This document shows positions 1-64,000 of a DNA stretch of 64,000 nucleotides, piece by piece. Both the position numbers and the translations under genes were made by a program. Source of the stretch: Lachnospiraceae bacterium (lineage in GTDB: Bacteria; Bacillota; Clostridia; Lachnospirales; Lachnospiraceae). The notes below the pieces were generated by a model that worked only from the letters and a program-made list of their open reading frames with translations, ran no database searches and was not told the origin of the DNA. The DNA lies in NCBI GenBank assembly GCA_031272985.1, contig JAISSU010000008.1, positions 38,800 to 102,799 on the forward strand. Reading direction: 5' to 3'. The stretch's first letter is position 1, and every line of letters starts with the position of its first letter.

Positions 1-335
1 TCATTATAAAATTCGTGCATCAGGTACATCGCTATGAGCAGCAGTATCCCCACGTAATTAAAGAAATGCAGCCAAGCCGACGTAGTAAATGCCGTAGATA
101 CGGCTAAAAGCACCATTCCCGCAAAATAAATCCATGAGCCCTTTTGCAGGGTAAATCCTATCTTTTTAAGAAAATAGATACCCGCCCAAATTGTGGCGAT
201 TATCAATATCGGAAAAGTAATACCCGAGGTGTTTTTGTAGAGGCAAAAAGTAAACAGTACACCATAGAGAAGGCTTATGCCTCCGTAAAACTTAAAATTC
301 TCCGACATTTTGCTGACTAACGGTTTTTCATTCAT
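1..335 (-). CDS. partial CDS (runs off window start): predicted multi-pass membrane protein
   Basis: Reverse-strand ATG at 333-335 opens a frame that runs to position 1. Translation MNEKPLVSKMSENFKFYGGISLLYGVLF...IATIWAGIYF...MVLLAVSTAFT contains several hydrophobic helices. Not in the ORF track, probably because it is truncated. Confidence 0.4.
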   Translation of the reverse strand, partial: MNEKPLVSKMSENFKFYGGISLLYGVLFTFCLYKNTSGITFPILIIATIWAGIYFLKKIGFTLQKGSWIYFAGMVLLAVSTAFTTSAWLHFFNYVGILLLIAMYLMHEFYN

Positions 336-468
336 AGCTCTTGTTCTCCTTTCGCAGTGAAAGCATTACGTACGTTCCCGTCGTATTTTCAAAAGCCCCC
401 AAACTCTCAAATTATTACTCTCTCTACTACTATAGAACCTGACTTTTTCAAACAATATTACAACGCGT

Positions 469-3054
469 TTAACTTTCTGTCTGTTCTGATGTTTCTGTAT
501 TTGTTGTTGCCTCCTGTGTATTAGATGATCCTTCGACTTGCGATTCGGCAATTTCCGAAGTTTCTTTCGCATCCTCTATGTCGTCATCAGAACCTTTTCT
601 TACTTTCGCGATGCTGGCAACGGTTATTTCATCATCGCTGGATAAATTAATGAGTTTAACCCCAACAGTAATTCTCCCGACTACCGAAATATTTGAGCAG
701 GCCATGCATATTACGGTGCCGGCGGTATTAATTATCATGATCTTATCGTCTTCATCAACGGCTTTTACACCTACGACATCCCCTGTTTTTTCGGTAATCT
801 TGTAACATTTTACGCCTTTACCTCCGCGGTTTTGACTCGTAAATTCGCTTATTAAAGTGCGTTTCCCCATACCTTTTTCGGAAACAATCAGAAGATGTGT
901 GCCCTGAACATCAAGCTGCATTCCTATGACTTCGTCGGAATCATTTAAATTCATGCCCCGCACACCCATTGAAACACGACCGGTTGAGCGTACATCGGTC
1001 TCATGAAATCTGATGCACTGACCGAATTTAGTAACAAGGAATACATCTTTTTCATTGTCTGTAAATTTAACCTCTATCAGCTCGTCCTCTTCTCTTAATA
1101 CAATTGCGGTAAGCCCTGTTTTACGGACGTTTTGATATTCGCGTATCGGGGTCTTCTTTACGAGACCCTTTTTCGTCGCCATAAGGAGATATTCACCCTC
1201 GCGGTATTCATCAATCGGAATTACCGCTGTTATTTTTTCTTTTTCTTCTCCTTCTTCTGAAGGTTGTAATTGCAGGAGATTAACGATATTGGTACCGCGC
1301 GCGGTACGCGAAGCTTCCGGAATTTCATAGCCTTTTAAGCGATATACCCGTCCCTTATTCGTAAAGAACATAATATAGTGATGAGTATTGGTCATAAACA
1401 ATTCTTCGACGTAATCATTGTCAATCGTCTGCATACCAATGACACCTTTTCCGCCGCGATTTTGGACTTTGAAGGTATCATTTTGCATGCGTTTAATGAA
1501 TCCGAGCTTAGTCATTGTAATTACGACGTCACTACGCGGAATTAAATCCTCATCCTTTAAATCCATTTCATCAAAACCAATTACGGTTCGACGTGCGTCG
1601 GCATATTTGGTTTTAATATCAATAATTTCCGTGCGGATCACTCCTAAAAGGAGCTTCCTGTCAGCCAAAATAGCTTTTAATTCAAGAATCTTCTTTTGAA
1701 GCTCGGCATATTCGGCCTCGAGTTTTTCGCGCTCCAGACCGGTAAGAGCTCGAAGCCTCATATCCACTATTGCCTGAGCCTGCGCATCGCTAAGCCCGAA
1801 TCTATCCATTAATGACTGCTTTGCGATAGCCACGGTCTGCGAGGAACGAATTATTTTGATGACTTCGTCAATATTATCAAGGGCAATTATCAAGCCCTCC
1901 AATATGTGAGCCCTCTCCTCGGCTTTATTTAATTCATACTGTGTACGCCTGGTTACGACCTCTTCCTGATGCTTTAAGTAGTATTTAAGCATTTCCAGAA
2001 GATTCATAACCTTAGGCTCATTATTAACGAGAGCCAGCATGATTACGCCAAAGGTATCCTGCAATTGCGTATGCTTATACAATTGATTTAATATGACATT
2101 CGCATTTACATCTTTTCGAAGCTCAATGCAAATCCTCATGCCCTCGCGGTTAGACTGGTCACTTAAATCTGTAATTCCTTCTATCTTTTTTTCTTTAACA
2201 AGGTCAGCTATTTTCTCAATTAATCTGGCTTTATTGACCATGAATGGAAGCTCGGTGACGACTATCCTGCTCTTTCCATTGTCCATGGTCTCAATATCCG
2301 TAATCGCCCGTACGCGAATTTTTCCGCGCCCGGTGCGATAGGCTTCATTAATTCCTAAAGTCCCCAGTATTTTCCCTCCTGTCGGAAAATCGGGACCGGG
2401 GATGATATTTAAAATATCTTCAAGACTGGTTTCGCCCGTTTCTTCGATTTGATCGTCAATAATTTTAACGACTGCGGAAATGACCTCCCCGAGATTATGC
2501 GGCGGAATATTGGTAGCCATACCGACAGCGATTCCGGAAGTTCCATTTACTAAAAGATTCGGAAATCTCGCGGGGAGAACTACAGGCTCTTTTTCTGTCT
2601 CATCGAAATTAGGAGTGAAGTCGACCGTATTTTTATTTAAGTCCGCAGTGAGCTCCATGGAGATCTTTGAAAGTCTCGCCTCGGTATAACGCATGGCGGC
2701 GGCACCATCTCCGTCGACGGAACCGAAATTTCCGTGCCCGTCTACGAGAGGGTGACGCGTTGACCATTCCTGCGCCATATTAACCAGAGCCCCGTAAATA
2801 GACGAATCGCCGTGCGGGTGATATTTACCCATTGTATCACCGACGATACGCGCACATTTACGATGCGGTTTATCAGGTCCGTTATTTAGCTCTATCATGG
2901 AGTAGAGAATACGCCTCTGTACGGGCTTTAAACCGTCGCGGACGTCCGGCAGCGCCCTTGATGCGATAACGCTCATCGCGTAATCTATGTACGAGGTCTC
3001 CATCGTTTTCTTTAAATCTACCTCATGAATCTTATCAAATATGGTATCTTCCAT
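469..3054 (-). CDS. gyrA: DNA gyrase subunit A
   Basis: Track ORF 469..3114. Carries GyrA hallmarks ([19 protein letters not shown], repeated C-terminal beta-pinwheel blades) and an acidic C-terminal tail. Likely true start is MEDTIFDKI at 3054; the first 20 codons of the track ORF are an upstream extension. Confidence 0.93.
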
Positions 3055-3130
3055 GTATATCTCCTTGTTGCATATATTTGTTTGTCGAAGACCTTCAAGG
3101 GCACACTCCGACATTGCATGATATTAATTT

Positions 3131-5218
<2,088 letters not shown>

Positions 5219-5246
5219 CTAATCACGATGTCATATGCTAATTTTG

Positions 5247-6335
5247 TTATATTAATTCATTTTCCACCTGTGCGTTATTTACCTTAAATATTTTATTCGC
5301 GGTAAATTTACTCTGTATGAATTCATCCAGTCCCGTACAGGTTAAAAGCGTTTGCGTATCATGAATACTGTATAATAAATCCTGCTGTCTGTTTCTGTCC
5401 AGTTCGGATAAAACATCATCCAAAAGCAATATCGGAATCTCATTAGCTGTTCTTTTAACCAGCTCTATTTCCGCAAGCTTTAAAGACAGCGCCGCCGTTC
5501 TTTGCTGTCCTTGTGAGCCGTATTTACGAATATCCAAACCATTGACTGAAAAACAAATATCATCCCTATGCGGTCCGACCATTGTATTTTTCTGCCTTAA
5601 GTCTCTTTCTCTTAAGTTAAATACAGCGTCCTTTAATTGCTCCCCCTTGTGTGAACTCTCATAGCTCAAATGCAAAGACTCTTTCCCGGAAGTTAGATTC
5701 ATGTGAATATATGATATTATATCATTAATTTTCTCAATAAAATCTATCCGATAATTTTCAATCTCCACCCCATATTGTACCAATTGTTCATCCCATATGT
5801 CCAATGTTTTTAATAATTTTTCATTTTTGTCAATGTCCTTTAAAAGGGCATTTCTATGATGAACAACACTTAAATAGCGGTACAGCTGGTGCAGATAAAT
5901 TCTGTTTAATGCCGACAATTCAATATCTAAAAATCGTCTCCTCTCAGAAGGTCCGTTTTTAATAATATTGAGATCCTCAGGTGAGAAAAAAACTAAACTC
6001 AATAATCCGAAAAGCTCTGAAGCCTTATAAATCGGTATTCTGTTAATGGCGATCCCTTTTGGGGCATTTCTTTTTAAATGAAAATCAATCCTGCCGGCTA
6101 CTCCTCTCTTTTCGTACTCAAGTCCGATGTGAGCCTCATCTTCATTAAGGCGGATTAGTTCTTTGTCTTTAGCACCCCTGTGAGATTTTGTGGTACCGCA
6201 AAGATATATGGCTTCGAGAATATTAGTTTTTCCCGCGGCATTATCACCATAAAAAATATTTATCTTCGGATCGAGATCAATTTTTAAATATTCGTAGTTT
6301 CTGAAGTTTTTCAGTTTAAGGGAATCAATTCTCAA
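5247..6335 (-). CDS. recF: DNA replication/repair protein RecF
   Basis: 362 aa. N-terminal Walker A (GDNAAGKTNILEAI), SMC-like signature and C-terminal LLLDDV. Canonical position between gyrB and dnaN. Confidence 0.93.
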   Translation of the reverse strand: MRIDSLKLKNFRNYEYLKIDLDPKINIFYGDNAAGKTNILEAIYLCGTTKSHRGAKDKELIRLNEDEAHIGLEYEKRGVAGRIDFHLKRNAPKGIAINRIPIYKASELFGLLSLVFFSPEDLNIIKNGPSERRRFLDIELSALNRIYLHQLYRYLSVVHHRNALLKDIDKNEKLLKTLDIWDEQLVQYGVEIENYRIDFIEKINDIISYIHMNLTSGKESLHLSYESSHKGEQLKDAVFNLRERDLRQKNTMVGPHRDDICFSVNGLDIRKYGSQGQQRTAALSLKLAEIELVKRTANEIPILLLDDVLSELDRNRQQDLLYSIHDTQTLLTCTGLDEFIQSKFTANKIFKVNNAQVENELI

Positions 6336-6534
6336 TTTTTACCTCTTTTCCCTTAAAAACGAAAATATCACCGGCGACTAATTTTCTGCCTCGCCTCTTT
6401 TCCGTTTCACCGTTTACTTTTACTTCACCGCTTTGAATAAAATCTTTTGCCAAAACCCCGTTGTCAGCCATGCCGGAGAGTTTCATAGCCTGCCCCAGTT
6501 TAATAAAATCATCTTTAATTTTTATTACTTGCAT
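6325..6534 (-). CDS. yaaA: S4-domain RNA-binding protein YaaA/RemB-like
   Basis: 69-aa ORF between dnaN and recF, overlapping the recF start by 11 nt. Lys/Gly-rich S4-like fold (KLVAGDIFVFKGKEVKI). Conserved Firmicutes origin synteny. Confidence 0.7.
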   Translation of the reverse strand: MQVIKIKDDFIKLGQAMKLSGMADNGVLAKDFIQSGEVKVNGETEKRRGRKLVAGDIFVFKGKEVKIEN

Positions 6535-6653
6535 ACTCTTCTCCCGAGGGTTTTTCCGGATGTTAATTGCTCAGTCTCCCGGACCCGATTACGAAACTAT
6601 GTATTACTATATATTCTTTATTATTGTTAAACCATTTGTAAATATCTTAATTC

Positions 6654-7772
6654 TTAAATAGTGGCAAAATTAAGCGGTAATATCAAATAAATGTAATTAT
6701 ATTCCTCATCTCTTATAAAGCATGGTGCCTTCGAATTACTCATATACATTGTTACTTCCTCATCATCTATTACCCTTAAAGCATCCAAAACAAATTTCGC
6801 ATTGAAGCCTATTGTTAAATCTCTTCCCTCTTTTGAAACGTATAATTCCTCATACAATTCGCCTATGGCAGACTTTAGTTTAATTTCTACAACTTCGTCC
6901 TTTATATCAAGTACCAATGGCTTTTTATCCGCTTCATTTGTTAGCAAAATAGCTCTTTCCACACTCTTTAAGAGATTCTTTTTATTCAGACTTATCTTTG
7001 TTTCATAATCGGAGGATAACATCGTATCAATGTGGAAAAACTCTCCTTCAATCAATCTGGAAACAACAACTGTCTTATCAAATTCGAAAATAATGTGATT
7101 CTGCGTGTAATAAATATCGAGGGAAGAATTAATATCACTCTGCAGTATTTTTATGATTTCATTCAAGGTTTTTCCGGGAACCACAAGTTTTTTATCCGGA
7201 GTATCGCCTTTAAGAGCTGTTTTCCTGATAGCTACTCTATGTCCGTCAAGAGCAATGACGCGCAATTCATTATTTTTAATATCAAATAATTCGCCCATCA
7301 TTATTTTATTTCCCATCTCTGTTGTTGCAACACAGAATATTGTCTGTCTGATGAGTTCTCTTAAAGTAAACTGCGAAATCAGTATAGGACTGGCTATCTG
7401 CTCTTTATAATCAGGCAAATCAACGAATTCATCACCATCATTTCCACCGATTTGAAATTCTGATTTTTCGCAGGTAATAGTAGTCAAAAGATTATTTTCA
7501 TCAACTTCAATGCTGACTAACGAATCCTCGAGTTTATGAACAATATCTGAGAATACCTTTGCATTTAAGGCTACATTCCCTTCACTTAAAATAGTCCCTT
7601 CTAATTCTGTCTGAATAGCTAATTCCATATCGTTTGCAAGAAGGATAATCTTATCATCCTTTGCTGTTATCAGAATGCAATATAAAACCGGCATTGTCGT
7701 TGTGGAGGGCACAGCCTTTGAAACAATATTGACCCCCTTTTGCAATTCCGATTTTTCACATGTTATTTTCAT
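6654..7772 (-). CDS. dnaN: DNA polymerase III beta sliding clamp
   Basis: 372 aa with the three-domain beta-clamp architecture. Sits immediately downstream of dnaA. Confidence 0.93.
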   Translation of the reverse strand: MKITCEKSELQKGVNIVSKAVPSTTTMPVLYCILITAKDDKIILLANDMELAIQTELEGTILSEGNVALNAKVFSDIVHKLEDSLVSIEVDENNLLTTITCEKSEFQIGGNDGDEFVDLPDYKEQIASPILISQFTLRELIRQTIFCVATTEMGNKIMMGELFDIKNNELRVIALDGHRVAIRKTALKGDTPDKKLVVPGKTLNEIIKILQSDINSSLDIYYTQNHIIFEFDKTVVVSRLIEGEFFHIDTMLSSDYETKISLNKKNLLKSVERAILLTNEADKKPLVLDIKDEVVEIKLKSAIGELYEELYVSKEGRDLTIGFNAKFVLDALRVIDDEEVTMYMSNSKAPCFIRDEEYNYIYLILPLNFATI

Positions 7773-7840
7773 TTTAAACTCCTTTCCCGCGTTATAACGA
7801 ATGAATATATTAATTACATTTTATTCTTCTTATTATAGGC

Positions 7841-7857
7841 TGTGGATATGTGGATAA
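7841..7857. promoter_or_regulatory. DnaA boxes in the dnaA-dnaN intergenic region (second oriC half)
   Basis: TGTGGATAA at 7849-7857, whose reverse complement is the consensus TTATCCACA. An overlapping TGTGGATAT at 7841-7849 has one mismatch. The surrounding spacer 7773-7945 is AT-rich. Confidence 0.7.
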
Positions 7858-7945
7858 CTGCCAAAAATGCTTTAAATCCGATAAATTTAGTCCTTTAGTA
7901 AATGGGATAACACTTTGGGTTAAAGGATAATAAAACCGGTATAAC

Positions 7946-9349
7946 TTAAGCTGGAACGATTTTCTTTTTTATTATATTAATAGTATTTTGTAATTTTTCA
8001 TCTTTGCTTAATTGTTTGGTTATTTTATCAATTCCGTGTTTAACCGTTGAGTGATCCTTTCCGCCTACGGCAATTCCTATTGATTTTAAAGGTACTTCCG
8101 TTAATGTTCTTATTAAATACATTGCTATCTGCCTTGGAACAGCTATTTCAGCAGGTCTTTTTTCACTCTTTATATCCGCCACCGAGATATTATAATGATC
8201 AGCTACCGTATCCACTATTAAATCGGGAGTTATTTCTTTTTTATCTCCTGAGACGATAAAATCTTTTAAAGCTTCTACAGCAAGTGATATATCCATTTCT
8301 TCGTTAGTGTTATTTAATTTGTAAAGAGCTATTATTTTATTAAGTGAACCTTCTAATTCACGGATATTGGTCTTAATATGAGTGGCAATATAATGAAGAA
8401 CATCCTGAGGAATATGATATTTTTCAAGGTGGTCATTATCTATTTTCTTTTGAAGAATGGCCATTCTGGTCTCATAATCCGGAGCGGAAATATCTGCAAT
8501 GCAACCCTGCTCAAAGCGAGTTTTAAGTCTCGCTTCAAGTGTTTCGAGATCTTTGGGCGGTTTATCACTGGAAATTACTATTTGTTTTCCATATAAGTGT
8601 AAATGCTCAAATGTATGGAAAAACTCTTCCTGGGTACTTTCTTTTCCAATTATAAATTGAATATCATCTATTAATAATATGTCATTATCCCTATATTTTT
8701 TTCTGAATGCATTAAGTGAAGATTCTTCACGGTTTACTCTTTGATTTTGGTTTTTTATTGCGTCGATCAATTCGTTGGTAAATGTCTCACTGGTGATATA
8801 AAGGACCTTACTTTCAGGGTGATCCACGAGTATTTTATGGGCAATCGAATGCATCAGATGAGTTTTTCCCAGACCCACACCGCCATATAAAAACAGGGGA
8901 TTATATACCTTTCCGGGTGAATTAACGACGGCATTTGCAACACTGTATGCAAATTTATTATTTCCTCCAACTACAAAAGTTTCAAAAGTATATTTTGAAT
9001 TAAGTCCGATTTTATCAAAAATGCTTTTTGAACGTCTTTTATGGGTGGTTTCATGTAAAAGACTCTCGGGATTTTCCAGTCGTTCGTCGTCTTCGGATAA
9101 AAATAATATCTCGTACTCGACTCCCGTAATTTCACCGATACAGACCTTTAATGGAAGCATGTATTTTTTTTCAATATATTCCGCATTAGCATTTGAATTA
9201 ACAAGAATAATAACAGTTTCATCAATTACATCAAACACTTTCAGCGGAAGAATCCAGGTATTGAAAGAAACATTGGATAATTCATGCTCAGTGCGTAAAT
9301 AATCAATAATCTCCCCCCATCTTTCCTTTACGGTATGCAAACAAACCAC
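7946..9349 (-). CDS. dnaA: chromosomal replication initiator DnaA
   Basis: 467 aa. AAA+ Walker A (LFLYGGVGLGKTHL), a sensor region, and the C-terminal DNA-binding domain IV. Flanked by DnaA boxes on both sides. Confidence 0.95.
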   Translation of the reverse strand: MVCLHTVKERWGEIIDYLRTEHELSNVSFNTWILPLKVFDVIDETVIILVNSNANAEYIEKKYMLPLKVCIGEITGVEYEILFLSEDDERLENPESLLHETTHKRRSKSIFDKIGLNSKYTFETFVVGGNNKFAYSVANAVVNSPGKVYNPLFLYGGVGLGKTHLMHSIAHKILVDHPESKVLYITSETFTNELIDAIKNQNQRVNREESSLNAFRKKYRDNDILLIDDIQFIIGKESTQEEFFHTFEHLHLYGKQIVISSDKPPKDLETLEARLKTRFEQGCIADISAPDYETRMAILQKKIDNDHLEKYHIPQDVLHYIATHIKTNIRELEGSLNKIIALYKLNNTNEEMDISLAVEALKDFIVSGDKKEITPDLIVDTVADHYNISVADIKSEKRPAEIAVPRQIAMYLIRTLTEVPLKSIGIAVGGKDHSTVKHGIDKITKQLSKDEKLQNTINIIKKKIVPA

Positions 9350-9492
9350 CTCAATTTCTCATAGTATTAGCTTAAGTCATATTACTTATTCTACACCAAG
9401 ACGAGCACTTTATCAACGAGTGTTTGCTGTGGAAATACTTATCAAAATCGTGATGATTTGAATTATCCGAGTTTTCTTCGAAAAAAAATTTT

Positions 9493-9545
9493 TTGTCCAC
9501 AGGTTTTACACTAAAAATTGTAAAGTTATCCACAAAGTGTGGAAA
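9493..9545. promoter_or_regulatory. oriC DnaA-box cluster upstream of dnaA
   Basis: TTGTCCACA at 9493-9501 (one mismatch). TTATCCACA at 9526-9534 (perfect). Inverted TGTGGAAAA at 9537-9545. The flanks are AT-rich with A/T runs. Confidence 0.75.
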
Positions 9546-9594
9546 AAGTATACAAAAAAAGTGCAAATTTATTGGGAATTCAAGTATTTTTTTC

Positions 9595-9623
9595 TTGACG
9601 TCCAATTGCTTTTTTAATATAAT
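9595..9623 (+). promoter_or_regulatory. sigma-A-type promoter of the rpmH-rnpA operon
   Basis: TTGACG at 9595-9600, a 17-nt spacer, then TATAAT at 9618-9623. A GGGAGG ribosome-binding site sits 8 nt before the rpmH ATG. Confidence 0.6.
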
Positions 9624-9660
9624 ATCTGAATGACTAAATGTCTAAGGGAGGTGTAAGATA

Positions 9661-9795
9661 ATGAAAATGACATTTCAGCCTAAAAAGCGCCAAAGGGCGA
9701 AGGTTCACGGTTTTCGCTCGAGAATGAGCAGCGCCGGCGGCAGAAAAGTTCTTGCCAGAAGAAGGGCAAAAGGCAGAAAATTATTATCAGCTTAA
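9661..9795 (+). CDS. rpmH: 50S ribosomal protein L34
   Basis: 44-aa [47 protein letters not shown], the near-invariant L34 sequence. Below the length cutoff of the ORF track. Confidence 0.93.
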
Positions 9796-9832
9796 ATTTA
9801 TAACAGTAATTATTAAAGAGAGGATTTTCCTT

Positions 9833-10237
9833 TTGAAACTTAAAGCAGACCCGCAATCGGGGCTCATAAACAAAAAATTAGTTTCGCTTAGGAATAATAA
9901 CGATTTCAGAGAAGTTTACCGTAATGGAAAATCCTTCGCAAACAAGTATTTGGTGCTGTACGTATTAAAAAACGGGTTATCTGTTAACCGAAGCGGAATT
10001 TCAGTCAGTAAAAAAGTTGGGAACAGTGTGGTACGGCACCGTATAAAAAGGCTTATTCGTGAATGTATCCGGCTACACGGAGAAGAATTTTTAACAGGTT
10101 ACGATTTCGTTTGGATCGCAAGAGCCGGAATAATTGGTATCAGTTACTGGGAAATGGAAAGCGCAGTCCTGCATTTGGGACGTCTTCATAAAATTCTGAA
10201 AGTCAAATCAGGTTGTGAGGAAGGAAGCGGATTTTAA
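9833..10237 (+). CDS. rnpA: ribonuclease P protein component
   Basis: The track ORF 9752..10237 overlaps rpmH. A likely TTG start at 9833 is preceded by AAAGAGAGGA. The RNR-like motif KKVGNSVVRHRIKRLIRE is present. Canonical rpmH-rnpA pairing. Confidence 0.85.
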   Translation: MKLKADPQSGLINKKLVSLRNNNDFREVYRNGKSFANKYLVLYVLKNGLSVNRSGISVSKKVGNSVVRHRIKRLIRECIRLHGEEFLTGYDFVWIARAGIIGISYWEMESAVLHLGRLHKILKVKSGCEEGSGF

Positions 10238-10243
10238 AAACAT

Positions 10244-10456
10244 ATGAAAAAATTGCTTCTCGGATGTATCCGTTTTTATCGAAAGCATTTGTCGGGCTTG
10301 AAAGGATTCTCAAGTTGTATTTATTATCCCACTTGCTCGCAGTATGCCTTGGAAGCAATCGAAAAATACGGCGCTTTAAAGGGTATGTTTTTGGCAACTA
10401 AACGTATTTTACGTTGCCACCCGTTTGCTAAAGGCGGGTACGACCCTGTTCCTTAG
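10244..10456 (+). CDS. yidD: membrane protein insertion efficiency factor YidD
   Basis: 70 aa with the conserved CxxxPTCSxYxxEA...RCHPxxxGGYDPVP motif. Confidence 0.9.
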
Positions 10457-10520
10457 AGTTTAATCTGACCCAATAATTATCTATACTGATACGTATAACG
10501 GGGAAATTAGGGAGGACATT

Positions 10521-11738
10521 ATGGCAATATTAGCAAGCGCAGCAAACTGGCCGATAGTCGGACAGATAGCATGGCTTCTCGGCAAAGTAATGAATTTTAT
10601 TTATACGATGCTGGAAAAGATTTTACCAAGCGAACATGGATTAGTTGGCTGGTCGATTATTATATTCACAATTCTCGTATACATGTTGATGCTGCCGCTG
10701 ACAATAAGACAGCAAAAGACGTCGAGACTGACTTCTGTTATGAATCCTGAGATTCAGGCCATCAGAAAGAAATACGGCGGAAAACGCGATCAGGCTTCCA
10801 TGCTTAAGATGCAGGAAGAAACGCAGAAAGTTTACGATAAATACGGTACTTCAATGGCGGGTGGTTGCCTGCCGCTTCTGATACAGATGCCTTTCCTTTT
10901 CGGACTGTATCCGGTTATTTATAATATCACGGGATATGTTCCCGCAATTGAAAATGCGGGGCCGGATGTAAATCGTTTCTTTACGATTCCGGATTTGACA
11001 ATCTCACCCTCGGTCATGATGAAAAACAGCGGAACTTATGGCATTGCTCCTTGGCTTATAATAGCTACTGCGATACTCTTACCTGTTCTTTCAGGCTTAA
11101 CTCAGTTTTTAAGTATTAAATTATCACAATCAATTTCAAAACAGCCTGCCGGCGAGAGCGGACAAATGGAAGGCACAATGAAGGCTATGAATTACACAAT
11201 GCCTCTATTATCTATTTTCATGGTTTATACTCTTGCTTCGGGTCTGGGATTGTACTGGATAATAAGCGCTGTAGTAAGGAGCGCACAGCAATTTATCATT
11301 AATAAAAAGCTTGCCAAAGTGGATGTAGCTGAGCTTATTGAAAAAAATAAAGAAAAAGCAGCCAAAAAAGCCAAGAAGCGCGGCGAACGTGCAGAAAAAG
11401 TTCAAAGTATGGCTCAAATCAGCGCCCGAAGTATGGGAGATAAAGCAAGGCTTGCCGATCCTGACTCAAGATCAGCCAATCAAACGGCTTCACAGAGGAC
11501 TTCCGGCGCAAAGAATTCTTTAAAAGACAGGGCTAAAATAGATAAAACAAATAAAACCGAAAAAGCTGATAAAACTATCGATGAAGTAAAGGCAATTGAC
11601 GAGAATCAAGATAAAATTGTTTTAAATGGTGAAGAAATCAATGCTTCAGGAGAAATAAAGAAAAAGACTAATAAAAAGATCCAAGGCAGCCTTCGGGACA
11701 AGGCTAATTTAGCAAAAAGGTTTAATGAAAACAGTTAA
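10521..11738 (+). CDS. yidC: membrane protein insertase YidC/SpoIIIJ/OxaA family with a long basic C-terminal tail
   Basis: 405 aa with multi-pass TM helices. Conserved position after yidD. The Lys/Arg-rich C-terminal extension is typical of Gram-positive YidC. Confidence 0.85.
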   Translation: MAILASAANWPIVGQIAWLLGKVMNFIYTMLEKILPSEHGLVGWSIIIFTILVYMLMLPLTIRQQKTSRLTSVMNPEIQAIRKKYGGKRDQASMLKMQEETQKVYDKYGTSMAGGCLPLLIQMPFLFGLYPVIYNITGYVPAIENAGPDVNRFFTIPDLTISPSVMMKNSGTYGIAPWLIIATAILLPVLSGLTQFLSIKLSQSISKQPAGESGQMEGTMKAMNYTMPLLSIFMVYTLASGLGLYWIISAVVRSAQQFIINKKLAKVDVAELIEKNKEKAAKKAKKRGERAEKVQSMAQISARSMGDKARLADPDSRSANQTASQRTSGAKNSLKDRAKIDKTNKTEKADKTIDEVKAIDENQDKIVLNGEEINASGEIKKKTNKKIQGSLRDKANLAKRFNENS

Positions 11739-11751
11739 GGGGGCATTATAA

Positions 11752-12639
11752 ATGGATTACATTACAGTATCTGAAAAAACAGTGGAAGACGCTATTACCG
11801 AAGCGTCTGTGCAGCTTGGTATTCCCAGTAATGAATTGGAATACGAAGTAATTGAAAAGGGTAGCGCAGGTTTCTTGGGACTTGGCATGAAACAGGCAGT
11901 TATACGAGCCAGAAGAAAGCACGCTGAAAGATCTACAGGCGAGCGAGAAGCGAAAAAAGCGCCGAGAAAAGAATACCAAAAGGATTATCAAAAAGATCAA
12001 AAGAGATCTAACCAGAAATCACGCGGAAATGACCAGAAACCGCCCTATAAAAAAGAGGGCAATAAAGATTATCAAAAGAATCACAAACCTCGCGAGACGA
12101 AGGAATTTAACGAAGTTAAAAAGAGCGCTCCCATAGAGGCAGTAGTTCTGAAAAAAGAAGAACCTTTGGCTAAAGTAGAAGAAACGACTATTAGTGCTTG
12201 CAAGAAATTTCTCGCTGAGGTGCTTCTTAAAATGGGTATGGAAGGCGTTAAAATCGAAAGCCGTATTGATGATGAGGGCGCTTTGAATTTTGAGCTTGCA
12301 GGTGAGAATATGGGGCTTTTAATCGGAAAACGCGGACAGACCTTGGATGCTCTGCAGTATCTTACGAATCGTGTTGCCAATAAAATGCAGGAAGGCTATG
12401 TAAGAGTAAAAATTGACACCGAAGATTACCGCAAACGTCGTCAGGAGACATTGGAGATACTGGCAAAGCGCATTGCGGGAAAGGTAAAGAGAAGTCGTAG
12501 AACAGTAGTCTTGGAGCCTATGAATCCGTATGAGCGACGCATAATACACTCGACCTTGCAATCTGACACCGCAATAAGCACTCACAGTGAAGGAGAAGAA
12601 CCCTATCGTAAAGTAGTGGTAACATTAAATCGGCGTTAG
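11752..12639 (+). CDS. khpB: Jag/KhpB RNA-binding protein (KH plus R3H domains)
   Basis: 295 aa. N-terminal Jag_N, a KH-like core and a C-terminal R3H motif (YERRIIHSTLQ). Conserved yidC-jag order. Confidence 0.8.
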   Translation: MDYITVSEKTVEDAITEASVQLGIPSNELEYEVIEKGSAGFLGLGMKQAVIRARRKHAERSTGEREAKKAPRKEYQKDYQKDQKRSNQKSRGNDQKPPYKKEGNKDYQKNHKPRETKEFNEVKKSAPIEAVVLKKEEPLAKVEETTISACKKFLAEVLLKMGMEGVKIESRIDDEGALNFELAGENMGLLIGKRGQTLDALQYLTNRVANKMQEGYVRVKIDTEDYRKRRQETLEILAKRIAGKVKRSRRTVVLEPMNPYERRIIHSTLQSDTAISTHSEGEEPYRKVVVTLNRR

Positions 12640-12662
12640 AATTTAGGGATTGGTGTTCTTAA

Positions 12663-14084
12663 ATGGAAACTAAATATAAAACGATAGCTGCAATATCCAC
12701 CGGTACTGGCACTTCGGGTATTGGAATCGTAAGGTTAAGCGGACCTGAGGCAATTACTATTGCCGATAGAATTTTTAAAGGTAAAAAACCGCTTAGCCTG
12801 CAGGATTCCCATACCCTGCAGTATGGGCGGATATTTGACAATTCAGAGCTAATTGATGAGGTACTTGCCACGGTCTTAAGAGCACCAAAAAGCTACACCG
12901 GCGAGGATACTGTTGAGATTAATTGCCATGGCGGACGATATTGCCTTAGAAAGACGTTGCAGCTATTAATTGATAATGGCGCCGCCCCCGCAATGCCGGG
13001 AGAGTTTACTAAGCGGGCCTTTCTAAACGGAAAACTGGATTTAAGTCAGGCAGAAGCCGTAGCGGATTTAATTGCGGCTAAGAGTCGTATGGCCGGTGAG
13101 AGCGCTGTTTTGGCGCTTCGCGGCATCATAAAGCAAAAGGTAAGAGAGCTTCGAGGAAAAATAATCTATAACATCGCTTACATTGAAGCAGCTCTTGACG
13201 ACCCCGAACACATTGATTTAGACGGTTATAGTTCAGAATTGGAAGTTGCTTTGTTGCAATATATTGACGAACTAGACATGCTCATTCAAAGTTTTGATAA
13301 AGGACGTTTCATAAGAGAAGGTATAAGAACGGTTATTCTCGGAAAACCTAACGCGGGAAAGTCATCGCTTCTAAATGCCTTTTTAGGCGAGGAGAGGGCT
13401 ATTGTGACAGAAATACCCGGCACCACCAGAGACGTTTTGGAAGAAATCCTGCAATTTGAGGGATATGATTTAAGATTAATTGATACGGCAGGATTAAGGA
13501 AAACCGAGGATCCGATCGAAAAAATAGGCGTTGATCGAGCGAAAAATCAAGCTTTTAATGCGGATCTCTTGCTTTATATTATTGATAGGAGCGATGAAAA
13601 AACAAACGATCTTTTATTGGAAATGCAGGAAAACATGCATGGGCTGGAAAAGAAAATATATTTGTTTCTTTTAAATAAAACTGACTTAAATACTGGAATT
13701 AAGTCATCTGATTTAGACGAAATTATTAAACAGGTTTTCCGGTCTGCCGGGGTAGCTTCGCCGACTTTTAAAATAATTGAGATCTCCGCGTTGACCGGAG
13801 AAGGAATCGCCGATGTTGAAGAAGCGATAAGCGATCTGTTTTTCAAAGAGAAAATAAATTATAATGATGAAGTCATTATTTCAAATATCCGACATAAAAA
13901 TGCTTTATATTCAGCAAAAACCTCGCTGAATAAAGTTTTAGAGAGTATTGCTGCGGGATTACCTGAGGATTTTTATAGCATCGATCTAACCGACGCGAGT
14001 AATTATCTGGGGGAAATTACGGGAGAAACGACAGGAGAAGAGATTATCAATGAAATCTTTGCCAAATTCTGTTTGGGAAAATAA
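12663..14084 (+). CDS. mnmE: tRNA modification GTPase MnmE
   Basis: 473 aa. G-domain motifs ([24 protein letters not shown]) and the C-terminal CxGK motif (FCLGK). Confidence 0.93.
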
Positions 14085-16020
14085 AGATAAATACGATTGT
14101 GTAGTAATCGGAGCGGGACATGCCGGCTGTGAGGCCGCTTTGGCTGTTTCCAGGCTTGGTTTTGATACGATTTTATTTACAGTAAGTATAGAGAGCATTG
14201 CTTTAATGCCCTGCAATCCGAATGTCGGCGGAACCTCTAAGGGACATCTCGTAAGAGAAGTGGATGCTCTTGGCGGGGAAATGGCTAAAAATATCGATAA
14301 GACATTTATTCAGTCTAGGATGCTGAATTCTTCAAAAGGTCCTGCGGTACACTCATTAAGAGCTCAGGCAGACAAGGCGAAATACTCAAGGACAATGCGT
14401 CAAGTACTGGAAAATCAGGAACATCTCTGGATTAGACAGGCGGAAGTAGTAGAAATATTGACTGATGAAATTAATGAAATCCCGAAGACTATCGATGATA
14501 GTGAAAATAGAGATTTAATAGAATCAAAAAAAAGAAAAGTTACGGGAGTTAAAACGCTTTCAGGAGCTCTCTATTCTTGTAATACAGTGATAATATGCAC
14601 CGGTACTTACCTTAAAGCTCGTTGTGTGTACGGCGAGGTTAGCGAAAATACCGGTCCGAACGGTTTAAAAGCAGCAAATTACCTTTCAGATTCCCTAAAA
14701 CGGCTTGGGATTACACTATATAGGTTTAAAACGGGAACGCCTGCCAGAATGGACGGGCGAACCATTGATTATTCTAAAATGGAAGAGCAAAAAGGTGATG
14801 AACCGATTATTCCTTTTTCATTTTCAACCGCGCCTGCGAGTATTCAAAAACCTCAAGTTTCGTGTTATTTGACCTATACTAATGAGAAAACGCATGAAAT
14901 TATCCGCAAAAATCTGGACAGGTCACCACTTTTTTCCGGTTTTATTGAAGGAACGGGACCCAGGTATTGCCCTTCTATTGAGGATAAAGTGGTTAAATTT
15001 GCCGAAAAAAAGAGGCATCAGCTCTTTTTGGAGCCTGAAGGGCTCGAAACTCACGAAATGTATGTCTCGGGAGCATCAAGCTCTTTACCTGAGGACGTAC
15101 AGGCCGCACTTTATCGAAGTGTTCCGGGTTTAGAAAATGCACGCATCGTGCGCAATGCCTATGCTATTGAATATGACTGTATTGATGCGCGGCAATTAAA
15201 GCCTTCGCTTGAGTTTAAGGAAATATCAGGGTTATTTGCCGCAGGGCAGTTTAATGGCTCTTCCGGCTATGAGGAGGCTGCTGCCCAGGGTTTGATAGCC
15301 GGGATAAATGCCGTACAAAAAATGAAAAATAATGAGCCTTTGATTCTGGATAGATCACAAGGTTATATCGGAGTATTAATTGATGATCTCGTGACAAAAG
15401 AAAGCACAGAGCCATATAGAATGATGACTTCCAGAGCTGAATACAGGCTTCTGTTAAGGCAGGATAACGCAGATTTGCGACTAACAAAAACTGGATATGA
15501 AGTAGGTTTGATTGATGAAAACCGTTACCAAAGCTTACTAATAAAAGAAAATGCAATAAAAGATGAAATAAAGAGATTAATAACAGTCAACACCGGCTAT
15601 TCCGGCGCACTAAGGGAAATAATGGAGGCTTGCAATAGCACGCCTTTACAAAGTGGAGCAACCCTCTATGAGCTAATAAAAAGACCTGAACTGACATATT
15701 CTATGCTTGCCTTGGCAGACCCGGACAGACCCGATTTTCCTGTCGAATTAAGGGATGCGATAGCTGAGCAGGTTAATATTCAGATAAAATATGAAGGTTA
15801 TCTTGAACGCCAAAACCGTCAGGTTGAAATGTTTAAAAAGAATGAAAAACGACTGATACCTGAAAATATTGACTATTCGGATATTAAAAATCTAAGGACT
15901 GAAGCAAGACAGAAGCTCATTAAAATCAGACCGCGCTCTGTCGGGCAGGCGAGTCGTATATCGGGAGTTTCGCCTGCTGATATATCGGTATTATTAGTAT
16001 ATTTAACGGCCGGAAAATAG
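14050..16020 (+). CDS. mnmG: tRNA uridine 5-carboxymethylaminomethyl modification enzyme MnmG (GidA)
   Basis: 656 aa. FAD-binding [16 protein letters not shown]. Overlaps the mnmE 3' end by 35 nt; the true start may be slightly later. Confidence 0.93.
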
Positions 16021-16072
16021 AGAAACGCCACAACATATTGCGGTAAAATAATTAGCAGATAATGGTAAAACG

Positions 16073-16822
16073 ATGCAAAGTATTATGATAAATAATTGTG
16101 ATCAACGAATTTCATTGTTACAAAAAAGATTCTCACAAGCTAAAATAAAATATACCGAAGATCAAATTCATAAGTTCTTGCGATATTATGACTTATTGAT
16201 CGAAACAAATAAAGTTGTTAACTTAACGTCAATTACAGATTTTGATGATGTGATTAGTTTACACTTTGTTGACAGCATTTCAATTCTGAATTTCATTGAT
16301 GTTGACAGATTTAATAGTATTATTGATATCGGAACGGGCGCCGGTTTCCCTGGAATACCTTTAAAAATTATGTGTCCTGATTTAAATATCACTTTACTGG
16401 ATTCTCTGAAAAAGCGTTGTACATTTCTCGAATTCGTAATAAAAGAATTAGAACTTGAAAAAGCCTGTGTGCTACACTCTAGGGCTGAAGATATTGGTCA
16501 TGATGATGCTCACAGAAACCATTATGATTTATGTGTATCGCGTGCCGTTGCTTCTATTTCTATCTTATCAGAATACTGCTTGCCTTTATTAAGAATCGGA
16601 GGGACTATGGTTTTATATAAAAGCAAGAGGGCTTCAGAAGAAATAATTGAAGCCGAAAATGCTTTGAATATACTCGGTGCACGGTTGTTAAATAAAGTCG
16701 ACCTGAATCTAAAAACTTCCAACGATGAATATGATAGATCTTTAGTGGTTGTGAGTAAAATTAAAGAGACTCCTGTTAAGTACCCGCGTAAAGCAGGCAA
16801 ACCCGAGAAGTCCCCTCTCTGA
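16073..16822 (+). CDS. rsmG: 16S rRNA (guanine527-N7)-methyltransferase RsmG
   Basis: 249 aa with the SAM motif IGTGAGFPGIPLKI. Canonical mnmG-rsmG order. Confidence 0.88.
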   Translation: MQSIMINNCDQRISLLQKRFSQAKIKYTEDQIHKFLRYYDLLIETNKVVNLTSITDFDDVISLHFVDSISILNFIDVDRFNSIIDIGTGAGFPGIPLKIMCPDLNITLLDSLKKRCTFLEFVIKELELEKACVLHSRAEDIGHDDAHRNHYDLCVSRAVASISILSEYCLPLLRIGGTMVLYKSKRASEEIIEAENALNILGARLLNKVDLNLKTSNDEYDRSLVVVSKIKETPVKYPRKAGKPEKSPL

Positions 16823-16907
16823 TAAATCACGCTATTTAATTCTTGACTAAGGCCATAGATATTAAGCGGGTGTTGCCTTTTTGCTTGTAGATGTTATTAT
16901 TCTGTGT

Positions 16908-17873
16908 CTAAAGATTTACCCTCAGGAAGAACCTCTGTATTTGCATAATAAACGTGCTCGGCACTTCAATCTGCGGATAACGTTTTGTCTTTGTGAAAGC
17001 AGTTACAAATAGCTTTGGATTAATTTTCTTGTATTGTTCCGATGAGTATACAAAATAGGGGTCATCCTTTCCTATGAAGATATGCGCGGAATTGTCCAAG
17101 CCTTCAATAAACTTTTCAACCGGCACATTAAACGCTCCAGCTAATATACTTGAAAGGAGATATCTGGAGGGCTTATTATATTGCTCTGCCTCTTCAAATG
17201 TTCTATAAAATTTGTTTTCTTCGCCGCCTTCAAGAGTGGCAGAAAAGTTCTTTTCATAGAAGGTTTCATCGTCTCTGAGCGGAGAAATGAGATTAAAGAG
17301 TGCGGTTCCTATTACCGGCATCTTTAGTTTTATAGACAACAGCTTATTGATTAAACTCGGTTTTTTTCGAAAATCATCAGGCGAAGGTGGGTTAACAATT
17401 GCGATTTTTCCAATCAAATCAGGCTTATTTTTCTTAGCTGCGAGAACCAAAGGAACGCTATTTCCCAGCACCACTACGTCAGTTTTCTTATCAATGACTG
17501 TCAGAATAAAGTCAGTTATAAGTTGCACATAAAGATAATTTGTGTAGAGATAATCCGGTCTCGCAGAGCGCCCACACCCCAGAAGATCTATGGAATATAC
17601 AGTATGGTGGTTGGAGAGGCTTCCTTCTACTGAAAGGAAATTGTTTGAACTGCAGTAAGGCGCGAGATCATGAATCAAGAGGAGAGGACTCCCGCTCCCT
17701 GATTTTTTATAATAAATCCTGCCGAAACGCCAGTCAAAATAGTCGCCTTCGGAGTCGTCCAAAAGCTTTTGCGATGTCGAAATCTTTTGAAATACTCGAT
17801 TTAATACATGAATAGCAGCGATCGATGCCCCCAAAACCGCGAGTGTTGATAGTACAGTTTTCTTAGTTTTCAT
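16908..17873 (-). CDS. alpha/beta-hydrolase fold protein with N-terminal signal/TM anchor
   Basis: 321 aa. N-terminal hydrophobic segment; HDLAPY... and GNSVPL (nucleophile-elbow-like) motifs. Confidence 0.55.
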   Translation of the reverse strand: MKTKKTVLSTLAVLGASIAAIHVLNRVFQKISTSQKLLDDSEGDYFDWRFGRIYYKKSGSGSPLLLIHDLAPYCSSNNFLSVEGSLSNHHTVYSIDLLGCGRSARPDYLYTNYLYVQLITDFILTVIDKKTDVVVLGNSVPLVLAAKKNKPDLIGKIAIVNPPSPDDFRKKPSLINKLLSIKLKMPVIGTALFNLISPLRDDETFYEKNFSATLEGGEENKFYRTFEEAEQYNKPSRYLLSSILAGAFNVPVEKFIEGLDNSAHIFIGKDDPYFVYSSEQYKKINPKLFVTAFTKTKRYPQIEVPSTFIMQIQRFFLRVNL

Positions 17874-17958
17874 CTCGTTCCCCTTATGTGAATAAGGCCA
17901 ATATGCTCAACTTCATTATACTATAACCAAAAAACACTGTAAACAAAAACCTAAACAA

Positions 17959-17974
17959 TGTTTCACGTGAAACA
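17959..17974. other. parS centromere-like site (copy 1)
   Basis: Exact 16-bp palindrome TGTTTCACGTGAAACA, the universal ParB-binding consensus. Confidence 0.85.
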
Positions 17975-18072
17975 TTAACCACAGAATTAATAAAATATAA
18001 TTGAAGTAATTAAAAATATAAGTATCAGCGAATATGTAACAAAAATTTCAGACAAAACAGCCTCATCATAAA

Positions 18073-18088
18073 TGTTTCACGTGAAACA
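18073..18088. other. parS centromere-like site (copy 2)
   Basis: Exact TGTTTCACGTGAAACA, with the palindrome extended by flanking AA/TT. Confidence 0.85.
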
Positions 18089-18201
18089 TAAGCGCAAAAA
18101 ATAAAAGTAAACCACTTTACTTTAAACGAAGCAAGAAGAGAAACCAGAGTTAGATATAGAAACACCCAACGTTGGAACAGTAGATACAGCTGTAGATTAG
18201 A

Positions 18202-18217
18202 TGTTTCACGTGAAACA
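18202..18217. other. parS centromere-like site (copy 3)
   Basis: Exact TGTTTCACGTGAAACA, about 110 nt upstream of parA. Confidence 0.85.
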
Positions 18218-18328
18218 TTTTGCGAATTGGTGGTATAAGATAAAATTGATATAGAAATCATAATAAAAAGATGATATACTGTTTCAGTATTCGGAAAGTC
18301 AGAAGATTTTTCGATCCGGGAGAATGAT

Positions 18329-19090
18329 ATGGGTAAAGTGATAGCGGTTACAAATCAAAAAGGCGGAGTAGGCAAAACGACAACAGCGTTGAATCTATCT
18401 GCCAGCCTCACTGAAAAAGGAAAGAGAGTTCTTGCTGTCGATGTAGACCCGCAAGGCAATATGACCAGTGGATTTGGAGTCAATAAAAATGAACTAGAAA
18501 AAACGATTTATGATTTGATAATCGGGAACGCAGCGATAGAAGATGTAATTTTGAAAAATGTCTATAAACGAATGAATTTGATTCCTTCCAATGTTGATTT
18601 GTCCGCGGCGGAAATTGAATTAATAGATGCAAAGAATAAAGAATATATATTGCGAGAATCTCTAAAAGAGATTAAGTATGGCTATGACTATGTGATTATT
18701 GACTGCCCACCGGCTTTGAGTATGCTTACAATCAATGCTTTAACCACAGCTGATTCAGTATTAGTGCCGATTCAATGCGAATACTACGCTTTGGAAGGAT
18801 TGAGTCAGTTGATACATACCGTGGAATTAGTAAAGGAAAGATTGAATCCTGATTTAGGCATTGAAGGTGTAGTTTTCACAATGTTTGATGGTAGGACTAA
18901 TCTATCAGCGCAAGTCGTTGAAAATGTGAAAGAAAACCTGAATCAAAAAGCATTTAATACAGTAATACCGCGTAACATCAGATTGGCTGAATCTCCGAGT
19001 TATGGAATGCCAATAACTCAATATGATTCAAAGTCACCCGGCGCTGAAGCTTACAGAAAACTCGCAAAAGAAATTATCAGAGGGGCGTAA
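18329..19090 (+). CDS. soj: chromosome partitioning ATPase ParA/Soj
   Basis: 253 aa with the deviant Walker A KGGVGKTT. Confidence 0.92.
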   Translation: MGKVIAVTNQKGGVGKTTTALNLSASLTEKGKRVLAVDVDPQGNMTSGFGVNKNELEKTIYDLIIGNAAIEDVILKNVYKRMNLIPSNVDLSAAEIELIDAKNKEYILRESLKEIKYGYDYVIIDCPPALSMLTINALTTADSVLVPIQCEYYALEGLSQLIHTVELVKERLNPDLGIEGVVFTMFDGRTNLSAQVVENVKENLNQKAFNTVIPRNIRLAESPSYGMPITQYDSKSPGAEAYRKLAKEIIRGA

Positions 19091-19107
19091 ATTAGAAAGG
19101 AAGTATT

Positions 19108-20028
19108 ATGGCAGCAGTTAAGAAAGGACTCGGAAAAGGACTTGACAGTCTGATTCCGGACAGAGCATCTTCGATCAAGAAGGAAACACAAGCTGAATCG
19201 ACAAAGTCGGTAGCAGAAGGTATAGTCAACGAGCTTGATATTCACAGCGTAGAACCAAACCGAGATCAACCAAGAAAGCACTTTGATGAAGATCCTTTAC
19301 ATGAATTGGCAGATTCGATTAAGCAGCATGGTGTTCTTGAGCCATTATTAGTTCGTAAAAAGAAGGACTATTATGAAATTATCGCAGGAGAGCGCAGATG
19401 GAGAGCCGCAAAAATAGCTGGCTTAAAAAAAGTGCCTGTAATAGTTAAGGATTTTACAGACGAAGAGGCTTCCATAGTCGGATTGCTTGAGAATATTCAA
19501 CGAGAGGACTTAAATCCAATTGAAGAAGCTACCGCGTTTAAGACACTTCTCGAGGTTTATTCTCTGAAACAGGATGAAGTCGCAGAACGAGTGTCAAAAA
19601 GTCGTGTGGCTGTTACTAATTCTATGCGTCTTTTGAAGTTAAATCCGGCTGTACAGCAGATGGTAATCGATGAAATGATAAGCACAGGACATGCCAGAGC
19701 CCTTCTGGCATTAGACGATCACGAACAACAGCTTGCATTGGCAAACAGAATTTTTGATGAAAAGCTTAGTGTCAGAGAAACAGAGAGTTTAGTAAAGCAT
19801 TATAAAACCCCGAAAGATAGTAAAGAAAAGAAACAAAAGATTGAAATAGAACATATGTTTGTGTATTCGGATATGTCGGAAAAACTAAAAGAAGCACTCG
19901 GAACGAAAACTGCCGTCATACCTAAAAGCGAAGGTAAGGGAAAAATCGAAATTAATTATTACTCAGAGCAGGAATTGGAGAGAATATTCGATATCCTAAT
20001 GGGAAGTGCTAAAGGAGAGCAGGCATAA
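19108..20028 (+). CDS. spo0J: chromosome partitioning protein ParB/Spo0J
   Basis: 306 aa. ParB box GERRWRAA and an HTH. Lies directly downstream of soj. Confidence 0.92.
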   Translation: MAAVKKGLGKGLDSLIPDRASSIKKETQAESTKSVAEGIVNELDIHSVEPNRDQPRKHFDEDPLHELADSIKQHGVLEPLLVRKKKDYYEIIAGERRWRAAKIAGLKKVPVIVKDFTDEEASIVGLLENIQREDLNPIEEATAFKTLLEVYSLKQDEVAERVSKSRVAVTNSMRLLKLNPAVQQMVIDEMISTGHARALLALDDHEQQLALANRIFDEKLSVRETESLVKHYKTPKDSKEKKQKIEIEHMFVYSDMSEKLKEALGTKTAVIPKSEGKGKIEINYYSEQELERIFDILMGSAKGEQA

Positions 20029-20032
20029 TCTT

Positions 20033-20920
20033 ATGGAAAGTAATGCATTAGAGTTACTCGGCGTTGATCCTGCCATACTACTTTTGTTCATGTTTATTCT
20101 GATTGTGGTGTTGGGGATTGCGTGTTTGAGTTTAAATACAAAGATAAAGCGTATGAAGGTGCATTATGCGACTTTTATGCGGGGAAAAGACGGACGTTCA
20201 TTAGAAAAGGCGATGCTGGAGCGGTTTTCGGATATTGAGAAACTAATACGCTCTACAAGACAAAATAGAGCAGACATTAATGAAATCAGAAGAAAAATGG
20301 ACGAGGACTACCAAAAGGTAGGTATAGTAAAATATGACGCCTTCAATGAAATGGGCGGAAAACTTAGCTTTGCTCTGGCTATGTTGGACGGAAATAACAA
20401 CGGTTGGATAATTAACGCTATGCATAGCCGAGAAGGGTGCTACACCTACATTAAAGAGATTGTAAAGGGACAAAGTTATGTGGAGCTCTCTGAAGAGGAG
20501 ACGCAGGCACTCGATAAAGCGGTATTTAAGGAAGTTTATGAGCTAAGTGATCAGTTACAGCAAAGCAAGGCCGGTAAAAAAGGAAATACTAAAAGTGCAG
20601 ACCAAAGATCATCATATGAAGAAGCCGAAGACGAAGAACCTGTAGTTTATAAAGAAAAATATCAGACATTAGCGAAATCGGACACGGCTAAAATTGAGAT
20701 TGATGAAGATGCCTTAAGAGCTATCGAACGCGGAAAACGAATGGCCGCGGCTCAAAAGAGACTAAAACCCGGTCAAAGCCCCATATTATCATCAAAGAAT
20801 GAGATTGATGAAGATGAAGAAGCAGGTGATTATGACAATGGTTTTAACGAGTATAACGAAGCGGATTATGACGCAGACGAATATGAGGAAGATGGTGTTG
20901 TGCTCGTAGATATAGATTGA
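20033..20920 (+). CDS. DUF4446-family protein with an extended acidic C-terminal tail
   Basis: The track ORF starts at 20006. The start MESNALELLG at 20033 avoids the parB overlap. An N-terminal TM helix and a conserved DUF4446-like core. The last ~110 residues are D/E/N/Y-rich low complexity. Typical position after parB in Firmicutes. Confidence 0.6.
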   Translation: MESNALELLGVDPAILLLFMFILIVVLGIACLSLNTKIKRMKVHYATFMRGKDGRSLEKAMLERFSDIEKLIRSTRQNRADINEIRRKMDEDYQKVGIVKYDAFNEMGGKLSFALAMLDGNNNGWIINAMHSREGCYTYIKEIVKGQSYVELSEEETQALDKAVFKEVYELSDQLQQSKAGKKGNTKSADQRSSYEEAEDEEPVVYKEKYQTLAKSDTAKIEIDEDALRAIERGKRMAAAQKRLKPGQSPILSSKNEIDEDEEAGDYDNGFNEYNEADYDADEYEEDGVVLVDID

Positions 20921-20940
20921 AATGATTTCAACAGAACAAT

Positions 20941-21030
20941 GGGTGTCGGGGTTGTCCCCTGACGTATCTTCAGTAGTGTAGACGGGATTCACTCCCGTCG
21001 GAGCGAGGGGTGTCGGGGGTGTCCCCTGAC
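20941..21030. repeat. palindromic interspersed repeat (family copy A): two GTCGGGG..CCCCTGAC hairpins flanking a GACGGG..CCCGTC hairpin
   Basis: GTCGGGGTTGTCCCCTGAC at 20945-20963 and GTCGGGGGTGTCCCCTGAC at 21012-21030 flank AGTAGTGTAGACGGGATTCACTCCCGTCGGAGCGAGGGG. The same modules recur at 27262-27406, 44594-44690 and 31409-31431. Confidence 0.85.
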
Positions 21031-21050
21031 TTGTATAGAAAGGACTAAAA

Positions 21051-22340
21051 ATGTTAGATATTAAATTTGTGAGAAATAATCCCGATGCGGTGAAAGCAAA
21101 TATCGAAAAAAAATTTCAACATGAGAAGTTAGGTCTCGTTGATGAAGTATTGGCATTGGATATATTAAACCGTGAGATAAAGCAGGAGGTTGAAGCCCTG
21201 CGTGCCGATAAAAACCGCTATTCGAAAGAAATAGGCGGATTAATGGCAAAAGGTGATAAAGAGGGCGCCGAGAAAATAAAAGCCAAAGTAGAGGCCGACG
21301 CGGCGCGAATGTCAGTCTTGAATGCGCAGGAAAGGGAAGTTGAAGCAAAAATCAAAAAAATCATGATGACCATCCCTAATATCATTGATGACAGCGTGCC
21401 TATCGGGAGAGATGACAGCGAAAATGTCGAGGTTGAAAGATTCCTTGAGCCAAAAGTTCCCGACTTTGAGATTCCATATCATACGGATATTATGGAGAGC
21501 TTTGGTGGTATAGATTTAGACAGCGCGAGAAAGGTAGCCGGGAACGGATTCTATTATTTGATGGGCGATATCGCGAGGCTTCATTCCGCAGTTTTATCTT
21601 ATGCCAGAGATTTTATGATTGATCGTGGATTTACATACTGCGTGCCGCCTTTTATGATTAGAAGCGAAGTGGTAACAGGTGTTATGAGTTTTGCCGAAAT
21701 GGATGCGATGATGTATAAAATTGAAGGTGAGGATTTGTATCTCATTGGTACCAGCGAGCATTCCATGATTGGAAAGTTCATTGACACACTATTGAATGAG
21801 GATGACCTGCCCTATACAATGACCAGCTATTCGCCGTGTTTCCGTAAGGAAAAAGGCGCTCATGGTGTAGAAGAGCGAGGTGTTTACAGGATACATCAAT
21901 TTGAAAAGCAGGAGATGATCGTGGTTTGTAAACCGCAGGATAGCATGTACTGGTACGATCAGCTGTGGAAAAATACTGTAGATCTCTTTTGTTCAATGGA
22001 AATACCTGTGCGCACACTGGAGTGCTGCTCGGGAGATTTGGCGGATTTAAAGGTAAAATCAGTAGATGTCGAAGCATGGTCTCCGAGGCAGCAGAAATAT
22101 TTCGAAATCGGGAGCTGTTCGAACTTGGGAGATGCTCAGGCCAGAAGACTCGGCATAAGAGTAAGGGGAGAAGAGGGAAAGTACTTTGCGCATACTCTGA
22201 ATAATACTGTGGCTGCACCGCCCAGAATGCTGATTGCATTTTTGGAAAATCATTTGCAAGAGGATGGCACCGTCACCATTCCTGAGGTTTTGCAGCCTTA
22301 TATGGGGAAAACGCAAATTTTGACACCAAAGAAAGGCTAA
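21051..22340 (+). CDS. serS: seryl-tRNA synthetase
   Basis: 429 aa. N-terminal coiled-coil arm and class II aaRS motifs. No room for a T-box leader; the upstream gap is occupied by the repeat. Confidence 0.93.
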   Translation: MLDIKFVRNNPDAVKANIEKKFQHEKLGLVDEVLALDILNREIKQEVEALRADKNRYSKEIGGLMAKGDKEGAEKIKAKVEADAARMSVLNAQEREVEAKIKKIMMTIPNIIDDSVPIGRDDSENVEVERFLEPKVPDFEIPYHTDIMESFGGIDLDSARKVAGNGFYYLMGDIARLHSAVLSYARDFMIDRGFTYCVPPFMIRSEVVTGVMSFAEMDAMMYKIEGEDLYLIGTSEHSMIGKFIDTLLNEDDLPYTMTSYSPCFRKEKGAHGVEERGVYRIHQFEKQEMIVVCKPQDSMYWYDQLWKNTVDLFCSMEIPVRTLECCSGDLADLKVKSVDVEAWSPRQQKYFEIGSCSNLGDAQARRLGIRVRGEEGKYFAHTLNNTVAAPPRMLIAFLENHLQEDGTVTIPEVLQPYMGKTQILTPKKG

Positions 22341-22405
22341 GTTAGGTTACGAAAAGTTAATTTGCAGCTACGATATTATGACACCGGGGGGCATTTGACA
22401 GACTT

Positions 22406-23284
22406 ATGCATCGTTATTTAAAAGCCATAGGTTTCGGCAATATAATAAGCTACAATCAAATAAACGAATTGCTTCGGGAAGTGACAAGTACATTTTCGCA
22501 TCATGAGCGAATAGCTCTGGAGCCTGAGGCGGATTACCTCGAATACTGGAAGGACTTCGGTCCTGATATCGGTATAGCCCTTTGCGGAATAATGGATAAT
22601 TATGAGAATTTTGACAAACAATACTACTTCCCGTATTTTCGCGGAAAAGGCGAGAGTACGCGTACTGATATGATTGTCGATAAAAGACCCGATAGAGAAG
22701 CATATGTGGGTATATGTGAAGATTTAAAAATCGGAATAAACCTCATTTTCCACCTGCAAAACGCTACGGACTATCTGAAGGAAGATCCTAAAAAGAATTG
22801 TTTTATCTCTGCGGCATCGGTTTCTTTGGCGGGGTTGTGCGAGCAGGGAACCATTTTACTTCCGGTAAAGAAAAACACGGAGCAAAAAAAGCAGCAGCGA
22901 GAAGAGATTCATCAGCGCATAAGGCTTATGAACGCCGCCCGTGAAGGTGACCAATCGGCAATGGAGAGTCTTACTCTTGATGAAATCGATACCTATTCAA
23001 AGGTGTCTATGCGGCTTTATGACGAGGATGTATTCAGCATTGTCGACACTTATATAATGCCTTACGGAGTGGAATGCGACCAATATTCGGTAATGGGCGA
23101 AATATTGGAGCTCTCGGAAGGAATAAATATACTAACGCGTGAGCTCCTTTACTTTATGACCATCGAGGTCAATGATTTACTAATAGATGTATGTGTCCCC
23201 GCGGGAAATCTTATGGGTGAACCTAAAATCGGAAGACGCTTTAAGGGAAATCTGTGGCTGCAGGGGTATTTGAATCTGATTTAG
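22406..23284 (+). CDS. hypothetical protein
   Basis: 292-aa ORF with clean codon usage and no family recognised by eye. Confidence 0.45.
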   Translation: MHRYLKAIGFGNIISYNQINELLREVTSTFSHHERIALEPEADYLEYWKDFGPDIGIALCGIMDNYENFDKQYYFPYFRGKGESTRTDMIVDKRPDREAYVGICEDLKIGINLIFHLQNATDYLKEDPKKNCFISAASVSLAGLCEQGTILLPVKKNTEQKKQQREEIHQRIRLMNAAREGDQSAMESLTLDEIDTYSKVSMRLYDEDVFSIVDTYIMPYGVECDQYSVMGEILELSEGINILTRELLYFMTIEVNDLLIDVCVPAGNLMGEPKIGRRFKGNLWLQGYLNLI

Positions 23285-23329
23285 CAATATAGATTTAAGA
23301 ATATAAGAAAAAAATAAAATTAGAAGAAA

Positions 23330-23356
23330 AGAGCGCCACCTGAGGCGCCCTTTTTG
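23330..23356. terminator. bidirectional rho-independent terminator
   Basis: GAGCGCC-ACCTGAG-GCGCCC hairpin with an A-run before and TTTTT after. Sits between the convergent genes ending at 23284 (+) and 23404 (-). Confidence 0.7.
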
Positions 23357-23403
23357 TATCTACACACAAGATTTATCTATGTGCAAAATATATAAATCTG
23401 AAA

Positions 23404-24525
23404 TTATGCCTGAGCAGGGCTGTCCCACAGGAGGAGTTTTGTCCCGATTCCTTCTTTAAGAGCGTTTTGGTAGATGTCATAGGTCCAGGCAACATCATAA
23501 ACAGCCATACCGCATGTAATGAAAAGAACTCTCTCATCATGGGAGGTGCGCCCCGGGCGTACGCCTCTGATGATGTCGCCGATAGCTGTGAAATCATTAA
23601 GCGCAGGAAGTGCTCCTTTATCGATCAGGCTGAAAATCGGACCTCCGATAACTCCGGCATAATAAGCTTCTTTATTGCCTGAGGCAATGGCATCCTCAAC
23701 ATAAGCTTCCTGTAATTTAACATGGTCAAGAATAATCTTTGAATTCGTAAATACTCCGTCCTCGCCCTTAGCAGGTCCTGTGAGCATCAGCAAAGACCCT
23801 TTTTTAAGCCAGCTTTCCTCCAAATAAAGGGGTTTAAGTCTTGAAGCTGCAACAGATACTACATCGCCTTCAGAAACTGCTTTTGCTAAATCAGAAGATG
23901 CGACAGCGTCCACGCCGAGGTCATTTTTAACCCAATCGGCGAAAGCTTCTGCCTTTTCGATAAAGAGGTCAAAGCATACGAACTTCTTTACATTTTTCAT
24001 TTGAGTACGAATCGCGGCGATACATGCTTTATTTATAGGTCCGCACCCGATTACGGAACAAATTTCGGCGTCGGGATTTGCGAGGTGGCGGGTAGCAACG
24101 CCGGGTACCGCCCCTGTTCTCGCGGCACTTATAAGATTCGCAGACATCATGCAAAGCGGTTCACCCGTGTCCTTATCATTTAAGAGCATCACCAATACTG
24201 AGCGCGGCAGGCCTTTAGTGGCATTAGCGGCATTTGAGCCGTACCATTTACAGCCGCAAACGTCGAAGCGTCCTCCCACATAAGCCGGCATAGCTGCGAA
24301 ACGTCTGTCAGGGCCATCGAGCGGCATATTCGGAAACGGTGATTCCTTTGGGAATACCATCGTAATGCCATGATTATTATGATTGGGTCCCCCCATCAAA
24401 TAGTCGCCCTCGCTTAATAGTCTGAATGATTCCTCGATAGTATCGACGCAGGCAGCCGCGTCCAAAACGCCGGCTTTAATAGTTTCCGGCTCCGAAAGAT
24501 AAATAAAATCCGTATGTTTTCCCAT
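23404..24525 (-). CDS. ornithine cyclodeaminase/mu-crystallin family protein (often annotated tyramine oxidase subunit B)
   Basis: 373 aa. Rossmann region SAARTGAVPGVATRHLANPDAEICSVIGCGPINKACI and an overall OCD-family pattern. Confidence 0.5.
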   Translation of the reverse strand: MGKHTDFIYLSEPETIKAGVLDAAACVDTIEESFRLLSEGDYLMGGPNHNNHGITMVFPKESPFPNMPLDGPDRRFAAMPAYVGGRFDVCGCKWYGSNAANATKGLPRSVLVMLLNDKDTGEPLCMMSANLISAARTGAVPGVATRHLANPDAEICSVIGCGPINKACIAAIRTQMKNVKKFVCFDLFIEKAEAFADWVKNDLGVDAVASSDLAKAVSEGDVVSVAASRLKPLYLEESWLKKGSLLMLTGPAKGEDGVFTNSKIILDHVKLQEAYVEDAIASGNKEAYYAGVIGGPIFSLIDKGALPALNDFTAIGDIIRGVRPGRTSHDERVLFITCGMAVYDVAWTYDIYQNALKEGIGTKLLLWDSPAQA

Positions 24526-24551
24526 AGTGTTACCTCCTGTTTTATGAAAAA

Positions 24552-26051
24552 TTACTGTTTTTTTGGAACATACATTACATTAAAGTCACATAGATTTGTG
24601 CCTGTATTCCCTGTAAATACTGTGTCCCCGATTGCTTTTAGCACCTCATAGGAGGCGTGCCCGCGAAGATTTGCTCTGATGTCGAGCCCTTCTGAAACCG
24701 CTGCGGCATAGCTCGTCGAGTCAGTGATACCTCCCGCCACGTCCGTCGTCCCGTCTGTGCCTTCGGAGTCTATTGAAAGAAGGCAGGCACCGGGTGCTTT
24801 CGAGTCTGCGGCGCACATTGCAAAGCCCAAGGTCTCTTCCTGAGAGGGTCCGCCATGTCCGGTAATCACATCGCCGGGGGCGATTTTAGTGCTCGCTTCT
24901 CCTGAGGCAATAATCACGCATGGCGCGGGGAAAGGATTTGCGTAAGTTTGAATTTCCCTCGCTACGGATGCCAGCACGGCACCTACGTCCCCTCCTTCGC
25001 CTTGTAAAAACGAAGTCAATATGTGAGCCTTAATACCCATGCCTTCGGCGATTTCTTTTGCATAACGGCAGGCATCAGGCAATGTATTAATCAGATAATA
25101 AGTATTTTGCGGAAAGGCCTTAGGAGTCTCGGCCTCGGGGCCCGCATTCATCAGGTAATCGACAACGCGTCTCGGTAAAATATCTTCTACTCCATACTCA
25201 CGGATGACGCGTCTGGCATCGTCCAAAGTAGTCTGATCCGGTCCGAAGGGTGTGGCACGATATTTCTCATAAGGAATGCTGATGTCTCCGGTCGCAGGAG
25301 AAGCCACGGCATCGCTGATTCCGAAATGTATCAACTGTGCTCCCCTTTCGGCAATTCTTTTTGCGAGCATCCCTCCGTTAAACTTTGAAATATGGCGGCG
25401 TATTGCATTTATCTCGAAAATATCCGCACCTGATTTAAGCATAATATCTGTAACGGCGATTTCATCTTCTAAAGTAATTCCATCGACAGGGCAGCTCATA
25501 AGAGCAGAACTCCCGCCGCTGACAACACCTATGAACAGGTCATCGGGACCTGAAGAATCCACCAGTTCAAGGATTTTTTCACATGCCCTAAGACCGTCCT
25601 CATTCGGGAGAGGGTGTCCGCCGACATACTGCTTCGTGCGATTATAAACATCAGTCGCTTCCGCAATCTTAACAATGACGATTCCGCGGGTCAGATGATC
25701 ACCTAAAACCTCATCCACCGCCCGTGCCATGTGATTTGCGGCCTTACCGGAGCCTATTAAATAAACATGTCTTTTTTTGCTTAAGTCCCAGCTATTATTT
25801 CCGATTTTTAAGATATCTCCATCGAGTTTAAGAATGCTCTTAATCCGCTCGTACGCGTCGAGACGTTGCAATGTCGCTTCGGTAATATCCAGAACAATTT
25901 TTCTGGAATTCACGTCGCCATGCGATAAAATCTCGTCCCTGTTTCGGATTTTCAGGGATTTAATTAATGTACTGTCACTGCGTGATTTGTCATTCAATGT
26001 ACAATCCTCCGAATTATTAAATATTGATACAAGTGATAAATATTTTTTCAC
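24552..26051 (-). CDS. MOFRL-family glycerate 2-kinase (hydroxypyruvate reductase-associated type)
   Basis: 499 aa. N-terminal YLIGSGKAANHMARAV and the MOFRL C-terminal half. The true start is possibly internal. Confidence 0.5.
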   Translation of the reverse strand: MKKYLSLVSIFNNSEDCTLNDKSRSDSTLIKSLKIRNRDEILSHGDVNSRKIVLDITEATLQRLDAYERIKSILKLDGDILKIGNNSWDLSKKRHVYLIGSGKAANHMARAVDEVLGDHLTRGIVIVKIAEATDVYNRTKQYVGGHPLPNEDGLRACEKILELVDSSGPDDLFIGVVSGGSSALMSCPVDGITLEDEIAVTDIMLKSGADIFEINAIRRHISKFNGGMLAKRIAERGAQLIHFGISDAVASPATGDISIPYEKYRATPFGPDQTTLDDARRVIREYGVEDILPRRVVDYLMNAGPEAETPKAFPQNTYYLINTLPDACRYAKEIAEGMGIKAHILTSFLQGEGGDVGAVLASVAREIQTYANPFPAPCVIIASGEASTKIAPGDVITGHGGPSQEETLGFAMCAADSKAPGACLLSIDSEGTDGTTDVAGGITDSTSYAAAVSEGLDIRANLRGHASYEVLKAIGDTVFTGNTGTNLCDFNVMYVPKKQ

Positions 26052-26159
26052 TATAAATAATTATAGCGCCATTTTTTGCGCATTATACTAATATATTACC
26101 GCTAACAATCATTATATTGACCATCTTCATTGCTATATTTTCCGCCCTTTTCGGTTAGC

Positions 26160-26187
26160 TTGACAAACCAATTATGGCCGTTATAAT
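26160..26187 (+). promoter_or_regulatory. sigma-A-type promoter upstream of the 2-hydroxyacid dehydrogenase gene
   Basis: TTGACA at 26160-26165, a 16-nt spacer, then TATAAT at 26182-26187. Followed immediately by the CCGTTA-GGT-TAACGG hairpin plus a T-run (26196-26221) and a 14-codon upstream ORF. Confidence 0.55.
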
Positions 26188-26302
26188 CGAAAATAGCCGT
26201 TAGGTTAACGGTTTTATCATTGATAAATTTGATATTAGATTGAGGTTTATTATTATGATTGTTTATGCGCTCATTATAGGAGCGGGATTATGGAGGTAAT
26301 TT

Positions 26303-27256
26303 ATGAATAAGGTACTTATCACTTTACCGTATTTTGATATTAAAAATCCGGATGCTTACAATTATTTAACAGAACATGATTGCGAGGTCAGTGTCATCCA
26401 AAAAGAAACGCCATACACCCCTGAAGAATTCATGGAAATTATCGGAGATTTTGACGCTGCAATAACTGATTTGGAAATCTGGGACGAGGCCGCATTTAAG
26501 GCGGCTAAAAATCTTAAAATAGTTGCGCGATTCGGTGTTGGGATGGACAATTTTGATTTGGAAGCTGCGAAAAAATTTAGGATTACGGTGACTAATTGCC
26601 CCGGCGCCAATGCGACCGCAGTGGGAGAGCATACTTTAGCACTCCTTCTTTCATTGATGCGCGAGATTCCCAAATATGACAGACAGGTAAGAGATGCCGA
26701 TTGGTCTCGCCCCGATTTTCAGGAATTAAAAGGAAAAACAGTCTCAATTCTTGGTTTCGGAGCGGTAGGCCGCCAGAGCGCAAAGAAGCTGTCGGGATTT
26801 GAAGTAAATATGCTGGCTTATGACAAATATCCTAATGAAGACGCAGCGAAGGAACTGGGAGTAAAGCTCTGTTCTCTTGATGAAGCGCTTCAAAATGGGG
26901 ATATTTTGCTTCTGCATCTGCCGAGTCTCCCCGAGACTTATCATTTGATTAATTCTGAAACAATATCAAAAATGAAAGATGGAGTAATAATTGTTAATGT
27001 CGCCAGAGGAGTAATCGTTGATGAAAAAGCTGCAGCCGAAGGACTTAGGAGTGGGAAAATAGCGGGCTTTGCGTCTGATGTATTTGAAAAAGAGCCCGTA
27101 GAAGCAGACAATCCGCTCTTTGCTTTCCCGAATTTTATCGGCTCTGCCCATGTCGCTACCGATACGGCGCAGAATTTTATCAGATTGGGCGACGTAGTCG
27201 TAAAAGATGTTGTGGAGGCACTGGAGGGCAAAAAACCCAAGAACGCACTGGTTTAG
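26303..27256 (+). CDS. D-isomer-specific 2-hydroxyacid dehydrogenase (hydroxypyruvate/glycerate or phosphoglycerate dehydrogenase-like)
   Basis: 317 aa. NAD-binding GFGAVGRQSAKKL and a catalytic region (ARGVIVDEKAAAEGLRSGKIAGFASDVFEKEP...SAHVA). Confidence 0.8.
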   Translation: MNKVLITLPYFDIKNPDAYNYLTEHDCEVSVIQKETPYTPEEFMEIIGDFDAAITDLEIWDEAAFKAAKNLKIVARFGVGMDNFDLEAAKKFRITVTNCPGANATAVGEHTLALLLSLMREIPKYDRQVRDADWSRPDFQELKGKTVSILGFGAVGRQSAKKLSGFEVNMLAYDKYPNEDAAKELGVKLCSLDEALQNGDILLLHLPSLPETYHLINSETISKMKDGVIIVNVARGVIVDEKAAAEGLRSGKIAGFASDVFEKEPVEADNPLFAFPNFIGSAHVATDTAQNFIRLGDVVVKDVVEALEGKKPKNALV

Positions 27257-27261
27257 ATAGC

Positions 27262-27406
27262 GTCTGGGGTATCCCCTGACCTTTAGTAGCGTAGACCGGA
27301 TTCACTTCGGTCGGAGCGAGGGGTGTCGGGGGTATCCCCTGACCTTTAGTAGCGTAGACCGGATTCACTTCGGTCGGAGCGAGGGGTGTCGGGGGTATCC
27401 CCTGAC
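27262..27406. repeat. palindromic interspersed repeat (family copy B): tandem array of 2.3 units of about 63 bp
   Basis: Three GTC(G/T)GGGGTATCCCCTGAC hairpins at 27262, 27325 and 27388. They are separated by two identical 43-nt spacers (CTTTAGTAGCGTAGACCGGATTCACTTCGGTCGGAGCGAGGGG), each with its own GACCG..CGGTC hairpin. Confidence 0.9.
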
Positions 27407-27434
27407 TAATAATAAAAAGGAAAGAGAGAATAGT

Positions 27435-28712
27435 ATGTCAAAAATTAAAGCAATACGTGCAAGGCAATTATTGGATTGTAAATGCAGACCCATGGTGGAG
27501 GCCGAGGTGGAGACCGAAAGCGGCGCAATAGGCACAGGCAGCGCCCCTACGGGGAGTTCCGTGGGCTCTCATGAGTCTTTTGTTCTGCGGGACAATGATA
27601 AAGGAGAGTATGGCGGATTAAGCGTTCATTTGGCTGTTAATAATGTTATTGAAAAGATTGCGCCTGCGCTAATAGGCATGGACGTAGAGGATCTGCGAAA
27701 AATAGATGAGAGAATGATAGAGCTTGATGGGAGTTTCGATAAGCACAATCTCGGAGGGAATGCGATTTACAGCGTTTCTATTGCCGCGCTTCGTGCGGCG
27801 GCAGCTGATAATAATATGCCCGTTTACCGTTATATTCTGGGCAGGGATCCACATACGGTTCCGGTACCGACGTTTAATGTAATTAACGGAGGAAAATATG
27901 GTGATCTCATTCAGCCTTTCAATGAATTTCTGATTGTCCCATGGAAGGCAAATAGTATTTATGAGGCTGTTGAAATGGGAGTTAAGGTATTTTCTGCGCT
28001 GGAGCAGGAGATACCTAAAGTTACTGGGATTTCACCGATGGTAGGGCGTTCTTATGGCTGGGTGGCACCTTCTGAAAATCCCGATGACATTTTGAATTTG
28101 CTTTCGCATACGGTAAAGGTCTGTGGATACGAGGGCAGGATAGCTTTCGCAATGGACTGCGCTTCGGGAGAGATGTACAATAAAGAGGATCATACCTATT
28201 ATTTGTTTGGTAATAGGGTATCGAGTGCGGAATTGGTGGATTTTACGGCGGGGCTTTCCCGGAAATATCCTTTATTTTTCATAGAGGATTTGCTTGATGA
28301 AGATGATTTTGACGGCTTTAAACTGGCGCATGAGAAGATCACAAATAGCCTTATTATAGGAGATGATTTAATCGCTTCCGACAGGGCACGACTTGAAAAG
28401 GCTCACGCGATGAACGCTGTGGATGGATTCATACTGAAACCGAACCAGATTGGAACCATCACCGAGGCAAAGGATACGCACGATTATGCCGTAAATGAAG
28501 GATTGCTTTCAATTACTTCAGGGCGCTCGGGCGGGGTTGTTGATGATATAGTTATGGATTTGGCCGTCGGATATGAGATTGGATTTATAAAGAATGGGGC
28601 CCCGCGTTCGGGGGAGAGAATATCAAAGCTTAATTTCCTCATGAGAGCCTGTGATTTGGCGCAAGGTTGCACGCTTGCCGATTTAAGTAAAGTAGCACGC
28701 ACAAACTCTTAA
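27435..28712 (+). CDS. enolase-superfamily paralog with a substituted catalytic acid/base pair
   Basis: 425 aa. Clear enolase fold: N-terminal ...AEVETESGA.G..APTG.S.G..E, the EF motif (NEFLIVP), metal ligands (AMDCASGE, FFIEDLLDED, IGDDL) and both Lys (LKPNQIGT, IKNGAP). The general-acid motif VGDEGGFAP is replaced by VGRSYGWVAP, and SHRSGETED is replaced by SGRSGGVVD. Confidence 0.7.
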   Translation: MSKIKAIRARQLLDCKCRPMVEAEVETESGAIGTGSAPTGSSVGSHESFVLRDNDKGEYGGLSVHLAVNNVIEKIAPALIGMDVEDLRKIDERMIELDGSFDKHNLGGNAIYSVSIAALRAAAADNNMPVYRYILGRDPHTVPVPTFNVINGGKYGDLIQPFNEFLIVPWKANSIYEAVEMGVKVFSALEQEIPKVTGISPMVGRSYGWVAPSENPDDILNLLSHTVKVCGYEGRIAFAMDCASGEMYNKEDHTYYLFGNRVSSAELVDFTAGLSRKYPLFFIEDLLDEDDFDGFKLAHEKITNSLIIGDDLIASDRARLEKAHAMNAVDGFILKPNQIGTITEAKDTHDYAVNEGLLSITSGRSGGVVDDIVMDLAVGYEIGFIKNGAPRSGERISKLNFLMRACDLAQGCTLADLSKVARTNS

Positions 28713-28818
28713 TCACAAAAACCGGAATCGCCGTGTCTTAGCAAAAATAATAGAAGAGAATTTATTATTAATTTAGAATCATTATACCGGAATGTTCATG
28801 AGTACAGGGCATTCCGGT

Positions 28819-29049
28819 TTAGTCTAGATTGACTATTTCCTCAATTAAGCTCTCGCACTCTTCAAGAGAGCATATTGCCCCCTCAAGTGATTCCACCTTT
28901 TCGCTTAATTGCTCCAGAAAATCCGTGTCTTCCAAGTCGTCTTCCACTTTTTCGAGATAATCTTCCTCTGAGTCTTTGATTTCTTCTAATTCTGCCTTGA
29001 TTTCAGATAGGCGCTCAAAAATAGCCTCAAGCCTGATGTGATTGTTCAT
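28819..29049 (-). CDS. small highly acidic coiled-coil protein, hypothetical
   Basis: ORF 28819..29079 with a probable start at MNNHIRLEAI. E/D-rich heptad pattern. Confidence 0.35.
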   Translation of the reverse strand: MNNHIRLEAIFERLSEIKAELEEIKDSEEDYLEKVEDDLEDTDFLEQLSEKVESLEGAICSLEECESLIEEIVNLD

Positions 29050-29214
29050 ATCCCCCTCCGATATTCCCAAAAATAACAATATTCAAAAAATAATTTGCAA
29101 CAGCTAAATTATAACCTGTTTCGGTGAGAGATTCAATTAATATTCTAATAATTATACAAAATTCAGTAAAGCTGTGATTTACGATAATAAAATACAATAA
29201 AGCTTTTAGTTTAG

Positions 29215-29517
29215 CTAAGCCTCAAAATCTACACAGCGTCGATTTTTCGTAAACGGTCGCACGGTTTCGGTCGCGACCTTTACGTGAGCCGGGTGTACCT
29301 GATACCCATTGAGCGCTTCTTGGCTTTCAAAGACACTGTATAAAACTAATTCCGCATTACTATTCGGAAGAAAACTATCATAGACCTTAATCTCCAAAAG
29401 ACCCGGAACCACACCATAAAGTGCCTCAAGCTGCGATTTAATATCAGAAGCTCTTTGCGCTTTCTCATCGTTTGAAAGACCATCAGCCATATCCCATAAA
29501 ATAATATGTTTTACCAT
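29215..29517 (-). CDS. Dabb (stress-responsive A/B-barrel) domain protein
   Basis: Track ORF 29215..29550; the start is likely MVKHIILWD. Dabb-like pattern ...LEIKVYDSF...HPAHVKV. Confidence 0.6.
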   Translation of the reverse strand: MVKHIILWDMADGLSNDEKAQRASDIKSQLEALYGVVPGLLEIKVYDSFLPNSNAELVLYSVFESQEALNGYQVHPAHVKVATETVRPFTKNRRCVDFEA

Positions 29518-29584
29518 TTTAGTATCCTCCGTTTGAGTTGATAATAGCATGTTTGCCGATTTACAGTCAATCAGGTTCCAAGGT

Positions 29585-30097
29585 CTAACTCTTCGCTATT
29601 TTTCTGAGTAGTATATATGGATACTCTATACCACCCAAATTAAGAAGTCGCTCATCAACCTTCTTAAACCCGTGTGTTTCGTAAAAGCTAATAGCGTGGT
29701 CATTATCCTTAAATACATCAAGTATAAAATCACAATATCCGAGTTCTGTAAGCACCTGCTGGGCTCTTTCAATTAGCATATGACCAAAGCCTCGACCGAT
29801 AAAATCAGACCGCAGGTAAAGTGCCGTGATTTCGCCATCATCCGGATAACCTTCTGTCAGCGATTTACCGAGAATTGCCGCGCCAATAAGATCGCCGTTA
29901 ATATGAAGCATAAGAAAATAAGAATTCCCGCTATCATAAAGCTTATAAAGTGCTGCGCTTCTTTTCTCAGTGGAGAGAGAGTCTAAATATTCGGGCGAAA
30001 GTAAATCGGCATAGGTTGCTCTCCATGCCTGATTAATAAATGCGGCGATACATTCTATGTCTGATTTTACGGCAAATGTGATGCTAATATTCATGTT
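29585..30097 (-). CDS. GNAT family N-acetyltransferase
   Basis: Track ORF to 30142; the likely start is MNISITFAVKSDIE. Acetyl-CoA motif RSDFIGRGFGHMLIERA. Confidence 0.7.
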   Translation of the reverse strand, partial: NMNISITFAVKSDIECIAAFINQAWRATYADLLSPEYLDSLSTEKRSAALYKLYDSGNSYFLMLHINGDLIGAAILGKSLTEGYPDDGEITALYLRSDFIGRGFGHMLIERAQQVLTELGYCDFILDVFKDNDHAISFYETHGFKKVDERLLNLGGIEYPYILLRKIAKS

Positions 30098-30168
30098 GCG
30101 CCTCGTCCTAAGAATTGATATTAGCATAGAAAATAATTTCACGTCAACGAATCAACGAATCAATAACC

Positions 30169-31389
30169 TCACCTGCGTCTTCCTTTTTGTTCTGCCGCTT
30201 TAAAATTATACAGTGGTTTAATTCTGGTCACAATTTCGGCAGTCGGTGCTATTTGTTCGATGATTTCTTCCATGGGCTTATAAGCCATAGGCGATTCGTC
30301 CAGCGTTTCCGGCAGTACGCAAGTGGAGTATATTCCGCTCATTTCGGCTTTGAATTCTTCCATTGTAAGCTCATTTCGGGCTTTATTGCGGCTCATGAGT
30401 CTTCCTGCGCCGTGCGGTGCGGAAAAATTCCAGTCGGGATTTCCTTTTCCCATGCAGATTAGGCTTCCGTCACGCATATTTATCGGAATCAGTAATTTTT
30501 CGCCTTCTTTTGCAGAGACGGAGCCTTTGCGCAGGATCATAGCCTGCGTGTCAATATAATTATGAATCGTCGTAAATTCGCCTGTTGATGCCAGTCGCAT
30601 CCCTATGAGAATAGTGTCAGCCATTGCCTTTCGGTTAAGCACCGCAAAGCGTTGTACAATCTTCATATCATGAATATAATCATCGAATAATGCGCCTTCG
30701 ACATAAGCTAAATCTTTCGGTACGGAAATTTCGGTTTCGGCTTTAAGACTTTTTATCGCCGTTTGGATTTCTTTATCGCGTCCTTCTTCTTTAAGCTGTG
30801 CAATAAAATCGTAAATTTGCACTTTTGAGCAGCCGCGCAGCGAGTTGTACCCTTCATTTTGATAGTAATCCGCCACCTCACAGCCCAAATGACGGCTCCC
30901 GGAGTGGACGACAATATAAATCTCCCCATTATCTCCGATATCAGCCTCGATAAAGTGATTTCCTCCGCCGAGAGTCCCGATGCTTTTATAGGCTCTATCT
31001 GCACTGATATGCTTTGCGCAACGTAATTGCGAGAGATCAATTTCCGATGCATATTTATGCGGTGTTTTGCGAATCTCAAAACCTGCCGGAATGTACTTAT
31101 GTATTACCTCATCTAATCGTTTAAAGTCAATGGATTTTACGTCCAATTGTATGGTTTCCATTCCGCATCCGATGTCCACCCCGACCATTCCAGGCACAAT
31201 TTTATCTGTAATGGTCATGGTCGTACCTATTGTGCAGCCTTTACCTGCGTGGACATCAGGCATTATTCGTATTTTACAATCTGAAAACTCCTCCTGATTG
31301 CAAACTTCCTTTATTTGCTGCGCCGCCGCGTCTTCTAATTGCGAAGTATAGCAAATGGCGCTGTTGAATTTTCCTTCTATCTTTACCAT
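30169..31389 (-). CDS. rtcB: RtcB-family RNA 3'-phosphate ligase
   Basis: 406 aa. Signature metal-binding motifs MPDVHAGKG and GVDIGCGM, with His-rich downstream segments (VHSGSRHLG, NHFIEA). Confidence 0.85.
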   Translation of the reverse strand: MVKIEGKFNSAICYTSQLEDAAAQQIKEVCNQEEFSDCKIRIMPDVHAGKGCTIGTTMTITDKIVPGMVGVDIGCGMETIQLDVKSIDFKRLDEVIHKYIPAGFEIRKTPHKYASEIDLSQLRCAKHISADRAYKSIGTLGGGNHFIEADIGDNGEIYIVVHSGSRHLGCEVADYYQNEGYNSLRGCSKVQIYDFIAQLKEEGRDKEIQTAIKSLKAETEISVPKDLAYVEGALFDDYIHDMKIVQRFAVLNRKAMADTILIGMRLASTGEFTTIHNYIDTQAMILRKGSVSAKEGEKLLIPINMRDGSLICMGKGNPDWNFSAPHGAGRLMSRNKARNELTMEEFKAEMSGIYSTCVLPETLDESPMAYKPMEEIIEQIAPTAEIVTRIKPLYNFKAAEQKGRRR

Positions 31390-31408
31390 CTTAAGTCACC
31401 TTTATTTT

Positions 31409-31431
31409 GGGTCAGGGGATAACCCTGACCC
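31409..31431. repeat. isolated hairpin of the palindromic repeat family (copy D), in the SPFH-rtcB intercistronic spacer
   Basis: GGGTCAGGG-GATAA-CCCTGACCC: a perfect 9-bp stem, the reverse-orientation relative of GTCGGGGGTATCCCCTGAC. Lies between the SPFH stop (31440) and the rtcB start (31389). Confidence 0.75.
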
Positions 31432-31439
31432 CTTTGCTA

Positions 31440-32561
31440 TTAAGTCAATTGTTTCTCTTGTTTCTGTGTTCCGTTTAAAATTCCGGCAAGCCCCGTAAGT
31501 AAATCAGTGCCTCCATTTACAGTAATATTACCTACATTGTCACAGATTTTCTCAATATACTCAAGTTCTTTAAGCTTATAAAGAGTTTTATTCTCATCCA
31601 TAAGCTTTGCCGTATTCAAAAGGCTTCTGGTGGAAGCGACCTCCTCGCGTCTGGTAATAACATTGGCTAAAGCTTTCTTCTCGGCAATAAGGACCGTATT
31701 CATAATGCTGCGAATCTCGCCCGGAAGTATAATATCTTTAACTCCCGCATCGGTGAATGTCACATGATATTCGGCTTCCCTTGCTTTAAGATAAGTAAGC
31801 ATTGCCTTTGACAATTGCTCCTTATTTTCCAAAATCTCATCAAGGCGATATTTACCGACATACTCACGCAAGGCAAGCTGTAAAAGGATGTGAATCTGCC
31901 CCTCATAGTCGTCAATTTCGGTGTGAATCTTCACATAATCGGTGATTTTATAAGTGCACACGAAATTAATGCGAAGAGCCACCTTGTCAAGCGTTATCAT
32001 TTCCTGCCCGGTAATATCCATCTGCAATTGACGTGTATCGACGATACCAGCGGTTATTCTGGTTCCGTTGTTCCAGAAATAATACGTCCCCGGTTCAAGC
32101 AAACGCATAAACTTTTGGTCAAACATAAGGCGGGCCTTTTGGAAATCCGCTACCTCTATCTTTGTGTACAGCCTAATCGGGATGTAAGCAAAAATATATT
32201 TCGGGACATCTTCGCCTACTTCCGGTATTTTAGTGTCGACGATTCTAAACTCATGCTTGTCATGAATTTTGAAAAACGCATATTTCCCGCTGGGCAATAC
32301 CTCTTTGAATTTATCGTTTACAAAATGCAAAGCAAGAGTCTCATCGGCGACCTCCAAAGTTTCCACCTCGTTTGCAATATCAGTATTTTCAAGAAATACT
32401 TCAATTGCATAGTCCTTTACTCTGAAATTGCCGCTTGCCGGTACAATTTCCACGCTAAAGCCGGAACCGAATCTTTTGTGTTTACCCGGCTTAAGGTAGT
32501 CTATAAATTTTCCATTTTTAAAAAGAAATCCTCTTTGATTCTCGTTAATAATTGTTCTCAT
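31440..32561 (-). CDS. SPFH/band-7 (stomatin/prohibitin/flotillin-like) domain protein lacking an obvious TM anchor
   Basis: The track ORF extends to 32621. The start at 32561 (MRTIINENQRGFLFKNGK) has an AAGGGAGGA ribosome-binding site 8 nt upstream. SPFH core (...VDTRQLQMDITGQEMITLDKVALRINFVCTYKI...) and a C-terminal coiled coil. Confidence 0.65.
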   Translation of the reverse strand: MRTIINENQRGFLFKNGKFIDYLKPGKHKRFGSGFSVEIVPASGNFRVKDYAIEVFLENTDIANEVETLEVADETLALHFVNDKFKEVLPSGKYAFFKIHDKHEFRIVDTKIPEVGEDVPKYIFAYIPIRLYTKIEVADFQKARLMFDQKFMRLLEPGTYYFWNNGTRITAGIVDTRQLQMDITGQEMITLDKVALRINFVCTYKITDYVKIHTEIDDYEGQIHILLQLALREYVGKYRLDEILENKEQLSKAMLTYLKAREAEYHVTFTDAGVKDIILPGEIRSIMNTVLIAEKKALANVITRREEVASTRSLLNTAKLMDENKTLYKLKELEYIEKICDNVGNITVNGGTDLLTGLAGILNGTQKQEKQLT

Positions 32562-32844
32562 TAGTACATTCCTCCCTTTTGTTGGTGTTTTTGCGGATTG
32601 CCCATACTGCGATTGCGGCAAAATGATTAAAGCATCTCATCGGCGATTGCGGAAGCGACAATGCTCTGGCAAAGGCGAATCATAAGCGGTATCCTCACTT
32701 CGGCAAGGCAAAAGCGGTACTGCATTTCCATTTCCCTTTAAAAGCGGCTATGTAATGCGAGACAATCCGCCACACCATTGTTAATTATTTTTGAGCTTCG
32801 AGATCTAATTGCTTTTGAGGCAATTTCCAAACCATTGGCTGACC

Positions 32845-32965
32845 TTTTATAAGATCAGGCGGGATTTGAACCCGCGATACACGCAAGTTACGCTTGGCAT
32901 ACCGTGAAAGCATGGCTTTTGGCACCGCCGGATAATCCGGATATCCGCGCAAAAGCGACCTTGCA
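32845..32965 (-). ncRNA. candidate structured ncRNA/leader containing a perfect tRNA T-arm mimic (tRNA-like element, not a functional tRNA)
   Basis: On the minus strand GCGGG-TTCAAAT-CCCGC (plus coordinates 32859-32875) is a 5-bp stem with a G53:C61-type closing pair and a 7-nt TTCAAAT loop that matches the T-loop consensus. A 6-bp hairpin (CTGATC..GGTCAG) follows it. No pairing partner for an acceptor stem and no anticodon arm were found. A TATAAT lies about 95 nt upstream on the same strand. Confidence 0.3.
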
Positions 32966-33026
32966 AAATTGATTATATGAATTGAAACGCAGAAAATCGT
33001 GGAAAAAAAGTTGCGAACTTAAAAAA

Positions 33027-33962
33027 TTAAATTTTGATTGTGCCAGAAAGAGCAAGTTGCATCCTGATTCGTTCTCTTATCAACCCAATAAAATGCTCAG
33101 GTCCGGTTACCTTAAGCATAGGACCAAAAGACAGAATCCTGATAAGAATTTCCGTCTCATCCAAAGCTTCGTAAGTCAGCTTTACATCGTATGTATCGTC
33201 ATCTAAGCGTCTGGTTTCCTTGCGGCAGTCCGAAAAATGAAGCATAACCCGTTCAAGCGCGTTGCGTTCATTTTTTAGCGTGAATTGAACCAAGGCCTCT
33301 TGGCGTTTCGGAATAATCAGACGTTCGCCTTCATAGTTTTCGGCTAAGGTGCAGCTTTTGATGCGACTTAGGTTAATATACGCAGCATATCTGCCACCTG
33401 CTGTTTCAAGCCTGAATTTATCATCCTTTGAAGAATATTCCAAACGATAAGGGATAAAGCGCCCATTTACACTTTTGTTGTGGCGGTTGCGATATTCGAT
33501 ATTTAGTCGCCGCTGTTCGTAAAAGGCTTTCAGTATCGTCCTAAAGTGTAAGATGTAAGACTCGTCAGTAAAGGGATCCCCATCTAAATAGCGATCAAAG
33601 TAAACAAAGTCATCCGGGGTAAATAACGGCTCTACATGTTCAAGCCCCGAAACGCAGATATCAAAAAGCCTGATGCGGGGGTCGAGTAATAGTGCTTTTA
33701 GCCAACGTTTTTGCAAAATCGTTAAAGGCATGGAAGGTTTATTTTTAATCGGTGTATTAAAATTCTTATCCATAATCAACCAGTCACCGTTTTTAAGCGA
33801 TGGGATAATGCTCAAAACGCTTTCGGAAAACGCCCGATCTCGGATAATCCGGACAATGCGTTTTTCATTGATTTCGCCTTCCAGTGTATCTGTAATGATG
33901 GCGGCAATCGCGTTAAAATATGCGCTGTAGACCTCGCTAAAGAGCATTCTCGTTACCTCCAT
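33027..33962 (-). CDS. WYL-domain transcriptional regulator (second of a tandem pair)
   Basis: 311 aa. WYL-like core ...GRFIPYRLEYSSKDDKFRLETAGGRYAAYINLSRIKSCTL plus a C-terminal extension. Overlaps the upstream WYL gene's 3' end. Confidence 0.55.
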   Translation of the reverse strand: MEVTRMLFSEVYSAYFNAIAAIITDTLEGEINEKRIVRIIRDRAFSESVLSIIPSLKNGDWLIMDKNFNTPIKNKPSMPLTILQKRWLKALLLDPRIRLFDICVSGLEHVEPLFTPDDFVYFDRYLDGDPFTDESYILHFRTILKAFYEQRRLNIEYRNRHNKSVNGRFIPYRLEYSSKDDKFRLETAGGRYAAYINLSRIKSCTLAENYEGERLIIPKRQEALVQFTLKNERNALERVMLHFSDCRKETRRLDDDTYDVKLTYEALDETEILIRILSFGPMLKVTGPEHFIGLIRERIRMQLALSGTIKI

Positions 33963-35178
33963 ACATTTTATTCAAAGTATCAAAATCCTCCCAAAACAGC
34001 TGTTGTGTCCTTCGGTCAGTGCACTTTAGCGAACATATACGCCCTATAAAGGTCCGAAGCCACGGAATCATCTCCCCGGGATCATATACATCAGCGGAAA
34101 ACTTCCATTCAGTTTCTGAAATCTGTGATATATTGCCACTTCGTTTTTCCCTCTTAAGCCTGTTAATTATATGAGCATCTTTTGGATCAATATTAAGTGT
34201 CATTTCGATATGAGAAGGTTCATGAAAAGCAGGGGAAACGCCCCATACATGCGGCATATCATCCTTTAGCATATCCTGATAAAAAGCGAACTCACAGCAT
34301 GTATCCAAAGGTTTTACTTTGTTGATTGCATCTATGCGTATGAATTGAATCCTCTTTTTTGAGCTGACATAAGCCGCGACATATTGTCTGCCGCCCTGGG
34401 TGCTTATATAGATTTTAAGAGGTACGGCGATAATCTTTCTGTGACGCCTTCGGTGGTCGGTCGCCGTTTCGAGTTCTACCTGCTTTTTATCATGTATTGA
34501 AGATAATAAATCAAGTAATATTCCATCATCCAAAGCAAACAAGAAGTATTGATGTTTAAATGAAAAAATTGGAAGCGGCGGTTCTTTGTACTTGTCCAGA
34601 ATAAAGCTTCCGATTACTCCGAGAGGATTTCCTTCTGAAAAGAAGGTGACAGCGTCTTTCCACAAATCCAATGGGATTTCGTTATCGGGCAGGAGATACA
34701 GATGTTGTTTTCCTTCTTGAATTCTATTAATCAAGCCGATTTCAGTATATTCTTTCAGCTTTTTTCGCAAGGTAGACACATCTATCTCATCGGGGCAGTC
34801 GAAAAAAGCCATGTAATCATTGTCGATAGACTCAATCAATTCTGTAAGGCTTCTCGGATTTTTGTCAGCTAAGATATCGAGAAGAATAAAGTGCAGATTA
34901 ATATCATTTTTCGTAAAACTCGCGGCTTTCCACGCCGTGTAGAAAGGGTTATGCGCAATATGCCTGCTGTCAAGGATAAGAAAAACCGTTTTCTGATTAG
35001 CGTCCTGTCGAAATGACATATAATCCGAAAGCCAGCTCTCGATACGCCGCTTTTCGTTATCGTAACTGCGAGTGCTCTTTGTGCCGACTTGCTCCCTGCT
35101 CTTAAAACCGTACACAAAAAACTCTCGTAAATAATCACGAATACGCGAAACATCTTTAATTAGCTCGTTGTAAGCCAT
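33937..35178 (-). CDS. HTH-WYL-WCX-type transcriptional regulator (first of a tandem pair; PafB/PafC- or BrxR-like architecture)
   Basis: 413 aa. N-terminal winged-HTH-like region and a central WYL domain (KIIAVPLKIYISTQGGRQYVAAYVSSKKRIQFIRIDAINKV), which fits the ...P.xL....WYL.a....R.FRldRI pattern. Confidence 0.65.
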   Translation of the reverse strand: MAYNELIKDVSRIRDYLREFFVYGFKSREQVGTKSTRSYDNEKRRIESWLSDYMSFRQDANQKTVFLILDSRHIAHNPFYTAWKAASFTKNDINLHFILLDILADKNPRSLTELIESIDNDYMAFFDCPDEIDVSTLRKKLKEYTEIGLINRIQEGKQHLYLLPDNEIPLDLWKDAVTFFSEGNPLGVIGSFILDKYKEPPLPIFSFKHQYFLFALDDGILLDLLSSIHDKKQVELETATDHRRRHRKIIAVPLKIYISTQGGRQYVAAYVSSKKRIQFIRIDAINKVKPLDTCCEFAFYQDMLKDDMPHVWGVSPAFHEPSHIEMTLNIDPKDAHIINRLKREKRSGNISQISETEWKFSADVYDPGEMIPWLRTFIGRICSLKCTDRRTQQLFWEDFDTLNKMYGGNENAL

Positions 35179-35205
35179 TTTTTACATCCTTGTTATTATT
35201 GTAAA

Positions 35206-35370
35206 GTTATTCAAATTCTTCTGTGATTATTTCAGATTTCAATATATTTGCTACAACAGCATTTCCTAAAACAACGATGTCATCTTTCTCATCTGCGTCT
35301 TGTTTATAAAATCTCCAACATTCCTCACCATTTGTAACTGTTAAATATACTGTCAAGGAAATGTTTTCAT
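35206..35370 (-). CDS. micro-ORF, hypothetical (54 aa)
   Basis: MKTFPLTVYLTVTNGEECWRFYKQDADEKDDIVVLGNAVVANILKSEIITEEFE. Its ATG overlaps the stop of the upstream ORF as ATGA. Sits 27 nt upstream of the WYL gene on the same strand. Confidence 0.3.
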
Positions 35371-35657
35371 TCGATTTCCTCTGCTCTCATTTCTGCAAGC
35401 ATTCGGTCAACATCTTCTTTCGAAAGTAGCCCAACTTTTTCGGCTTCGCCAGCCATACCCCCTTGCAAAACTTTCATGGCGTAAACCATTGAATTCATCA
35501 TAATCACGCGATCGCCCTCACAGATAAATTTCATACGTATTTCAACACATAATATATCACATAAACCCATCCCAAGAAGCCATGAAAGAGCATCCACAGC
35601 ACGGAATGCCATGTGGTAAATGATATTATCATTGCGACTATGCTGCCTATTCCCCAA
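35367..35657 (-). CDS. small hypothetical protein (55-96 aa, start uncertain)
   Basis: Track ORF. The C-terminal part MKFICEGDRVIMMNSMVYAMKVLQGGMAGEAEKVGLLSKEDVDRMLAEMRAEEIE has a clean composition. Translationally coupled to the next micro-ORF. Confidence 0.3.
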   Translation of the reverse strand: MGNRQHSRNDNIIYHMAFRAVDALSWLLGMGLCDILCVEIRMKFICEGDRVIMMNSMVYAMKVLQGGMAGEAEKVGLLSKEDVDRMLAEMRAEEIE

Positions 35658-35689
35658 GAACCGATTCCGCAGCCGCAGCCGCGTTTACG

Positions 35690-36230
35690 CTTTTTTCCAT
35701 TATCTTCCATAATGATCCTCTCCCTGAACTACCTGCCATTTTATTGTATCTTGTACCGCTTTGCCAGTAAATCCCTGAATACAGGCATGTTAAACTCGAC
35801 TTTCCCTCTCCCCGTTTCAGATATGATGCCGCGCTCAATCAGTCTTCGTTTATAGTGACTGGCATATGACGAACTGACTTTTTGTAATTATCTTTTCGTC
35901 TGTTTGAGCGAAAGAAAAATATCCGATTAACTGTATCATGAAGGGGTATCCTTGAGTATATTTTGCCGCCTTCTCCAAAGCTTCCTGTTCGATACTCCGT
36001 CCTGTCAGTTCACCGGCTCGCTCGGCTGCGATTCAAATGTTATTCCTGTTCCATAAACCTGTACACCGGTGACTTTTGAATTCTTTTTCTTAGGAAGATA
36101 TTCTTTAGCACGCTCCTCGGTCTGCAACAATATGTCTTCAAGCATTCCCGCCCAGCAAAGATCGGCGGAACATTTCCGAATGTTGGTGTAAAAGGATTTA
36201 AGTACATGTCTGCCTCCGTATAATTATTAG
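35690..36230 (-). pseudogene. decayed archaeal-type AAA+ ATPase (PF01637/DUF234-like) gene remnant
   Basis: The minus-strand frames give ...RSIEQEALEKAAKYTQGYPFMIQLIGYFSFAQTDEKIITK... (the G.P.y.Q..G motif of this ATPase family) and a C-terminal wHTH-like ...HYKRRLIERGIISETGRGKVEFNMPVFRDLLAKRYKIQ. The frames are broken by stops and frameshifts. Confidence 0.4.
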
Positions 36231-36287
36231 ATTTCTACTTACAGCATACAATACCTTTCAACAGTTTTCAACTTCCCATTATACGAT

Positions 36288-36668
36288 TTACTTTACCGTT
36301 ATGTTGTAGGTGAGGATTTTATCCGTGGGATTTTCTTCCCAGCTTCTCGTATATTTCAGGGTTATTGTGGCATTGCCGCTCTTTAATCCTTTAAAGGAGA
36401 GCGTGCGCGTTCCTCCCCCTCCGACCACATTTCCTTTGTCGGCGTCCTTATATTCATCTGCGTCCGGGGATATTACCCCCTCGTCGCTGATTTCATAAGC
36501 CCATTGGTAACCGGTCGTCGGGTTCTCATCCAGCGATATCGTGAATGTTTCCCCTGCTTTCACGCTGATATCGAGGTCGTTTTCTCCATAGACTTTTTTA
36601 GTACCCTTGCAACCGGTCGCAATAACGATTAATGTCATTGCTAAAATAAGGCTAACTAATTTCTTCAT
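36288..36668 (-). CDS. protease inhibitor I42 (chagasin-like) family lipoprotein
   Basis: 126 aa. Lipobox LIVIATGC and the chagasin signature NPTTGYQW. Confidence 0.75.
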   Translation of the reverse strand: MKKLVSLILAMTLIVIATGCKGTKKVYGENDLDISVKAGETFTISLDENPTTGYQWAYEISDEGVISPDADEYKDADKGNVVGGGGTRTLSFKGLKSGNATITLKYTRSWEENPTDKILTYNITVK

Positions 36669-36748
36669 AATAATTCCTTTCGATGGTAATATTTTTACAG
36701 CAAAAACAATATACTGCTATCTGAATTAATTTTCAAGTTAATTTATTT

Positions 36749-39010
36749 TTATTCCATTGCCTTGAGCGCCTCAACCATATTCAGTCGGCGAATTTTGCTC
36801 GAAAACATTAGATTTACGATAATTGAAAGTCCGAAAGTAAATACAAACGATATGAGTAAGGTCCTCGGGTGCGATGAAATCGGAAAATCAAAGGACTCCC
36901 CTGAATATGAACAAATAATTTCCGTAAGTTTTAAGCCGCCGGGGATCCCAAAAGCAAAACCAATCACCGAAAACCAGAGGTTTTGCGTCAGAAGTAGATT
37001 TCTTAAATTGCCGGATTTAAGCCCCATCACCTTAAGTGTTGCCAAGGAGCGCTCCATTTCTGTAAAAGACAAAAGTCCGAGATTATAAAGCACTACGACA
37101 GAAAGAATGGCTGCTGCCACAATCAGAAGATACACCATGATAAACACTGCTTCGGTAAGCTCATCCCACCCTTTTATGCTCTCGGATGTGAGCGTTATAG
37201 ATTCCACACCGTCATATTTTCCGCTTACAGTGCGCGCAGATAATATTGCCGTAGGCTTCCACTTAAAACCATACTTCTCAAATTGCTCCCTGTTCATCGT
37301 AATGCCCTGATTCACAGGCTCACGATAAATAGCCGACACTACGCTTTCATGCCAATCGGAATCGCCATAAATATGCCATTCCAAGACTTCCCCCTTTTTT
37401 ACACCCAAAGCCTCTGATACCTTTCCCGTAATTGACACACCCTTAGTCGGAAGTATAATCGGATTCATTCTATAATCAGTAGGAACAATGAGCGTCGTGC
37501 CATCAGTCACGCGCAACGTACCCGTTTTTTTGTTGCTCTTATAGCGAATTTCTATGCTTTCTTCAATAATTGCCTCGCCGCTAACATCCGTCATAATATT
37601 CTGAATCTGCTCATCCGTAATAGTGCTGTCCAACTGAAGCTTTGATTCATAAATATTTACGGTTTCATACTGCCATTTTTTCAAATCATTCATGGCGTCA
37701 TTCATGCTCAATGCGCAGACGATTAGAGTCGTGCAACCGAATACACCTACTATTGCCATAAACGACCGTATTTTATTGCGCGTGGCATCGCGGATATTCC
37801 ATTGGGCATTAAAGCCAATTTTCACCCATAATCGCGTTCGTTCAAATAAACCATGCCTGATTGCTTTAGGAGCTTTCGGGCGCAATGTATCGGCAGGAGT
37901 TTCAGAAAGGTGCCTGCGGCAAGCAAGGAAGCTAACGGCGGTGCAAAGTAAAACTAATGCTATGGAAACCGCATAATAAACAGGCTCATTTGAGGCAATT
38001 TGCCATTTTGGAATGGTATAAAAACTCGACATTGACGGCAGAAATAATCTCGGAATAATAAGAGGACCTAAAATAAGACCAAGAACCGCGCCGAAAAGCG
38101 ACAATGCAAATCCATAAGCCACATAATGCCAAGTAATAGCACCCTTTTTAAAGCCAAGCGCTTTTAATGTGCCGATCTGGATGCGCTGGTTGCTCACGAG
38201 CCGCGTCATTGTCGTCATCATGGTTAATAACGCAATCAAAAGGAACACAACAGGAAAAATATCACCCATCATTTTGTGTTGCGAAACCTCGTTTTGAAAC
38301 ATTGATACGCTTGCGTGGTCCTTTTTCTCCAGATAAACACTGTATTGATTATCAAGTGCTTCGGCCACGGCACCTTCTTGCACGTCACCCTTAATCAATA
38401 GCGTGCTGTAAGTGAGATAATCAGGCACCGGAAAGGCTTTATAAGAAAGATAGGCGTAGCCAAATTTGCTAAAATCAGGTTGCATGCTATCGCTACCGGA
38501 TTCGTAGACCTGCTCGGGAAAATAAATAAGACCACGTACTGTTTTACTGAATTTTAGGCCACTTACGGTAGCATTAATCGTATCCCCGACCTTAATACCA
38601 TTGGAATCGGCAAAGCGTTTATCAAGCCAGAGCCCTTCGGTGTCATTTAAGTCAAACGTACTCCCTGCTGCTATATACGGTTTTGAAATATTGTCGTCTT
38701 CTACAAAATACAAATATAGTGTTTTCTCATTTAAGATCGTCGCCGATAACTCCATCCGCCGCGCAACGTCCGTAACGCCTTCCAGATTTAGCACTGCCAT
38801 TTCTTGTTCTTTTGTAATATTATTCCCATATACAAAAATATCAGCGAGGTTGGAAGTTTCGTAATATTCGTCGACACTCTTTTGTAAACCCCTCCACTCA
38901 CCGCCGACACCCGTATAAATAAAAATCGCGAGAAACGCCATCAGAAAAATGGAAATGAATTGAGATTTGTGGCACCCCATGTCGCGGAACATTTTCCTCG
39001 TAAGCATCAC
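36749..39010 (-). CDS. ABC transporter permease, FtsX/MacB family (duplicated 4-TM FtsX domains with large extracytoplasmic loops)
   Basis: 753 aa with two FtsX-like TM bundles. Overlaps the upstream ATPase gene by 4 nt. Confidence 0.85.
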   Translation of the reverse strand: MMLTRKMFRDMGCHKSQFISIFLMAFLAIFIYTGVGGEWRGLQKSVDEYYETSNLADIFVYGNNITKEQEMAVLNLEGVTDVARRMELSATILNEKTLYLYFVEDDNISKPYIAAGSTFDLNDTEGLWLDKRFADSNGIKVGDTINATVSGLKFSKTVRGLIYFPEQVYESGSDSMQPDFSKFGYAYLSYKAFPVPDYLTYSTLLIKGDVQEGAVAEALDNQYSVYLEKKDHASVSMFQNEVSQHKMMGDIFPVVFLLIALLTMMTTMTRLVSNQRIQIGTLKALGFKKGAITWHYVAYGFALSLFGAVLGLILGPLIIPRLFLPSMSSFYTIPKWQIASNEPVYYAVSIALVLLCTAVSFLACRRHLSETPADTLRPKAPKAIRHGLFERTRLWVKIGFNAQWNIRDATRNKIRSFMAIVGVFGCTTLIVCALSMNDAMNDLKKWQYETVNIYESKLQLDSTITDEQIQNIMTDVSGEAIIEESIEIRYKSNKKTGTLRVTDGTTLIVPTDYRMNPIILPTKGVSITGKVSEALGVKKGEVLEWHIYGDSDWHESVVSAIYREPVNQGITMNREQFEKYGFKWKPTAILSARTVSGKYDGVESITLTSESIKGWDELTEAVFIMVYLLIVAAAILSVVVLYNLGLLSFTEMERSLATLKVMGLKSGNLRNLLLTQNLWFSVIGFAFGIPGGLKLTEIICSYSGESFDFPISSHPRTLLISFVFTFGLSIIVNLMFSSKIRRLNMVEALKAME

Positions 39011-39714
39011 CAGCTCACCTCCCGAATCGCTTTGGGCGCGGGATTTTTGCTGACCTCCCTGATTTTACCATTTTTAATGCGGATTACTCTGTCAGCCGCC
39101 TCGGAAAGCACTGAATTGTGTGTGACAATAATTACCGTTTTCCCGCGCACCCTGCACAGCTTTTGCAACATCTCCAGCACAATTACGCCTGTTTCGCTGT
39201 CAAGAGCACCCGTTGGCTCGTCACACAGAAGCATCGTCGGGTTTTTTGCGACAGCCCTCGCAATGGATACTCTCTGCTGCTCTCCGCCCGAAAGCTGGGC
39301 GGGAAATTGATTCGCGTGATCGGACAAATCCACCAGTTCCAGGACTTCTTTTGCGTCAATCGGATTCTTGACGATTTTCTTTGTCAATGCAATATTTTCA
39401 AGTGCCGTCAAGGTCGGAATCAGATTATAAAATTGGAAAACAAAGCCGACATGCTCTGCCCTGTATTCCGTTAGCTTATCATCTGAAAGCCCGACAATAT
39501 TCTTATCATTGACAATGATTTCCCCCGATGTGGCATAATCCATACCGCCGAGCAGATTAAGAAGCGTAGATTTCCCGGCTCCCGAGGGACCTAAGATAAC
39601 GACGAATTCGCCCTCTCCTATTGCAAAACTAACATTATCTAAGGCCTTAAGAACGTGATTACCTGCATCGTATTCGCGAGTAACGTTTTGGAAACGAATG
39701 ATTTCTCTTTTCAT
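39007..39714 (-). CDS. ABC transporter ATP-binding protein (MacB/LolD-type)
   Basis: 235 aa. Walker A GPSGAGKST, ABC signature LSGGEQQRVSIARA, Walker B LLCDEPTGALD. Confidence 0.92.
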   Translation of the reverse strand: MKREIIRFQNVTREYDAGNHVLKALDNVSFAIGEGEFVVILGPSGAGKSTLLNLLGGMDYATSGEIIVNDKNIVGLSDDKLTEYRAEHVGFVFQFYNLIPTLTALENIALTKKIVKNPIDAKEVLELVDLSDHANQFPAQLSGGEQQRVSIARAVAKNPTMLLCDEPTGALDSETGVIVLEMLQKLCRVRGKTVIIVTHNSVLSEAADRVIRIKNGKIREVSKNPAPKAIREVSW

Positions 39715-39761
39715 AATGCTGATCCCCTCCGAACTACCAATAACGACTATCGTTAATGCGA

Positions 39762-39777
39762 GTTAGTCATGACTAAC
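39762..39777. promoter_or_regulatory. 16-bp perfect palindrome GTTAGTCATGACTAAC (candidate operator) about 45 nt upstream of the ABC operon start
   Basis: Exact inverted repeat. A near-identical GTTAGCGATGACTAAC occurs at 44312-44327 upstream of feoA. Confidence 0.45.
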
Positions 39778-39862
39778 CACCAAGAGAATAGCACATCGTT
39801 TCAGGAAAGTAAAGCTGATTTGTTTACAAAAAATGTATGCTCTTAATTATTTATTCATGAAT

Positions 39863-39891
39863 CTTTCGTAGAATAAATTATTCTACGAAAG
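39863..39891. promoter_or_regulatory. 29-nt perfect palindrome CTTTCGTAGAATAAATTATTCTACGAAAG
   Basis: 14-bp arms around a single central base, no T-run. Lies about 150 nt upstream of the ABC operon, so it is a candidate operator. Confidence 0.4.
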
Positions 39892-39924
39892 GATTCGCGA
39901 CATCGAGGGGGAAGACTGGGATTT

Positions 39925-39952
39925 AAAAGAAGAGCTTCGGCTCTTCTTTTTT
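39925..39952. terminator. rho-independent terminator-like hairpin (bidirectional)
   Basis: AAAAGAAGAGC-TTCG-GCTCTTCTTTTTT: a 9-bp GC-containing stem flanked by an A-run and a T-run. Confidence 0.6.
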
Positions 39953-40487
39953 GTCATATCCACCGTGTTAGTGAGTCTTTGATACCCATAAGTAAAAGAG
40001 AGAATAATTGCGAACTTTGGCAACTATCTCATTATACGCTAATAAAATAAATCTCATGCCGGGGCTTATTAAGTAAACTAAGACTTGGCGTTCCGGAAGA
40101 ATCTCTAAAAGACTATATGCACGATATTTTAAACGACCAAGGAATTGATTTTAACGAAGCTCTTCGGGCAGCTAAAGGCTTTTTGGAACTGGTGATTTGG
40201 CTTATGCATTGCATCTGCAATGTAGTTTTAGATTTCGGGATAAGGACGATATACTGGTTACCAAGGTTGTCGATGCAAAAGTAAGTCGTTGGGGAGATCT
40301 TACTATTAATTTTGATCGTGGTTTAGTGATAGAGATATTTGTGAATACGACATTTGAAGAATGTCGGAGATTTATTTATACGGATTAGTGATATAACTGA
40401 ATGATTTTCGCTCTTTAATGTACCAAGGAAATCTTTTGTGTGCTATTATTGTTAACGAAAGACCATATTAATTGCGTGAGGTGTTGT

Positions 40488-41343
40488 ATGGCAAGAAAAA
40501 TTAACCTTAACATCACTGATTTCCGAGATTTTAGAAATGGTAATTATCTTTATGTAGATAAGACTCCTTTTATTGAACACTTGGAGAATGACGGAAACAC
40601 TGTCTTTCTTTTTTGTCGTCCCCGGCGCATGGGCAAGACTATGAATTTGACCATGCTTAGATATTTCTATGATATGAAAGAAGATGCAAAGGGGATGTTT
40701 GAGGGACTTCACATCGAAAATGACCTAATATTTCAAAAAATCAATAAATACCCTGTGATTTATCTTAGCTTCAGAGATTTTGGAAAAGATAATTATCTCG
40801 CTACTTTTGTTAAAATCGTTAACAGTGAATTGAGACGTTATCTTTCAATTGAACAATTTTCCGAAGACGTAAAACTGACTCTGTCGGATCCCAAGACATT
40901 TGGTACCGGATTTCTAAAGGATGTTACAAAGAATCTCTTTGACGTTTACAATGAGAAGGCAATAATACTGATTGACGAATATGACAAACCTATGATGGAT
41001 AATGTCGGGAAACCGGAATTTGAAGATCTAAGAAATTTTATTAAAAGAGTCATGTCATCTGCCCTAAAGGATAATCCTTACCTTTTTAGAACTAAAGTAT
41101 GTTTGGAGTGATTTTCTGCTGCAAAACGTATATCTGGGGAGAAGAAACGAGATTGAAAAAGATATAATTGAATTCAAAACTGCGAAAACTGAAGAAGAGC
41201 TGCCAGAAGCGCCGAATGAGGCCATAAAGCAGATTCATGAAAAGCATTATGACTATGGGCTTCCAAAAGAAAAGGCCACTTACAATATTGGGATAGGGTT
41301 CTATAAGAAAATATGTAAGGTGGAAGTGGAACAAGTAATATGA
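40488..41343 (+). pseudogene. AAA-ATPase-like (PF09820) plus PD-(D/E)XK_9 nuclease-family gene with an internal deletion or frameshift
   Basis: The N-terminus MARKINLNITDFRDFRNGNYLYVDKTPFIEHL...FLFCRPRRMGKTMNLTMLRYFYD matches the family N-domain. The frame stops at 41111. A second frame (41158-41343) encodes the family C-terminal tail ...IEFKTAKTEEE...QIHEKHYDYGL...IGIGFYKK. The central roughly 250 codons are missing. Confidence 0.55.
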
Positions 41344-42059
41344 CCACTATTTCTTTTCCGGAACTTAATACCCTGCTTACCTCCCGTGGGCGCGTCGTTG
41401 CTACTATGCCCCTTGATTTATCTAACCATCTTTTCAAAGATTTGGATTTATCAGGAATGGACTTATCCGACATTGATTTTTCTCAGTGTAATTTCGTAAA
41501 TGTCCGCTTTGATAATGCAAATTTAAGCAGATCGAATCTGTCTCATGTGATGTGCTCTGCGGATTGTTCTTTTAAGGGGGCAATTCTTAAAGATGCCGAT
41601 ATTTCCGCCTCTATTTTCAGGCACTGTGATTTTTCGAATTCGAATATGGAAGGAGCTAATCTTTTCCGCTCGGTTTTTGAGTTCGCAAATATGGACAATA
41701 TTAAGATTGACGATAATACAAAGTATTTTAAAATGCGATGTCCCGAAAAGGGCGCGTTCGTGGGTTATAAGAGGTGCTTTAATGACGCGGTGGTCATGCT
41801 CCTTATTCCTGCGGATGCGAAACGCTCCAGCGCCACTCATAATTCCTGCCGGTGCGATAAAGCAAAGGTATTACAGATTCAGAGTTTCGACGGAAAGGTA
41901 AACTTAAAAGAAGCATGGTCGGTGGTGGATGAAAATTTCGTTTACAGGGTAGGTGAATATGTAAGTGTCCCTGATTTTAATGAGGATCGCTGGAGGGACT
42001 CAACCACTGGGATTCATTTCTGGATGACAAGGGAAGAAGCTTATTCATATTTGAAGTAG
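41340..42059 (+). CDS. pentapeptide-repeat protein with a Cys/His-containing C-terminal domain of unknown function
   Basis: 239 aa. The N-terminal half consists of A(D/N)LxX-type pentapeptide repeats (LSGMDLSDIDFSQCNFVNVRFDNANLSRSNLSHV...). The C-terminal roughly 100 aa (CPEKG...KRC...HNSCRCDKAK...) are unrelated. Confidence 0.7.
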   Translation: MTTISFPELNTLLTSRGRVVATMPLDLSNHLFKDLDLSGMDLSDIDFSQCNFVNVRFDNANLSRSNLSHVMCSADCSFKGAILKDADISASIFRHCDFSNSNMEGANLFRSVFEFANMDNIKIDDNTKYFKMRCPEKGAFVGYKRCFNDAVVMLLIPADAKRSSATHNSCRCDKAKVLQIQSFDGKVNLKEAWSVVDENFVYRVGEYVSVPDFNEDRWRDSTTGIHFWMTREEAYSYLK

Positions 42060-42138
42060 ATATATTGTTTAAATCGGGGAGAGAGGATATAATTAAATAA
42101 AGTTTAACAAACATCAAAAACAACGAGGGGAGAGGGTT

Positions 42139-42630
42139 ATGAGCATTTTATCCGATTTGATTAATTGCATGATTGAATATGAGGGCAAAAACCCGCACAG
42201 GGTCGGGCATTTCCTAAAGGTCTACGGGTACGCAAAGACCATCGGGGAATTAGAAGGTCTGCCGCCCGAGACTCAGTTTATTCTTGAGACGGCGTCAATT
42301 GTGCATGATATAGGCATTAAGCAAAGCCTCTTAAAATACGGCTGCTCTATCGGATCGTATCAGGAAAAAGAAGGGGTAGTTCCGGCAAAAGAAATGTTAA
42401 AATCCTTAAAATTTGCTGATGATGTGATTGAGAGGGTCTGCTTTTTGATAGCTCACCATCATACTTATTCAAAGGTGGACGGGCTTGATTATCAAATCCT
42501 TCTCGAGGCGGATTTTCTCGTAAATATGCTGGAGGAGGAGATGTCGCAGGAAGCGATTTTATCGGCATTTATTAAGATTTTCAAGACTGAGGCAGGAAAG
42601 AGATTCTGTAAACAATTATACCTTTCGTAA
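42139..42630 (+). CDS. HD-domain phosphohydrolase
   Basis: 163 aa with an H...HD...H...HHH...D motif set (VGHFLKV, VHDIGI, LIAHHHTY, EADFL). Confidence 0.7.
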   Translation: MSILSDLINCMIEYEGKNPHRVGHFLKVYGYAKTIGELEGLPPETQFILETASIVHDIGIKQSLLKYGCSIGSYQEKEGVVPAKEMLKSLKFADDVIERVCFLIAHHHTYSKVDGLDYQILLEADFLVNMLEEEMSQEAILSAFIKIFKTEAGKRFCKQLYLS

Positions 42631-42650
42631 AGTGCTGTTTAATTAATTAG

Positions 42651-42687
42651 AAAAAACAAACCGCGGTCTGTATTAGCACCGCGGTTT
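42651..42687. terminator. bidirectional rho-independent terminator
   Basis: AAACCGCGGT-CTGTATTAGC-ACCGCGGTTT: a 10-bp stem with an A-run on one side and a T-run on the other. Sits between the convergent HD gene (+) and anti-sigma gene (-). Confidence 0.75.
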
Positions 42688-42707
42688 CCATATGAATCAA
42701 GCAAGTA

Positions 42708-43646
42708 TTAGAGTGCCGAAAAGTCAAATGAATCAGCCATTATCTCTAAGTCCGCAGAAGTTATCGGCATTTCTCCTTCTAAAAATGTAATTTCAGTACC
42801 GGATAGTACATTTACCGACATGAAAGAATCGTCGAGGTTAGCCAATATGAGACCTTTGTCAGGTCCTAAGGCGAGACTTACCGTGACGCCGCTTTTTGTG
42901 GTGTATTCCCATTCCGAATAATTATCAAAATCGCCCACATTTAAGAATACGTCCGAAAAACTGCCCTTTTTATAGTTGGAGAACTGGAAGTCAACGATAT
43001 TACCTTCCGGCAGTACGCAGTATCCGTCTATATGAATTGAGCCGTCCTCATAGACGTAATTGCTCTGCATATAATTGGTATCCCCAAGGAAATCTCCCGT
43101 GCCTGCCTGCGCATATAAAGACTCCCTGTCCTGAAAATCGCCATACATTGCAGAATGGAGCTGCAAACCATATTTGGCGACGATTTCATCTAATTTATCA
43201 GCCATTTCCTGTGAATAAACCAAATAGCAACCGTATTTCTCCTCAAAACCCGTGGGATCGTTTCCCACCACCGAGAGTATGGCGCCATCGGTGTCATAAT
43301 TTTCCGTGAAGTTAAGCCACTCGGCAGCCGCCATATATTCGGCGCTGTCAGGGAAGCCCTGCAGTGAAATGATAGTCATTGGCGCGGTTTCATATGTTTC
43401 GCCTGTGCTTTCGTCTGTAATTGCTTCCGACTCTGTCTTAAGTAAGAACAAATCCCTAAGTCCAAATAGATTTGTAGCATACGCGGTCACCGTACTTCCG
43501 GCGAAAAGTATAGCTGCTACCGCAATAATAGCGGCGCTTTTGCTTAATTTATGTTTATGCTTCATCGTCTTAAAATCCTCCTCGTTAATGGCTACAGTGC
43601 TGTGCAGCCTGGAAAATGTCTGTTTGTATTTGTCAAAATCATTCAT
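42708..43646 (-). CDS. membrane-anchored anti-sigma factor (DUF4179-like)
   Basis: 312 aa. N-terminal cytoplasmic segment, a single TM helix (AAIIAVAAILFAGSTV) and an extracytoplasmic domain. Overlaps the upstream ECF sigma gene by 4 nt. Confidence 0.55.
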   Translation of the reverse strand: MNDFDKYKQTFSRLHSTVAINEEDFKTMKHKHKLSKSAAIIAVAAILFAGSTVTAYATNLFGLRDLFLLKTESEAITDESTGETYETAPMTIISLQGFPDSAEYMAAAEWLNFTENYDTDGAILSVVGNDPTGFEEKYGCYLVYSQEMADKLDEIVAKYGLQLHSAMYGDFQDRESLYAQAGTGDFLGDTNYMQSNYVYEDGSIHIDGYCVLPEGNIVDFQFSNYKKGSFSDVFLNVGDFDNYSEWEYTTKSGVTVSLALGPDKGLILANLDDSFMSVNVLSGTEITFLEGEMPITSADLEIMADSFDFSAL

Positions 43647-44185
43647 ATTGATTTGCGCACCACCGGTGAAATATCGTGCGCTCCTCCTTCCTTATAGCAA
43701 ACCCGGTTATCGCCCGTTATAGCTTCCTTTAATAGCTTTCTTGCTCGCAAAAGCCTCGTTGTTATTGCCGAAGGCTTTACTTTAAGGAATGTGGCGATTT
43801 CTTTGACACTGAATTCCTCATAATAGTACAGGTAAAGCACCGTTCGATATTTTTCCGGCAATCTCATAACATCTGACAATAAGGATTCTTCTTCGGGGTT
43901 GTTAAAAACCGCTGTTTCCGGCAATTCTTCCATATCAAATCGCTTTTTATGCCATGGAAGCCGCAAGGTGTTTTTACAGACATTGATGCTTATTCGTATC
44001 AGCCAGTTTCTTAGGTGCTCTTCGGACAGAAATTCTTTTTTGCAGGTATAAAGCTTTAAAAGCACATCCTGTAAAGCGTCTTCGGCATCATAAGTATTTC
44101 CGAAATAATTGAACGCAATTCTGAAAATCGTATCCTTATATTTGACTGCTGATTTTAGAAACAACCCTTGCTCCAATGCCGTCAT
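43643..44185 (-). CDS. ECF-type RNA polymerase sigma-70 family factor
   Basis: 180 aa. Region 2 (DALQDVLLKLY...NWLIRISIN) and region 4 HTH (EFSVKEIATFLKVKPSAITTRLLRARKLL). Confidence 0.85.
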   Translation of the reverse strand: MTALEQGLFLKSAVKYKDTIFRIAFNYFGNTYDAEDALQDVLLKLYTCKKEFLSEEHLRNWLIRISINVCKNTLRLPWHKKRFDMEELPETAVFNNPEEESLLSDVMRLPEKYRTVLYLYYYEEFSVKEIATFLKVKPSAITTRLLRARKLLKEAITGDNRVCYKEGGAHDISPVVRKSI

Positions 44186-44311
44186 TCCTCCTGCTCATTT
44201 TGAAAGCTTTCACTCATAATACACATTAGGAAGCCAAAATGTCACATAATCCCATAAAAATTTTTATTATTGTTATTGACAAGCGAAATATAAGCTGTTA
44301 TTCTTTGTATG

Positions 44312-44327
44312 GTTAGCGATGACTAAC
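44312..44327. promoter_or_regulatory. 16-bp palindrome GTTAGCGATGACTAAC between a predicted promoter (TTGACA 44276-44281, TATTCT 44299-44304) and the feoA start
   Basis: Inverted repeat GTTAG..CTAAC. Nearly identical to the palindrome at 39762-39777. Confidence 0.45.
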
Positions 44328-44345
44328 TTGTTGACGGAGGAGTAT

Positions 44346-44558
44346 ATGATGCCTTTGACTTTTGCGAATGTCGGTGAGAAAAATTCCATAAAGAAAATCG
44401 GAGGCAAAGAGGACTCCAGGCAATTCCTCGAGAACTTGGGTTTTGTACCCGGTACGCCGGTTACAGTCATTACACAAATCGCAGGAAATGTTATCGTTAA
44501 TATTAAGGAATCACGCGTGGCGATCAGCCGCGAAATGGCCAGCAAGATAATGATTTAA
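44346..44558 (+). CDS. feoA: ferrous iron transport protein A (copy 1)
   Basis: Track ORF 44319..44558. The preferred start MMPLTF at 44346 follows GGAGG. SH3-like FeoA fold (...GFVPGTPVTVI...). Confidence 0.8.
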   Translation: MMPLTFANVGEKNSIKKIGGKEDSRQFLENLGFVPGTPVTVITQIAGNVIVNIKESRVAISREMASKIMI

Positions 44559-44593
44559 GGTTAATGAAAGCCAGTTAATACGAACATTGTAGC

Positions 44594-44690
44594 TTTAGTA
44601 GTGTAGGGCGTCGGGGTGTCCCCTGACCTTTAGTAGCGGAGACCGGATTCATTTCGGTCGGAGCGTGGGGTGTCGGGGGTGTCCCCTGAC
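44594..44690. repeat. palindromic interspersed repeat (family copy C)
   Basis: CTTTAGTAGTGTAGGGCGTCGGGGTGTCCCCTGAC, then the CTTTAGTAGCGGAGACCGGATTCATTTCGGTCGGAGCGTGGGG spacer module, then GTCGGGGGTGTCCCCTGAC. Same modules as 27262-27406, with a few substitutions. Confidence 0.88.
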
Positions 44691-44713
44691 CTTAAAAGAA
44701 TGAAGGGGTTATT

Positions 44714-44935
44714 ATGCGTACTTTAAAAGAGGCAAAGCCCGGCGAAAGCGTTTCGGTTTTGAAGATCGATGGTGTTGGTCCTGTAAAACGCCGGATTATG
44801 GAAATGGGAATCACAAAAGGCGTCGAGGTATTCGTGCGCAAGGTCGCACCTTTAGGCGATCCTGTGGAGGTGACTGTGCGCGGTTACGAGCTTTCACTTC
44901 GTAAAGCGGACGCCGAGTTAATCGAAGTGAATTAG
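44714..44935 (+). CDS. feoA: ferrous iron transport protein A (copy 2)
   Basis: 73 aa FeoA-domain (...MEMGITKGVEVFVRKVAPLGDPVEV...). Confidence 0.85.
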   Translation: MRTLKEAKPGESVSVLKIDGVGPVKRRIMEMGITKGVEVFVRKVAPLGDPVEVTVRGYELSLRKADAELIEVN

Positions 44936-45058
44936 AATTATCAGTTAATAAGACAAATTATGACGGAGGAATTGTTCTCCGCATTTTATTCCAAAGGTGT
45001 TAGCCATGGCTAACTTTATAAGGAATCGCCATATTACGTTTGGTAAGAGGAGGGAAAT

Positions 45059-47335
45059 ATGTCTATCACAATTGCACTTGCCGGAAATCCGAACAGCGGC
45101 AAAACTACACTTTTTAACGCTTTGACAGGGTCCAATCAATTCGTTGGGAACTGGCCTGGCGTGACCGTTGAAAAAAAAGAAGGCAAACTTAAAAATCATA
45201 AGGATGTTACAATTACGGATTTGCCCGGTATTTATTCGCTTTCACCTTACACTTTAGAGGAAGTGGTGGCGAGAAATTATCTGATTGATGAAAGGCCTGA
45301 TGCCATTCTTAATATTATTGACGGAACGAACCTTGAGAGAAATCTCTTTCTTTCAACCCAGTTAACGGAGCTTGGAATCCCTGTGGTCGTAGCTGTTAAT
45401 ATGATGGATGTCGTAAAGAAAAACGGTGATAAGATAGACTCAAGCCGCCTCTCAAAAGAGCTCGGATGTAAGGTCGTTGAGATCTCAGCCCTAAAAGGAA
45501 CGGGCGTTATGGAAGCTGCTATCGCAGCTGTAGAGAGCGCTTCCGGTGAGAAAACCATTCCACAGCATAGCTTTTCGGGTGGCGTGGAGCACGCGCTGGC
45601 GCACATAGAGGAGGCTGTTTTGCATGATTTGCCTGAAGAACAGCAGAGATTTTTTGCGATTAAGCTTTTTGAGCGTGATGAAAAAATCATTGAAAAATTG
45701 GGCTTAAGTAAGGAAAAGCTGGACCATATTGAGGGTGATATTAAAGCTTGTGAAAAGGAGCTTGATGACGACAGCGAGAGCATTATCACCGCTGAGCGAT
45801 ATACATACATTGATTCAATCATTAAATTCTGCGTAAAAATAAAGAATAAAGGAAAGCTTTCGACCTCAGATAAAATCGATAAGGTCGTTACAAACAGGTG
45901 GCTTGCTCTGCCGATTTTCGCGATTGTTATGTTTATCGTTTATTATGTGTCGGTCAGTACGGTGGGGTCTGTCGCTACCGACTGGGCGAATGATGGCGTA
46001 TTCGGTGACGGCTGGCATCTCTTTGGGATAGGAACGGCGGCTTATGAGGGCGCAGTTGAAGAATATGAAAAGATTGCCGAAAGCGCAGATGAGGCGGCAT
46101 TAGCCGAAATCAGCGAGCCTGATCCTGCCGATTACGGGGTCTGGGTGCCCGGTGTGCCTGTAGTTTTGGAAAATCTTCTTGATAAGGCAAATTGTGCGGA
46201 CTGGCTTAAAGGCCTAATTCTTGACGGAATCGTTGCCGGAGTCGGAGCGGTTTTGGGCTTTGTGCCCCAAATGCTGATATTATTTATATTCCTTGCATTC
46301 TTGGAGGCCTGCGGATATATGGCGAGGATTGCCTTTATTATGGATAGAATTTTCAGAAGGTTCGGGCTTTCTGGGAAATCATTTATCCCGATTTTAATAG
46401 GAACAGGATGCGGAGTCCCGGGAATTATGGCTTCCAGAACCATCGAAAGTGATAGAGACAGGAAAATGACAATTATGACGACCACGTTTATCCCTTGCGG
46501 GGCAAAACTCCCGATTATTGCGCTTATTGCGGGAGCAATGTTCGGCGGCGCATGGTGGGTAGCGCCTTCCGCGTATTTTGTAGGGATGGCTGCCATAGTT
46601 TGCTCAGGTATTATTCTAAAGAAAACGAAGCTGTTTTCGGGCGATGTGGCGCCTTTTGTAATGGAACTTCCGGCATATCATATGCCCACGCTCGTCAATA
46701 TATTGCGCAGCATGTGGGAACGCGGTTGGTCATTCATTAAGAAAGCCGGGACGATTATCCTGCTTGCTACAATATTCGTCTGGTTTGCTTCGAGCTTTGG
46801 CTGGGCGGATGGACATTTCGGCATGGTAGATATGCAGGAAAGCGTGCTCGCAAAGCTGGGATCGGCCATTGCATGGATATTCGCGCCTTTGGGCTGGGGT
46901 GACTGGAAGGCTGCGGTCGCCGCGATTACGGGACTAATCGCAAAGGAAAACGTGGTAGGGACCTTTGGTATATTATACAATTTCGCCGAAGTATCGGAAG
47001 ACGGTGTGGAAATATGGAGCAGTTTAGCCGCTGCGTTTACGGGACTTGCAGCGTATTCATTCCTCGTATTTAATCTTCTTTGTGCCCCGTGCTTTGCGGC
47101 CATGGGAGCAATAAAGCGCGAAATGAACAATGCGAAATGGTTTTGGATTGCCATTGGGTACCAGTGCGGATTTGCTTATATAGTAGCACTTTGCATATAT
47201 CAGTTTGGAGTGCTTTTTACAGGCGGAAGTTTCGGTATCGGAGCGATTGTAGCGATATTGATAACAGTGGGATTCTTTTACCTGCTGTTTAGGCCGGACA
47301 GGCAGAAAGCCGCACTTAAATTAAAGAAAGCTTAA
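45059..47335 (+). CDS. feoB: ferrous iron transport protein B
   Basis: 758 aa. N-terminal G domain (GNPNSGKTTLFNALTG) and a polytopic membrane domain with conserved Gate motifs. Confidence 0.95.
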   Translation: MSITIALAGNPNSGKTTLFNALTGSNQFVGNWPGVTVEKKEGKLKNHKDVTITDLPGIYSLSPYTLEEVVARNYLIDERPDAILNIIDGTNLERNLFLSTQLTELGIPVVVAVNMMDVVKKNGDKIDSSRLSKELGCKVVEISALKGTGVMEAAIAAVESASGEKTIPQHSFSGGVEHALAHIEEAVLHDLPEEQQRFFAIKLFERDEKIIEKLGLSKEKLDHIEGDIKACEKELDDDSESIITAERYTYIDSIIKFCVKIKNKGKLSTSDKIDKVVTNRWLALPIFAIVMFIVYYVSVSTVGSVATDWANDGVFGDGWHLFGIGTAAYEGAVEEYEKIAESADEAALAEISEPDPADYGVWVPGVPVVLENLLDKANCADWLKGLILDGIVAGVGAVLGFVPQMLILFIFLAFLEACGYMARIAFIMDRIFRRFGLSGKSFIPILIGTGCGVPGIMASRTIESDRDRKMTIMTTTFIPCGAKLPIIALIAGAMFGGAWWVAPSAYFVGMAAIVCSGIILKKTKLFSGDVAPFVMELPAYHMPTLVNILRSMWERGWSFIKKAGTIILLATIFVWFASSFGWADGHFGMVDMQESVLAKLGSAIAWIFAPLGWGDWKAAVAAITGLIAKENVVGTFGILYNFAEVSEDGVEIWSSLAAAFTGLAAYSFLVFNLLCAPCFAAMGAIKREMNNAKWFWIAIGYQCGFAYIVALCIYQFGVLFTGGSFGIGAIVAILITVGFFYLLFRPDRQKAALKLKKA

Positions 47336-47418
47336 GCCTTTGAACTACTTCAAATGCAGAATGATATTAGAAGCGTAGTTAGGGGAGCTCCCTGAATTAT
47401 AAAAGGCAGGTGTTAAGA

Positions 47419-47589
47419 ATGATATCCGGAATAATTGCAAATATAGGAACAATAATAATCGGACTAATCTTGCTCACAGTGGTAGCTCTAATCATAGCAA
47501 AAATAGTTCGAGATAAGAAAAAAGGAAAAAGTGTCGGCTGCGGATGCGGGTGCGCGGATTGCCCGAGTGCCACTGACTGCGGGAAATGA
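47419..47589 (+). CDS. FeoB-associated Cys-rich membrane micro-protein
   Basis: 56-aa ORF MISGIIANIGTIIIGLILLTVVALIIAKIVRDKKKGKSVGCGCGCADCPSATDCGK: one TM helix followed by a CGCGCxDC cluster. Missed by the ORF track (below 60 aa); the track instead lists a spurious antisense ORF 47397..47612. Confidence 0.7.
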   Translation: MISGIIANIGTIIIGLILLTVVALIIAKIVRDKKKGKSVGCGCGCADCPSATDCGK

Positions 47590-47726
47590 CACATTAGAAA
47601 TGACATTATCAACGAGTTCTTGCCAAGCTCGGTTTAGATATTTTAGCATTACTCTCTTCTTCTCTTGGGCGCGAAGGAGCGCAAAGAAAACAGTTGCGTA
47701 AATACGTTCCTCGCGCTACGAAAATG

Positions 47727-47757
47727 GACACACAAAGATGTGTCTGTTTTCGATTTT
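47727..47757. terminator. rho-independent terminator of the feo operon
   Basis: GACACA-CAAAGA-TGTGTC hairpin followed by TGTTTTCGATTTT. Confidence 0.6.
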
Positions 47758-47798
47758 ATGGATGTTTATAGCTTCGGCATAAATGAAAAGATTTCCTT

Positions 47799-49151
47799 CT
47801 ACACTAGGGGTGTCATATACAGCGGAAGATATGTGATCCCGTCTTCTTCTTTATAATCTCCGCTATGCAGTACATAGGGGATATTCGTCTGTGACCTGTA
47901 CTTTTTCATGAATTTCTTAAGTGAGGTTAGCGTGTAATTTTTCCCGGATTTTACCTCTATCGGAGAGATGTTATGGCGGGTGCTGATCTTGCTTTTTGCT
48001 ATAAGAAAGTCTATTTCCATACGGGAGTCGCTGTCGTTTGATGATGGGTTTGAATAAAAATAAAGCTTATGACCGCTTGCGGTGAGCATTTGTGCGACGA
48101 TGTTTTCAACAAGCATTCCCTTATTGACTTCGAGCTTATCAAATAAGAGTTTTTTATAGAGTTCTTCACTCACAATGCCATTCTCATCAAAAGCGTGACT
48201 TATCAGCAGTCCCGTATCTCCCATATAACATTTAAGAGTGTGGCGGGTAGCATTTAGCTTTAGACCAATGTCGGGGGAGGTGGAATTATAGCAAATATTA
48301 GTAATCATTGCATCATTCAGCCAGAATAATGAGTCTTCATAATCGCGGAAGCGGGCGTCCTTTTTCAATGAATTTAGCTTGAATTTTTTTTCGTGTTTAT
48401 TTAATTGAGAGGGAATTTCATCAAAGATGCTCTCTACTTTCAGCTCGTAACCGGAGGCATGTTTAGTGATATCCGCCCTATATAAGGTCAGAATATCACG
48501 TTTGATTTTGTCGACTTTATTAAAGTCGCGGGTCTCTACATATTCATAAACTGCCTGAGGCATACCGCCTACGATTAAGTATTGCCTGAAATAATCCATA
48601 GCCTTGCGGTGCAGAGCCTGCCCTGCCGGTGTTTTTAACTCGAAGAGTTTCTTAAGAACATCCATCAGGGTTTCATTTCCTATTGCCCACAGAAATTCTT
48701 CAAAATCGAGGGGATACATTTTCAGATGCCGCTCTTCAGAAGGGATTACAATATCCTGAACATTGCGTTTTATGGACATAAGCGACCCTGTTTCAATATA
48801 GTCGTACCTGCCGTCTGCGACGAGGTATTTAATGGCCGCCCTCGCTTTAGGGAATAATTGAACTTCGTCAAATATTATCAAAGACTCCCGCACATGTAGT
48901 TCAACATTATAGTAGCCTGATAAAAAAACGAACAGGGTATCCAGATCATCCAAAGACCTGTTGAATAAATCTTTTATATCATCGCTGATGCGATTGAAAT
49001 CAATCAGGATATAAGACTTATAATGTGTACGGGCAAATTCTTCTACGATATAGCTCTTTCCGACTCGGCGCGCACCGTCAATCAACAGGGCTGTTTTCCC
49101 CGCTCCGTCTTTTTTCCATTCAGCTAATTCCGCAAGGATTTTTCTCTTCAT
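47799..49151 (-). CDS. AAA+ ATPase, DUF4143 family (COG1373)
   Basis: 450 aa. Walker A GARRVGKSY; an AAA_14 domain plus a C-terminal DUF4143. Confidence 0.8.
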   Translation of the reverse strand: MKRKILAELAEWKKDGAGKTALLIDGARRVGKSYIVEEFARTHYKSYILIDFNRISDDIKDLFNRSLDDLDTLFVFLSGYYNVELHVRESLIIFDEVQLFPKARAAIKYLVADGRYDYIETGSLMSIKRNVQDIVIPSEERHLKMYPLDFEEFLWAIGNETLMDVLKKLFELKTPAGQALHRKAMDYFRQYLIVGGMPQAVYEYVETRDFNKVDKIKRDILTLYRADITKHASGYELKVESIFDEIPSQLNKHEKKFKLNSLKKDARFRDYEDSLFWLNDAMITNICYNSTSPDIGLKLNATRHTLKCYMGDTGLLISHAFDENGIVSEELYKKLLFDKLEVNKGMLVENIVAQMLTASGHKLYFYSNPSSNDSDSRMEIDFLIAKSKISTRHNISPIEVKSGKNYTLTSLKKFMKKYRSQTNIPYVLHSGDYKEEDGITYLPLYMTPLV

Positions 49152-49316
49152 TTTGGTCCCTCTAAAAATGCATAAATAAACATAATCACGAAATCAAGGT
49201 TTTCCTAAGTAGATTATTGCACGTTATTAAGATTTTTGCAATCTAAATTTTACACGAAATTGAGATTTTTATAAGTTGAATATCACACGTTATCGAGATT
49301 TTTGTATTGCTGATAT

Positions 49317-50018
49317 TTAATCAATCCAAACCAGCTCGTAGTTTTCATTTATCTCAGATACGGACCCGAGTATCGTTTTTAGCTGTGTTTTGGCGTTTTC
49401 GCGGGCGGTCGTAGCCATTTCGTCTTTTAGGATGTCGGTGTTATACTGTTCCTGGCGCCTGGCAGCCTCCTCGAAGTAGACGCTGTAGTCCACTGACTTT
49501 TTGGTAAACACACCCGTATCTACGAGTACCTCAAATGAATCCATTGGAGTTTCGGAGGAGATTATTATTGCCTGAGGTAGCTTTATTTCGACTTTCGTTT
49601 TTCCGCCTTCAATTTCCGGAGGATACTCCGTGAATTCAATGTCGCCGCAGTCTATGCCAAGTTTTATTATGCCGTCATATTGAATGACTAAGATATACTT
49701 CCCTGGGTCTATATCCCAGAGTCCAAAGAGTTTGAATTCTTCTTCCTGAGTTATTGAAATCAAATCCTTATAACGGTATTCCAACGTGGCGAGCTGTGAA
49801 ATCTCCTTAATGCTTTGCGGCGTCATGCCACCGCCGATTTCTGTGGTGGTCTTGGAGTGCGTAAAGAAAATGCCCGCGAAAACAATAGCGACTACGAGAA
49901 TCAAAAGCACCAAAACAAGTGTGATTTGAAACTTCCCTATAGCAGACTTTACACCCTTGGTCTTTTCTTTCGGCGTCTGTTTTTTCTCAGTTGCAGAGTC
50001 GTCTTTTGTACCTTCCAT
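49317..50018 (-). CDS. DUF4230-like membrane-anchored protein
   Basis: Track ORF to 50066. The preferred start MEGTKDD at 50018 follows AGAGGGGGA. One N-terminal TM helix and a beta-rich extracytoplasmic domain. Confidence 0.5.
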   Translation of the reverse strand: MEGTKDDSATEKKQTPKEKTKGVKSAIGKFQITLVLVLLILVVAIVFAGIFFTHSKTTTEIGGGMTPQSIKEISQLATLEYRYKDLISITQEEEFKLFGLWDIDPGKYILVIQYDGIIKLGIDCGDIEFTEYPPEIEGGKTKVEIKLPQAIIISSETPMDSFEVLVDTGVFTKKSVDYSVYFEEAARRQEQYNTDILKDEMATTARENAKTQLKTILGSVSEINENYELVWID

Positions 50019-50051
50019 TTCGAGTCCCCCTCTTAAAGTCGTAATGTTCTG

Positions 50052-50150
50052 ATTATGAGAATACAACCGTAACCAAAATCACGATAACGACGATAGCTAT
50101 AACTGTCAGAATACCGAAAATGATGCGCCTTTTCTTGTGATGTTTCTTCA
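50052..50150 (-). CDS. small membrane peptide (32 aa)
   Basis: MKKHHKKRRIIFGILTVIAIVVIVILVTVVFS: a basic N-terminus followed by one TM helix. Sits immediately upstream of the DUF4230 gene. Confidence 0.3.
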
Positions 50151-50219
50151 TTGTGTGGTCCCCCTCGGAAATACACTAAAAACCTGATTGAAAGTGCTAT
50201 ATTTAATTGTCAGCAGAAA

Positions 50220-50293
50220 CGTCCATAAGAGGATTCGAACCTCCGGCCTGTCGCTTAGGAGGCGACCGCTCTATCCTGCTGAGCTATATGGAC
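50220..50293 (-). tRNA. tRNA-Arg (anticodon CCT)
   Basis: 74-nt cloverleaf on the minus strand. 7-bp acceptor stem (GTCCATA/TATGGAC), D-arm GCTC..GAGC, anticodon stem GTCGC/GCGAC with loop CTCCTAA, T-arm GGAGG-TTCGAAT-CCTCT. CCA is not encoded. Confidence 0.9.
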
Positions 50294-50327
50294 GTACAAA
50301 ATGTACTTCTTTGGTACGTCCGTTACT

Positions 50328-51200
50328 TTACCATATGTTAAGGGAATTTGCAAATACGTTGTTAGTTGGCGCAGCGGTCGCCATCTGTTGCTTTAAGCCG
50401 GCGATAAAAGCCGACAATTCATCGGGATTTCTCTTATACATATTCTTATAATCGCGCACGTAAAACCCGGCGAGTGCTTGCGGACAAGAAGTGTTTATCG
50501 CGTTTATTACCATATATTTTTCATCATGTGAATCTGAAAATTTCGCGACCGCCTTGCTTTTTTTATCCTTAAACAGAAATACCATGGCGTCGTTTGAATA
50601 TGCGGTAAATCCGACTTTCAGCTCACTAACATAAGCCCAGATTAGGTTTTCTTTTCTTTCTATACAGCTTCTCTTGCCCCTTGAAATTACTATGTATTCA
50701 TCGGTTATCACGCCGAGCTTTCCTAAAGAGACATATCTTCCGGTAGAGACAGCCATATTGATGTGGGACTCTGCGACCTCGGCATTCTCACGCATTGCAA
50801 GTCTTTTGTAGGCTCTGGTTTTGCGGTAATTACCGGGAATAAAGTACATCAATGCCCAGATTAGCGTCGTTGCGGCAAAGATTACCAAAAATACCTGAAA
50901 CACTCTTCCATAACTCACACCGCCATGGACGATTTTGTATTTGTCCGAAAAATATGAAACTAATTCAGGGGCTCCGGCTTCTTCGGTAATCAAAGTGGGA
51001 AGCGCCTCTTCAAAGTCTTCGAATTTCTCCACCACGCCCGTAACGTGCCCGATAGATGTGGCATTGGTGGCGATTTCATCATCTATAGGTATAAGTGTGA
51101 CCACATAACCGTCGTCCAATTCGATTATCCCGTAATACTTATCCTCTTTTCCGTCGGTCTCCCGCACATAATTACTCCAGTAAACCTCAATTTCGCCCAT
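50328..51200 (-). CDS. hypothetical membrane protein
   Basis: 290 aa with a central TM helix (VFQVFLVIFAATTLIWALMYFI). No family recognised. Confidence 0.4.
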   Translation of the reverse strand: MGEIEVYWSNYVRETDGKEDKYYGIIELDDGYVVTLIPIDDEIATNATSIGHVTGVVEKFEDFEEALPTLITEEAGAPELVSYFSDKYKIVHGGVSYGRVFQVFLVIFAATTLIWALMYFIPGNYRKTRAYKRLAMRENAEVAESHINMAVSTGRYVSLGKLGVITDEYIVISRGKRSCIERKENLIWAYVSELKVGFTAYSNDAMVFLFKDKKSKAVAKFSDSHDEKYMVINAINTSCPQALAGFYVRDYKNMYKRNPDELSAFIAGLKQQMATAAPTNNVFANSLNIW

Positions 51201-51340
51201 GTCTACTCTAAGACCTGTTTCAAGCTGTGATAGTGAGGTCAGCTTAACAGGTTCACTTTGAAATTTATTGCAGCAGGCAATACTAATGCCTGCATATTAC
51301 AGTCGGTATCTAATAAGCATATTAAACAAATATCTGCTGA

Positions 51341-53065
51341 CTACATTTGTACATTAAATAGATTTCGCAAATTATTAACAATATCCTCCGAGCCGCTTTT
51401 TATCAGTGTCGCCTCATTAATATCGCTTAAGGTTTTTAATTCCTGCTCTCCGCGGCTGTCGCTCTCGACATTATAGCCAATCGTATAGACGGGGATTTGT
51501 AAGCCGCCGACAATGCCTGTGACCCTGTCAAGCGTATAGCCCTCGTTCTGATCGCCATCGCTTAATACAAAAAGTATTAATTTTGCGTTTGGAATCTCTT
51601 TTTGCTTTTCAATGAGCATATTAAGACCAACTAAAACCGCGTCATAAGTAGCGGTGCCGCCCCCTGCCTGCAGTGCTTTTACCGCGCCGCTGAAATAAGC
51701 CCGCTGCATATCATCAAAAGCCGCAATGGGTAAATCAATGTATACATTATTCGAATAGCTGACAAGCCCTATATAATTTTCTTCTCCGATATAGCCCGCT
51801 GTAGCAATCAAGGATTCCTTCAGTGAATTAAGTGGGAGCCCGTCCATGCTGCCGCTGATATCAGCCACAAAAACCCCGATTACGGGGACACCGCCGTTTT
51901 TGTTTTGCTTCCAGAGCTTTTGTGCCGCAAGATATCCCGCTCCGTCCAATCCCGATTCCACGGAAACGTAATCCTCATGCAGGTTAAAGCCTTTTTCACT
52001 TGCGAGCTTTTGATTCTCAGAATTAAGGCAATATTCGGCGAACATTTTCGCCGCTTCCTGTGAGTCCTTATCCACGTAGCCAAAGGTGTAGACCGGATGA
52101 TCGTGGCGGATTCCCTGAGGTACGTAAACATAATCTTTCAGCGCAGGTGTATTGTGATAGGCCTGCTCTTCCATAACCATGGCCTTAATAATGCCTTTTG
52201 CGGCTTTATTGCGAAGCTCAGCCGTAGTGTAGGCTGCAGTCGGAGCCGTCTTCTGGTATTCAATGAGCTTTTCCGATGCCGTAGAGCTTAAGGGATTTTG
52301 GGTATCAAAAGCTGCCAGCATAGCCGTAAAAATATTAAGTCCCGTGCTAGATGTGTAGGGATTAGTGTAGGCAAAGAGCAAATCGCCCGCATTCGCGGCC
52401 GTGAGGACATTGGCGACGGTCACTTCCTTATATTTTTCAATAAATTCGTCATAGGTCGCTTTCTCCATTAGGATACCTGCGGTATTGCCCGCGATTCTCT
52501 TTTTTACCGTGACCACCTCAAAACCGCTCGCTTTTAGCATTTCGCCCCATGCCTCATTGCTCGGAATATAGACATCGGGGCGGTAATCGCCGTCATTCAT
52601 GTATGTTACAACCTCGCCTGAGGTGATTTTCCTTACTGATGCCGTGACGGTTTTACCGTCAATCGTATAGCCCTCGCGGTTGAATTTCTCCGCCACGAGA
52701 TTAAGCCAATTATCATCACCGTCTGCAGAAATCTCGGTGGCAGCGGCGATTTCGATGTCGATTTGACCATTGCCCTTTACCATAATCGGGAATGTATCAA
52801 TGCTCGCAAGAGAATCCGAAGGAGCGGCTTCTGCTGCCGAGAGATCAAGGACCGCCTGGATTTCCCGAGTTCTGATTTTACTGGAAAGAGCCGACAGCTC
52901 TTTTAAGGCGTCATCGTAGCTCAGGGCATCCGTGCGACTCTGATTTTCGCTTCTGACATTGCACCCGTAGCTTAAAGCAGACAAAAAAAGCACCAAAGCA
53001 AGTATTGATGTTATTGATTTGGAAAAGCGTGATTTGGAATAATAAAATTTCTTAAATATTTTCAT
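51341..53065 (-). CDS. von Willebrand factor A (vWA)-domain lipoprotein
   Basis: Track ORF to 53140. Likely start MKIFKK with a signal/lipobox (LSALSYGC). C-terminal vWA with MIDAS DISGSM...T...D. The N-terminal domain resembles a solute-binding protein. Confidence 0.65.
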   Translation of the reverse strand: MKIFKKFYYSKSRFSKSITSILALVLFLSALSYGCNVRSENQSRTDALSYDDALKELSALSSKIRTREIQAVLDLSAAEAAPSDSLASIDTFPIMVKGNGQIDIEIAAATEISADGDDNWLNLVAEKFNREGYTIDGKTVTASVRKITSGEVVTYMNDGDYRPDVYIPSNEAWGEMLKASGFEVVTVKKRIAGNTAGILMEKATYDEFIEKYKEVTVANVLTAANAGDLLFAYTNPYTSSTGLNIFTAMLAAFDTQNPLSSTASEKLIEYQKTAPTAAYTTAELRNKAAKGIIKAMVMEEQAYHNTPALKDYVYVPQGIRHDHPVYTFGYVDKDSQEAAKMFAEYCLNSENQKLASEKGFNLHEDYVSVESGLDGAGYLAAQKLWKQNKNGGVPVIGVFVADISGSMDGLPLNSLKESLIATAGYIGEENYIGLVSYSNNVYIDLPIAAFDDMQRAYFSGAVKALQAGGGTATYDAVLVGLNMLIEKQKEIPNAKLILFVLSDGDQNEGYTLDRVTGIVGGLQIPVYTIGYNVESDSRGEQELKTLSDINEATLIKSGSEDIVNNLRNLFNVQM

Positions 53066-53097
53066 GGTATAAACATCCCTTTCATTCTTTGCGGCCT

Positions 53098-53835
53098 TTA
53101 GTCCGACTTTTTCATTGAGCTTCGTATAACGCTGATCCATGCATCCACAGTAGTTTCGGGCATTTCACGCTTTTCGCTGACATATTGCGCGAGATCGGCG
53201 AGCAGCTTTTGAGTCTGGTCAAGCTGAGATTTATTTTTGGCGAGCACCTCGTAAATCACTTCTTCATCAGTTTTATAATTATCGCGATTGTAAACGTCGT
53301 CGGCACTTTTATCTGAGACGATGCCGCGATTTATGATATGGCGCATATTGCCGCAGATATACTGTTCCACGTCATCAAGCAGAGAAACAGTCGATGCCAA
53401 TAAAAGTCTCGCGTCATTTAGCTTTATGAGTTCTTCAAGCTTTGCCTGACGCCTGTCCATGGTATCCATCTGAACGAGACACTGCTCAATCTGAGCGCTT
53501 AAATCGCTGCGTCGAAGTGCCAGATCCTCCAGCATCTTCCTGATGTCCTCGGGCTCAAAGCGGTCAGCAGTATAGGAAATTCGAGCCTTCTCGTTTTCGA
53601 GCTTTTCGGCGTGCGCCAATTGTCTTTGCTTTCGCGCACTTAAAGATCTCCGGATGTTCTTTATTATGGTCTGTCCGCCTGCGGTGGCGCCGCCTACGAA
53701 AAGTATGGCCGGAATAATAAAAAGCAGCCTGTAAGCTCTTATTCCTATATTGATAATAATCGGATTATAGGATAATAAAAGCACTCCGAAAGAGGCAGCA
53801 GCCAATATTAATAGTGCGGCACAGAGCTTTTTCAT
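53098..53835 (-). CDS. xpaC: XpaC-like (5-bromo-4-chloroindolyl phosphate hydrolysis) membrane protein
   Basis: About 245 aa. N-terminal TM helices and a C-terminal coiled-coil region. Directly downstream of telA, as in the Bacillus subtilis yaaN-xpaC pair. Confidence 0.45.
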   Translation of the reverse strand: MKKLCAALLILAAASFGVLLLSYNPIIINIGIRAYRLLFIIPAILFVGGATAGGQTIIKNIRRSLSARKQRQLAHAEKLENEKARISYTADRFEPEDIRKMLEDLALRRSDLSAQIEQCLVQMDTMDRRQAKLEELIKLNDARLLLASTVSLLDDVEQYICGNMRHIINRGIVSDKSADDVYNRDNYKTDEEVIYEVLAKNKSQLDQTQKLLADLAQYVSEKREMPETTVDAWISVIRSSMKKSD

Positions 53836-53876
53836 AATTAAAGCGACCAATCCTTTCTTAAAATAATCGTAGCTAT

Positions 53877-55037
53877 TTATTGATTAGAGCTATTGTTTCG
53901 TACCTCAATAAGCTTTACCTTTAGTTCATTTTCGAGGCGCTGCAACTCAGCCTCGGCGGCTAAACGATTGGCTCTGCCTTCCTGTGAAATCGCATAGACT
54001 TCGTCAATCGTTGTAATCAGCTGTTCGTTCGCGTGAGCGAGAGTTTCAATATCGACAATACCGCGCTCGGCCTCTTTAGCTGTCTCAATAGTGGTGACTT
54101 TAAGCTTATCCGCATTACTCTTTAAAAGCTCATTAGTTACCTCTGTGACCTGGCGCTGCGCCTCCATGGCGCGTTTGCTGTCCTCCAGACCCAGAGCAAG
54201 GAGCATCTGATTCTTCCAAAGAGGAATGGTATTGACAATACTGGTCTGGATCTTTTCGGCCAATATGCTGTCATTATTTTGGACGAGTCTGATTTGCGGT
54301 GCCATCTGAATGCAAATCGTCCGCGTAAGCTCCAAATCATAGATTCGTTTCTCAAAGCGTCCGAGCTGCGCCTCTAAATCATTGACTCTTTGGGCATCTT
54401 CAGGGAGAGTGCTTTTTCGGGCTTTATCTCGAAGTTCGACTAACTCTGTTTCGCGTACTTCGTTTAATTTTCGCTTTCCCGCAAGGATATACATATTGAG
54501 CTCTTTGTAATAGTTAAGATTCTCGGCAAAGAGCCTGTCTAAAGTCGTAATGTCCACATTGAGAGTATGTCGGTGTCCCTCTAAGGCGTCGCTCACTTTC
54601 TGGATATTAGCGGCTACGCTGTCATATTGGGACTTAAGCTCGGCGATTCGGTTCTGACCTTTTTTAATCAGCCCCATAAGACCTTTTTTCTCTTCGTCCG
54701 GTTTAAACCCTTTAATCTGAGTCACCAAAGACGTGAGCTGAGAGCCGATTTCGCCTAAATCCTTGGTGCGCACGCTCTTAAGCGCGGATTCTGAAAACAC
54801 CCCGGCTTTTCTTTGCGCATCCTCGCCATAACGCGAAATACCTTCGGTATCATGAATATCAATCTTTGAGATAAAAGCGTCAATCTTTTTTTGATCCTCA
54901 GCGGAAAGATTCGCAGCCTGCTGCTGCAGAACTGCCAAATCAGGAGATGCAGCCCCCCCGTTTGAAGCCGCCTCGTCACCCTGATTCATTGTTGCTTCAT
55001 TCGATTTTGTATTAAAAGTAAGTTCAATATCCGACAT
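53877..55037 (-). CDS. telA: toxic anion resistance protein TelA/YaaN family
   Basis: 386 aa. Long alpha-helical TelA-family pattern throughout. Confidence 0.75.
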   Translation of the reverse strand: MSDIELTFNTKSNEATMNQGDEAASNGGAASPDLAVLQQQAANLSAEDQKKIDAFISKIDIHDTEGISRYGEDAQRKAGVFSESALKSVRTKDLGEIGSQLTSLVTQIKGFKPDEEKKGLMGLIKKGQNRIAELKSQYDSVAANIQKVSDALEGHRHTLNVDITTLDRLFAENLNYYKELNMYILAGKRKLNEVRETELVELRDKARKSTLPEDAQRVNDLEAQLGRFEKRIYDLELTRTICIQMAPQIRLVQNNDSILAEKIQTSIVNTIPLWKNQMLLALGLEDSKRAMEAQRQVTEVTNELLKSNADKLKVTTIETAKEAERGIVDIETLAHANEQLITTIDEVYAISQEGRANRLAAEAELQRLENELKVKLIEVRNNSSNQ

Positions 55038-55509
55038 ATCATTTCCCCTTCGCTATTTTGAAATAAACAGTGCCATTTAGAAAACTGACAGGGCACGTCG
55101 CCCTAAAAGAATTACAAAATTATTATACTATCTTCCGAGAGAAGCTGCAATGATTCAGAATTTGAAATCCATAAAATCATCACTGCATTTGCGAACGTCA
55201 AAAAGTCCAAGTTCCGCAAGCACTTTCTGAACCATTTTCTTTAATTCGCTGTCAGTTCGAATATTTATAAATGAGCATCAGCTACGACACGACCGAACCG
55301 ACCTGCCGGCTGGTGGAAGACGGCAATGGTGTTTTGGCTGCGGTTGGGGCAAAATTGCAATAGTCTTTTGATTATTTACACGCATATTTCCTCAAAATCG
55401 TGTTTGAAATAGTTACAATTACACCTTTAGCTTGTTATAATATAATCACGCAAATTCAAAGAAGTGCGTGCAGAAAGTTGGTGACGTATTGAACAAACAA
55501 GAAATTGTA

Positions 55510-55942
55510 ATGGATATTTTTCATAAAGTCGGAGAAATCGCAAGGACGACGGATTTCGCAGCCGCCGGGCTGAAGAATTATGAGGTCGCGGCACTTTGCA
55601 CCCCGTGAGTGGACGGTGGCCATCCCTCGTTCTTTTTCACGCTCTGTGAAAGTGATGCCGGAAGTTCCTGTAAAAGCCTATTATGTCCAAAGTAAGTTTC
55701 ACCGCTACGGTGTAACAATCGGTGATTTTAACGGTGTTACGCTCCCTATTTATGACCGAGAACGCACACTGTGCGATTGCTTTAAATACCGCACGAAGCT
55801 CGACAATGAGATATTTAATAAAGCAATCAACGCCTATGTAGCCGACCCGAAAAAGAATCTTGTCAAACTTTCAAAATATGCAAAAGAACTTGGCGTCTAC
55901 AAAAAACTGATGAATGTTATGGAGGTGCTACTCAATGGCTGA
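55510..55942 (+). pseudogene. AbiEi-family antitoxin gene, frameshifted
   Basis: The N-terminal wHTH segment MDIFHKVGEIARTTDFAAAGLKNYEVAALCTP* ends at 55608. The C-terminal part continues in the +1 frame (55580..55942: ...VPVKAYYVQSKFHRYGVTIGDFNGVTLPIYDRERTLCDCF...). Its stop overlaps the next ATG as ATGGCTGA, the usual AbiE coupling. Confidence 0.5.
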
Positions 55943-56154
55943 TATTGTTGCATCCGTGCTCGCACGACTCAAAAACAAGGCAGTGGAAAGCCTTCTGCCG
56001 TAAAATTGATACAAAAACGGACGATTACAGTGTGGTTTTGGTGACCATAAAACAATTCCTTGGCGAACCATTTGTAGCGACAGTTAAGAACAAAGACTTT
56101 GAAAAACATTGGGACGCTTTAAATGCAAATTGGAAAAGTATAGTTTGCAAATAG
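55935..56154 (+). pseudogene. AbiEii/AbiGii nucleotidyltransferase toxin remnant (internal deletion)
   Basis: The family N-terminus MADIVASVLARLKNKAVESLLP ends in a stop after 22 codons. A second frame (to 56154) carries a family-like C-terminus ...DYSVVLVTIKQFLGEPFVATVKNKDFEKHWDALNANW. Roughly 200 central codons are absent. Confidence 0.45.
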
Positions 56155-56237
56155 AAGAGGTTGGCAAGGTTTTCTCAGGCCGAAACAGTAGTTGCAACAC
56201 TTAAACTGCGTTATTATATCAAGCGGTATGTCTATCT

Positions 56238-56420
56238 ATGGCTGTCCATACCGCCGTATGACTGATGCTCTGGCCTGTCATCTCGCTTATTGCTTGCGAT
56301 GCGTGACGGTAGGTGTTTCGGTCACGGGTTTGCGCCATTTCCTTATCGTATTTTTCCAGCTTATCCCGAAGTTTCCCACGACCGGCTTCCAAACATTTTT
56401 CATAAATTGTATTTGTTAAT
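56238..56420 (-). pseudogene. gene fragment encoding a C-terminal HTH-like segment (origin unclear)
   Basis: The minus-strand frame gives ...LEKYDKEMAQTRDRNTYRHASQAISEMTGQSISHTAVWTAIDRHTA*. It has no plausible N-terminus and abuts the intron 5' region. Confidence 0.25.
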
Positions 56421-57031
56421 CTAAAAATGGCCCACTCATGTTGCGCACTCTTCAGCAGTATTACTTTCGCAAAATTAATTCTACTGATTCTGTGGGCATT
56501 AGGGAAGGGGGTAACCTCTTTCCTTTTTTAGTATGACGGGCATGCCGTCAGTCTGTGGTGAAAGTCCACAAGGGGCGTAGTTGCCGACGAACCCCAAAGC
56601 GACTCCCAAGGCTTACACTGTGAAGTGTGGGCGAGAAGAAGGGATAGCGAAATCGTAGCCTGACGAACAGAAACCTGATATAAGGCGTACATGGCGGATA
56701 AGCTGGCTAAAGACAGCGAAGTCCAAAAGGCAACCGTAACCCATGTGCGTAAATCAGGCAGGTAGACGAGGAAAGACTGGGAGGCTTATCCCGTGAGGTC
56801 TCACAGGCGGTATCATTAGCCGTAGTAACAATGAACTGTGAGAAGTCAGCAGAAGCCGTAGTAGGCAGCGCTTTGAAATGGGCACTGCCAAAGGGCTGAA
56901 CAACGTAACTGTGTAATCAAATGTATGCTCCATGGAATACCTGACGGCAGGAAGGGCAAAACGTAAATGAGCAGACCCTGTGCCACATAGGGCGAATCCA
57001 TGAAACCGGAAAGGAGAAAGCACACAATGCA

Positions 57032-58255
57032 ATGTCAGAACTGTTGGAAAAGATACTGTACAAAGAGAACATGAATGCTGCCTACAAAAGAGTCTGCGCC
57101 AACAAAGGGGCGGGCGGAGTAGACGATGTGACGATTGAAGAACTGGGAGATTATATCAAAGAGAACTGGGCGAGTATCAGGGAGCAAATTAGGCACAGGG
57201 AATACAAACTCCAGCCAGTCAGGAGGGTAGAAATACCCAAGCCGGACGGAGGAGTGAGGGAATTGGGAATTCCTACGGTAATGGATAGAGTAATTCAGCA
57301 AGGCATCGTACAGGCAATAGGTCCTATGTGTGAGCCAATGTTTTCGGAATGGAGCTACGGCTTCAGACCGAACAGAAGCGGAGAAATGGCTATCAGGCAA
57401 TTACTTAAGTACCTGAACGAGGGATACGAGTGGATAGTGGATATAGACCTGGAGAAATTTTTCGATAACGTGCCGCAGGACAGGCTTATGAGCCTTGTCC
57501 ATGACATAATCAAAGACGGTGATACGGAATCGCTTATCCGCAGATACCTGAAAGCAGGAGCCATGACGCCACAGGGATACAGAGAAACAAGACTCGGCAC
57601 ACCGCAGGGAGGAAACCTGTCGCCGCTTTTGTCAAACATTATGTTAAATGAACTGGACAAAGAACTGGAAGCAAGAGGACTTCGGTTCACAATATATGCC
57701 GATGACTGTGTGATAGCAGTAAAAAGCGAAACAAGTGCTAAGAGGGTCATGCGGACGGTGACGGAATGGATACAGAGGAAACTGGGATTAAAGGTCAACG
57801 TGACGAAAACCCAAATCGCAAGACCGCTGAAGCTGAAATACCTCGGATTCGGGTTCTACAAAGACAATAAAACAAAAGAGTGGAAGTGCAGACCCCATCA
57901 GGAATCTGTGAAGAAACTCAAAGTCAGACTGAAAGAACTGACGTGTAGAAAAATGCCTGGAACAGTCACAAGCAAGATTGGGAAAATCAATCAGGTGACA
58001 AGAGGGTGGATAAACTATTACGCTCTCGGCGCTATGAGAACAGCAATGACAGAGATTGACGCACATCTAAGAACAAGACTTAGAATCATTATCTGGAAAC
58101 AGTGGAAAGTACCAGGAAAACGGCAATGGGGATTGCAGAAGTTAGGGGTCAGCAAAGACCTTGCCCGGCTCACAGCGTACTGTGGCGATCGTTATTACTG
58201 GGTTGTCACAAAAACATGTGTGGTCAGGGCAATCTCCAAAGCTGTATTTGCTTGA
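57032..58255 (+). CDS. group II intron reverse transcriptase/maturase (intron-encoded protein)
   Basis: 407 aa. RT domains 0-7 with the YADD active site (FTIYADDCVIAV) and an X/maturase domain (RGWINYY). No D/En domain. Confidence 0.92.
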   Translation: MSELLEKILYKENMNAAYKRVCANKGAGGVDDVTIEELGDYIKENWASIREQIRHREYKLQPVRRVEIPKPDGGVRELGIPTVMDRVIQQGIVQAIGPMCEPMFSEWSYGFRPNRSGEMAIRQLLKYLNEGYEWIVDIDLEKFFDNVPQDRLMSLVHDIIKDGDTESLIRRYLKAGAMTPQGYRETRLGTPQGGNLSPLLSNIMLNELDKELEARGLRFTIYADDCVIAVKSETSAKRVMRTVTEWIQRKLGLKVNVTKTQIARPLKLKYLGFGFYKDNKTKEWKCRPHQESVKKLKVRLKELTCRKMPGTVTSKIGKINQVTRGWINYYALGAMRTAMTEIDAHLRTRLRIIIWKQWKVPGKRQWGLQKLGVSKDLARLTAYCGDRYYWVVTKTCVVRAISKAVFA

Positions 58256-58449
58256 GTATTCCGGGTGTTTTTGAACCGCCAATCCGGTTGCATGATACCG
58301 TTGTTCCGGAATAACCGATACCAATATTCCGGAGGCAGAATACCAACATTCCGGCTAACGATACCGCTGTCCATGTAAAATAATAAGTTCTCCTTTATAC
58401 TGTATCTATACGCTTTATAGCGTAAATACAGTTGAAGGAGGTCGTCATT

Positions 58450-60003
58450 ATGACCAAATATCGTGAGATTATCCGGCTTGCCGGATTAAATCTCAGCCAG
58501 ACTAACATTGCGCTCAGTTGTAATGCATCCAAGACCACGGTCAACAAGGTTCTCAAAGCAGCAAGAGAAAAGAACATTGCGTGGCCCTTGAATCAGAAGC
58601 TGACAGATGATGTCTTGGCTAAAATGCTGTTTCCGGAGGCGGAACAAGCTGCCGTTGCCTCCAATAAGCGGATGCCGGATTATGACCACATCCGCAAGGA
58701 ACTTCTCCGTAACGGAGTTAACAAAAAGCTCCTGTGGACGGAATACCTGGAGGAATGCCGTCTCGCTGGCGATGAGCCGCTCATGTATTCCCAGTTCTGC
58801 TATTACATTCAGCAGGATGAGCAGAAGCGGCGTGCTACGATGCATATCAACCGCAAACCCGGAGAACAGGTCGAGGTCGACTGGGCAGGAGATCCGGCCC
58901 ATCTCACCGATCCGGATACCGGTGAAATCATCAACGCATATTTTTTCGTCGGGGTCATGACATACAGCCAGTATCCGTATGTCGAAGCGTTTGTTGATGA
59001 AAAACAGCCATCATGGATCGCCGCACATGTCCATATGTATGAATACTTTGGCGGCGTTGCAAAAATCCTCGTCCCAGATAACTGCCGTACTGCAGTTGAC
59101 CACAACAAAGGCTGGAAAGACCAGCGGATCAATGCAGTCTATCAGGGGATGGCAGAACATTATGGCACTGCCGTTATCCCCGCCCGCGTCCGGGCTCCGA
59201 AGGATAAGCCAAATGCTGAGGGCTACGTGGGTAACATCTCCACTTGGATTACAGCAGCTCTGCGCGATGAACCGTTCTTTTCCATCGGTGAACTTAACCG
59301 GGCCATCCACCAAAAACTGGAGGCCTTCAGCCGACGCCCTTTCCAGAAAAAAGAGGGCAGCCGGTATGAGATCTTCTGCAACGAAGAACTGCCACTGCTG
59401 ATGCCTTTACCCACTGCCCCGTATGAACTGGCGGAATGGAAACAAGCCACCGTCCAGTTCAATTATCACATATCTTGCGCTGGAATGCTATACTCAGTTC
59501 CGCATGAATACATAAAACGCAAGGTTGATGTACGGGTCACAGGTACGACGATTGAAATATTTTATAGTAATAACCGTATTGCCTCCCACCGCCGTCTCTA
59601 CGGTCGCAAGGGGCAGTACAGCACCATTACCGAGCATATGCCGGCCTCCCATCAGCAGTATCTGGAGTGGAACGGCGACCGTTTCCGCAAATGGGCGAAA
59701 CGGATTGGCACCGGCACATACCAGGTAGTGGATGGCATCCTTAACTCCAAACGTGTGGAACAACAGTCCTACAGGAGCTGTATGGGCCTTCTGAAGCTTG
59801 CCGACAAGTATTCTGTCGACCGTCTGGAGGCAGCCTGTACCAAGGCCCTCTCCTTCACCGCCACGCCCAGTTACAAGAGCATCAAGAACATCCTTGATAC
59901 CGGCAACGACAGGGCAGCACCATCGGACAAAGGGCTGGCACCTGATGCACACACACAGAACAGCCATGCGCTCACCAGAGGCGCTGATTACTATAGGAGG
60001 TAA
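58450..60003 (+). CDS. istA: IS21-family transposase IstA (N-terminal HTH plus DDE integrase core)
   Basis: Track ORF 58432..60003. The likely start is MTKYREIIRL. DDE core with ...VEVDWAGDP... and a C-terminal multimerisation region. Confidence 0.9.
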   Translation: MTKYREIIRLAGLNLSQTNIALSCNASKTTVNKVLKAAREKNIAWPLNQKLTDDVLAKMLFPEAEQAAVASNKRMPDYDHIRKELLRNGVNKKLLWTEYLEECRLAGDEPLMYSQFCYYIQQDEQKRRATMHINRKPGEQVEVDWAGDPAHLTDPDTGEIINAYFFVGVMTYSQYPYVEAFVDEKQPSWIAAHVHMYEYFGGVAKILVPDNCRTAVDHNKGWKDQRINAVYQGMAEHYGTAVIPARVRAPKDKPNAEGYVGNISTWITAALRDEPFFSIGELNRAIHQKLEAFSRRPFQKKEGSRYEIFCNEELPLLMPLPTAPYELAEWKQATVQFNYHISCAGMLYSVPHEYIKRKVDVRVTGTTIEIFYSNNRIASHRRLYGRKGQYSTITEHMPASHQQYLEWNGDRFRKWAKRIGTGTYQVVDGILNSKRVEQQSYRSCMGLLKLADKYSVDRLEAACTKALSFTATPSYKSIKNILDTGNDRAAPSDKGLAPDAHTQNSHALTRGADYYRR

Positions 60004-60008
60004 GGACG

Positions 60009-60785
60009 ATGACAATTCAAAGTACAATGGATAAACTGATCGAAATGCGCCAGACAGCCATGTCAGATGCGTTCCGTATACAGATTGATGACCCTAAAAT
60101 GAAAGAGGTTGCCTTCGAAGACCGCTTCGGGATGTTGGTCGATGTTGAGTACAGCAACCGGAAGCACAACAGCTTAAAGCGCCTGATCTGCAATGCCGGG
60201 TTTGACCAGCCGGAGGCTCATATTTCCGATATTAACTATACATCCGGCCGCAGGCTCAACCGGGTATTAATCGAAAGGCTCGCAACCTGTGAGTACATCA
60301 CAGAGCACAGGAACCTCTTTATCACAGGTGCCACGGACAGCGGCAAGACCTATCTGGCCTGCGCATTCGGCATGGAGGCGTGCAAGCAGCGTTTCAAGAC
60401 CAAATACATCCGTCTTCCTGACCTTCTCCTTGAACTGGAGATGGCACGAAGCGACGGCACTTACAAAAAAGTACAGGCCAAGTATGCGAATCCCGTTCTT
60501 CTCATCATAGATGAATGGCTCCTGCTGAAGCCGACAGAATCAGAACAGCATGACATTCTGGAACTGCTGCACAGGAGACGCCGGAATTCTTCCACGATCT
60601 TCTGCTCACAGTATGACTCAAACGGATGGTATGACCAGCTTGGCGGAGATGACAGTCCTCTTTCTGAGGCCATTCTCGATCGCATCAAGTATGATGCCTA
60701 TAAGATTAATATCATTCCAACAGACCCGGCAAACTGCCGGTCTATGCGGGAGGTATACGGATTAGATCCGGCATTAAGCGAGTAA
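60009..60785 (+). CDS. istB: IS21-family helper ATPase IstB
   Basis: 258 aa. Walker A TGATDSGKTYLACAFG, Walker B LLIIDEW. DnaC-like. Confidence 0.9.
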   Translation: MTIQSTMDKLIEMRQTAMSDAFRIQIDDPKMKEVAFEDRFGMLVDVEYSNRKHNSLKRLICNAGFDQPEAHISDINYTSGRRLNRVLIERLATCEYITEHRNLFITGATDSGKTYLACAFGMEACKQRFKTKYIRLPDLLLELEMARSDGTYKKVQAKYANPVLLIIDEWLLLKPTESEQHDILELLHRRRRNSSTIFCSQYDSNGWYDQLGGDDSPLSEAILDRIKYDAYKINIIPTDPANCRSMREVYGLDPALSE

Positions 60786-61086
60786 ACTCGCACAAAGCAG
60801 TTTATTAATGGTATCCCTGTTCCGGTCTAGCGGTATTGTCTGAACGGAACAGCGGTATCCGTTCCTTCAGAACACCGGTACAATTTCATAAGAATATACA
60901 TTGCTAAGGCTGGACTTGTAAGCTGTCTTGACTACTATAATGAGCGTCATGCTTTGAAGTTATGTTGAAGCGCCGTATGCCGAACGGCACGTACTGGTGG
61001 TGTGAGAGGGGAGAGAAAATCTCCCCTACTCGATTTTCTTCTTTCGCCTTCACTTGCCAATTAAAATTTTACACTTAGATGGAAAA

Positions 61087-62604
61087 TCACCAAAACCAAT
61101 GCTTTTTCTTTCGCATTAAATAGACAGTGAGCAGACCTATAAAAAGAGCACTTGGAAATACTATCATTTTCCATGTGAATTCAAAACTTGTTAGCTTAGA
61201 AGACGTAATAAGCCATTGTCCGCCATGATCAATAGAAAGTATGTCCCCCTTAACAGCATTAACATTTTCGTATCGCCCTTTTGTTTTATTATACAGATAA
61301 AGATAAGGATATTCCTCACTAAAATGTATCTCAATCTCCACTTTGCCGGGCAAGTTTTTTTCGTTATTCACAACAAAAGACAGCCCCCCATTTTCTATAT
61401 TAAATTCGATAAACGTATTTAATGAATTTTCAACGTTTTTGATGTCTTTACCATTAATAGAGACAATGTAATCCTGATAATCAACACAAAGCGTTATGTC
61501 TTTTTCGTATAATAGTTTTAGAAGACTCTCAGTGATAACCGGTAGTTCTTCCCCAGAAAAATTGATTCTATCTCCTGATTTGGCATTCTTAATTTCTTCA
61601 GAATAGATATTTGGGGGTTCTACTACTAGTTTTTCGCTTTCTACGTTGTTTGTTTGAGATTCATCGCTATCGCTTGTATCATTAACAATAATTGTTACCA
61701 CTTTGCTTGAATCCCAAGAAGAAATAATTACTGAACCAGAACCTTTGCTTTTTGCTGTTACGACTCCTTTGCTTGACACCTGTAAGATTTCGGGCTGAGT
61801 TGTTTCATAAGTTAATGCCTGATCAGCATCTTTTGGTAAAACGCTAGCACCAAGCTGATAGGTTTCTGCAACCTTCATAATTATGTACTCTTTTTTTACG
61901 TTAATAGATTGAGTTTGTTTTTTTACGGTAATTGTCCAACTTTTGCAGAATTCACCTACAGAAGCAGTTATCACCGCTTGCCCTTGTGCTATTCCTTTTA
62001 TTTGTCCGTTGGAGCTTACTGTTGCAATAGTATTATTAGAGGAAGAAAAAACAATGTCTTTGTTTGTTGCGTTTTGCGGTAGCACTGTCGCAGATAACTC
62101 TATAGTTTCATCTACTTTTAGAGTGTCTTTTAGACCAACCACTTCTATATTGGTAACAGGAACGAAAGGCGTCGTTTCAGGACTTTTGACTGCAATCTGA
62201 ATTTCCTTTTCAACTTCACCAGCTTGTACCACTATTATTGCTGTCCCAACTGACAACGCCGATATTCTTCCCAACATATTGATTGAGGCGACAGCTTCAT
62301 TTGATGATGAAAAACTCACTGCTTTATCTATTACAGTCTCGGGTAATATGGTTACAGACAGCAATTGTGATTCGCCAACTATCATTTCTTTACGATAATC
62401 ACCTAAGTCAATGTCTACCGGGACAGTGGTATATTGGGCTCCATTCGTATCACCAGCATTTTGCAAATTTGAGGCAGAACTTGACGCATAAACATGTTGC
62501 GCAAAAGCTATAGAAACTGCAAGGCATACTATGCCTGCAAAACAAATCAATCTATTAATTTTAGAGCTATTTAGCAAATCACTTATATAATCTTTTATTA
62601 ACAT
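61087..62604 (-). CDS. cell-surface protein with bacterial Ig-like (Big_2) repeats, signal peptide and C-terminal TM anchor
   Basis: 505 aa. Signal peptide; at least three Big_2-like repeats (...SVTILPETV...KAVSFSSSNEAVASI...GRISALSVGTAII...); C-terminal hydrophobic helix plus RKKKHWFW. Confidence 0.6.
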   Translation of the reverse strand: MLIKDYISDLLNSSKINRLICFAGIVCLAVSIAFAQHVYASSSASNLQNAGDTNGAQYTTVPVDIDLGDYRKEMIVGESQLLSVTILPETVIDKAVSFSSSNEAVASINMLGRISALSVGTAIIVVQAGEVEKEIQIAVKSPETTPFVPVTNIEVVGLKDTLKVDETIELSATVLPQNATNKDIVFSSSNNTIATVSSNGQIKGIAQGQAVITASVGEFCKSWTITVKKQTQSINVKKEYIIMKVAETYQLGASVLPKDADQALTYETTQPEILQVSSKGVVTAKSKGSGSVIISSWDSSKVVTIIVNDTSDSDESQTNNVESEKLVVEPPNIYSEEIKNAKSGDRINFSGEELPVITESLLKLLYEKDITLCVDYQDYIVSINGKDIKNVENSLNTFIEFNIENGGLSFVVNNEKNLPGKVEIEIHFSEEYPYLYLYNKTKGRYENVNAVKGDILSIDHGGQWLITSSKLTSFEFTWKMIVFPSALFIGLLTVYLMRKKKHWFW

Positions 62605-62638
62605 TTCTCCTCTAAATACCTGTTGTGTTCTCTGTTAG

Positions 62639-63787
62639 TTATCTTGATAATAATCCTAATGCTTCCATCAGATATTCGAAATATGAAATCTCCTCATACT
62701 TTATTCGAATCTCGACGGTTGTTCCATTTGTAAGATTAAACTTTCTTCCTGATTTACTCACCAAGTAATCATTGTCTATTTGAATTGTCACCCTAAAATA
62801 GCTATTAGTGCTTGTAGTGCCTTGTTCATTTGTGCTTTGACCTGAAGTAATATCACTATCTATTTGAATCAATTCACCATTTATCGTACCATACACCGAC
62901 TCCAATAGACCATTTACCACCACATCAACAGAATCTCCAACGTTAACACGTGGGGCATCGTTTGCGTTGATATATGCAATTATCTGATATCTTCCGTTTT
63001 CTTGGGCAACACTCCCAAGCGTATTTCCGGCTTGAATAACCATTCCCTCTTTTAACTCTTCTGTAAAAAAAATGGTACCGTTTTCATTGGCTTGAAGGTT
63101 GTAATCAGACTGCCCATCATTAATTGCATCTTTTTGCAATGTTAAATTTTCTAATTCTGCTTTATCGTTTGAAATATTCTCACTTATTGACTTTAGTGTA
63201 GAATAGTAAATCTCGCTTATCTTCCCCTCGCTTTTTTCTACCTCTGCTTGTATTTGAGAGTCTGTATAACCATAAGACTCATATACCGAGACATCAATCT
63301 CATTTTGTTTTATTTGGCTCTTATAAGCTTCAAACTGATTATAATACTCGCTGTCTTCAATATTAGTTCCTGAAAAGTAATTAACATCATCTATTATTGA
63401 TTTTTCCAGAAGCTTGAGATTCTCGATTTGTTTTTCGAAAATAGCAATTTTGCCATTCACTTGTATTAGTTGCAAATCCAAATCTGTGCTCTCAATAGAC
63501 AGGATAGTGTCACCTTTCTCTATATAATCACCATTCTTAAAAAAAATATCTTTTATTTTCCCCGAATACGCTGACATAATTAAATTTTTATTATCGCTCT
63601 CAACTTTTCCGCTCCCCTTTACGATAAAAACTTTAATTGAAAAAAAGCTCCAAATAAATGTTGCCAATAATAGCAATAACACCACGAAAATCAAATAATA
63701 TCCAAATGGCGGCACTTTTTTATCATATAGTAAACGGCTGTCTGTGAGTTCAGAGAGTTTTTTTACGTCCATATTCAAGCTATTCAC
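62639..63787 (-). CDS. HlyD-family secretion accessory protein (bacteriocin/peptide-exporter adaptor type)
   Basis: 382 aa. N-terminal TM helix, long coiled coil, C-terminal beta-barrel-like domain. A GTG or internal ATG start is possible. Confidence 0.6.
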   Translation of the reverse strand: MNSLNMDVKKLSELTDSRLLYDKKVPPFGYYLIFVVLLLLLATFIWSFFSIKVFIVKGSGKVESDNKNLIMSAYSGKIKDIFFKNGDYIEKGDTILSIESTDLDLQLIQVNGKIAIFEKQIENLKLLEKSIIDDVNYFSGTNIEDSEYYNQFEAYKSQIKQNEIDVSVYESYGYTDSQIQAEVEKSEGKISEIYYSTLKSISENISNDKAELENLTLQKDAINDGQSDYNLQANENGTIFFTEELKEGMVIQAGNTLGSVAQENGRYQIIAYINANDAPRVNVGDSVDVVVNGLLESVYGTINGELIQIDSDITSGQSTNEQGTTSTNSYFRVTIQIDNDYLVSKSGRKFNLTNGTTVEIRIKYEEISYFEYLMEALGLLSR

Positions 63788-64000
63788 TTACTTTATACTC
63801 CATAAAAATATCGGCTATTAGCTCATCTTCAGTTTGGTTCACAAATACTGTGTAGCTATCCCCCTTTAGCTTTAGGTCATTTTCATATGCATAAACACCT
63901 AACTTGTCAAATGCATATTTAAGATCTTGTCCTTCACCTCTAAAATGCAGAAGAAGGCAATTATTTACCTTAACAAGTGGCTTGAAGGAAAATGGTTCAT
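63780..64000 (-). CDS. partial CDS (N-terminus off window): C-terminal fragment, possibly GyrI-like/effector-binding domain
   Basis: The open frame runs in from the window end and stops at 63780-63782 (...GDSYTVFVNQTEDELIADIFMEYKVSE*). The stop overlaps the HlyD start region. Confidence 0.25.
   Translation of the reverse strand, partial: EPFSFKPLVKVNNCLLLHFRGEGQDLKYAFDKLGVYAYENDLKLKGDSYTVFVNQTEDELIADIFMEYKVSE

Follow-up and report, generated by a model that had tools for sequence, protein, structure and literature searches.

A modular palindromic repeat in short intercistronic spacers near the chromosome origin of a Lachnospiraceae bacterium

Interspersed palindromic repeats have been well studied in Proteobacteria and a few pathogens and, to our knowledge, have barely been described in the Lachnospiraceae, which are dominant in the gut. 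In one uncultured, gut-type member of this family, the spacer ahead of serS contains a two-hairpin sequence which, according to the original prediction, makes up one copy of a module found at three intergenic loci and is accompanied by a solo hairpin at 31409-31431. What this sequence is, how it came to lie inside operons and what it may do there are the questions addressed here for the whole 64-kb stretch of DNA that was analysed (the window).

Repeat units and their copies

A 63-bp modular repeat was found at 20945-21030 (site 1), 27262-27406 (site 2, 63 bp x 2.3) and 44594-44690 (site 3). Its modules follow the order hairpin A, linker, hairpin B, linker, hairpin A, the repeat unit reading A - CTTTAGTAGCGTA - B - GGAGCGAGGGGT - A, and each composite array is bounded by hairpin A at both ends. 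In hairpin A (GGGGT-GTCGGGGG-TAT-CCCCTGAC-C) the stem is 8 bp long, pair 4 is a G.T and the flanks are GGGGT and C; hairpin B has a 6-bp stem. The number of units differs by site, with 1 at site 1, 2.3 at site 2, about 1.3 at site 3 and a solo A at site 4, and the copies at the composite loci are all direct and on the + strand (Table 1).

When the 64-kb window was searched with the hairpin A pattern GTCGGGGNNNNCCCCTGAC, allowing up to two mismatches, matches were obtained at 20945, 21012, 27262, 27325, 27388, 44672 and 31411, where chance would give 0.01. The seventh A copy of the composite loci, at 44610-44627, has a loop one base shorter. The hairpin B pattern GACCGGATTCACTTCGGTC (up to three mismatches) matched at 20981, 27294, 27357 and 44641, again with a chance expectation of 0.01. 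Tandem Repeats Finder reported 27262-27406 with a period of 63, 2.3 copies and 98% matches, and repeat finding returned four 81-nt copies of 75-100% identity. Searches of the whole 64 kb with blastn-short and nhmmer gave no further copies, and the total stands at eight A and four B copies, every one intergenic. The family profile places the solo hairpin on the - strand (E = 0.03) rather than the + strand (E = 20); it has TATCCCCTGACC in common with hairpin A and lies 19 nt ahead of the rtcB start at 31389.

Pattern scans and Tandem Repeats Finder bore out the predicted two-hairpin module at three loci together with the solo hairpin, and pattern scans, nhmmer and blastn-short agreed with its description as a dispersed palindromic intergenic family with substitutions between copies. 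Two details needed amendment. The proposed consensus GTCGGGGGT(A/G)TCCCCTGAC fits four of the seven A copies at the composite loci, while the other three deviate, and site 3 does contain the two-hairpin module but begins with a partial linker (44594-44608) that is followed by an A without B.

Table 1. Coordinates of the repeat modules in the window
Feature	Position	Strand	Sequence and remarks
Site 1 hairpin A, copy 1	20945..20963	+	GTCGGGGTTGTCCCCTGAC
Site 1 linker 1	20964..20980	+	GTATCTTCAGTAGTGTA; 4 bases longer than at other sites
Site 1 hairpin B	20981..20999	+	GACGGGATTCACTCCCGTC; C-G to G-C flip and G.T to G-C relative to other copies
Site 1 linker 2	21000..21011	+	GGAGCGAGGGGT
Site 1 hairpin A, copy 2	21012..21030	+	ends 20 nt ahead of the serS ATG at 21051
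Site 2 array A-B-A-B-A	27262..27406	+	63-bp period x 2.3; ends 28 nt ahead of the enolase ATG at 27435
Site 2 hairpin A copies	27262-27280, 27325-27343, 27388-27406	+	
Site 2 hairpin B copies	27294-27312, 27357-27375	+	
Site 3 orphan linker-1 fragment	44594..44608	+	TTTAGTAGTGTAGGG; abuts the A copy, B missing
Site 3 hairpin A, copy 1	44610..44627	+	18-nt variant GTCGGGGTGTCCCCTGAC
Site 3 hairpin B	44641..44659	+	GACCGGATTCATTTCGGTC
Site 3 hairpin A, copy 2	44672..44690	+	ends 23 nt ahead of the second feoA ATG at 44714
Site 4 solo A-type hairpin	31409..31431	-	9-bp perfect stem; - strand reads GGGTCAGGGTTATCCCCTGACCC

Each locus folded far better than shuffled sequence. As RNA, the + strand of site 1 reached -46.7 kcal/mol (z -3.1), the - strand only -33.9 kcal/mol; as single-stranded DNA the site formed three separate hairpins, A, B and A, at -19.9 kcal/mol (z -3.2). 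At all three composite loci the sense strand was 13-23 kcal/mol more stable than the antisense strand, an advantage that is due to G.U/G.T pairs. Hairpin B of site 1 has three base differences, two of which flip one pair (C-G to G-C) while the third turns G.T into G-C, and through these compensatory changes the stem is preserved.

The origin region and the spacers that hold the repeats

The window is a replication-origin region, with gyrA, gyrB, recF, dnaN and dnaA on the - strand and rnpA, yidC, jag, mnmE, mnmG, rsmG, parA, parB, DUF4446 and serS on the + strand. DnaA-box clusters at 7841-7857 and 9493-9546 flank dnaA (7946-9349) and include exact TTATCCACA boxes at 7849-7857 (-) and 9526-9534 (+), and the GC skew changes sign near 8 kb. 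The clusters and the skew change together indicate that the window contains the chromosomal origin. Upstream of parA (18329), three copies of the parS-type palindrome (A/T)ATGTTTCACGTGAAACAT, 114 and 129 bp apart, occupy 17955-18218. A lone tRNA-Arg(CCT) is found on the - strand at 50219-50294, between a DUF4230 gene and an uncharacterised gene.

All copies of the repeat lie 11-35 kb to the right of oriC, and the palindromes are perfect or near-perfect. Both features would suit sites that are bound by proteins at the DNA level and help to organise the chromosome near its origin, with a nucleoid-associated protein, gyrase or condensin loading as the partner, comparable to the pairing of BIME-2 with gyrase and of BIME-1 with IHF. 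We regard such a role as very improbable. Proximity to oriC is a sampling effect, because the window itself is the origin region, and the true parS sites are separate, at 17955-18218. No result points to a protein partner, and neither the strand asymmetry of the G.T pairs nor the direct orientation of the copies would be expected if a double-stranded palindrome were bound.

The gene neighbours given in the original prediction were all as claimed in ORF calls and Pfam scans: site 1 lies between DUF4446 and serS, site 2 between a 2-hydroxyacid dehydrogenase gene and the enolase gene, site 3 between feoA and feoA-feoB, and site 4 between the SPFH gene and rtcB. In two relatives, Suipraeoptans and one other, the DUF4446-serS spacer is A-rich, free of hairpins and 35 nt or 44 nt long, versus 130 nt here; both share the synteny parA-parB-DUF4446-serS-DUF3881. 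The site 1 module takes up 86 of the 130 nt, which accounts for the difference in length, and since the orthologous spacer is only 35-44 nt in the relatives, the module is an insertion. The feoA-feoA spacer is 155 nt long here, versus 19 nt in a related feoA-feoA-feoB operon. The spacers that received the copies are intercistronic, very short and part of housekeeping operons near the chromosome origin, and no target-site duplication is visible at the copies. In an independent Logan short-read assembly (SRR14710912), one contig starts in the last A of site 1 and ends in the first unit of site 2; contig breaks inside repeat copies are the expected behaviour of an assembler at true repeats. An assembly artefact was rejected, since the Logan assembly has the same junctions and the flanking genes show synteny with relatives.

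Several genes beside the repeats have features of their own. SerS is 100% identical to MDR1800567.1, with the next homologues (Suipraeoptans, Mediterraneibacter) at 83%, and some SerS proteins in the databases (P0001, P0003-P0005; 474-605 aa) contain exact internal duplications of 40-180 residues that are probably assembly artefacts. The DUF4446 protein (20006-20920) is 304 aa long here versus 176-179 aa in relatives, and its extra C-terminal part contains acidic direct repeats (GAGATTGATGAAGATG at 20691 and 20796). The closest homologues of FeoB (45059-47335), at 81-82%, come from Oscillospiraceae/Clostridiales MAGs and Treponema isolates (R6D11, R8-4-B8), not from the SerS relatives, which suggests horizontal exchange of the feo operon or a habitat shared with the organisms that carry these homologues.

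At all four sites the flanking genes are co-directional and the repeat is in sense orientation to them, the solo copy on the - strand included, and the last hairpin lies 19-28 nt ahead of the next start codon. No sigma-70-like promoter was found in the spacers of sites 1-3; a promoter-like site was present upstream of the first feoA only. No intrinsic terminator (a GC-rich stem with a T-run on the transcribed strand) was found at sites 1-3 either, and a terminator was rejected since the T-run is absent there; at site 4 the sole terminator-like match was weak and on the strand antisense to the genes. The predicted intra-operonic or 5'-proximal placement agrees with these results. As no promoter or terminator was seen in the three composite spacers, the modules are most likely co-transcribed within polycistronic mRNAs. 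A riboswitch or leader was rejected, given unrelated downstream genes, a variable unit number and no Rfam match.

A transcribed stem-loop at a constant position might be a host-selected, cis-acting RNA element that stabilises or processes polycistronic mRNA and tunes translation downstream, its mobility being irrelevant or long past. REP in malE-malF and 5' stem-loops in Firmicutes are precedents for transcript stabilisation or tuning. Sense orientation and the position ahead of the ribosome-binding site, each seen at 4/4 sites, favour a role at the RNA level, although with four sites only the basis is thin. The much more stable fold of the sense strand, the compensatory changes in hairpin B and the lack of a U-tract, which leads us to expect read-through, are consistent with the same idea. 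However, the downstream genes (serS, enolase, feoA and rtcB) are functionally unrelated, the unit number varies freely by site and relatives do with spacers of 19-44 nt. In spacers so short, nearly any tolerated insertion is bound to lie just ahead of the ribosome-binding site. Related hairpins are moreover antisense to local genes in a phage contig and in a high-GC organism, and the G.T wobble is no argument for RNA because it is equally conserved in plasmid oriT hairpins, which presumably act as DNA. We therefore treat a host-selected RNA element as possible but unlikely.

Relation to known repeat families

REPs carry a GTAG/GTGG head, and the units of BIMEs alternate in orientation. The repeats in the window resemble REP, BIME and REPIN sequences as short, GC-rich imperfect palindromes that are extragenic and often inside operons, and they resemble REP and BIME further in their mosaic or tandem arrangement, defined linkers and co-transcription, and in not necessarily being terminators. 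Hairpin B is preceded by GTAG in three of its four copies and by GGAG at site 3; hairpin A is preceded by GGGGT. Unlike the hosts of REP and BIME, the host here is a Firmicute, and the likeness in sequence is limited to GTAG(A/G)CCGGAT. The mosaic and the conserved linkers of a BIME are present, but all units have the same orientation. The original description as 'REP/BIME-like' therefore holds for the kind of sequence, dispersed extragenic palindromes, and does not hold for membership, since only direct copies occur. REPINs are inverted REP doublets (PMC5581495). A REPIN was rejected, all copies being direct with no inverted doublets among them.

No Y1/RAYT or IS200-like transposase gene was found in the 64-kb window by Pfam scans or in the annotations. 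Mobile elements in the window are limited to a group II intron and an IS21, which lie at 56.6-60.8 kb. The RNA domains of the intron lie at 56614-56896 and its reverse transcriptase/maturase ORF at 57032-58255; the IS21 follows directly after the maturase ORF (istA 58432-60003, istB 60009-60785), and its insertion point may be within the 3' part of the intron or adjacent to it.

The BOX elements of Streptococcus pneumoniae are modular intergenic repeats with an internal module that is variable in number. The window family is similar in its strong secondary structure, its transcription with neighbouring genes and the lack of a transposase within the element. BOX is described as having other sequences and module sizes and distinct terminal modules (boxA and boxC), whereas the same hairpin A bounds every unit here.

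That the repeats belong to no named family was borne out for Rfam. A scan at the gathering thresholds of all 4227 families returned only the group II intron and the tRNA, and the best match below threshold was RF02937 (Clostridiales-2), with 15.4 and 13.4 bits versus a gathering score of 58.6. This model gave no match at site 3, and its internal part was unaligned. RF02937 has a GGGG/CCCC hairpin prefixed by GGGGGUG and, ~35 nt later, GUCGAAGGGA, and the window has a GGGGUG-hairpin followed by GUCGGAGCGAGG. Membership in Rfam, RF02937 included, was rejected with scores this far below the gathering threshold. A CRISPR array was also rejected, as the 44-nt stretches that separate the A copies are not unique but recur within the array at 98% identity.

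We conclude that the modules probably represent a new lineage-specific, non-coding modular interspersed repeat family of the REP/BIME/BOX kind, known from four loci in 64 kb, although our confidence in this assignment is modest. The family would have spread through an HUH-type nuclease, RAYT-like or relaxase-like and encoded elsewhere, that recognises the hairpins in single-stranded DNA, and identical A copies could let the arrays grow and shrink, by slippage or unequal recombination between them. After insertion an element would be co-transcribed and would fold, as RNA, into very stable stem-loops that lie 19-28 nt in front of the following start codon. There they might serve as exonuclease barriers or processing sites and so shift the relative expression of neighbouring cistrons. 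Two observations weigh against parts of this scheme. The 64 kb hold no transposase, RAYT or relaxase gene for the spread of the family, and the sense orientation at 4/4 sites and the constant position ahead of the ribosome-binding site may reflect a host function under selection and not selfish spread.

The complete A-B-A module was absent from 185,579 species-representative genomes in an exact-pattern scan, a set that does not include the source genome; the scan gave 32 matches, of which about 20 are chance occurrences in high-GC DNA. It was also absent from JGI metagenomes searched with the linker and half of A (again without the source genome), where nearly all of 73 matches are due to chance, and from the IMG/VR scans. 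With the whole array as query, blastn against PLSDB gave two short hairpin matches only. Translations of the two open frames of the array found nothing among 5.8 billion proteins. Literature searches by sequence strings returned primers only, and a search for 'Clostridiales-2' returned nothing relevant. Approximately 5.5 kb of further sequence of the source genome, reached by exact-protein look-ups, contained no copy. With the full module absent from all collections searched, there is no comparative support for its mobility.

A few sequences with partial likeness were encountered. The sole related item from the JGI metagenomes is a high-GC repeat family with the layout B'-GGAGCG-GGGGT-A', a likeness partly forced by the search pattern. 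This dispersed intergenic repeat (L064, L065 1795 and 11378, L088, L071), from an organism of about 70% GC in one metagenome, is composed of a B-like hairpin, GGAGCG...GGGGGGT and a 12-bp version of hairpin A; one copy is antisense between a glutamine synthetase gene and a thioesterase gene. One phage contig from IMG/VR has A and then a B-like hairpin, in antisense to the genes of the phage. The contig (L110 10560-11090) has a gap of ~500 nt without a convincing gene inside a head-tail gene module, and this gap is hairpin-rich, with A and, 12 nt on, GACCGGCACTGCCGGTC, all antisense to the phage genes. A second IMG/VR match, without the context of hairpin A or B, looks like chance and was rejected. 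A Verrucomicrobia contig has an A-type hairpin together with a B-like hairpin. An Anaerolineae MAG (L028 1292-1410) has two A-type hairpins separated by a 54-nt linker that contains CGTAGTGAGACC (compare GCGTAGACC in the window), immediately 3' of an IS30-like transposase gene.

Hairpin A and plasmid transfer origins

Hairpin A matches the distal short inverted repeat of the IncI1/R64-type oriT and of the ColE1 bom, and the feature that marks this oriT repeat (GGGGT-GTCGGGGN...NCCCTGAC-C) is present in it. IncI1- and IncM-type oriT consist of two inverted-repeat pairs plus a nic site (PMC8125031). The IncI1/R64-type oriT, which occurs beside nikA-nikB and was found in 3751 PLSDB plasmids, reads GGGGT-GTCGGGGC-GAA-GCCCTGAC-C, after which come a large inverted repeat and then ACATCCTG|TCCCG. 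In a 25-nt comparison, hairpin A of the window differs from the IncI1 hairpin only by a flip of pair 8 from G-C to C-G and in the loop. The same hairpin is contained in the ColE1/pBR322 bom segment, whose sequence a 100% match confirmed and which was found in 4832 PLSDB plasmids. In ColE1-like variants, either the 8-bp stem is perfect again or compensatory changes maintain a hairpin. The R64/IncI1 and ColE1 bom hairpins are almost the same in sequence as hairpin A and share with it an 8-bp stem in which pair 4 is G.T, a loop of 3 nt and the flanks GGGGT (5') and C (3').

In the genome scan, the subset of matches that share the flanks GGGGT and C adjoin relaxase genes. The neighbours are a PF03432 relaxase and a NikA-like gene in Prevotella MAGs and in Roseomonas, Mob_Pre in Sinirhodobacter, and MobA/MobL on a small Acinetobacter plasmid, where the hairpin lies just 5' of an inverted repeat and TAAGTGCGCCCT; the relaxase Pfam families beside the hairpin in these four genera are PF03432, PF03389 and PF01076. 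In E. coli plasmids of ~91 kb the hairpin adjoins genes annotated mobA and relaxase, and in a 2.9-kb MobV plasmid of Klebsiella the hairpin and its flanks are identical to A of the window at 25/25 positions. Pair counts over 14 hairpin sources found 97% of cells paired, with pair 8 covarying (a G-C/C-G switch in 5/14) and pair 4 a G.T in 12/14. In the oriT cases in which a nic-type motif was read (IncI1, E. coli mobA, Prevotella, Hallella and Acinetobacter), the hairpin is 5' of the large inverted repeat, and the strand that reads G.T also carries this motif.

The hairpin is missing from Acinetobacter MobV plasmids related to the Klebsiella plasmid, their homology beginning directly after it, which shows that it is not indispensable to every oriT. 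The oriT-type hairpin (L034 1414-1441, compared with L116, Acinetobacter MobV plasmids) thus lies exactly where homology between two related rep-oriT-mobV plasmids starts, and it may mark a module junction.

Tandem pairs of the hairpin also occur in the plasmid oriT setting (Prevotella, Roseomonas, Anaerolineae). On plasmids, however, the hairpin is single or double, 5' of a large inverted repeat and nic and beside relaxase genes, whereas in the window hairpin A occupies four chromosomal sites and alternates with hairpin B. None of the nic motifs ATCCTG|T, ACATCTTG|T, CTGG|CTTA and AAGTGCG|CCCT, which were taken from the IncI1 oriT, from PMC8125031 and from ColE1 and RSF1010, was found on the strand that carries A up to 150 nt from a module. 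No large inverted repeat was found at the modules, and Pfam scans of the 64-kb window found no gene of a relaxase family. A functional oriT was rejected on these grounds. The possibility, raised at the outset, that the copies are pieces of one known element applies in part: hairpin A is the same hairpin as the distal one of known oriT, but the modules are not copies of an oriT.

The modules could still be miniature elements derived from the distal part of an R64/ColE1-type oriT and be relaxase substrates to this day. Strand transfer and recombination catalysed by a relaxase would then account for their dispersal and for their amplification in tandem. Such elements could act as chromosomal termination or recombination sites in conjugation. 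Furuya and Komano are said, in work from 2000, to have assigned two repeat sets of the R64 oriT to termination of transfer. The identity to the hairpin at the Klebsiella MobV relaxase oriT, the near-identity to the IncI1 hairpin, the recurrence of the hairpin in the ColE1 bom and beside relaxase genes of three Pfam families, and the pairing, covariation and conserved G.T among the 14 sources all point towards such a derivation. The linker after A also shows a weak likeness to what follows the ColE1 hairpin (P = 0.009 to 0.09 by copy in shuffles). Recombination between repeated copies of oriT is catalysed by some relaxases, NikB of R64 among them (PMC5714925). Against this, the likeness spans about 25 nt and the weak resemblance of the linker, the modules are without a nic motif on the A strand, a large inverted repeat or a neighbouring relaxase, at least one oriT family (the Acinetobacter MobV plasmids) does without the hairpin, and no Firmicutes oriT with this hairpin was found. 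Alternatively, a GC-rich hairpin may have arisen by convergence, or plasmids may have captured a free-standing hairpin module. We consider descent from an oriT doubtful, less probable than the RNA element, and it is equally doubtful that hairpin A is a portable single-stranded-DNA conjugation signal, equivalent to the 'termination' inverted repeat of an R64/ColE1-type oriT, of which a Firmicute has multiplied copies in its chromosome in the manner of REP. What stands is that hairpin A, with its flanks and G.T pair, is alike with oriT distal short inverted repeats across distant phyla.

For a new interspersed repeat family, which remains our preferred reading, the consequences are in part practical, as such repeats break short-read assemblies, as they did here, and can alter operon expression. 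If the likeness to oriT is one of convergence, the modules are an ordinary new repeat family. If instead common descent or a shared recognising enzyme lies behind it, two fields usually kept apart, REP-like repeats and the cis-acting sites of conjugation, would be joined, and such a link would provide a testable candidate for how repeats move in Firmicutes. Should hairpin A prove to be an amplified conjugation signal, relaxase-dependent miniature elements would be a counterpart of the REP-RAYT system built on the HUH nuclease of conjugation, and the hairpin A repeats might influence the transfer or recombination of chromosomal DNA.

What the first reader, a model, noticed from the sequence alone, without database searches (positions are those of the whole stretch)
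27435..28712. Enolase-fold protein that keeps the metal ligands and both lysines but has lost the Glu and His general acid/base residues
The protein aligns along its whole length to enolase. It retains the Mg ligands (D in AMDCASGE, E in IEDLLDED, D in IGDDL), the E of the EF motif, and the two catalytic lysines (LKPNQIG, IKNGAP).

The invariant VGDEGGFAP (Glu211-equivalent) reads VGRSYGWVAP, and the invariant SHRSGETED (His373-equivalent) reads SGRSGGVVD. Canonical enolase chemistry (2-PG to PEP) needs both residues. This is therefore either a non-catalytic moonlighting enolase or an enzyme with altered chemistry.

The gene is divergently co-promoted with a glycerate kinase, and a 2-hydroxyacid dehydrogenase is adjacent. 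That neighbourhood would otherwise be expected to feed a true enolase.
Basis: partly seen in the sequence, partly recalled or inferred. Interest (0 to 1): 0.7.

Follow-up and report, generated by a model that had tools for sequence, protein, structure and literature searches.

The report
Kinase-coupled enolase look-alike with new chemistry
This gene encodes a well-folded enolase-type enzyme that has swapped the residues needed to make phosphoenolpyruvate from 2-phosphoglycerate; it belongs to an unstudied family, mislabelled "enolase" in databases, that sits next to or is fused with a glycerate-kinase-like kinase in four bacterial phyla.

Summary
ORF 27435-28712 (425 aa) is a full-length enolase-fold protein. 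It keeps the three Mg ligands, Ser39, Glu168, Lys345, Lys396 and Arg374/Ser375 (yeast numbering). It lacks Glu211 (now Ser206-Tyr207), His373 (Gly363) and also His159 (Tyr155).

This is not decay. The replacements are near-invariant in more than 200 homologues from Bacillota, Synergistota, Pseudomonadota and Actinomycetota. In 68 of 68 informative metagenomic loci a MOFRL/DUF4147 (glycerate-2-kinase-like) gene lies directly upstream on the same strand. In 17 of the 80 loci recovered the two are one fused ORF. An OCD/mu-crystallin (SbnB/AlaDH-like) gene accompanies them in 43 of 50 loci. Recurrent partners are amino-acid or TRAP transporters, three unrelated kinds of glutamate dehydrogenase, RidA, nickel-pincer 2-hydroxyacid racemases, YgeY-like M20 hydrolases, pyruvate kinase and pyruvate carboxylase.

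Best reading: an active lyase that takes the kinase's phospho-ester, enolises it like enolase, and expels a beta-substituent that needs no acid catalyst. That substituent is most likely nitrogen-based, which would give an enol phosphate. The substrate is not identified. A moonlighting pseudo-enolase is very unlikely. I found no paper on the family. PGAP's enolase model (TIGR01060) scores it above cut-off, so it is systematically misannotated.

The parts
27435..28712 (+). Enolase-fold gene (425 aa), a member of the kinase-coupled 'SYG[WY]/SGRSGGV' family
   Evidence: The identical protein is MDR1800572.1, 'MAG: enolase [Lachnospiraceae bacterium]'.
28047..28061 (+). Codons R205-S206-Y207-G208-W209, replacing D210-E211-G212-G213 (general-acid loop), with a one-residue insertion
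   Evidence: S-Y-G-[WY] is fixed in the family. R205 itself is not conserved (G, A or S elsewhere).
28521..28547 (+). Codons G363-R364-S365-G366-G367-V368-V369-D370-D371, replacing H373-R-S-G-E-T-E-D-T. His373 and Glu377 are lost; Arg374 and Ser375 are kept.
   Evidence: SGRSGGV[VI] occurs in 111 of 116 proteobacterial-type members, and G373 in 120/120 of the first set.
27897..27926 (+). Y155 (in place of His159), then N163 (in place of Gln167) and E164 (Glu168, kept)
   Evidence: NGG[KR]Y ... NEF.
28155..28157 (+). D241, Mg ligand (yeast D246), retained
   Evidence: invariant.
28284..28286 (+). E284, Mg ligand (yeast E295), retained
28362..28364 (+). D310, Mg ligand (yeast D320), retained
28437..28439 (+). 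K335, general base (yeast K345), in LKPNQIG, retained
28590..28592 (+). K386 (yeast K396), in IKNGAP, retained
27477..27488 (+). C15-K16-C17-R18, the family signature LDCKCRP in place of the canonical DSRGNP
   Evidence: Function unknown.
26303..27256 (+). D-2-hydroxyacid dehydrogenase (PGDH/glyoxylate-reductase-like), first gene of the operon that holds the enolase-like gene
   Evidence: Such a dehydrogenase is an occasional partner, not a constant one.
24552..26051 (-). DUF4147+MOFRL kinase (glycerate-2-kinase-like). The true start is probably about 30 codons downstream of the GTG at 26051.
   Evidence: Homologues align from residue 30-34. This is the constant partner of the family.
23404..24525 (-). 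OCD/mu-crystallin family NAD(P) enzyme (NCBIfam PRK06199, 'tyramine oxidase subunit B'; nearest structures SbnB and archaeal AlaDH)
26160..26213 (+). Perfect sigma-70-type promoter match (TTGACA-16-TATAAT, 26160-26187), followed by a 19-nt palindrome (26195-26213) in the divergent intergenic region
   Evidence: These are consensus matches only; function was not tested.

Best explanation
The gene encodes an active, neofunctionalised enolase-family lyase. It works on the phospho-ester made by the MOFRL/DUF4147 kinase that always accompanies it.

**What the sequence shows directly.**
- It keeps everything enolase uses for its first half-reaction: two Mg2+ sites (D241, E284, D310; the Ser42 loop), the base Lys335, the carboxylate and enolate partners Lys386 and Glu164, and the phosphate clamp Arg364/Ser365.
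- It has exchanged the residues that protonate and position the leaving 3-OH (Glu211, His373, plus His159, Asp210, Glu377). The replacement set is fixed, less acidic and roomier: Ser-Tyr-Gly-Trp/Tyr, and Gly-Arg-Ser-Gly-Gly-Val.

**Inferred mechanism.**
1. The kinase phosphorylates the 2-OH of a small polar 2-hydroxy acid.
2. Lys335 removes the C2 proton, and the metals stabilise the enolate.
3. A C3 substituent that needs no general acid leaves. It is most plausibly an ammonium or substituted amine, that is a 2-phospho-isoserine-type (N3-substituted 2,3-diaminopropionate-derived) substrate.
4. The product is an enol phosphate: PEP if the skeleton is C3.

**Inferred roles of the partners.** The OCD-family enzyme (SbnB/AlaDH-like) supplies the carbon skeleton from the corresponding alpha-amino acid by way of the imino/2-oxo acid. 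RidA, 2-hydroxyacid or SDR reductases and nickel-pincer racemases help where present. Pyruvate kinase or carboxylase and glutamate dehydrogenase dispose of PEP/pyruvate and ammonia.

The identity of the substrate is not established. The confidence given here is for the general statement, that is an active enzyme with changed chemistry that is coupled to the kinase.
For: **(1) Selection on a new active site.**
- Replacements are invariant and enolisation residues are retained in 120 close homologues and in 116 further homologues dominated by Proteobacteria and Actinobacteria.
- The AlphaFold2 model is confident and enolase-like.

**(2) Kinase coupling.**
- The MOFRL gene lies immediately upstream on the same strand in 68/68 loci with enough flank.
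- There are 17 single-ORF MOFRL-enolase fusions, and P0121, P0346, P0371 and P0374 carry both domain sets.
- All characterised MOFRL kinases make 2-phosphoglycerate, that is they phosphorylate the 2-OH (PMC2063504).

**(3) OCD partner.** It is present in 43/50 loci and in all nine cultured-organism or long-contig contexts inspected. Its nearest structures are SbnB and AlaDH.

**(4) Nitrogen-centred partners.**
- GDH of three different types.
- RidA and a 4-OT tautomerase.
- A YgeY-like plus an ArgE/DapE-like M20 pair in 17 loci. YgeY is the albizziin-to-diaminopropionate hydrolase (10.1101/2025.05.19.654654).
- Class-III aminotransferase and CN-hydrolase.
- Polar-amino-acid ABC transporters or an AA_permease.
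- Two loci embedded in purine/ureide-type genes.

**(5) Downstream C3 handling.** Pyruvate kinase is adjacent in Wukongibacter and Acidovorax, and pyruvate carboxylase on the alpha-proteobacterial plasmids.

**(6) Not a housekeeping gene.** In Brucella anthropi and Agrobacterium cucumeris the gene lies on conjugative plasmids.
Against: - No experiment and no substrate. I could not inspect the model's coordinates, so statements about the pocket rest on alignment to enolase and on my recollection of enolase structures.
- Tyr207 could act as a relocated general acid, in which case an OH leaving group (true dehydration) is not excluded.
- Hydroxypyruvate-isomerase-like (AP_endonuc_2) and reductase genes in some clusters fit a serine -> hydroxypyruvate -> glycerate -> 2-PG route equally well.
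- A sister clade with the same SYG[WY] motif is fused to a phosphoglycerate-mutase-like domain. That hints at 3-hydroxy-2-phospho substrates.
- The OCD's constant presence is explained even better by the rival in which it reduces the lyase's imine product.
- A reductase for the 2-oxo acid is absent from many clusters.
Confidence: 0.55

Rival explanations
1. **Phosphate-eliminating lyase (reversed regiochemistry).** The kinase activates a beta-hydroxyl of an alpha-amino or alpha-imino acid. Candidates are a 3-hydroxy amino acid such as 3-hydroxyaspartate, or an N-substituted serine that PLP enzymes cannot handle. The enolase-like enzyme removes the alpha-proton and expels phosphate. The resulting enamine/imine is then reduced by the OCD-family imine reductase or hydrolysed by RidA.
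For: - It explains why a kinase is obligatory and why an OCD-family enzyme is the third constant partner. Relatives of that enzyme include iminosuccinate reductase BhcD and Pyr2C reductase.
- RidA and the tautomerase fit enamine/imine handling.
- Loss of Asp210, Glu211, Glu377 and Glu379, together with the extra room at the C3 side, suits an anionic phosphate leaving group.
- LarA-type partners score best against malate racemases, and DctP-type TRAP transporters are frequent partners.
Against: - It requires the MOFRL kinase to have changed regiochemistry. All characterised members phosphorylate the 2-OH.
- The canonical phosphate clamp Arg364/Ser365 and the second-metal loop are invariant. That is odd if an ammonium sits there.
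- Pyruvate kinase next to the cluster in two genomes fits an enol-phosphate product better.
Confidence: 0.2
2. **Divergent but genuine 2-phosphoglycerate enolase.** It is dedicated to a serine/hydroxypyruvate/glycerate -> PEP funnel, with Tyr207 or another residue taking over the general-acid role.
For: - TIGR01060 scores 359.5, above the cut-off of 300.
- The kinase's only characterised relatives are glycerate 2-kinases.
- 2-hydroxyacid dehydrogenase, AP_endonuc_2, pyruvate kinase and pyruvate carboxylase are partners.
- A Lachnospiraceae LarA homologue is known to racemise glycerate (PMC11770544).
Against: - In the canonical enolases sampled here (60-67 cluster representatives), E211 and H373 are fixed.
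- Here E211, H373 and H159 are all replaced, by a set that is itself invariant across four phyla.
- From my own knowledge, mutating Glu211 in yeast enolase lowers activity about 10^5-fold.
- A simple duplicate of the canonical enolase would serve such a funnel.
- The cluster LarA has a different pocket motif (QMDHA) from the glycerate-preferring LarAH43.
- The partners are nitrogen-centred.
Confidence: 0.15
3. **Racemase/epimerase or other 1,1- or 1,3-proton-transfer enzyme acting on the kinase product.** Lys335 sits on one face and Tyr207 on the other, and nothing is eliminated.
For: - The enolisation machinery is retained and a new conserved Tyr lies opposite the base.
- The enolase superfamily repeatedly evolves racemases (my own knowledge).
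Against: - Many clusters already carry a nickel-pincer racemase or isomerase.
- It gives no explanation for why phosphorylation would be needed.
- It names no downstream enzyme for a phospho-epimer.
Confidence: 0.05
4. **Non-catalytic (moonlighting or structural) enolase relic.**
For: Two or three canonical catalytic residues are missing.
Against: - Metal ligands, both lysines, Glu168 and Arg374 are invariant. The substitutions are fixed rather than drifting.
- Gene fusion and operon coupling with a kinase occur in four phyla.
Confidence: 0.02

Closest known systems
Enolase (phosphopyruvate hydratase, EC 4.2.1.11; TIGR01060, Pfam Enolase_N/Enolase_C)
   Same: - Same two-domain fold: TM 0.92-0.95, with 35-39% identity.
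- Same Mg ligands, Ser39 loop, Glu168, Lys345, Lys396 and Arg374/Ser375.
   Different: - Lacks Glu211, His373, His159, Gln167, Glu377 and Arg14, which are replaced by a family-specific invariant set.
- Always coupled or fused to a MOFRL kinase and linked to an OCD-family gene.
- Plasmid-borne in some hosts.
Other enolase-superfamily lyases that expel nitrogen or act on amino acids (methylaspartate ammonia-lyase, cis-3-hydroxy-L-proline dehydratase)
   Same: Conceptually the same logic: metal-stabilised enolate of a carboxylate, followed by beta-elimination. In the 3-hydroxyproline case an OCD-family imine reductase acts downstream. This comparison rests on my own knowledge.
   Different: - Those enzymes belong to the MAL or MR/MLE subgroups.
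- Here MR_MLE_C scores only 20.3 bits against a cut-off of 29.4, and the MAL-type and related NCBIfam models are far below threshold.
- This protein is a member of the enolase subgroup proper.
Class II (MOFRL) glycerate 2-kinase + enolase + pyruvate kinase modules (serine cycle, tartrate utilisation TtuD/TtuE)
   Same: A MOFRL kinase followed by an enolase-fold enzyme, with pyruvate kinase sometimes adjacent (PMC2063504).
   Different: - The kinase scores 180 bits against cut-offs of 550-670 for glycerate 2-kinase equivalogs.
- The enolase partner is non-canonical.
- OCD, GDH, RidA and M20 partners are foreign to those pathways.
Lower part of the reductive urate pathway (YgeY albizziin hydrolase, YgeX diaminopropionate ammonia-lyase)
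   Same: - A YgeY-like M20 hydrolase is a frequent partner (291 bits against a cut-off of 321).
- Two loci sit among XDH-, SsnA-, UacX-, carbamoyltransferase- and carbamate-kinase-like genes.
- The end product there is also a C3 keto acid.
   Different: - No YgeX is seen in the clusters.
- The link appears in only a minority of loci.
- Neither of the two primary papers on that pathway mentions an enolase-like gene or glycerate.

Membership tests
Enolase, EC 4.2.1.11 | Two-domain enolase fold (N-terminal capping domain plus C-terminal barrel) | tested here: met
   Pfam Enolase_N 146 bits and Enolase_C 205 bits. AF2 model TM 0.92-0.95 to solved enolases.
Enolase, EC 4.2.1.11 | Mg(I) ligands Asp246, Glu295, Asp320, and the Ser39 loop for Mg(II) | tested here: met
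   D241, E284, D310 and S42 are present. The three Mg ligands are invariant in the family; the Ser39 position is S in 115 and T in 5 of 120.
Enolase, EC 4.2.1.11 | General base Lys345 and Lys396/Glu168 | tested here: met
   K335, K386 and E164 are invariant.
Enolase, EC 4.2.1.11 | General acid Glu211 in the GDEGG loop | tested here: not met
   The loop reads GRSYGW. S or Y occupies the Glu211 column in 120/120 homologues.
Enolase, EC 4.2.1.11 | His373 (SHRSGE) and His159 | tested here: not met
   G363 in 120/120. At the His159 position, Y155 (Y in 108, N in 11, D in 1).
Enolase, EC 4.2.1.11 | Interconverts D-2-phosphoglycerate and PEP | not testable with these tools
   Needs an enzyme assay.
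Enolase, EC 4.2.1.11 | Passes the curated equivalog model (TIGR01060) | tested here: met
   359.5 bits against a cut-off of 300. This explains the database name 'phosphopyruvate hydratase', but the model does not check the catalytic residues.
Enolase superfamily (mechanistic) | Metal-assisted abstraction of the proton alpha to a carboxylate | tested here: inconclusive
   All residues required for this step are conserved. The activity itself was not tested.
MR/MLE/MAL subgroups of the enolase superfamily | Significant match to the subgroup models and their acid/base residues | tested here: not met
   MR_MLE_C scores 20.3 bits against a cut-off of 29.4. NCBIfam dehydratase models score 18-24 bits against cut-offs of 430-550.
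Pseudoenzyme / moonlighting enolase | Relaxed constraint on the active site, and no functional linkage to metabolic genes | tested here: not met
   The active-site columns are invariant across four phyla, and the gene shows obligatory synteny or fusion with a kinase gene.

The most novel reading that the evidence does not exclude
This is the first functionally distinct enzyme family inside the enolase subgroup proper. It would be a kinase-dependent, PLP-independent beta-elimination lyase. It converts a 3-amino (or N3-substituted) 2-phospho-2-hydroxy acid into PEP plus ammonia or an amine. It would be the core of a previously unrecognised OCD-kinase-lyase pathway by which gut Clostridia and Synergistota, rhizobia, Burkholderia and Rhodococcus turn diaminopropionate-type or beta-substituted alanine compounds into PEP. 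Such compounds include products of anaerobic purine breakdown and plant non-protein amino acids.
Probability: 0.2. Interest if true: 0.85.

Novelty: new variant of a known kind. Interest (0 to 1): 0.66.

Why it matters
- **Enzymology.** From my own knowledge, the enolase subgroup is treated as isofunctional in superfamily classifications. A broad, strongly conserved clade with a rebuilt acid side, obligatorily paired with a kinase, would show that the glycolytic enolase scaffold itself has been recruited to new chemistry.
- **Annotation.** Every member inspected is named 'enolase', 'phosphopyruvate hydratase' or 'enolase C-terminal domain-like protein' in public records. NCBI's curated equivalog model passes it. 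Metabolic reconstructions of gut and soil bacteria therefore count a second enolase that is probably not one.
- **Pathway discovery.** The conserved OCD-kinase-lyase triad marks an uncharacterised catabolic pathway. It is present in cultured, genetically tractable organisms (Agrobacterium, Rhizobium, Brucella anthropi, Rhodococcus jostii, Cloacibacillus evryensis), so the question can be tested directly.

Tried and rejected
- **Ten literature searches.** None found a paper on this family or on the triad.
- **Sulfolactate idea** (2-phospho-3-sulfolactate -> PEP + sulfite). Dropped because the 86 neighbourhoods surveyed show no recurrent sulfite exporter or reductase, and their recurrent partners are nitrogen-related.
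- **'New Arg205 binds an extra anion'.** Dropped because Arg205 is not conserved; it is G, A or S elsewhere.
- **TRAP binding-protein ligand inference.** The nearest structure, 4P47, is from Ochrobactrum anthropi. From my recollection it has no informative ligand. The O. anthropi plasmid cluster that carries the triad has no TRAP transporter, so 4P47 cannot be tied to it. The next relatives, again from my recollection, bind sugar acids, erythronate, pantoate and isethionate. Inconclusive.
- **LarA pocket comparison with the glycerate-preferring LarAH43.** The cluster LarA carries a different motif. Inconclusive.
- **Pfam survey of 123 further neighbour proteins.** No additional recurrent family. 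The purine/ureide link holds for only 2 loci.
- **Structure model.** It confirms the fold, but coordinates are not exposed, so no pocket analysis was possible.
- **Canonical eno in the same genome.** Could not be checked. The window has none, and whole genomes are not searchable with the remaining tools.
Full report
**What is there.** ORF 27435..28712 (+) encodes 425 aa. It matches Enolase_N (146 bits) and Enolase_C (205 bits) end to end. It aligns with residues 1-410 of solved enolases at E of about 1e-87. An AlphaFold2 model built on 44 family members (pLDDT 93.4, pTM 0.91) superposes on enolase structures with TM 0.92-0.95 and rmsd about 2 Å. The identical protein is in GenBank as MDR1800572.1, 'MAG: enolase [Lachnospiraceae bacterium]'.

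**The observation.**
- Retained: D246->D241, E295->E284, D320->D310, S39->S42, E168->E164, K345->K335, K396->K386, R374->R364, S375->S365.
- Lost: the loop VGDEGG reads VGRSYGW, with one extra residue, so Glu211 falls on S206 or Y207. SHRSGETED reads SGRSGGVVD, so His373 is Gly363 and Glu377 is Gly367.
- The window holds no second enolase.
- The stated gene order needs correcting. The kinase-like gene (24552..26051, -) and an OCD-family gene (23404..24525, -) are divergent from a two-gene operon made of the 2-hydroxyacid dehydrogenase (26303..27256) and the enolase-like gene. A perfect TTGACA-16-TATAAT match at 26160-26187 and a palindrome at 26195-26213 lie between them.

**Not decay but a new, fixed active site.**
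- The 120 nearest database proteins (423-430 aa, 57-68% identical) carry the same replacements: Gly at 373 in 120/120, S then Y/F across the 210-211 columns, Gly at 377 in 120/120, Val at 378 in 120/120, Asn at 167 in 120/120, and Tyr (108) or Asn (11) at 159. Every enolisation residue is invariant.
- I compared 60 family members with 60 canonical enolases. Further family-specific invariants emerged: LDCKCRP in place of DSRGNP, E47->V, T381->D, and A401/R402->R/S.
- Among cluster representatives of 1.8 billion proteins, the family forms a tight group. It sits beside several other non-canonical groups (42-44% identity) that also lack Glu211 and His373 but keep the metal ligands and lysines. Canonical enolases follow at 34-41% identity.

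**Distribution.**
- Named members come from Lachnospiraceae, Ruminococcus, Blautia, Wukongibacter and Cloacibacillus.
- At 54-57% identity with the same motifs (DCKCRP, NGG[KR]Y, NEF, SSYGYAAPS, LKPNQ, SGRSGGVV), members also come from Agrobacterium, Rhizobium, Sinorhizobium, Mesorhizobium, Shinella, Brucella anthropi, Burkholderia, Cupriavidus, Acidovorax, Pantoea and Rhodococcus.
- In B. anthropi ATCC 49188 and A. cucumeris the gene lies on conjugative plasmids, so it is not the housekeeping enolase there.
- NCBI's enolase equivalog model TIGR01060 scores the window protein at 359.5 bits against a cut-off of 300. This explains the uniform names 'phosphopyruvate hydratase' and 'enolase'.

**Genomic coupling.**
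- I recovered 80 metagenomic loci using family-specific peptide patterns and analysed them together with nine long contigs or annotated records.
- A DUF4147+MOFRL kinase gene ends 11-185 nt before the start of the tblastn alignment to the enolase-like gene, on the same strand, in 68 of 68 loci with at least 1.5 kb of upstream sequence.
- In 17 loci the two are one ORF of 894-989 aa. Independent database entries show the same architecture (P0121, P0346, P0371, P0374).
- The window is the only inspected case in which the kinase gene has moved to the opposite strand.
- An OCD/mu-crystallin gene (373 aa; NCBIfam PRK06199) is present in 43 of 50 loci with enough flank and in every cultured-organism or long-contig context inspected. 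Its nearest structures are SbnB (1e-36) and archaeal alanine dehydrogenase.
- Kinase, lyase and OCD diverge in step: 58-75%, 55-63% and 56-66% identity to the window proteins.

**Variable partners.**

| Partner | Where seen |
|---|---|
| TRAP transporter | 21 of 37 well-flanked loci |
| Polar-amino-acid ABC transporter, AA_permease or MFS | several genomes |
| LarA-type racemase | 17 loci |
| 'NPN isomerase group 22' | 10 loci |
| YgeY-like plus ArgE/DapE-like M20 pair | 17 loci |
| Glutamate dehydrogenase, three unrelated kinds | several phyla |
| RidA | Burkholderia, Pantoea |
| 4-OT tautomerase | alpha-proteobacteria |
| AP_endonuc_2 isomerase, SDR or 2-hydroxyacid reductases | several genomes |
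| Caprolactamase-like hydantoinase A/B | alpha-proteobacteria, Burkholderia, Pantoea |
| Pyruvate kinase | Wukongibacter, Acidovorax |
| Pyruvate carboxylase | alpha-proteobacterial plasmids |

Two loci sit among xanthine-dehydrogenase-, SsnA-, UacX-, carbamoyltransferase- and carbamate-kinase-like genes.

**Mechanistic reading.**
- Shown: the enolisation half of the enolase active site and the phosphate clamp are intact. The acid side is rebuilt, less acidic, and has smaller residues at 373 and 377. The protein is linked to a kinase whose characterised relatives all phosphorylate the 2-OH of a 2-hydroxy acid (PMC2063504).
- Inferred:
  1. The substrate is the kinase's 2-O-phospho-2-hydroxy acid.
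  2. Lys335 abstracts H-2.
  3. A C3 substituent that needs no Glu211/His373 acid catalysis leaves.
- The partner set is dominated by nitrogen metabolism. The OCD is SbnB-like, and SbnB's product is 2,3-diaminopropionate. The M20 partner is closest to YgeY, which makes diaminopropionate from albizziin in the reductive urate pathway (10.1101/2025.05.19.654654; PMC12990295).
- I therefore favour an ammonium or amine leaving group. That is a 2-phospho-isoserine-type substrate derived from diaminopropionate or beta-N-substituted alanines, giving PEP. This fits the adjacent pyruvate kinase or carboxylase and the GDH.
- The specific assignment is weak, about 0.2. The general statement (an active, kinase-coupled lyase with changed second half-reaction) is much stronger.

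**Rivals.**
- **(a) Reversed regiochemistry.** The phosphate is the leaving group from a beta-hydroxy amino acid, and the OCD reduces the imine product. This explains the constant OCD, RidA and tautomerase elegantly. It conflicts with the conserved phosphate clamp, the known kinase regiochemistry and the pyruvate kinase neighbours.
- **(b) A true but divergent 2-PG enolase in a serine/glycerate funnel.** This is compatible with the kinase family, the reductases, the isomerase and the PK. It is hard to reconcile with the fixed loss of three catalytic residues, and it does not explain why a non-canonical copy would be needed.
- **(c) An epimerase.**
- **(d) A pseudoenzyme.** This is effectively excluded by the conservation pattern and the fusions.

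**Comparison with what is known, and novelty.**
- The protein fails the catalytic-residue criteria for enolase membership (Glu211, His373, His159). It meets the fold and metal-site criteria.
- It does not belong to the MR/MLE/MAL subgroups.
- Ten full-text searches and targeted reading of the urate-pathway, LarA-superfamily and glycerate-kinase papers found no description of this family or of the triad.
- I rate it a new variant of a known kind: an enolase-subgroup enzyme with altered chemistry in an uncharacterised, widely distributed pathway.

Noticed in passing
L037:8700-10190 (-), also L034 and L035: Directly downstream of the LarA-like gene lies a third type of enolase paralogue (SERSGQTED, LDCRSYPT). 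It has in-frame stop codons, a frame change and a missing middle part, which suggests a decaying duplicate. Fragments of a second MOFRL gene flank it.
   Followed up: partly
window 26160-26213: A perfect 12/12 sigma-70 consensus site (TTGACA-16-TATAAT) is followed immediately by a 19-nt palindrome (AGCCGTTAGGTTAACGGTT) in the divergent intergenic region. It may be an operator, yet no regulator gene lies in the window's cluster. Homologous clusters carry RpiR, GntR or AraC genes.
   Followed up: no
window 27477-27485, 28122-28124, 28158-28160, 28668-28670 (C15, C17, C230, C242, C412): Five cysteines are invariant or nearly so in the family, including the CxC in LDCKCRP. Canonical enolases have Ser and Gly at the two N-terminal positions. 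The purpose is unknown (metal, redox or structural).
   Followed up: no
P0125, P0127, P0129 (database proteins, 612-617 aa): Sister non-canonical enolase-like proteins are fused to an N-terminal histidine-phosphatase / phosphoglycerate-mutase-like domain. P0125 shares the SYG[WY] motif. Several further non-canonical enolase clades (P0123, P0126, P0128, P0130, P0131, P0151) have other replacement sets.
   Followed up: partly
L058:1-15271 and L085:3252-8130: In two metagenomic loci the kinase-lyase pair is embedded among genes resembling those of the reductive purine pathway. These are a three-subunit xanthine-dehydrogenase-like enzyme, an SsnA-like amidohydrolase, a PreA/UacX-like reductase, an OTC-like carbamoyltransferase, carbamate kinase and a YgfK/AegA-like protein.
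   Followed up: partly
window 24552-26051 (-): The mechanical ORF for the MOFRL kinase starts at a GTG about 30 codons upstream of where all homologues begin (MxxKIRNRDxxLSHGD). The true start is probably internal, and no ATG/GTG/TTG is obvious at the conserved position.
   Followed up: no
L112 (Brucella anthropi pOANT01 115558-140829) and L113 (Agrobacterium cucumeris pO132a): The triad is part of a mobile catabolic island of more than 20 kb, with several encoded proteins identical between the two conjugative plasmids. The island also carries caprolactamase-like hydantoinase A/B, an IlvD/Edd-family dehydratase, a DMSP-lyase-like cupin, a tautomerase, GDH and pyruvate carboxylase. One host plasmid comes from cucumber hairy-root disease.
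   Followed up: partly
L027:6214-8290 (-) (Blautia): The OCD gene there is called as a 455-aa product that runs without a stop into the start of an amino-acid permease gene, which then continues in another frame. This is either a frameshifted permease or an assembly error.
   Followed up: no

Follow-up and report, generated by a model that had tools for sequence, protein, structure and literature searches.

A candidate RNA-repair locus common in Clostridia that combines a WYL regulator pair, a large tRNA-like leader RNA, an SPFH protein and RtcB

The rsr-yrlBA-rtcBA operon of Salmonella encodes Ro60, the Y RNAs YrlA and YrlB, and RtcB, and its regulator is RtcR. The tRNA-like elements of YrlA follow one another as T stem-loop (33-49), acceptor (50-64) and D stem-loop (67-81). 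WYL regulators include repressors (BrxR and CapW) as well as activators, and PafBC and DriD activate DNA-damage regulons. For a role of WYL domains in RNA-end sensing, the relevant passage of Iyer et al. 2021 (PMC7824862) cites Burroughs & Aravind 2016. An SPFH gene has been described within the rtcR-rtcAB locus of P. aeruginosa. The closest described system is a computational prediction made by Burroughs & Aravind (Nucleic Acids Res 2016). As relayed by Wang et al. (bioRxiv 10.1101/312249), it comprises RtcB, a Band-7 (SPFH) protein and an RNA called "b7a-tRNA". Our literature search turned up no subsequent experiments on the SPFH branch of this predicted system.

Here we analyse a locus in a window of 64,000 nt from Lachnospiraceae bacterium (GCA_031272985.1, contig JAISSU010000008.1, positions 38,800-102,799 of the forward strand). 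According to the open reading frame list, six genes run in the same direction on the minus strand, interrupted by one non-coding gap that contains a mimic of a tRNA T-arm; their positions agree with those given in an earlier note on this DNA. All features of the locus given below lie on the minus strand. The genes begin with WYL1 (33937-35178, 413 aa) and its paralogous neighbor WYL2 (33027-33962; the start annotated in the source, 33947, gives 306 aa). The two regulator genes do overlap, but the earlier description of this was muddled: WYL1, with its 3' end, runs into the 5' end of WYL2. After the gap comes the SPFH/Band-7 gene, whose longest reading frame spans 31440-32621; the conserved start codon, an ATG behind GGGAGG, lies at 32561 (31440-32561, 373 aa). 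The SPFH gene lies 50 nt upstream of the gene for the RNA ligase RtcB (30169-31389, 406 aa), which is followed by genes for a GNAT protein (29585-30142) and a Dabb protein (29215-29550). Pfam confirms the Band_7, RtcB, GNAT and Dabb assignments. Two micro-ORFs (35367-35657 and 35207-35356) precede WYL1; neither they nor the upstream ORF fragments match a Pfam family when hits up to E = 1 are admitted. A group II intron elsewhere in the window represents mobile DNA.

The extent of the unit can be read from related loci in 80 species-level genomes, drawn from Clostridia, Erysipelotrichales, Coriobacteriales and others. The order WYL-WYL-gap-SPFH is conserved in this set: of 70 loci that could be evaluated, 61 have WYL genes immediately before SPFH, WYL1 itself is found upstream of SPFH in 56/80, RtcB is the next gene after SPFH in 56 of the 74 loci that could be evaluated for it, and a T-loop motif with a covarying stem is present in 72/80 gaps. 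WYL1, WYL2, a promoter block, an RNA of ~380 nt, SPFH and usually RtcB thus form one conserved unit. This bears out the earlier expectation that gene order and gap would be conserved in homologous loci, and the conserved order argues for a module of the RNA-repair type rather than an accidental juxtaposition. The GNAT and Dabb genes and both micro-ORFs, which had been counted as members, have counterparts in none of the 80 related loci and are dropped from the unit. When the neighbors in the same loci were clustered, RlaP was the sole additional family that proved to be conserved. RtcB does not adjoin SPFH in 18 of the 74 evaluable loci, and RNA and SPFH are kept there; the role of RNA and SPFH may therefore not strictly need RtcB. 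Cultured carriers include Oscillibacter valericigenes Sjm18-20, Dielma fastidiosa JC13, Acetonema longum and Aminipila terrae.

The SPFH protein matches Pfam Band_7 (1e-28), is placed in the "slipin family" and has an N-terminal extension of ~150 aa; its homologues are ~365 aa long and 58-78% identical. It has no transmembrane segment, the Kyte-Doolittle maximum over 19 residues being 0.95; the protein thus lacks a membrane anchor, as had been noted earlier, and is predicted to be soluble. RtcB matches its Pfam family at 6e-62, and its catalytic motifs DIGCG, GGGNHF, HNY and HGAGR are all present.

That two WYL regulators are encoded is agreed upon by PADLOC (WYL model: WYL1 2e-9, WYL2 6e-9), by the NCBI name of both ("WYL domain-containing protein") and by AlphaFold models searched with Foldseek. 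Matches of both to Pfam are sub-threshold, including those of WYL2 to WYL and WCX, and NCBIfam is sub-threshold or empty. The WYL1 model (pLDDT 65) matches DriD, BrxR, PafBC and CapW at E ~1e-10 and predicts an additional N-terminal winged-helix-like unit. The WYL2 model (pLDDT 84.5) matches the same class at E 1e-8; its best PDB matches are PafBC-RNAP, at the top, and DriD. By PADLOC and Foldseek both have the wHTH + WYL + WCX architecture, and on the models they are predicted to share the DriD/PafBC/BrxR/CapW fold. The earlier comparison with PafB and PafC holds at this level of fold, PafBC-RNAP being the top match of WYL2, but not as membership at the level of sequence: hmmsearch against the PDB PafBC gives a marginal E of 0.06-1 for WYL1 and no match for WYL2, and hhalign relates WYL1 to WYL2 with a probability of 10%. 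Orthology to PafB/PafC was therefore rejected. The likeness to PafBC and DriD extends to the promoter, where a weak -35 is accompanied by a conserved motif further upstream, and that to PafB/PafC to the adjacency of two genes for paralogous subunits; the differences are the extra N-terminal unit of WYL1 and the target, which here is an RNA-repair operon. Enterococcus raffinosus has this WYL pair too (38% identity), in divergent orientation to a Hen1-Pnkp-RlaP RNA-repair operon, and the promoter region between the two carries a related GAACT...AGTTC palindrome. That operon has another ligase and contains neither an SPFH protein nor a tRNA-like RNA; because the pair adjoins it, this WYL family is shared by different RNA-repair cassettes. 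A phage origin is unsupported, as WYL1 has zero matches among 50,697 phage records.

In the earlier description the gap was untranslated and contained a mimic of a T-arm. The T-arm is there, but the description understated the region, which appears from comparative analysis to comprise a promoter with a conserved upstream site and then a covarying RNA of ~380 nt with a full permuted tRNA-like module and a second, large domain. The predicted promoter of leader, SPFH and RtcB has its -10 hexamer TATAAT at 32972-32977, which aligns with TGGTAAAAT or TATAAT in related loci; the -35 is weak and the -10 good, often extended. A conserved, promoter-proximal half-site AAGTTCGCAACTTTTTTTCCACGA (32997-33020) is the candidate operator of the WYL pair, and its distance to the -10 is fixed across 54 aligned loci. 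This site forms the right arm of a palindrome in most relatives, and one related locus carries a perfect 16-nt inverted repeat here; the window has the single half-site, the left arm being absent. The site occurs once in the window, and a second copy upstream of WYL1, which would suggest auto-regulation, was sought in the window and not found. In most relatives the palindrome is shaped like an intrinsic terminator of the WYL operon, so part of its conservation could reflect a terminator role. This promoter architecture of a WYL pair is possibly undescribed.

The structured leader RNA (32593-32965, ~375-380 nt) reaches from just past the -10 to ~20 nt before the SPFH ribosome-binding site and is kept over its full length in 54 loci; no intrinsic terminator was found between it and SPFH. 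Rfam offers no family for it, either at gathering thresholds over the whole window or at E <= 10 over the gap, where the sole matches are fragments on the T-arm. Compared with shuffled sequences, the window RNA shows no gain in stability (z = -0.85), and it is covariation that carries the structural model. At the 5' end (32885-32947), RNAalifold on 50 sequences gives a hairpin (32929-32947), a GGUGC...GUAUGCC helix (32896-32926) and an AAG...CUU hairpin (32885-32895), and inner pairs covary (e.g., AU 28, GC 11 and CG 4 at one pair; CG 21 and AU 20 at another).

The tRNA-like module follows (32807-32877, covariance model R1). It consists of the T-arm mimic GCGGGTTCAAATCCCGC (32859-32875), a closed acceptor-like hairpin (32839-32858), a D-like hairpin (32827-32838) and a hairpin with a 7-nt loop (32807-32825). 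In the window R1 reaches 70.1 bits (E = 2e-15), and it matches 72/80 loci, once each and at the same position. In the alignment 90% of cells are paired (34-45% in slid controls), compensatory changes occur in 19/21 pairs and in all four helices, and frequent G-U pairs fit the gene strand. On this evidence the module is a circularly permuted tRNA mimic, with T-arm, closed acceptor hairpin and D-like hairpin in the order known from YrlA. A canonical tRNA was considered and rejected: the acceptor-like stem is closed and does not join 5' and 3' ends, and neither ARAGORN nor the Rfam tRNA model finds a tRNA in the window gap. ARAGORN calls a tRNA in 3/80 related gaps, but the acceptor helix in these calls pairs by chance and shows no covariation: the program uses the invariant upstream GUAUGCC as an acceptor strand, whereas the covarying partner of the strand after the T-arm lies downstream.

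The second, 3' domain (32593-32770, ~180 nt) has five nested helices, is closed by pairing of 32762-32770 with 32593-32602, and carries the invariant loops GGAUACC (32688-32694) and GCCUUGCC. Its alignment (49 sequences) shows double changes in 38/41 RNAalifold pairs, with 88.6% of cells paired against 35-45% in slid controls and a covariation score of 0.695 against 0.13-0.15; 0/500 shuffles reach the observed values. A pseudoknot between 5' GCAAGG and GCCUUGCC was dropped, as its substitutions are inconsistent in alignments judged by eye. GGUAUGCC and the GGAUACC loop could also pair; both sides are invariant and hence give no covariation signal. As a whole, the leader may be a large RNA that has not been described.

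How does this locus compare with the known systems? RtcB, an adjoining Band-7 protein and a tRNA-like RNA, the three parts of the system of Burroughs & Aravind 2016, are all conserved here. The earlier note had held that the combination resembles no described system; as far as the second-hand account describes the 2016 prediction, the locus is an instance of the Band-7/b7a-tRNA/RtcB system and not a new one. The likening to b7a-tRNA goes as far as that second-hand description, and the RNA here differs in not standing alone as a tRNA: it has a closed acceptor-like stem and forms part of a ~380-nt leader with a second covarying domain. The parallel drawn earlier with Salmonella holds slot by slot: the WYL pair takes the place of the regulator, the tRNA-like RNA that of the Y RNA, and the anchor-less SPFH protein that of Ro60. 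Both are RtcB loci with an RNA domain ordered T, closed acceptor, D, with a putative oligomeric or ring-like scaffold protein and with a ligand-sensing regulator encoded alongside. They differ in the nature of scaffold and regulator, and the RNA here lies upstream of the scaffold gene, is much larger and has no Rfam family. Ro60/TROVE, RtcA and RtcR (CARF, sigma-54) are absent among the window genes by Pfam and among the conserved neighbors in the 80 loci. A YrlA-type Y RNA adjoining rsr, with a Ro-binding stem, was thus rejected, there being no TROVE protein and a different flanking structure; an E. coli-type RtcR-RtcA-RtcB cluster was likewise rejected, as both RtcR and RtcA are lacking.

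We propose that the locus is an SPFH/tRNA-like RNA/RtcB repair system in a form common in Clostridia, placed under a WYL pair, in which leader RNA and SPFH assist RtcB; we give this reading a probability of about 0.65. WYL1 and WYL2 would act jointly, like PafB and PafC, and would recognise the conserved GTTCGCAGC sequence, or the palindrome, that adjoins the weak -35 promoter on its upstream side. A nucleic-acid damage signal bound via the WYL domains would let the pair activate transcription, and the transcript would carry the structured RNA first, then SPFH and RtcB. The leader RNA, in cis or after processing, would bind the oligomeric soluble SPFH, in parallel to Y RNA on the Ro60 ring. 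The resulting RNA-SPFH particle would present or select broken tRNA-like substrates, whose 2',3'-cyclic-phosphate and 5'-OH ends RtcB would reseal. A bolder extension, which we hold tentatively and at slightly less than even odds, is that "b7a-tRNA" is the tip of an undescribed class of RNAs of ~380-460 nt, absent from Rfam, in which a YrlA-like permuted tRNA mimic is joined to a separate five-helix domain of ~180 nt with invariant loops. Such an RNA would organise a soluble SPFH repair cage and would be made from a WYL-dependent promoter, the operator of which would at the same time terminate the WYL operon.

The regulator could instead be a repressor like BrxR or CapW that occupies the palindrome until the damage signal frees it. 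Both of these proteins rank among the top structural matches, and a palindromic site is typical of dimeric repressors. However, the site lies upstream of the -35, roughly at -45 to -78, and not over the -10 or the start; the weak -35 with a good, often extended -10 fits activator-dependent promoters, and PafBC-RNAP is the top match of WYL2, so that we consider repression somewhat unlikely. A little less likely still is a structured RNA that works in cis only, for example as a decoy substrate or sensor in the leader, and not as a cofactor of an SPFH particle; its cleavage, re-ligation or binding of a ligand would control how the SPFH-RtcB message is translated or how stable it is. Its contiguity with the SPFH ribosome-binding site, the large conserved and riboswitch-like 3' domain with invariant loops, and the 18 loci that retain RNA and SPFH without RtcB would suit such a leader; yet no expression platform is evident, neither a terminator/anti-terminator pair nor a structure that regularly masks the ribosome-binding site, no riboswitch or T-box family matches in Rfam, and the topology of the tRNA mimic is that of YrlA, a trans-acting ribonucleoprotein RNA.

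One could also see in the T-arm the relic of a tRNA gene or of a mobile-element attachment site, with an accidental neighborhood, and point to the three ARAGORN calls and the group II intron. The conservation data refute this reading, which retains only a minute probability: the module occupies the same position in 72/80 loci of different families with four covarying helices, the strand after the T-arm pairs downstream and not with GUAUGCC, and WYL1 is unmatched in the phage records.

Under the preferred reading of an SPFH/tRNA-like RNA/RtcB repair system, this family of loci speaks to two questions, the repair substrates of bacterial RtcB and the cofactors that direct the ligase. The system is compact, with four parts (sensor pair, RNA, scaffold and ligase), and it offers a rare case of an SPFH protein without a membrane anchor. 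The structure of its leader RNA is already constrained by abundant covariation, and the cultured carriers make the family experimentally accessible. The occurrence of the WYL pair beside Pnkp-Hen1 in Enterococcus raffinosus suggests a general WYL-based sensor of RNA damage, parallel to the CARF-based RtcR.

All genes that the earlier note had placed in this locus were recovered by the ORF list, and all of them lie on the minus strand: the tandem WYL-domain regulators WYL1 (33937-35178) and WYL2 (33027-33962), the SPFH (Band-7) protein (listed as 31440-32621; Pfam Band_7, 1e-28), the RNA ligase RtcB (30169-31389; Pfam RtcB, 6e-62), the GNAT (29585-30142) and Dabb (29215-29550) proteins, both confirmed by Pfam, and two small ORFs upstream of WYL1 (35207-35356 and 35367-35657). 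SPFH homologues are about 365 aa long, and the true start is therefore taken to be the ATG at 32561, which is preceded by GGGAGG in the window; given this start, the non-coding gap between WYL2 and SPFH measures 465 nt (32562-33026). The SPFH protein contains no hydrophobic segment, in agreement with its earlier description as lacking a TM anchor. The ligase motifs of RtcB are intact (DIGCG, GGGNHF, HNY and HGAGR), and we take them to be the metal-binding and GMP-histidine sites. A protein of 100% identity assigns the window to a Lachnospiraceae metagenome-assembled genome.

Relatives were collected by an SPFH alignment scan with one genome per species. The 80 loci listed, of 516 confirmed relatives, come from Oscillospiraceae, Lachnospiraceae, Acutalibacteraceae, Erysipelotrichaceae, a Coriobacteriales MAG and others, and their neighbouring genes were called by tblastn with the window proteins. 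Among these listed loci, WYL1-WYL2 is found directly upstream of SPFH in 56 of 80; with five more that are broken off inside WYL2, WYL genes precede SPFH in 61 of the 70 evaluable loci. The median gap is 531 nt long, and RtcB directly follows SPFH in 56/74 evaluable loci. The comparison proposed earlier, namely whether the WYL pair, the gap or the SPFH gene is missing from relatives, thus found the order kept across the loci listed, and the genes are not accidentally juxtaposed. What is conserved as a unit is WYL1 and WYL2, then the gap, then SPFH, and usually RtcB as well. GNAT and Dabb as well as both micro-ORFs, which had been counted as parts of the module, have tblastn counterparts in none of the 80 loci listed and are passengers.

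Clustering of all neighbouring ORFs in the listed loci yielded one further recurrent gene only, the RlaP nucleotidyltransferase, which lies downstream of RtcB in seven loci and replaces RtcB after SPFH in L060 (8158-8907; PF10127, 1e-90). The top "gene family" in this clustering comprised ORFs of 55-116 aa overlapping the leader RNA of the gap (window 32785-32952 and 32888-33055, minus strand; L028 6425-6775 and similar); these were rejected as spurious, since they look conserved because the RNA beneath them is conserved. Seven loci (L005, L016, L034, L050, L053, L065 and L075) keep the tRNA-like RNA and SPFH and have no WYL genes in the upstream flank.

The window also carries repeats and RNA features of other kinds. 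A REP-like element, GGTCAGGGGAYANCCC, occurs in eight copies against 0.02 expected; one forms a 9-bp hairpin between SPFH and RtcB (31409-31431), and the others lie at 20949, 21016, 27266, 27329, 27392, 44613 and 44676. The element is specific to the window's genome and stands outside the conserved module. It also makes up a tandem repeat (27262-27406; 63-bp unit, 2.3 copies, 98% identity) between 2-hydroxyacid-dehydrogenase-like and enolase-like genes. Group II intron domains D1-D4 are present on the plus strand at 56614-56896 (Rfam RF02001, 126.7 bits; RF01998, 47.7 bits), and the sole canonical tRNA in the window is a tRNA-Arg (CCT) at 50219-50294 on the minus strand.

The gap is conserved over its entire length and opens with a promoter block. 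In most of the loci listed, this block contains a palindrome, AAAAGCTGCGRACTT-N6-RAGTTCGCAGCTTTTTTT. At a constant distance from it come CCGTGA, 19 nt of spacer, and then TGGTAAAAT or TATAAT. In L012 and most loci the palindrome (AAAAAAGCTGCGAACT / AGTTCGCAGCTTTTTT) is shaped like an intrinsic terminator that would end the WYL operon, and the L012 copy (6452-6489) is an inverted repeat of 16 nt without a mismatch. The left arm is lost in the window's clade, and the window and its nearest relatives hold only the right arm, AAGTTCGCAACTTTTTTTCCACGA (32997-33020, minus strand, in the window), with no hairpin. The -10 of the leader promoter in the window is TATAAT at 32972-32977 on the same strand. 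Because the sequence, and not pairing alone, is conserved at a fixed distance from the -10, and because the window's clade keeps the right arm without the hairpin, the palindrome is also a candidate protein-binding site; it may be both the terminator of the WYL operon and an element of the leader promoter. The candidate site for the WYL pair can be written as AGCTGCGAAC-N-GTTCGCAGCT, and we infer that it is the operator of this pair.

Downstream of the -10, structured RNA extends for about 380 nt, to within about 20 nt of the SPFH ribosome-binding site, and no terminator-like site was found between this leader RNA and SPFH. The T-arm mimic reported earlier, GCGGGTTCAAATCCCGC, is present at 32859-32875. 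It belongs to a tRNA-like module of four tandem hairpins: the T-arm, an acceptor-like hairpin starting 0-1 nt after it, a D-like hairpin (CCAG-UGGU-UUGG, with a GG dinucleotide), and one further hairpin. When 50 related sequences were folded singly, most of them showed this pattern. A covariance model built from a seed of 36 sequences matches 72 of the 80 loci listed, once each and many of them outside the seed; its match in the window is 32808-32877 (70.1 bits, E = 2e-15). In the module alignment, whose fitting to the model makes it lean towards structure, paired cells make up 90% vs 34-45% with slid partners, 19/21 pairs have changes on both sides, and the covariation score is 0.47 vs at most 0.09. 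Both the controls with slid partners and the swaps that can be seen (such as CGUAUGC/GCAUAUCG, CUGACC/GUCAG and CCCGGUG/ACCGG) argue that the helices are real. Many relatives carry two additional elements after the 5' helices and ahead of the T-arm (for instance, at about 1040-1090 in L013 and about 960-1000 in L026), both absent from the window's clade: an anticodon-like hairpin, whose loop reads CUGUNAA, and, in about 19 of the listed loci, a second T-loop hairpin, GGGGUUCAACUCCCC.

The 3' domain of the leader (32593-32770, minus strand) folds into five nested helices in an alignment of 49 sequences. RNAalifold gives 41 pairs, and compensatory changes are seen in 38; the paired fraction of cells is 88.6% vs 35-45% for the slid controls, covariation scores 0.695 vs 0.13-0.15, and 0/500 shuffles attain the observed values. 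The 5' helices of the leader covary too. It is important to note that the case for structure is comparative, because the thermodynamic stability of the window RNA is not unusual (z = -0.85). Beyond T-arm fragments, Rfam 15 has no family for any part of the leader.

Neither regulator reaches a Pfam threshold: WYL1 has no match, and those of WYL2 (WYL 9e-4, WCX 2e-3) are both too weak; the PADLOC WYL model matches both proteins (2e-9 and 6e-9), which are publicly annotated as "WYL domain-containing protein". AlphaFold models of WYL1 and WYL2 made from homologue alignments (pLDDT 65 and 84.5, respectively) match DriD, BrxR, PafBC and CapW in the PDB, with E values near 1e-10 (WYL1) and 1e-8 (WYL2). 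The likeness to PafB/PafC proposed in the earlier note holds for the fold, PafBC bound to RNA polymerase being the top match of the WYL2 model, but not at the level of sequence orthology. Relatives of WYL1 were found on large secondary replicons, and none among 50,697 phage records. On Enterococcus raffinosus pCX012922 (L081, 312-7146), the same tandem WYL pair, with an IS30 inserted after WYL2, stands back-to-back with a Hen1-Pnkp-RlaP operon; this locus has neither an SPFH gene nor a tRNA-like RNA, and a related CGAACTA-N7-TAGTTC repeat lies in the divergent promoter region, not in the terminator position. This locus ties the WYL pair to RNA repair in general and not to SPFH in particular. 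On Treponema saccharophilum pTS1 (L082, 5001-9519), a WYL pair precedes a gap of 557 nt, in which the tRNA-like model gives no match, and then a diguanylate cyclase gene.

Potential scaffolding cofactors are reportedly named in the abstract of Burroughs and Aravind (2016): "SPFH/Band-7 modules" with "a novel tRNA-like molecule". As described second-hand, their Band-7/b7a-tRNA/RtcB system agrees with the present locus in every testable respect, and many loci, this one included, belong to that predicted system. The functional reading in the earlier note was largely right; its claim of a combination matching no described system was not. Wang et al. (bioRxiv 10.1101/312249), who cite the 2016 prediction and describe it as not validated experimentally, mention occasional partner swapping between b7a-tRNA and YrlA, and our literature search found no experimental work on the SPFH/b7a-tRNA branch. 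The link between WYL domains and RNA repair was probably also made in the 2016 paper, since Iyer et al. 2021 (PMC7824862) cite it alongside Makarova 2014 on the subject of WYL domains and 2',3'-cyclic RNA ends. A 2026 survey places an SPFH gene within the rtcR-rtcAB locus of P. aeruginosa. How large the RNA is and how it is built, and the layout of promoter and operator, may be new relative to the 2016 prediction.

Other identities were considered for the locus and its RNA. An RtcR/RtcA-type Rtc operon was rejected, as was a canonical tRNA; ARAGORN calls in three relatives pair the strand after the T-arm with an invariant upstream GUAUGCC, which stays constant while its partner varies, and are thus chance pairings. 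Salmonella YrlA shares the order of T stem-loop, closed acceptor and D stem-loop with the window's module; the YrlA paper describes most of these RNAs as tRNAs in circularly permuted form whose acceptor stem is closed, and modification of the T-like and D-like loops by TruB or Dus has been shown for YrlA. The leader is not a Ro-associated YrlA, because a TROVE gene is absent.

The proposed mechanism builds on what is established: the gene unit kept across loci, the structure of the RNA, the folds of the proteins and the intact motifs of the ligase. The WYL pair would bind the conserved site and respond to a nucleic-acid damage signal (probability about 0.7), and we lean towards activation over repression, because the -35 is weak, with the site upstream of it, and because the regulators closely match PafBC and DriD in structure. 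The leader RNA would probably be made in one transcript with SPFH-RtcB. By analogy with Ro60/Y RNA, it could then partner an SPFH oligomer that assists RtcB, a step to which we give even odds; a leader acting purely in cis is the less likely alternative. The absence of RtcB from a quarter of the loci suggests that the RNA-SPFH pair is the functional core, with the ligase exchangeable or encoded elsewhere. The system is real and tractable, but would not surprise a specialist in the comparative genomics of RNA repair.

Follow-up and report, generated by a model that had tools for sequence, protein, structure and literature searches.

Why should a hairpin with the sequence of a tRNA T-arm stand at the head of an operon for the RNA ligase RtcB? 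Students of bacterial RNA repair still ask what the tRNA-like RNAs found beside RtcB, such as YrlA and b7a-tRNA, are for, and the question is raised again by a locus within the window analysed here, a stretch of 64,000 nucleotides from a Lachnospiraceae bacterium. A sequence-only reading of this stretch had noticed the T-arm, GCGGG-UUCAAAU-CCCGC, and we confirmed it at 32875-32859 on the minus strand, which is the strand of the operon and of all features described below unless otherwise noted. Its position in an RtcB operon was equally correct, as were the labels given to the two genes that follow: a slipin gene of the SPFH (Band-7) type (31440-32561; Pfam Band_7, E 1e-28; over 6900 homologues, which NCBI calls slipin family protein) and the RtcB ligase gene (30169-31389; Pfam RtcB, E 5.7e-62). 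The slipin start codon is the ATG at 32561-32559, for which the N-terminus agrees with the homologues, and a ribosome-binding site, GGGAGG (32571-32576), lies 9 nt upstream. Since slipin begins at 32561, the untranslated gap spans 32562-33026 (465 nt); the earlier reading had rightly seen a gap, and only its bound on the slipin side (32622, for a length of about 400 nt) was misplaced. On the other side the gap is bordered by a WYL-family regulator gene of 311 amino acids (33027-33962; annotated with 306), which a second WYL-family gene of 413 amino acids (33937-35178) overlaps by 26 nt. We set aside a coding explanation of the gap as unlikely on the length of its open reading frames, which are all short (55 amino acids at most), and searches of plasmid and phage collections for a mobile-element origin returned no similarity to the locus.

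The T-arm, GCGGGTTCAAATCCCGC (32859-32875), has a stem of 5 bp (GCGGG/CCCGC) and the loop UUCAAAU, and is apparent from sequence, from Rfam and from covariation. Taken alone, its loop motif is only suggestive. The pattern GGTTCRANTCC occurs twice in the 64 kb, here and in a real tRNA-Arg at 50231, against a chance expectation of 0.32, and two matches were reached by 4 of 100 shuffled sequences. This mild improbability, together with the fact that the window region as a whole folds no better than its shuffles (z = -1.08), is what speaks for a chance hairpin or the remnant of a degraded tRNA gene; conservation must decide. No canonical cloverleaf is present: the one tRNA that ARAGORN reported for the window is tRNA-Arg (50219-50294), and in 34 loci it detected none ahead of slipin, and the Rfam tRNA model gave no match on the window region even at E <= 10. 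We ran the Rfam scans at gathering scores (window and 15 loci), at E <= 10 (region) and at E <= 1 (12 loci). Among tRNA, tmRNA and Y RNA models, only the bare T-arm was ever matched, its portion of the tmRNA model aligning with 13.8 bits, and no Y-RNA family appeared even at E <= 10; the best relative on the tRNA model, locus L062, came close to the gathering score of 29 with its 28.2 bits. A tRNA, tmRNA or Y RNA gene was thus rejected on the ARAGORN and Rfam results, in line with the earlier judgement that the element is not a tRNA gene, and Rfam 15 contains no family for this RNA.

What follows the T-arm is more informative. The hairpin reported immediately behind it exists, with 8 bp instead of the 6 bp first described: H2, CUGAUCUU-AUAA-AAGGUCAG (32839-32858), abuts the T stem directly. 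It is followed by H3 (32827-32838), CCAA-UGGU-UUGG, a D-arm-like hairpin with GG in its loop, and by H4 (32808-32824), a capped hairpin, AUUGC-CUCAAAA-GCAAU. The sequence-only reading had found no acceptor partner for the T-arm; the acceptor counterpart turns out to be the closed hairpin H2, with the D-arm-like GG hairpin behind it. Both of the elements that mark a tRNA gene, the UUCRANU loop of the T-arm and the GG of the D-arm, are therefore here, the D-arm coming after the T-arm. Because a closed acceptor-like hairpin and a D-arm-like hairpin lie 3' of the T-arm, the module is, by its sequence, a circularly permuted tRNA of the order T, closed acceptor, D.

To describe this module (32807-32881) we used a covariance model, R1 (model positions 1-76), whose seed excluded the window and was structured by hand. 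When MAFFT and RNAalifold were applied to the module alone, only the T-arm was recovered because loop lengths differ between relatives, which made it necessary to structure a seed by hand and to use a covariance model. R1 matched the window over its full length (58.3 bits, E ~6e-14), and it matched 66 of 80 related slipin loci (E <= 2e-4), every time upstream of slipin and on its strand. The module is thus kept at the same place across several families of Clostridia and Erysipelotrichia. In an alignment of 61 sequences, which was fitted to R1 and is for that reason biased towards the structure, 96.2% of cells are paired, versus 35-47% in slid controls, and compensatory changes occur in 18 of 20 pairs, with all four helices represented. 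The T stem alternates between GC (42) and AU (19) at one pair and between CG (54) and UA (7) at another, its two loop-proximal G-C pairs being invariant in the 61 sequences, and its loop reads UUCGAAU in 44 of them. All seven modelled pairs of H2 show compensatory changes (96.8% of cells paired), as do the three modelled pairs of H3 (97.2%) and the five of H4. The H3 loop has 6 nt in 45 of the 61 sequences and the consensus R-N-G-G-N-U; GG is present in most loops tallied, UGG in 45 of 61. In relatives, the H4 loop is often UUCG (13) or GAAA (12). We also considered an acceptor stem formed through GUAUGCC, an idea taken from the tRNA match of L062. It was rejected: GUAUGCC is invariant, and what covaries with the stretch behind the T-arm is the 3' strand of H2, which contradicts such a stem.

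These results bear directly on the reading as a degraded tRNA or a chance hairpin. Covariation in relatives, which the earlier reading had proposed to look for, is found in the module, and the remainder of a decayed tRNA, which that reading had envisaged in related genomes, is not: no relative carries an intact tRNA gene at this position. Conservation at one place in 66 of 80 loci, compensatory changes in all four helices and, as described below, conserved flanking domains weigh in the same direction. The distribution of R1 matches and the covariation of module and flanking domains refute a remnant or an accident, and we give this explanation practically no credence.

[quoted passage not shown] 2014, PMC4201824), whose crystal structure revealed a circularly permuted tRNA (Wang et al. 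2018, bioRxiv 10.1101/312249, PDB 6cu1). In S. Typhimurium YrlA the T stem-loop occupies positions 33-49, the acceptor stem-loop 50-64 and the D stem-loop 67-81 (bioRxiv 10.1101/312249). The RNA described here has the same succession of a T stem-loop, a closed acceptor stem-loop (H2 taking the position of that of YrlA), 1-2 nt and a D stem-loop. As in YrlA, T and D loops are conserved and the acceptor varies in sequence yet stays paired, there is no free CCA end, and the RNA is encoded within an RtcB operon. The differences are equally clear. None of the ten open reading frames flanking the RNA (28.8-39.0 kb) matches TROVE (Ro60/Rsr), so that no Ro60/Rsr gene lies nearby, and slipin stands in its place. 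The Ro-binding motif GNCGAAN0-1G is absent from the first 45 nt in 65 of 65 sequences, and from the window RNA between its transcription start and 100 nt past the T-loop. Unlike in YrlA, no helix between 5' and 3' strands closes the module below the D-arm in the manner of an anticodon stem: the strand before the T-arm is engaged in P1 (see below) or in a local hairpin, and the strand after the D-arm in the local hairpin H4. Finally, the module is set between two large extra domains, for an overall length of about 400 nt.

The 5' domain, which we call A (32882-32965; alignments A2, A7 and A10), is predicted to form a three-way junction. Its closing helix P1 pairs 32965-32953 with 32895-32882; native duplexes average -12.35 kcal/mol versus -9.03 with swapped partners, and none of 5000 permutations was as low. 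The hairpin P2 (32947-32929) and P3 (32926-32899) are 96.7% paired versus 13-54% in slid controls, and hardly any variation is seen in the two strands that join the helices, GCGGUGC (32928-32922) and GUAUGCC (32902-32896). The 3' domain, C (32593-32770), is a multi-helix domain of about 180 nt, recovered by RNAalifold from plain MAFFT alignments. It includes the helices C1 (GCGGAUUGUC, 32770-32761, with GGGCAAUCCGC, 32603-32593) and C2 (32720-32708 with 32616-32604), and the conserved cores CUUGCC..GGAUACCGC (32707-32686), GCCAGAG..UUCCGC (32670-32649) and GCUUUAAUCAUUUUGCCGC (32633-32615). RNAalifold predicted 98 pairs, 59 of them compensatory, on 14 leaders, and 34 pairs, 30 compensatory, on 17 sequences including the window; neither alignment had been fitted to any structure. 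The direct repeats pointed out earlier do exist on the plus strand (GCGATTGCGG at 32609 and 32643, GCGGATTGC at 32593, GGCAAGGC at 32702, GGCAAAGGC at 32668, and AAGCGGTA at 32684 and 32712). They are not functional repeats, being strands and conserved loop motifs of this covarying domain. With conserved domains on both sides of the module, A on the 5' and C on the 3' side, the 465-nt gap is best described as one structured RNA. Sequence, conservation and covariation show the T-arm to be a single helix within a conserved RNA of several domains, about 400 nt long and running roughly from 32965 to 32593, and the parts and folds given above emerge from the same three kinds of evidence.

Could this RNA simply be a leader? 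On this reading the folded 5' UTR would act in cis as an operator to which RtcB, slipin, or else a whole or fragmented tRNA binds, and the slipin-rtcB mRNA would be controlled in its translation or its stability. The RNA directly adjoins the first coding gene, and a search of the minus strand between the two showed no site resembling a terminator. Moreover, it is always at the 5' end of the operon, even where another gene precedes slipin: in four loci (L034, L061, L068 and L075) an extra open reading frame of about 220 amino acids stands between the complete RNA and slipin, and these loci indicate that the RNA is one unit at the operon head. We looked there for a second copy of domain C before slipin, and rejected it; the GGATACCG-like matches lie inside the inserted reading frame and are due to chance. 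tRNA mimicry in leaders is an established form of feedback control, as in the tRNA-like operator of thrS and in the T-box, which provides a precedent for this reading. Against it, we found no expression platform and no terminator/antiterminator pair on the operon strand, and Rfam gave no T-box or riboswitch match. RNAalifold and minimum free energy folding did suggest an anti-Shine-Dalgarno pairing between the 5' end, CUUC, and the ribosome-binding site; it was rejected for lack of co-variation (native -4.55 versus permuted -4.64 kcal/mol, 3534 of 5000 permutations being as low). Domain C is parted from the ribosome-binding site by 15-40 unconserved nt, and a length of about 400 nt with many conserved unpaired motifs goes beyond known protein-binding leaders. 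We therefore regard control in cis as possible and rather unlikely.

The RNA appears to have its own promoter. A consensus TATAAT on the operon strand, which had been noticed before, is found at 32977-32972, and we take it as the -10 box (32972-32977) on account of its kept spacing to two landmarks. One is M1, a near-invariant 23-nt element directly after the stop codon of the 311-aa WYL gene (AAGTTCGCAACTTTTTTTCCACGA, 32997-33020; consensus AGTTCGCAgCTTTTTTTCCgTGA in 75 loci), which occurs once in the window against a chance expectation of 0.00. The -10 box begins 41 nt past the G of M1 in 51 of the 75 loci, and the TATAAT of the window aligns with it. The other is the GCAAGG at the start of the RNA, 12 nt from the -10 box in 36 loci. 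Transcription presumably starts near 32965, which places M1 at about -53 to -32 of the promoter, and M1 is presumed to combine the binding site of the WYL regulators with a weak -35. In 47 of 73 relatives, M1 doubles as the 3' arm of an inverted repeat of 11 bp with T7 behind it, and its conservation may be partly due to this role as a terminator arm; M1 of the window has no left arm of such a repeat.

The two proteins encoded upstream are candidates for the cognate regulators. Sequence searches with both in PDB and NCBIfam found nothing, so fold comparison was needed. The WYL label given by the sequence-only reading is below the cut-off as a Pfam match (19.6 versus 21.8 bits) and holds at the level of the fold: the AlphaFold2 (AF2) model of the 311-aa protein (mean pLDDT 78.5) has PafBC, DriD, CapW and BrxR as top Foldseek matches (E 1.5e-8 to 1e-4, probability 1.00). 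The modelled fold is of the wHTH-WYL-WCX type: a helical part, predicted to bind DNA, at the N-terminus, then a WYL beta-barrel and an extension at the C-terminus. PF13280 occurs in homologues of the 413-aa protein, whose names are WYL domain-containing or ArsR-type regulator. The likeness to PafBC, DriD and CapW (PDB 9fnd, 6sj9, 8tp8, 9c5g) lies in this predicted fold, in two paralogous WYL genes standing side by side as do pafB and pafC, and in a candidate target site that overlaps a promoter's -35 region, which is a poor one. Sequence identity, in contrast, is 11-14%; the known ligands of these regulators are single-stranded DNA, and their targets are DNA-damage or phage-defence genes, whereas the candidate target here is an RNA-repair operon. 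The arrangement also recalls the RtcR-controlled rtcBA operon of E. coli and Salmonella (Hughes et al. 2020, PMC7790460), which likewise brings together an RtcB operon, a regulator of its own that has a domain for sensing nucleic acids, and an RNA in the shape of a tRNA. RtcR, however, is a sigma-54 enhancer-binding protein that senses tRNA fragments through a CARF domain; our locus encodes two wHTH-WYL-type proteins, and its sigma-70-type promoter combines a good -10 box with a weak -35.

Across the 80 loci, the syntenic neighbours of the RNA are the two WYL proteins, slipin and RtcB. RtcB is the downstream neighbour of slipin in 56 loci, the 311-aa WYL gene lies upstream of M1 in 63, and the 413-aa WYL gene is present in 57. 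The RNA heads the slipin-RtcB operon in many gut Clostridia, and cultured carriers include Oscillibacter valericigenes Sjm18-20 (AP012044.1, locus L074), Robinsoniella peoriensis and Dielma fastidiosa. Larger relatives, about one third of the loci, have an additional hairpin directly before the T-arm that resembles an anticodon arm, with a 7-nt CU-NNN-AA loop. This hairpin and a second T-arm, both seen in many relatives, are missing from the window RNA, so that tRNA mimicry is partial in this variant.

The anticodon-like hairpin suggests a further explanation, in which the module is a sentinel or decoy cut by anticodon nucleases or ribotoxins, sparing the tRNAs or boosting the resealing ligase. 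Of about 22 such loops, 12 read GUN (7 GUC, 3 GUA, 1 GUG and 1 GUU), the anticodons of queuosine tRNAs. RtcB joins 2',3'-cyclic phosphate and 5'-OH ends, which are those produced by anticodon nucleases, and its chemistry would fit this role; a function as competitive inhibitor was once proposed for YrlA. Nevertheless, the hairpin is confined to that third of the loci and the window RNA does without it, and Salmonella YrlA was not cut by the SOS-induced nuclease. We consider a sentinel function improbable, more so than control in cis.

Instead, we suggest that this permuted-tRNA RNA of about 400 nt, transcribed from a WYL-controlled promoter of its own, is the RNA partner of slipin and RtcB and is probably b7a-tRNA-like, an interpretation that we favour with some confidence; such a partnership is its most likely function. 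Burroughs and Aravind predicted the b7a-tRNA, or band 7-associated tRNA (NAR 2016;44:8525; relayed in bioRxiv 10.1101/312249). Going by that second-hand description, it too is a predicted tRNA-like noncoding RNA beside a Band-7 (SPFH/slipin) gene and RtcB, for which the relayed account gives no experimental validation. The same account has it "strongly resembling an authentic tRNA", whereas the RNA described here has a closed acceptor and is missed by ARAGORN and the Rfam tRNA model. Compared on this description, our RNA is probably b7a-tRNA or a clostridial variant of it.

In the mechanism that we propose, the two adjacent WYL regulators, as a PafBC-like pair, would bind M1 in response to a nucleic-acid damage signal and probably switch the promoter on. 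The RNA would be transcribed from this promoter at the head of the slipin-rtcB operon, and be made in fixed proportion to slipin and RtcB. By docking on the T-loop, the GG of H3 could complete a tRNA elbow, and in the module RtcB, or enzymes or nucleases that act on tRNAs, would meet a surface shaped like a tRNA. The flanking domains would be the platform on which proteins bind, and the RNA would act as partner of slipin and RtcB much as a Y RNA tethers Ro60 to an effector. A bolder version, which we put forward tentatively and hold to be about as doubtful as control in cis, is that all 400 nt together make up the RNA subunit of a ribonucleoprotein of slipin and RtcB, a repair particle similar to Ro60/Y RNA and built on a ring- or cage-forming SPFH protein, whose module baits anticodon nucleases and is repaired by the particle's own ligase. 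The queuosine-type GUN "anticodon" loops of relatives belong to this picture of a bait or decoy particle.

A b7a-type RNA has so far been a prediction, made in outline in 2016. To that outline we add a concrete and testable three-domain structure, about 120 base pairs of which are supported by covariation, a covariance model, and a defined promoter together with its candidate operator and a candidate PafBC-like regulator pair. If the RNA is indeed a subunit of a slipin-RtcB particle, the principle of Ro and Y RNA would extend to a second, unrelated protein scaffold, and another large structured RNA would join the short list of those in bacteria.

The sequence GCGGG-UUCAAAU-CCCGC, which the sequence-only reading had taken for a tRNA T-arm mimic, is indeed present at window 32875-32859 on the minus (operon) strand, and it is directly abutted by a hairpin (32858-32839, minus) of 8 bp, not the 6 bp first proposed. 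Taken alone, the T-arm hairpin is only suggestive, because its loop motif GGTTCRANTCC is found twice in the window versus 0.32 expected, the only other copy lying in a real tRNA-Arg (CCU) gene (50219-50294, minus). Neither ARAGORN nor the Rfam tRNA model matches a tRNA in the gap, in agreement with the initial view that this is not a tRNA gene; the Rfam scan picks up the T-arm alone, as a tmRNA T-arm match of 13.8 bits. Elsewhere in the window, Rfam matches of 126.7 and 47.7 bits correspond to group II intron domains D1-D4 (56614-56896, plus).

In this Lachnospiraceae genome, assembled from a metagenome, the minus-strand gene order is a 413-aa protein without direct Pfam match, a 311-aa protein with a weak WYL match, the gap, a slipin (SPFH/Band-7), RtcB, a GNAT acetyltransferase and a Dabb protein. 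The untranslated stretch is real, but larger than the roughly 400 nt (32622-33026) originally assigned to it: the slipin starts at ATG 32561, with GGGAGG 9 nt before and an N-terminus that agrees with its homologues, and the gap therefore spans 32562-33026 (465 nt). ORFs within it are short (≤55 aa). The longest mechanical slipin ORF (31440-32621, minus) begins at TTG 32621, inside the 3' domain of the RNA described below, so that automatic annotation by longest ORF would mask 60 nt of it.

We drew 80 related loci from reference genomes through an alignment of slipin homologues, with origins in Lachnospiraceae, Oscillospiraceae, Ruminococcaceae, Acutalibacteraceae, Erysipelotrichaceae, Peptostreptococcaceae and others. 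RtcB lies downstream of slipin in 56 of the 80, and the 311-aa and 413-aa proteins are syntenic in 63 and 57, respectively. Some close slipin homologues measure 500-640 aa versus 365 aa (P0002, P0008, P0030, P0044, P0050, P0096), which suggests fusions or N-terminal extensions. By blastn and pattern searches, nearly every locus carries the T-loop GGTTCGAATCC upstream of slipin, with a near-invariant element, here termed M1 (window 32997-33020, minus), another ~140-225 nt upstream. No tRNA was called at the T-arm position in 34 loci, and no Rfam family reached its gathering score in 15.

The T-arm opens a tRNA-like module. The hairpin following it in the relatives varies in sequence and keeps its pairing (GUAUGC/GCAUAU, GUGCGU/ACGUAU, CUGACCU/AGUCAG and others); 1-2 nt later there is a short hairpin, its stem 3-4 bp and its loop 6 nt long (R-N-G-G-N-U in most of the loops tallied), and the final hairpin is capped by UUCG or GAAA. 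A covariance model of this module, R1, built from 20 relatives with the window left out, matches window 32881-32807 over its full length (58.3 bits, E about 6e-14). At E ≤ 2e-4 it also hits 66 of the 80 loci, in every case upstream of slipin and on its strand. In a 61-sequence alignment fitted to R1, 96.2% of cells are paired, versus 35-47% when the partner is slid by 1-3 columns, and 18 of 20 pairs show changes on both sides; given the fitting, we also relied on unfitted alignments. This conservation and covariation, the check proposed for the T-arm, exclude both a chance hairpin and a degraded tRNA gene. The T-arm observation is correct and far from chance.

The module varies among loci, many of which have two T-arms. 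In L016 (3644-3658) and about 20 further loci the second T-arm, GGGGUUCAACUCCCC, is found 23-51 nt before the main T-arm, following a conserved UGGCAAUCGAAUGAG and a long hairpin. About a third of loci carry, 5-7 nt before the T-arm, a hairpin resembling an anticodon arm, with a 7-nt loop CU-NNN-AA (L016:3663-3677, L024, L026, L029, L051, L059, L068 and others); with it included, locus L062 scores 28.2 bits against the Rfam tRNA model. The triplet is GUN in 12 of about 22 such loops (7 GUC, 3 GUA, 1 GUG, 1 GUU). GUN anticodons are those of queuosine tRNAs, and such loops contain the U-G-U element that tRNA-guanine transglycosylase recognises and colicin E5 targets. The window RNA has neither this hairpin nor a second T-arm, a minimal form also seen in L001, L002, L003, L007 and L013.

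The tRNA-like module (domain B) is flanked by two further structured domains. Domain A, at the 5' start of the RNA, is a conserved three-way junction in which a helix P1 of roughly 13 bp (GCAAGG... with ...CUUGC) encloses two hairpins, P2 and P3, with GCGGUGC and GUAUGCC as nearly invariant joining strands. In a plain MAFFT alignment, P2 and P3 are 96.7% paired versus 13-54% in slid controls. The P1 3' strand could not be aligned by MAFFT, and P1 was tested alignment-free: duplexes of native 5' and 3' segments average -12.35 kcal/mol versus -9.03 with swapped partners, and 0 of 5000 permutations were as low as native. Domain C, of about 180 nt, ends 15-40 nt short of the ribosome-binding site. 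Run on 14 complete leaders in a plain alignment, RNAalifold yields 98 pairs, 59 with compensatory changes; the same nested domain C helices return in a more divergent second set, the window among them (34 pairs, 30 compensatory). The window has GCGGAUUGUC (32770-32761) paired to GGGCAAUCCGC (32603-32593), and 32720-32708 to 32616-32604. The direct repeats listed by the sequence-only reading are all present, but had been misread: they are paired strands of domain C, along with the conserved loop motifs lying in between. The reading's intuition of a tRNA mimic was right, while missing the acceptor arm, the D arm and both flanking domains.

The TATAAT reported on the operon strand lies at 32977-32972. 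In 51 of 75 loci the -10 box starts 41 nt after the G of GTTCGC, with GCAAGG 12 nt after the box start. Given this fixed spacing, M1 (consensus AGTTCGCAgCTTTTTTTCCgTGA; one copy in the window) covers about -53 to -32 and ends in GTGAta, a weak -35. In 47 of 73 loci (e.g., L016:3439-3485, L074:3498-3545), M1 also serves as the 3' arm in an 11-bp inverted repeat that runs into T7, a terminator-like hairpin ending the upstream WYL genes. In the left arm, substitutions compatible with G-U pairing occur, and this arm is wholly absent in the window, L001 and L003, whereas the right arm (M1) is invariant; M1 is therefore conserved for more than hairpin formation. Both upstream proteins have WYL proteins as homologues, and their genes (33027-35178, minus) are adjacent, overlap by 26 nt and resemble a pafB-pafC pair. 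The AlphaFold model of the 311-aa protein (mean pLDDT 78.5) matches PafBC best, then DriD, CapW and BrxR. These wHTH-WYL regulators are sensors of single-stranded nucleic acid, PafBC being a heterodimer of two paralogues. M1 may well be bound by the WYL pair.

The function of the RNA we infer as follows. From the RNA to slipin, the operon strand has no terminator-like site, so the RNA is at least initially the leader of the operon transcript. It could then be a cis-regulatory leader, a reading that we rank second and consider rather unlikely: searches for an expression platform found none, and the one long-range partner that folding proposes for the ribosome-binding site does not co-vary with it. 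Moreover, in L034 (~850-1480), L061 (~2830-3460), L068 (~3340-3990) and L075 (~3360-3990) the complete RNA (domains A, B and C) is separated from slipin by an additional ORF of about 215-230 aa that begins MLFFFPTKRNKLL...; thus the RNA is a self-contained unit heading the operon, not a slipin-specific operator. Because of this, and of its size and many conserved unpaired motifs, we favor, with some confidence, that the RNA would act as a partner of the encoded proteins, by analogy with YrlA inside rsr-yrlBA-rtcBA.

The crystal structure of S. Typhimurium YrlA shows a tRNA fold with a closed acceptor, its T, acceptor and D stem-loops occupying nt 33-49, 50-64 and 67-81 (bioRxiv 10.1101/312249). 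The module order is alike here (T-arm, closed acceptor hairpin, D-like hairpin), but the defining Ro60 gene nearby, the GNCGAAN0-1G motif and a closing 5'/3' stem are missing. According to the Discussion of the same preprint, Burroughs and Aravind (2016) predicted a "band 7-associated tRNA" beside a Band-7 protein and RtcB, there described as strongly tRNA-like and not validated; since the context is the same, our family is probably this RNA as there described, or a clostridial form of it. In Pseudomonas, too, an SPFH gene lies in the rtc locus and slipin and RtcB are linked. No similarity was found in plasmid or phage collections. The predicted RNA is absent from Rfam 15 and belongs among the tRNA-like RNAs of RtcB operons, now with a defined structure, a promoter and candidate regulators.
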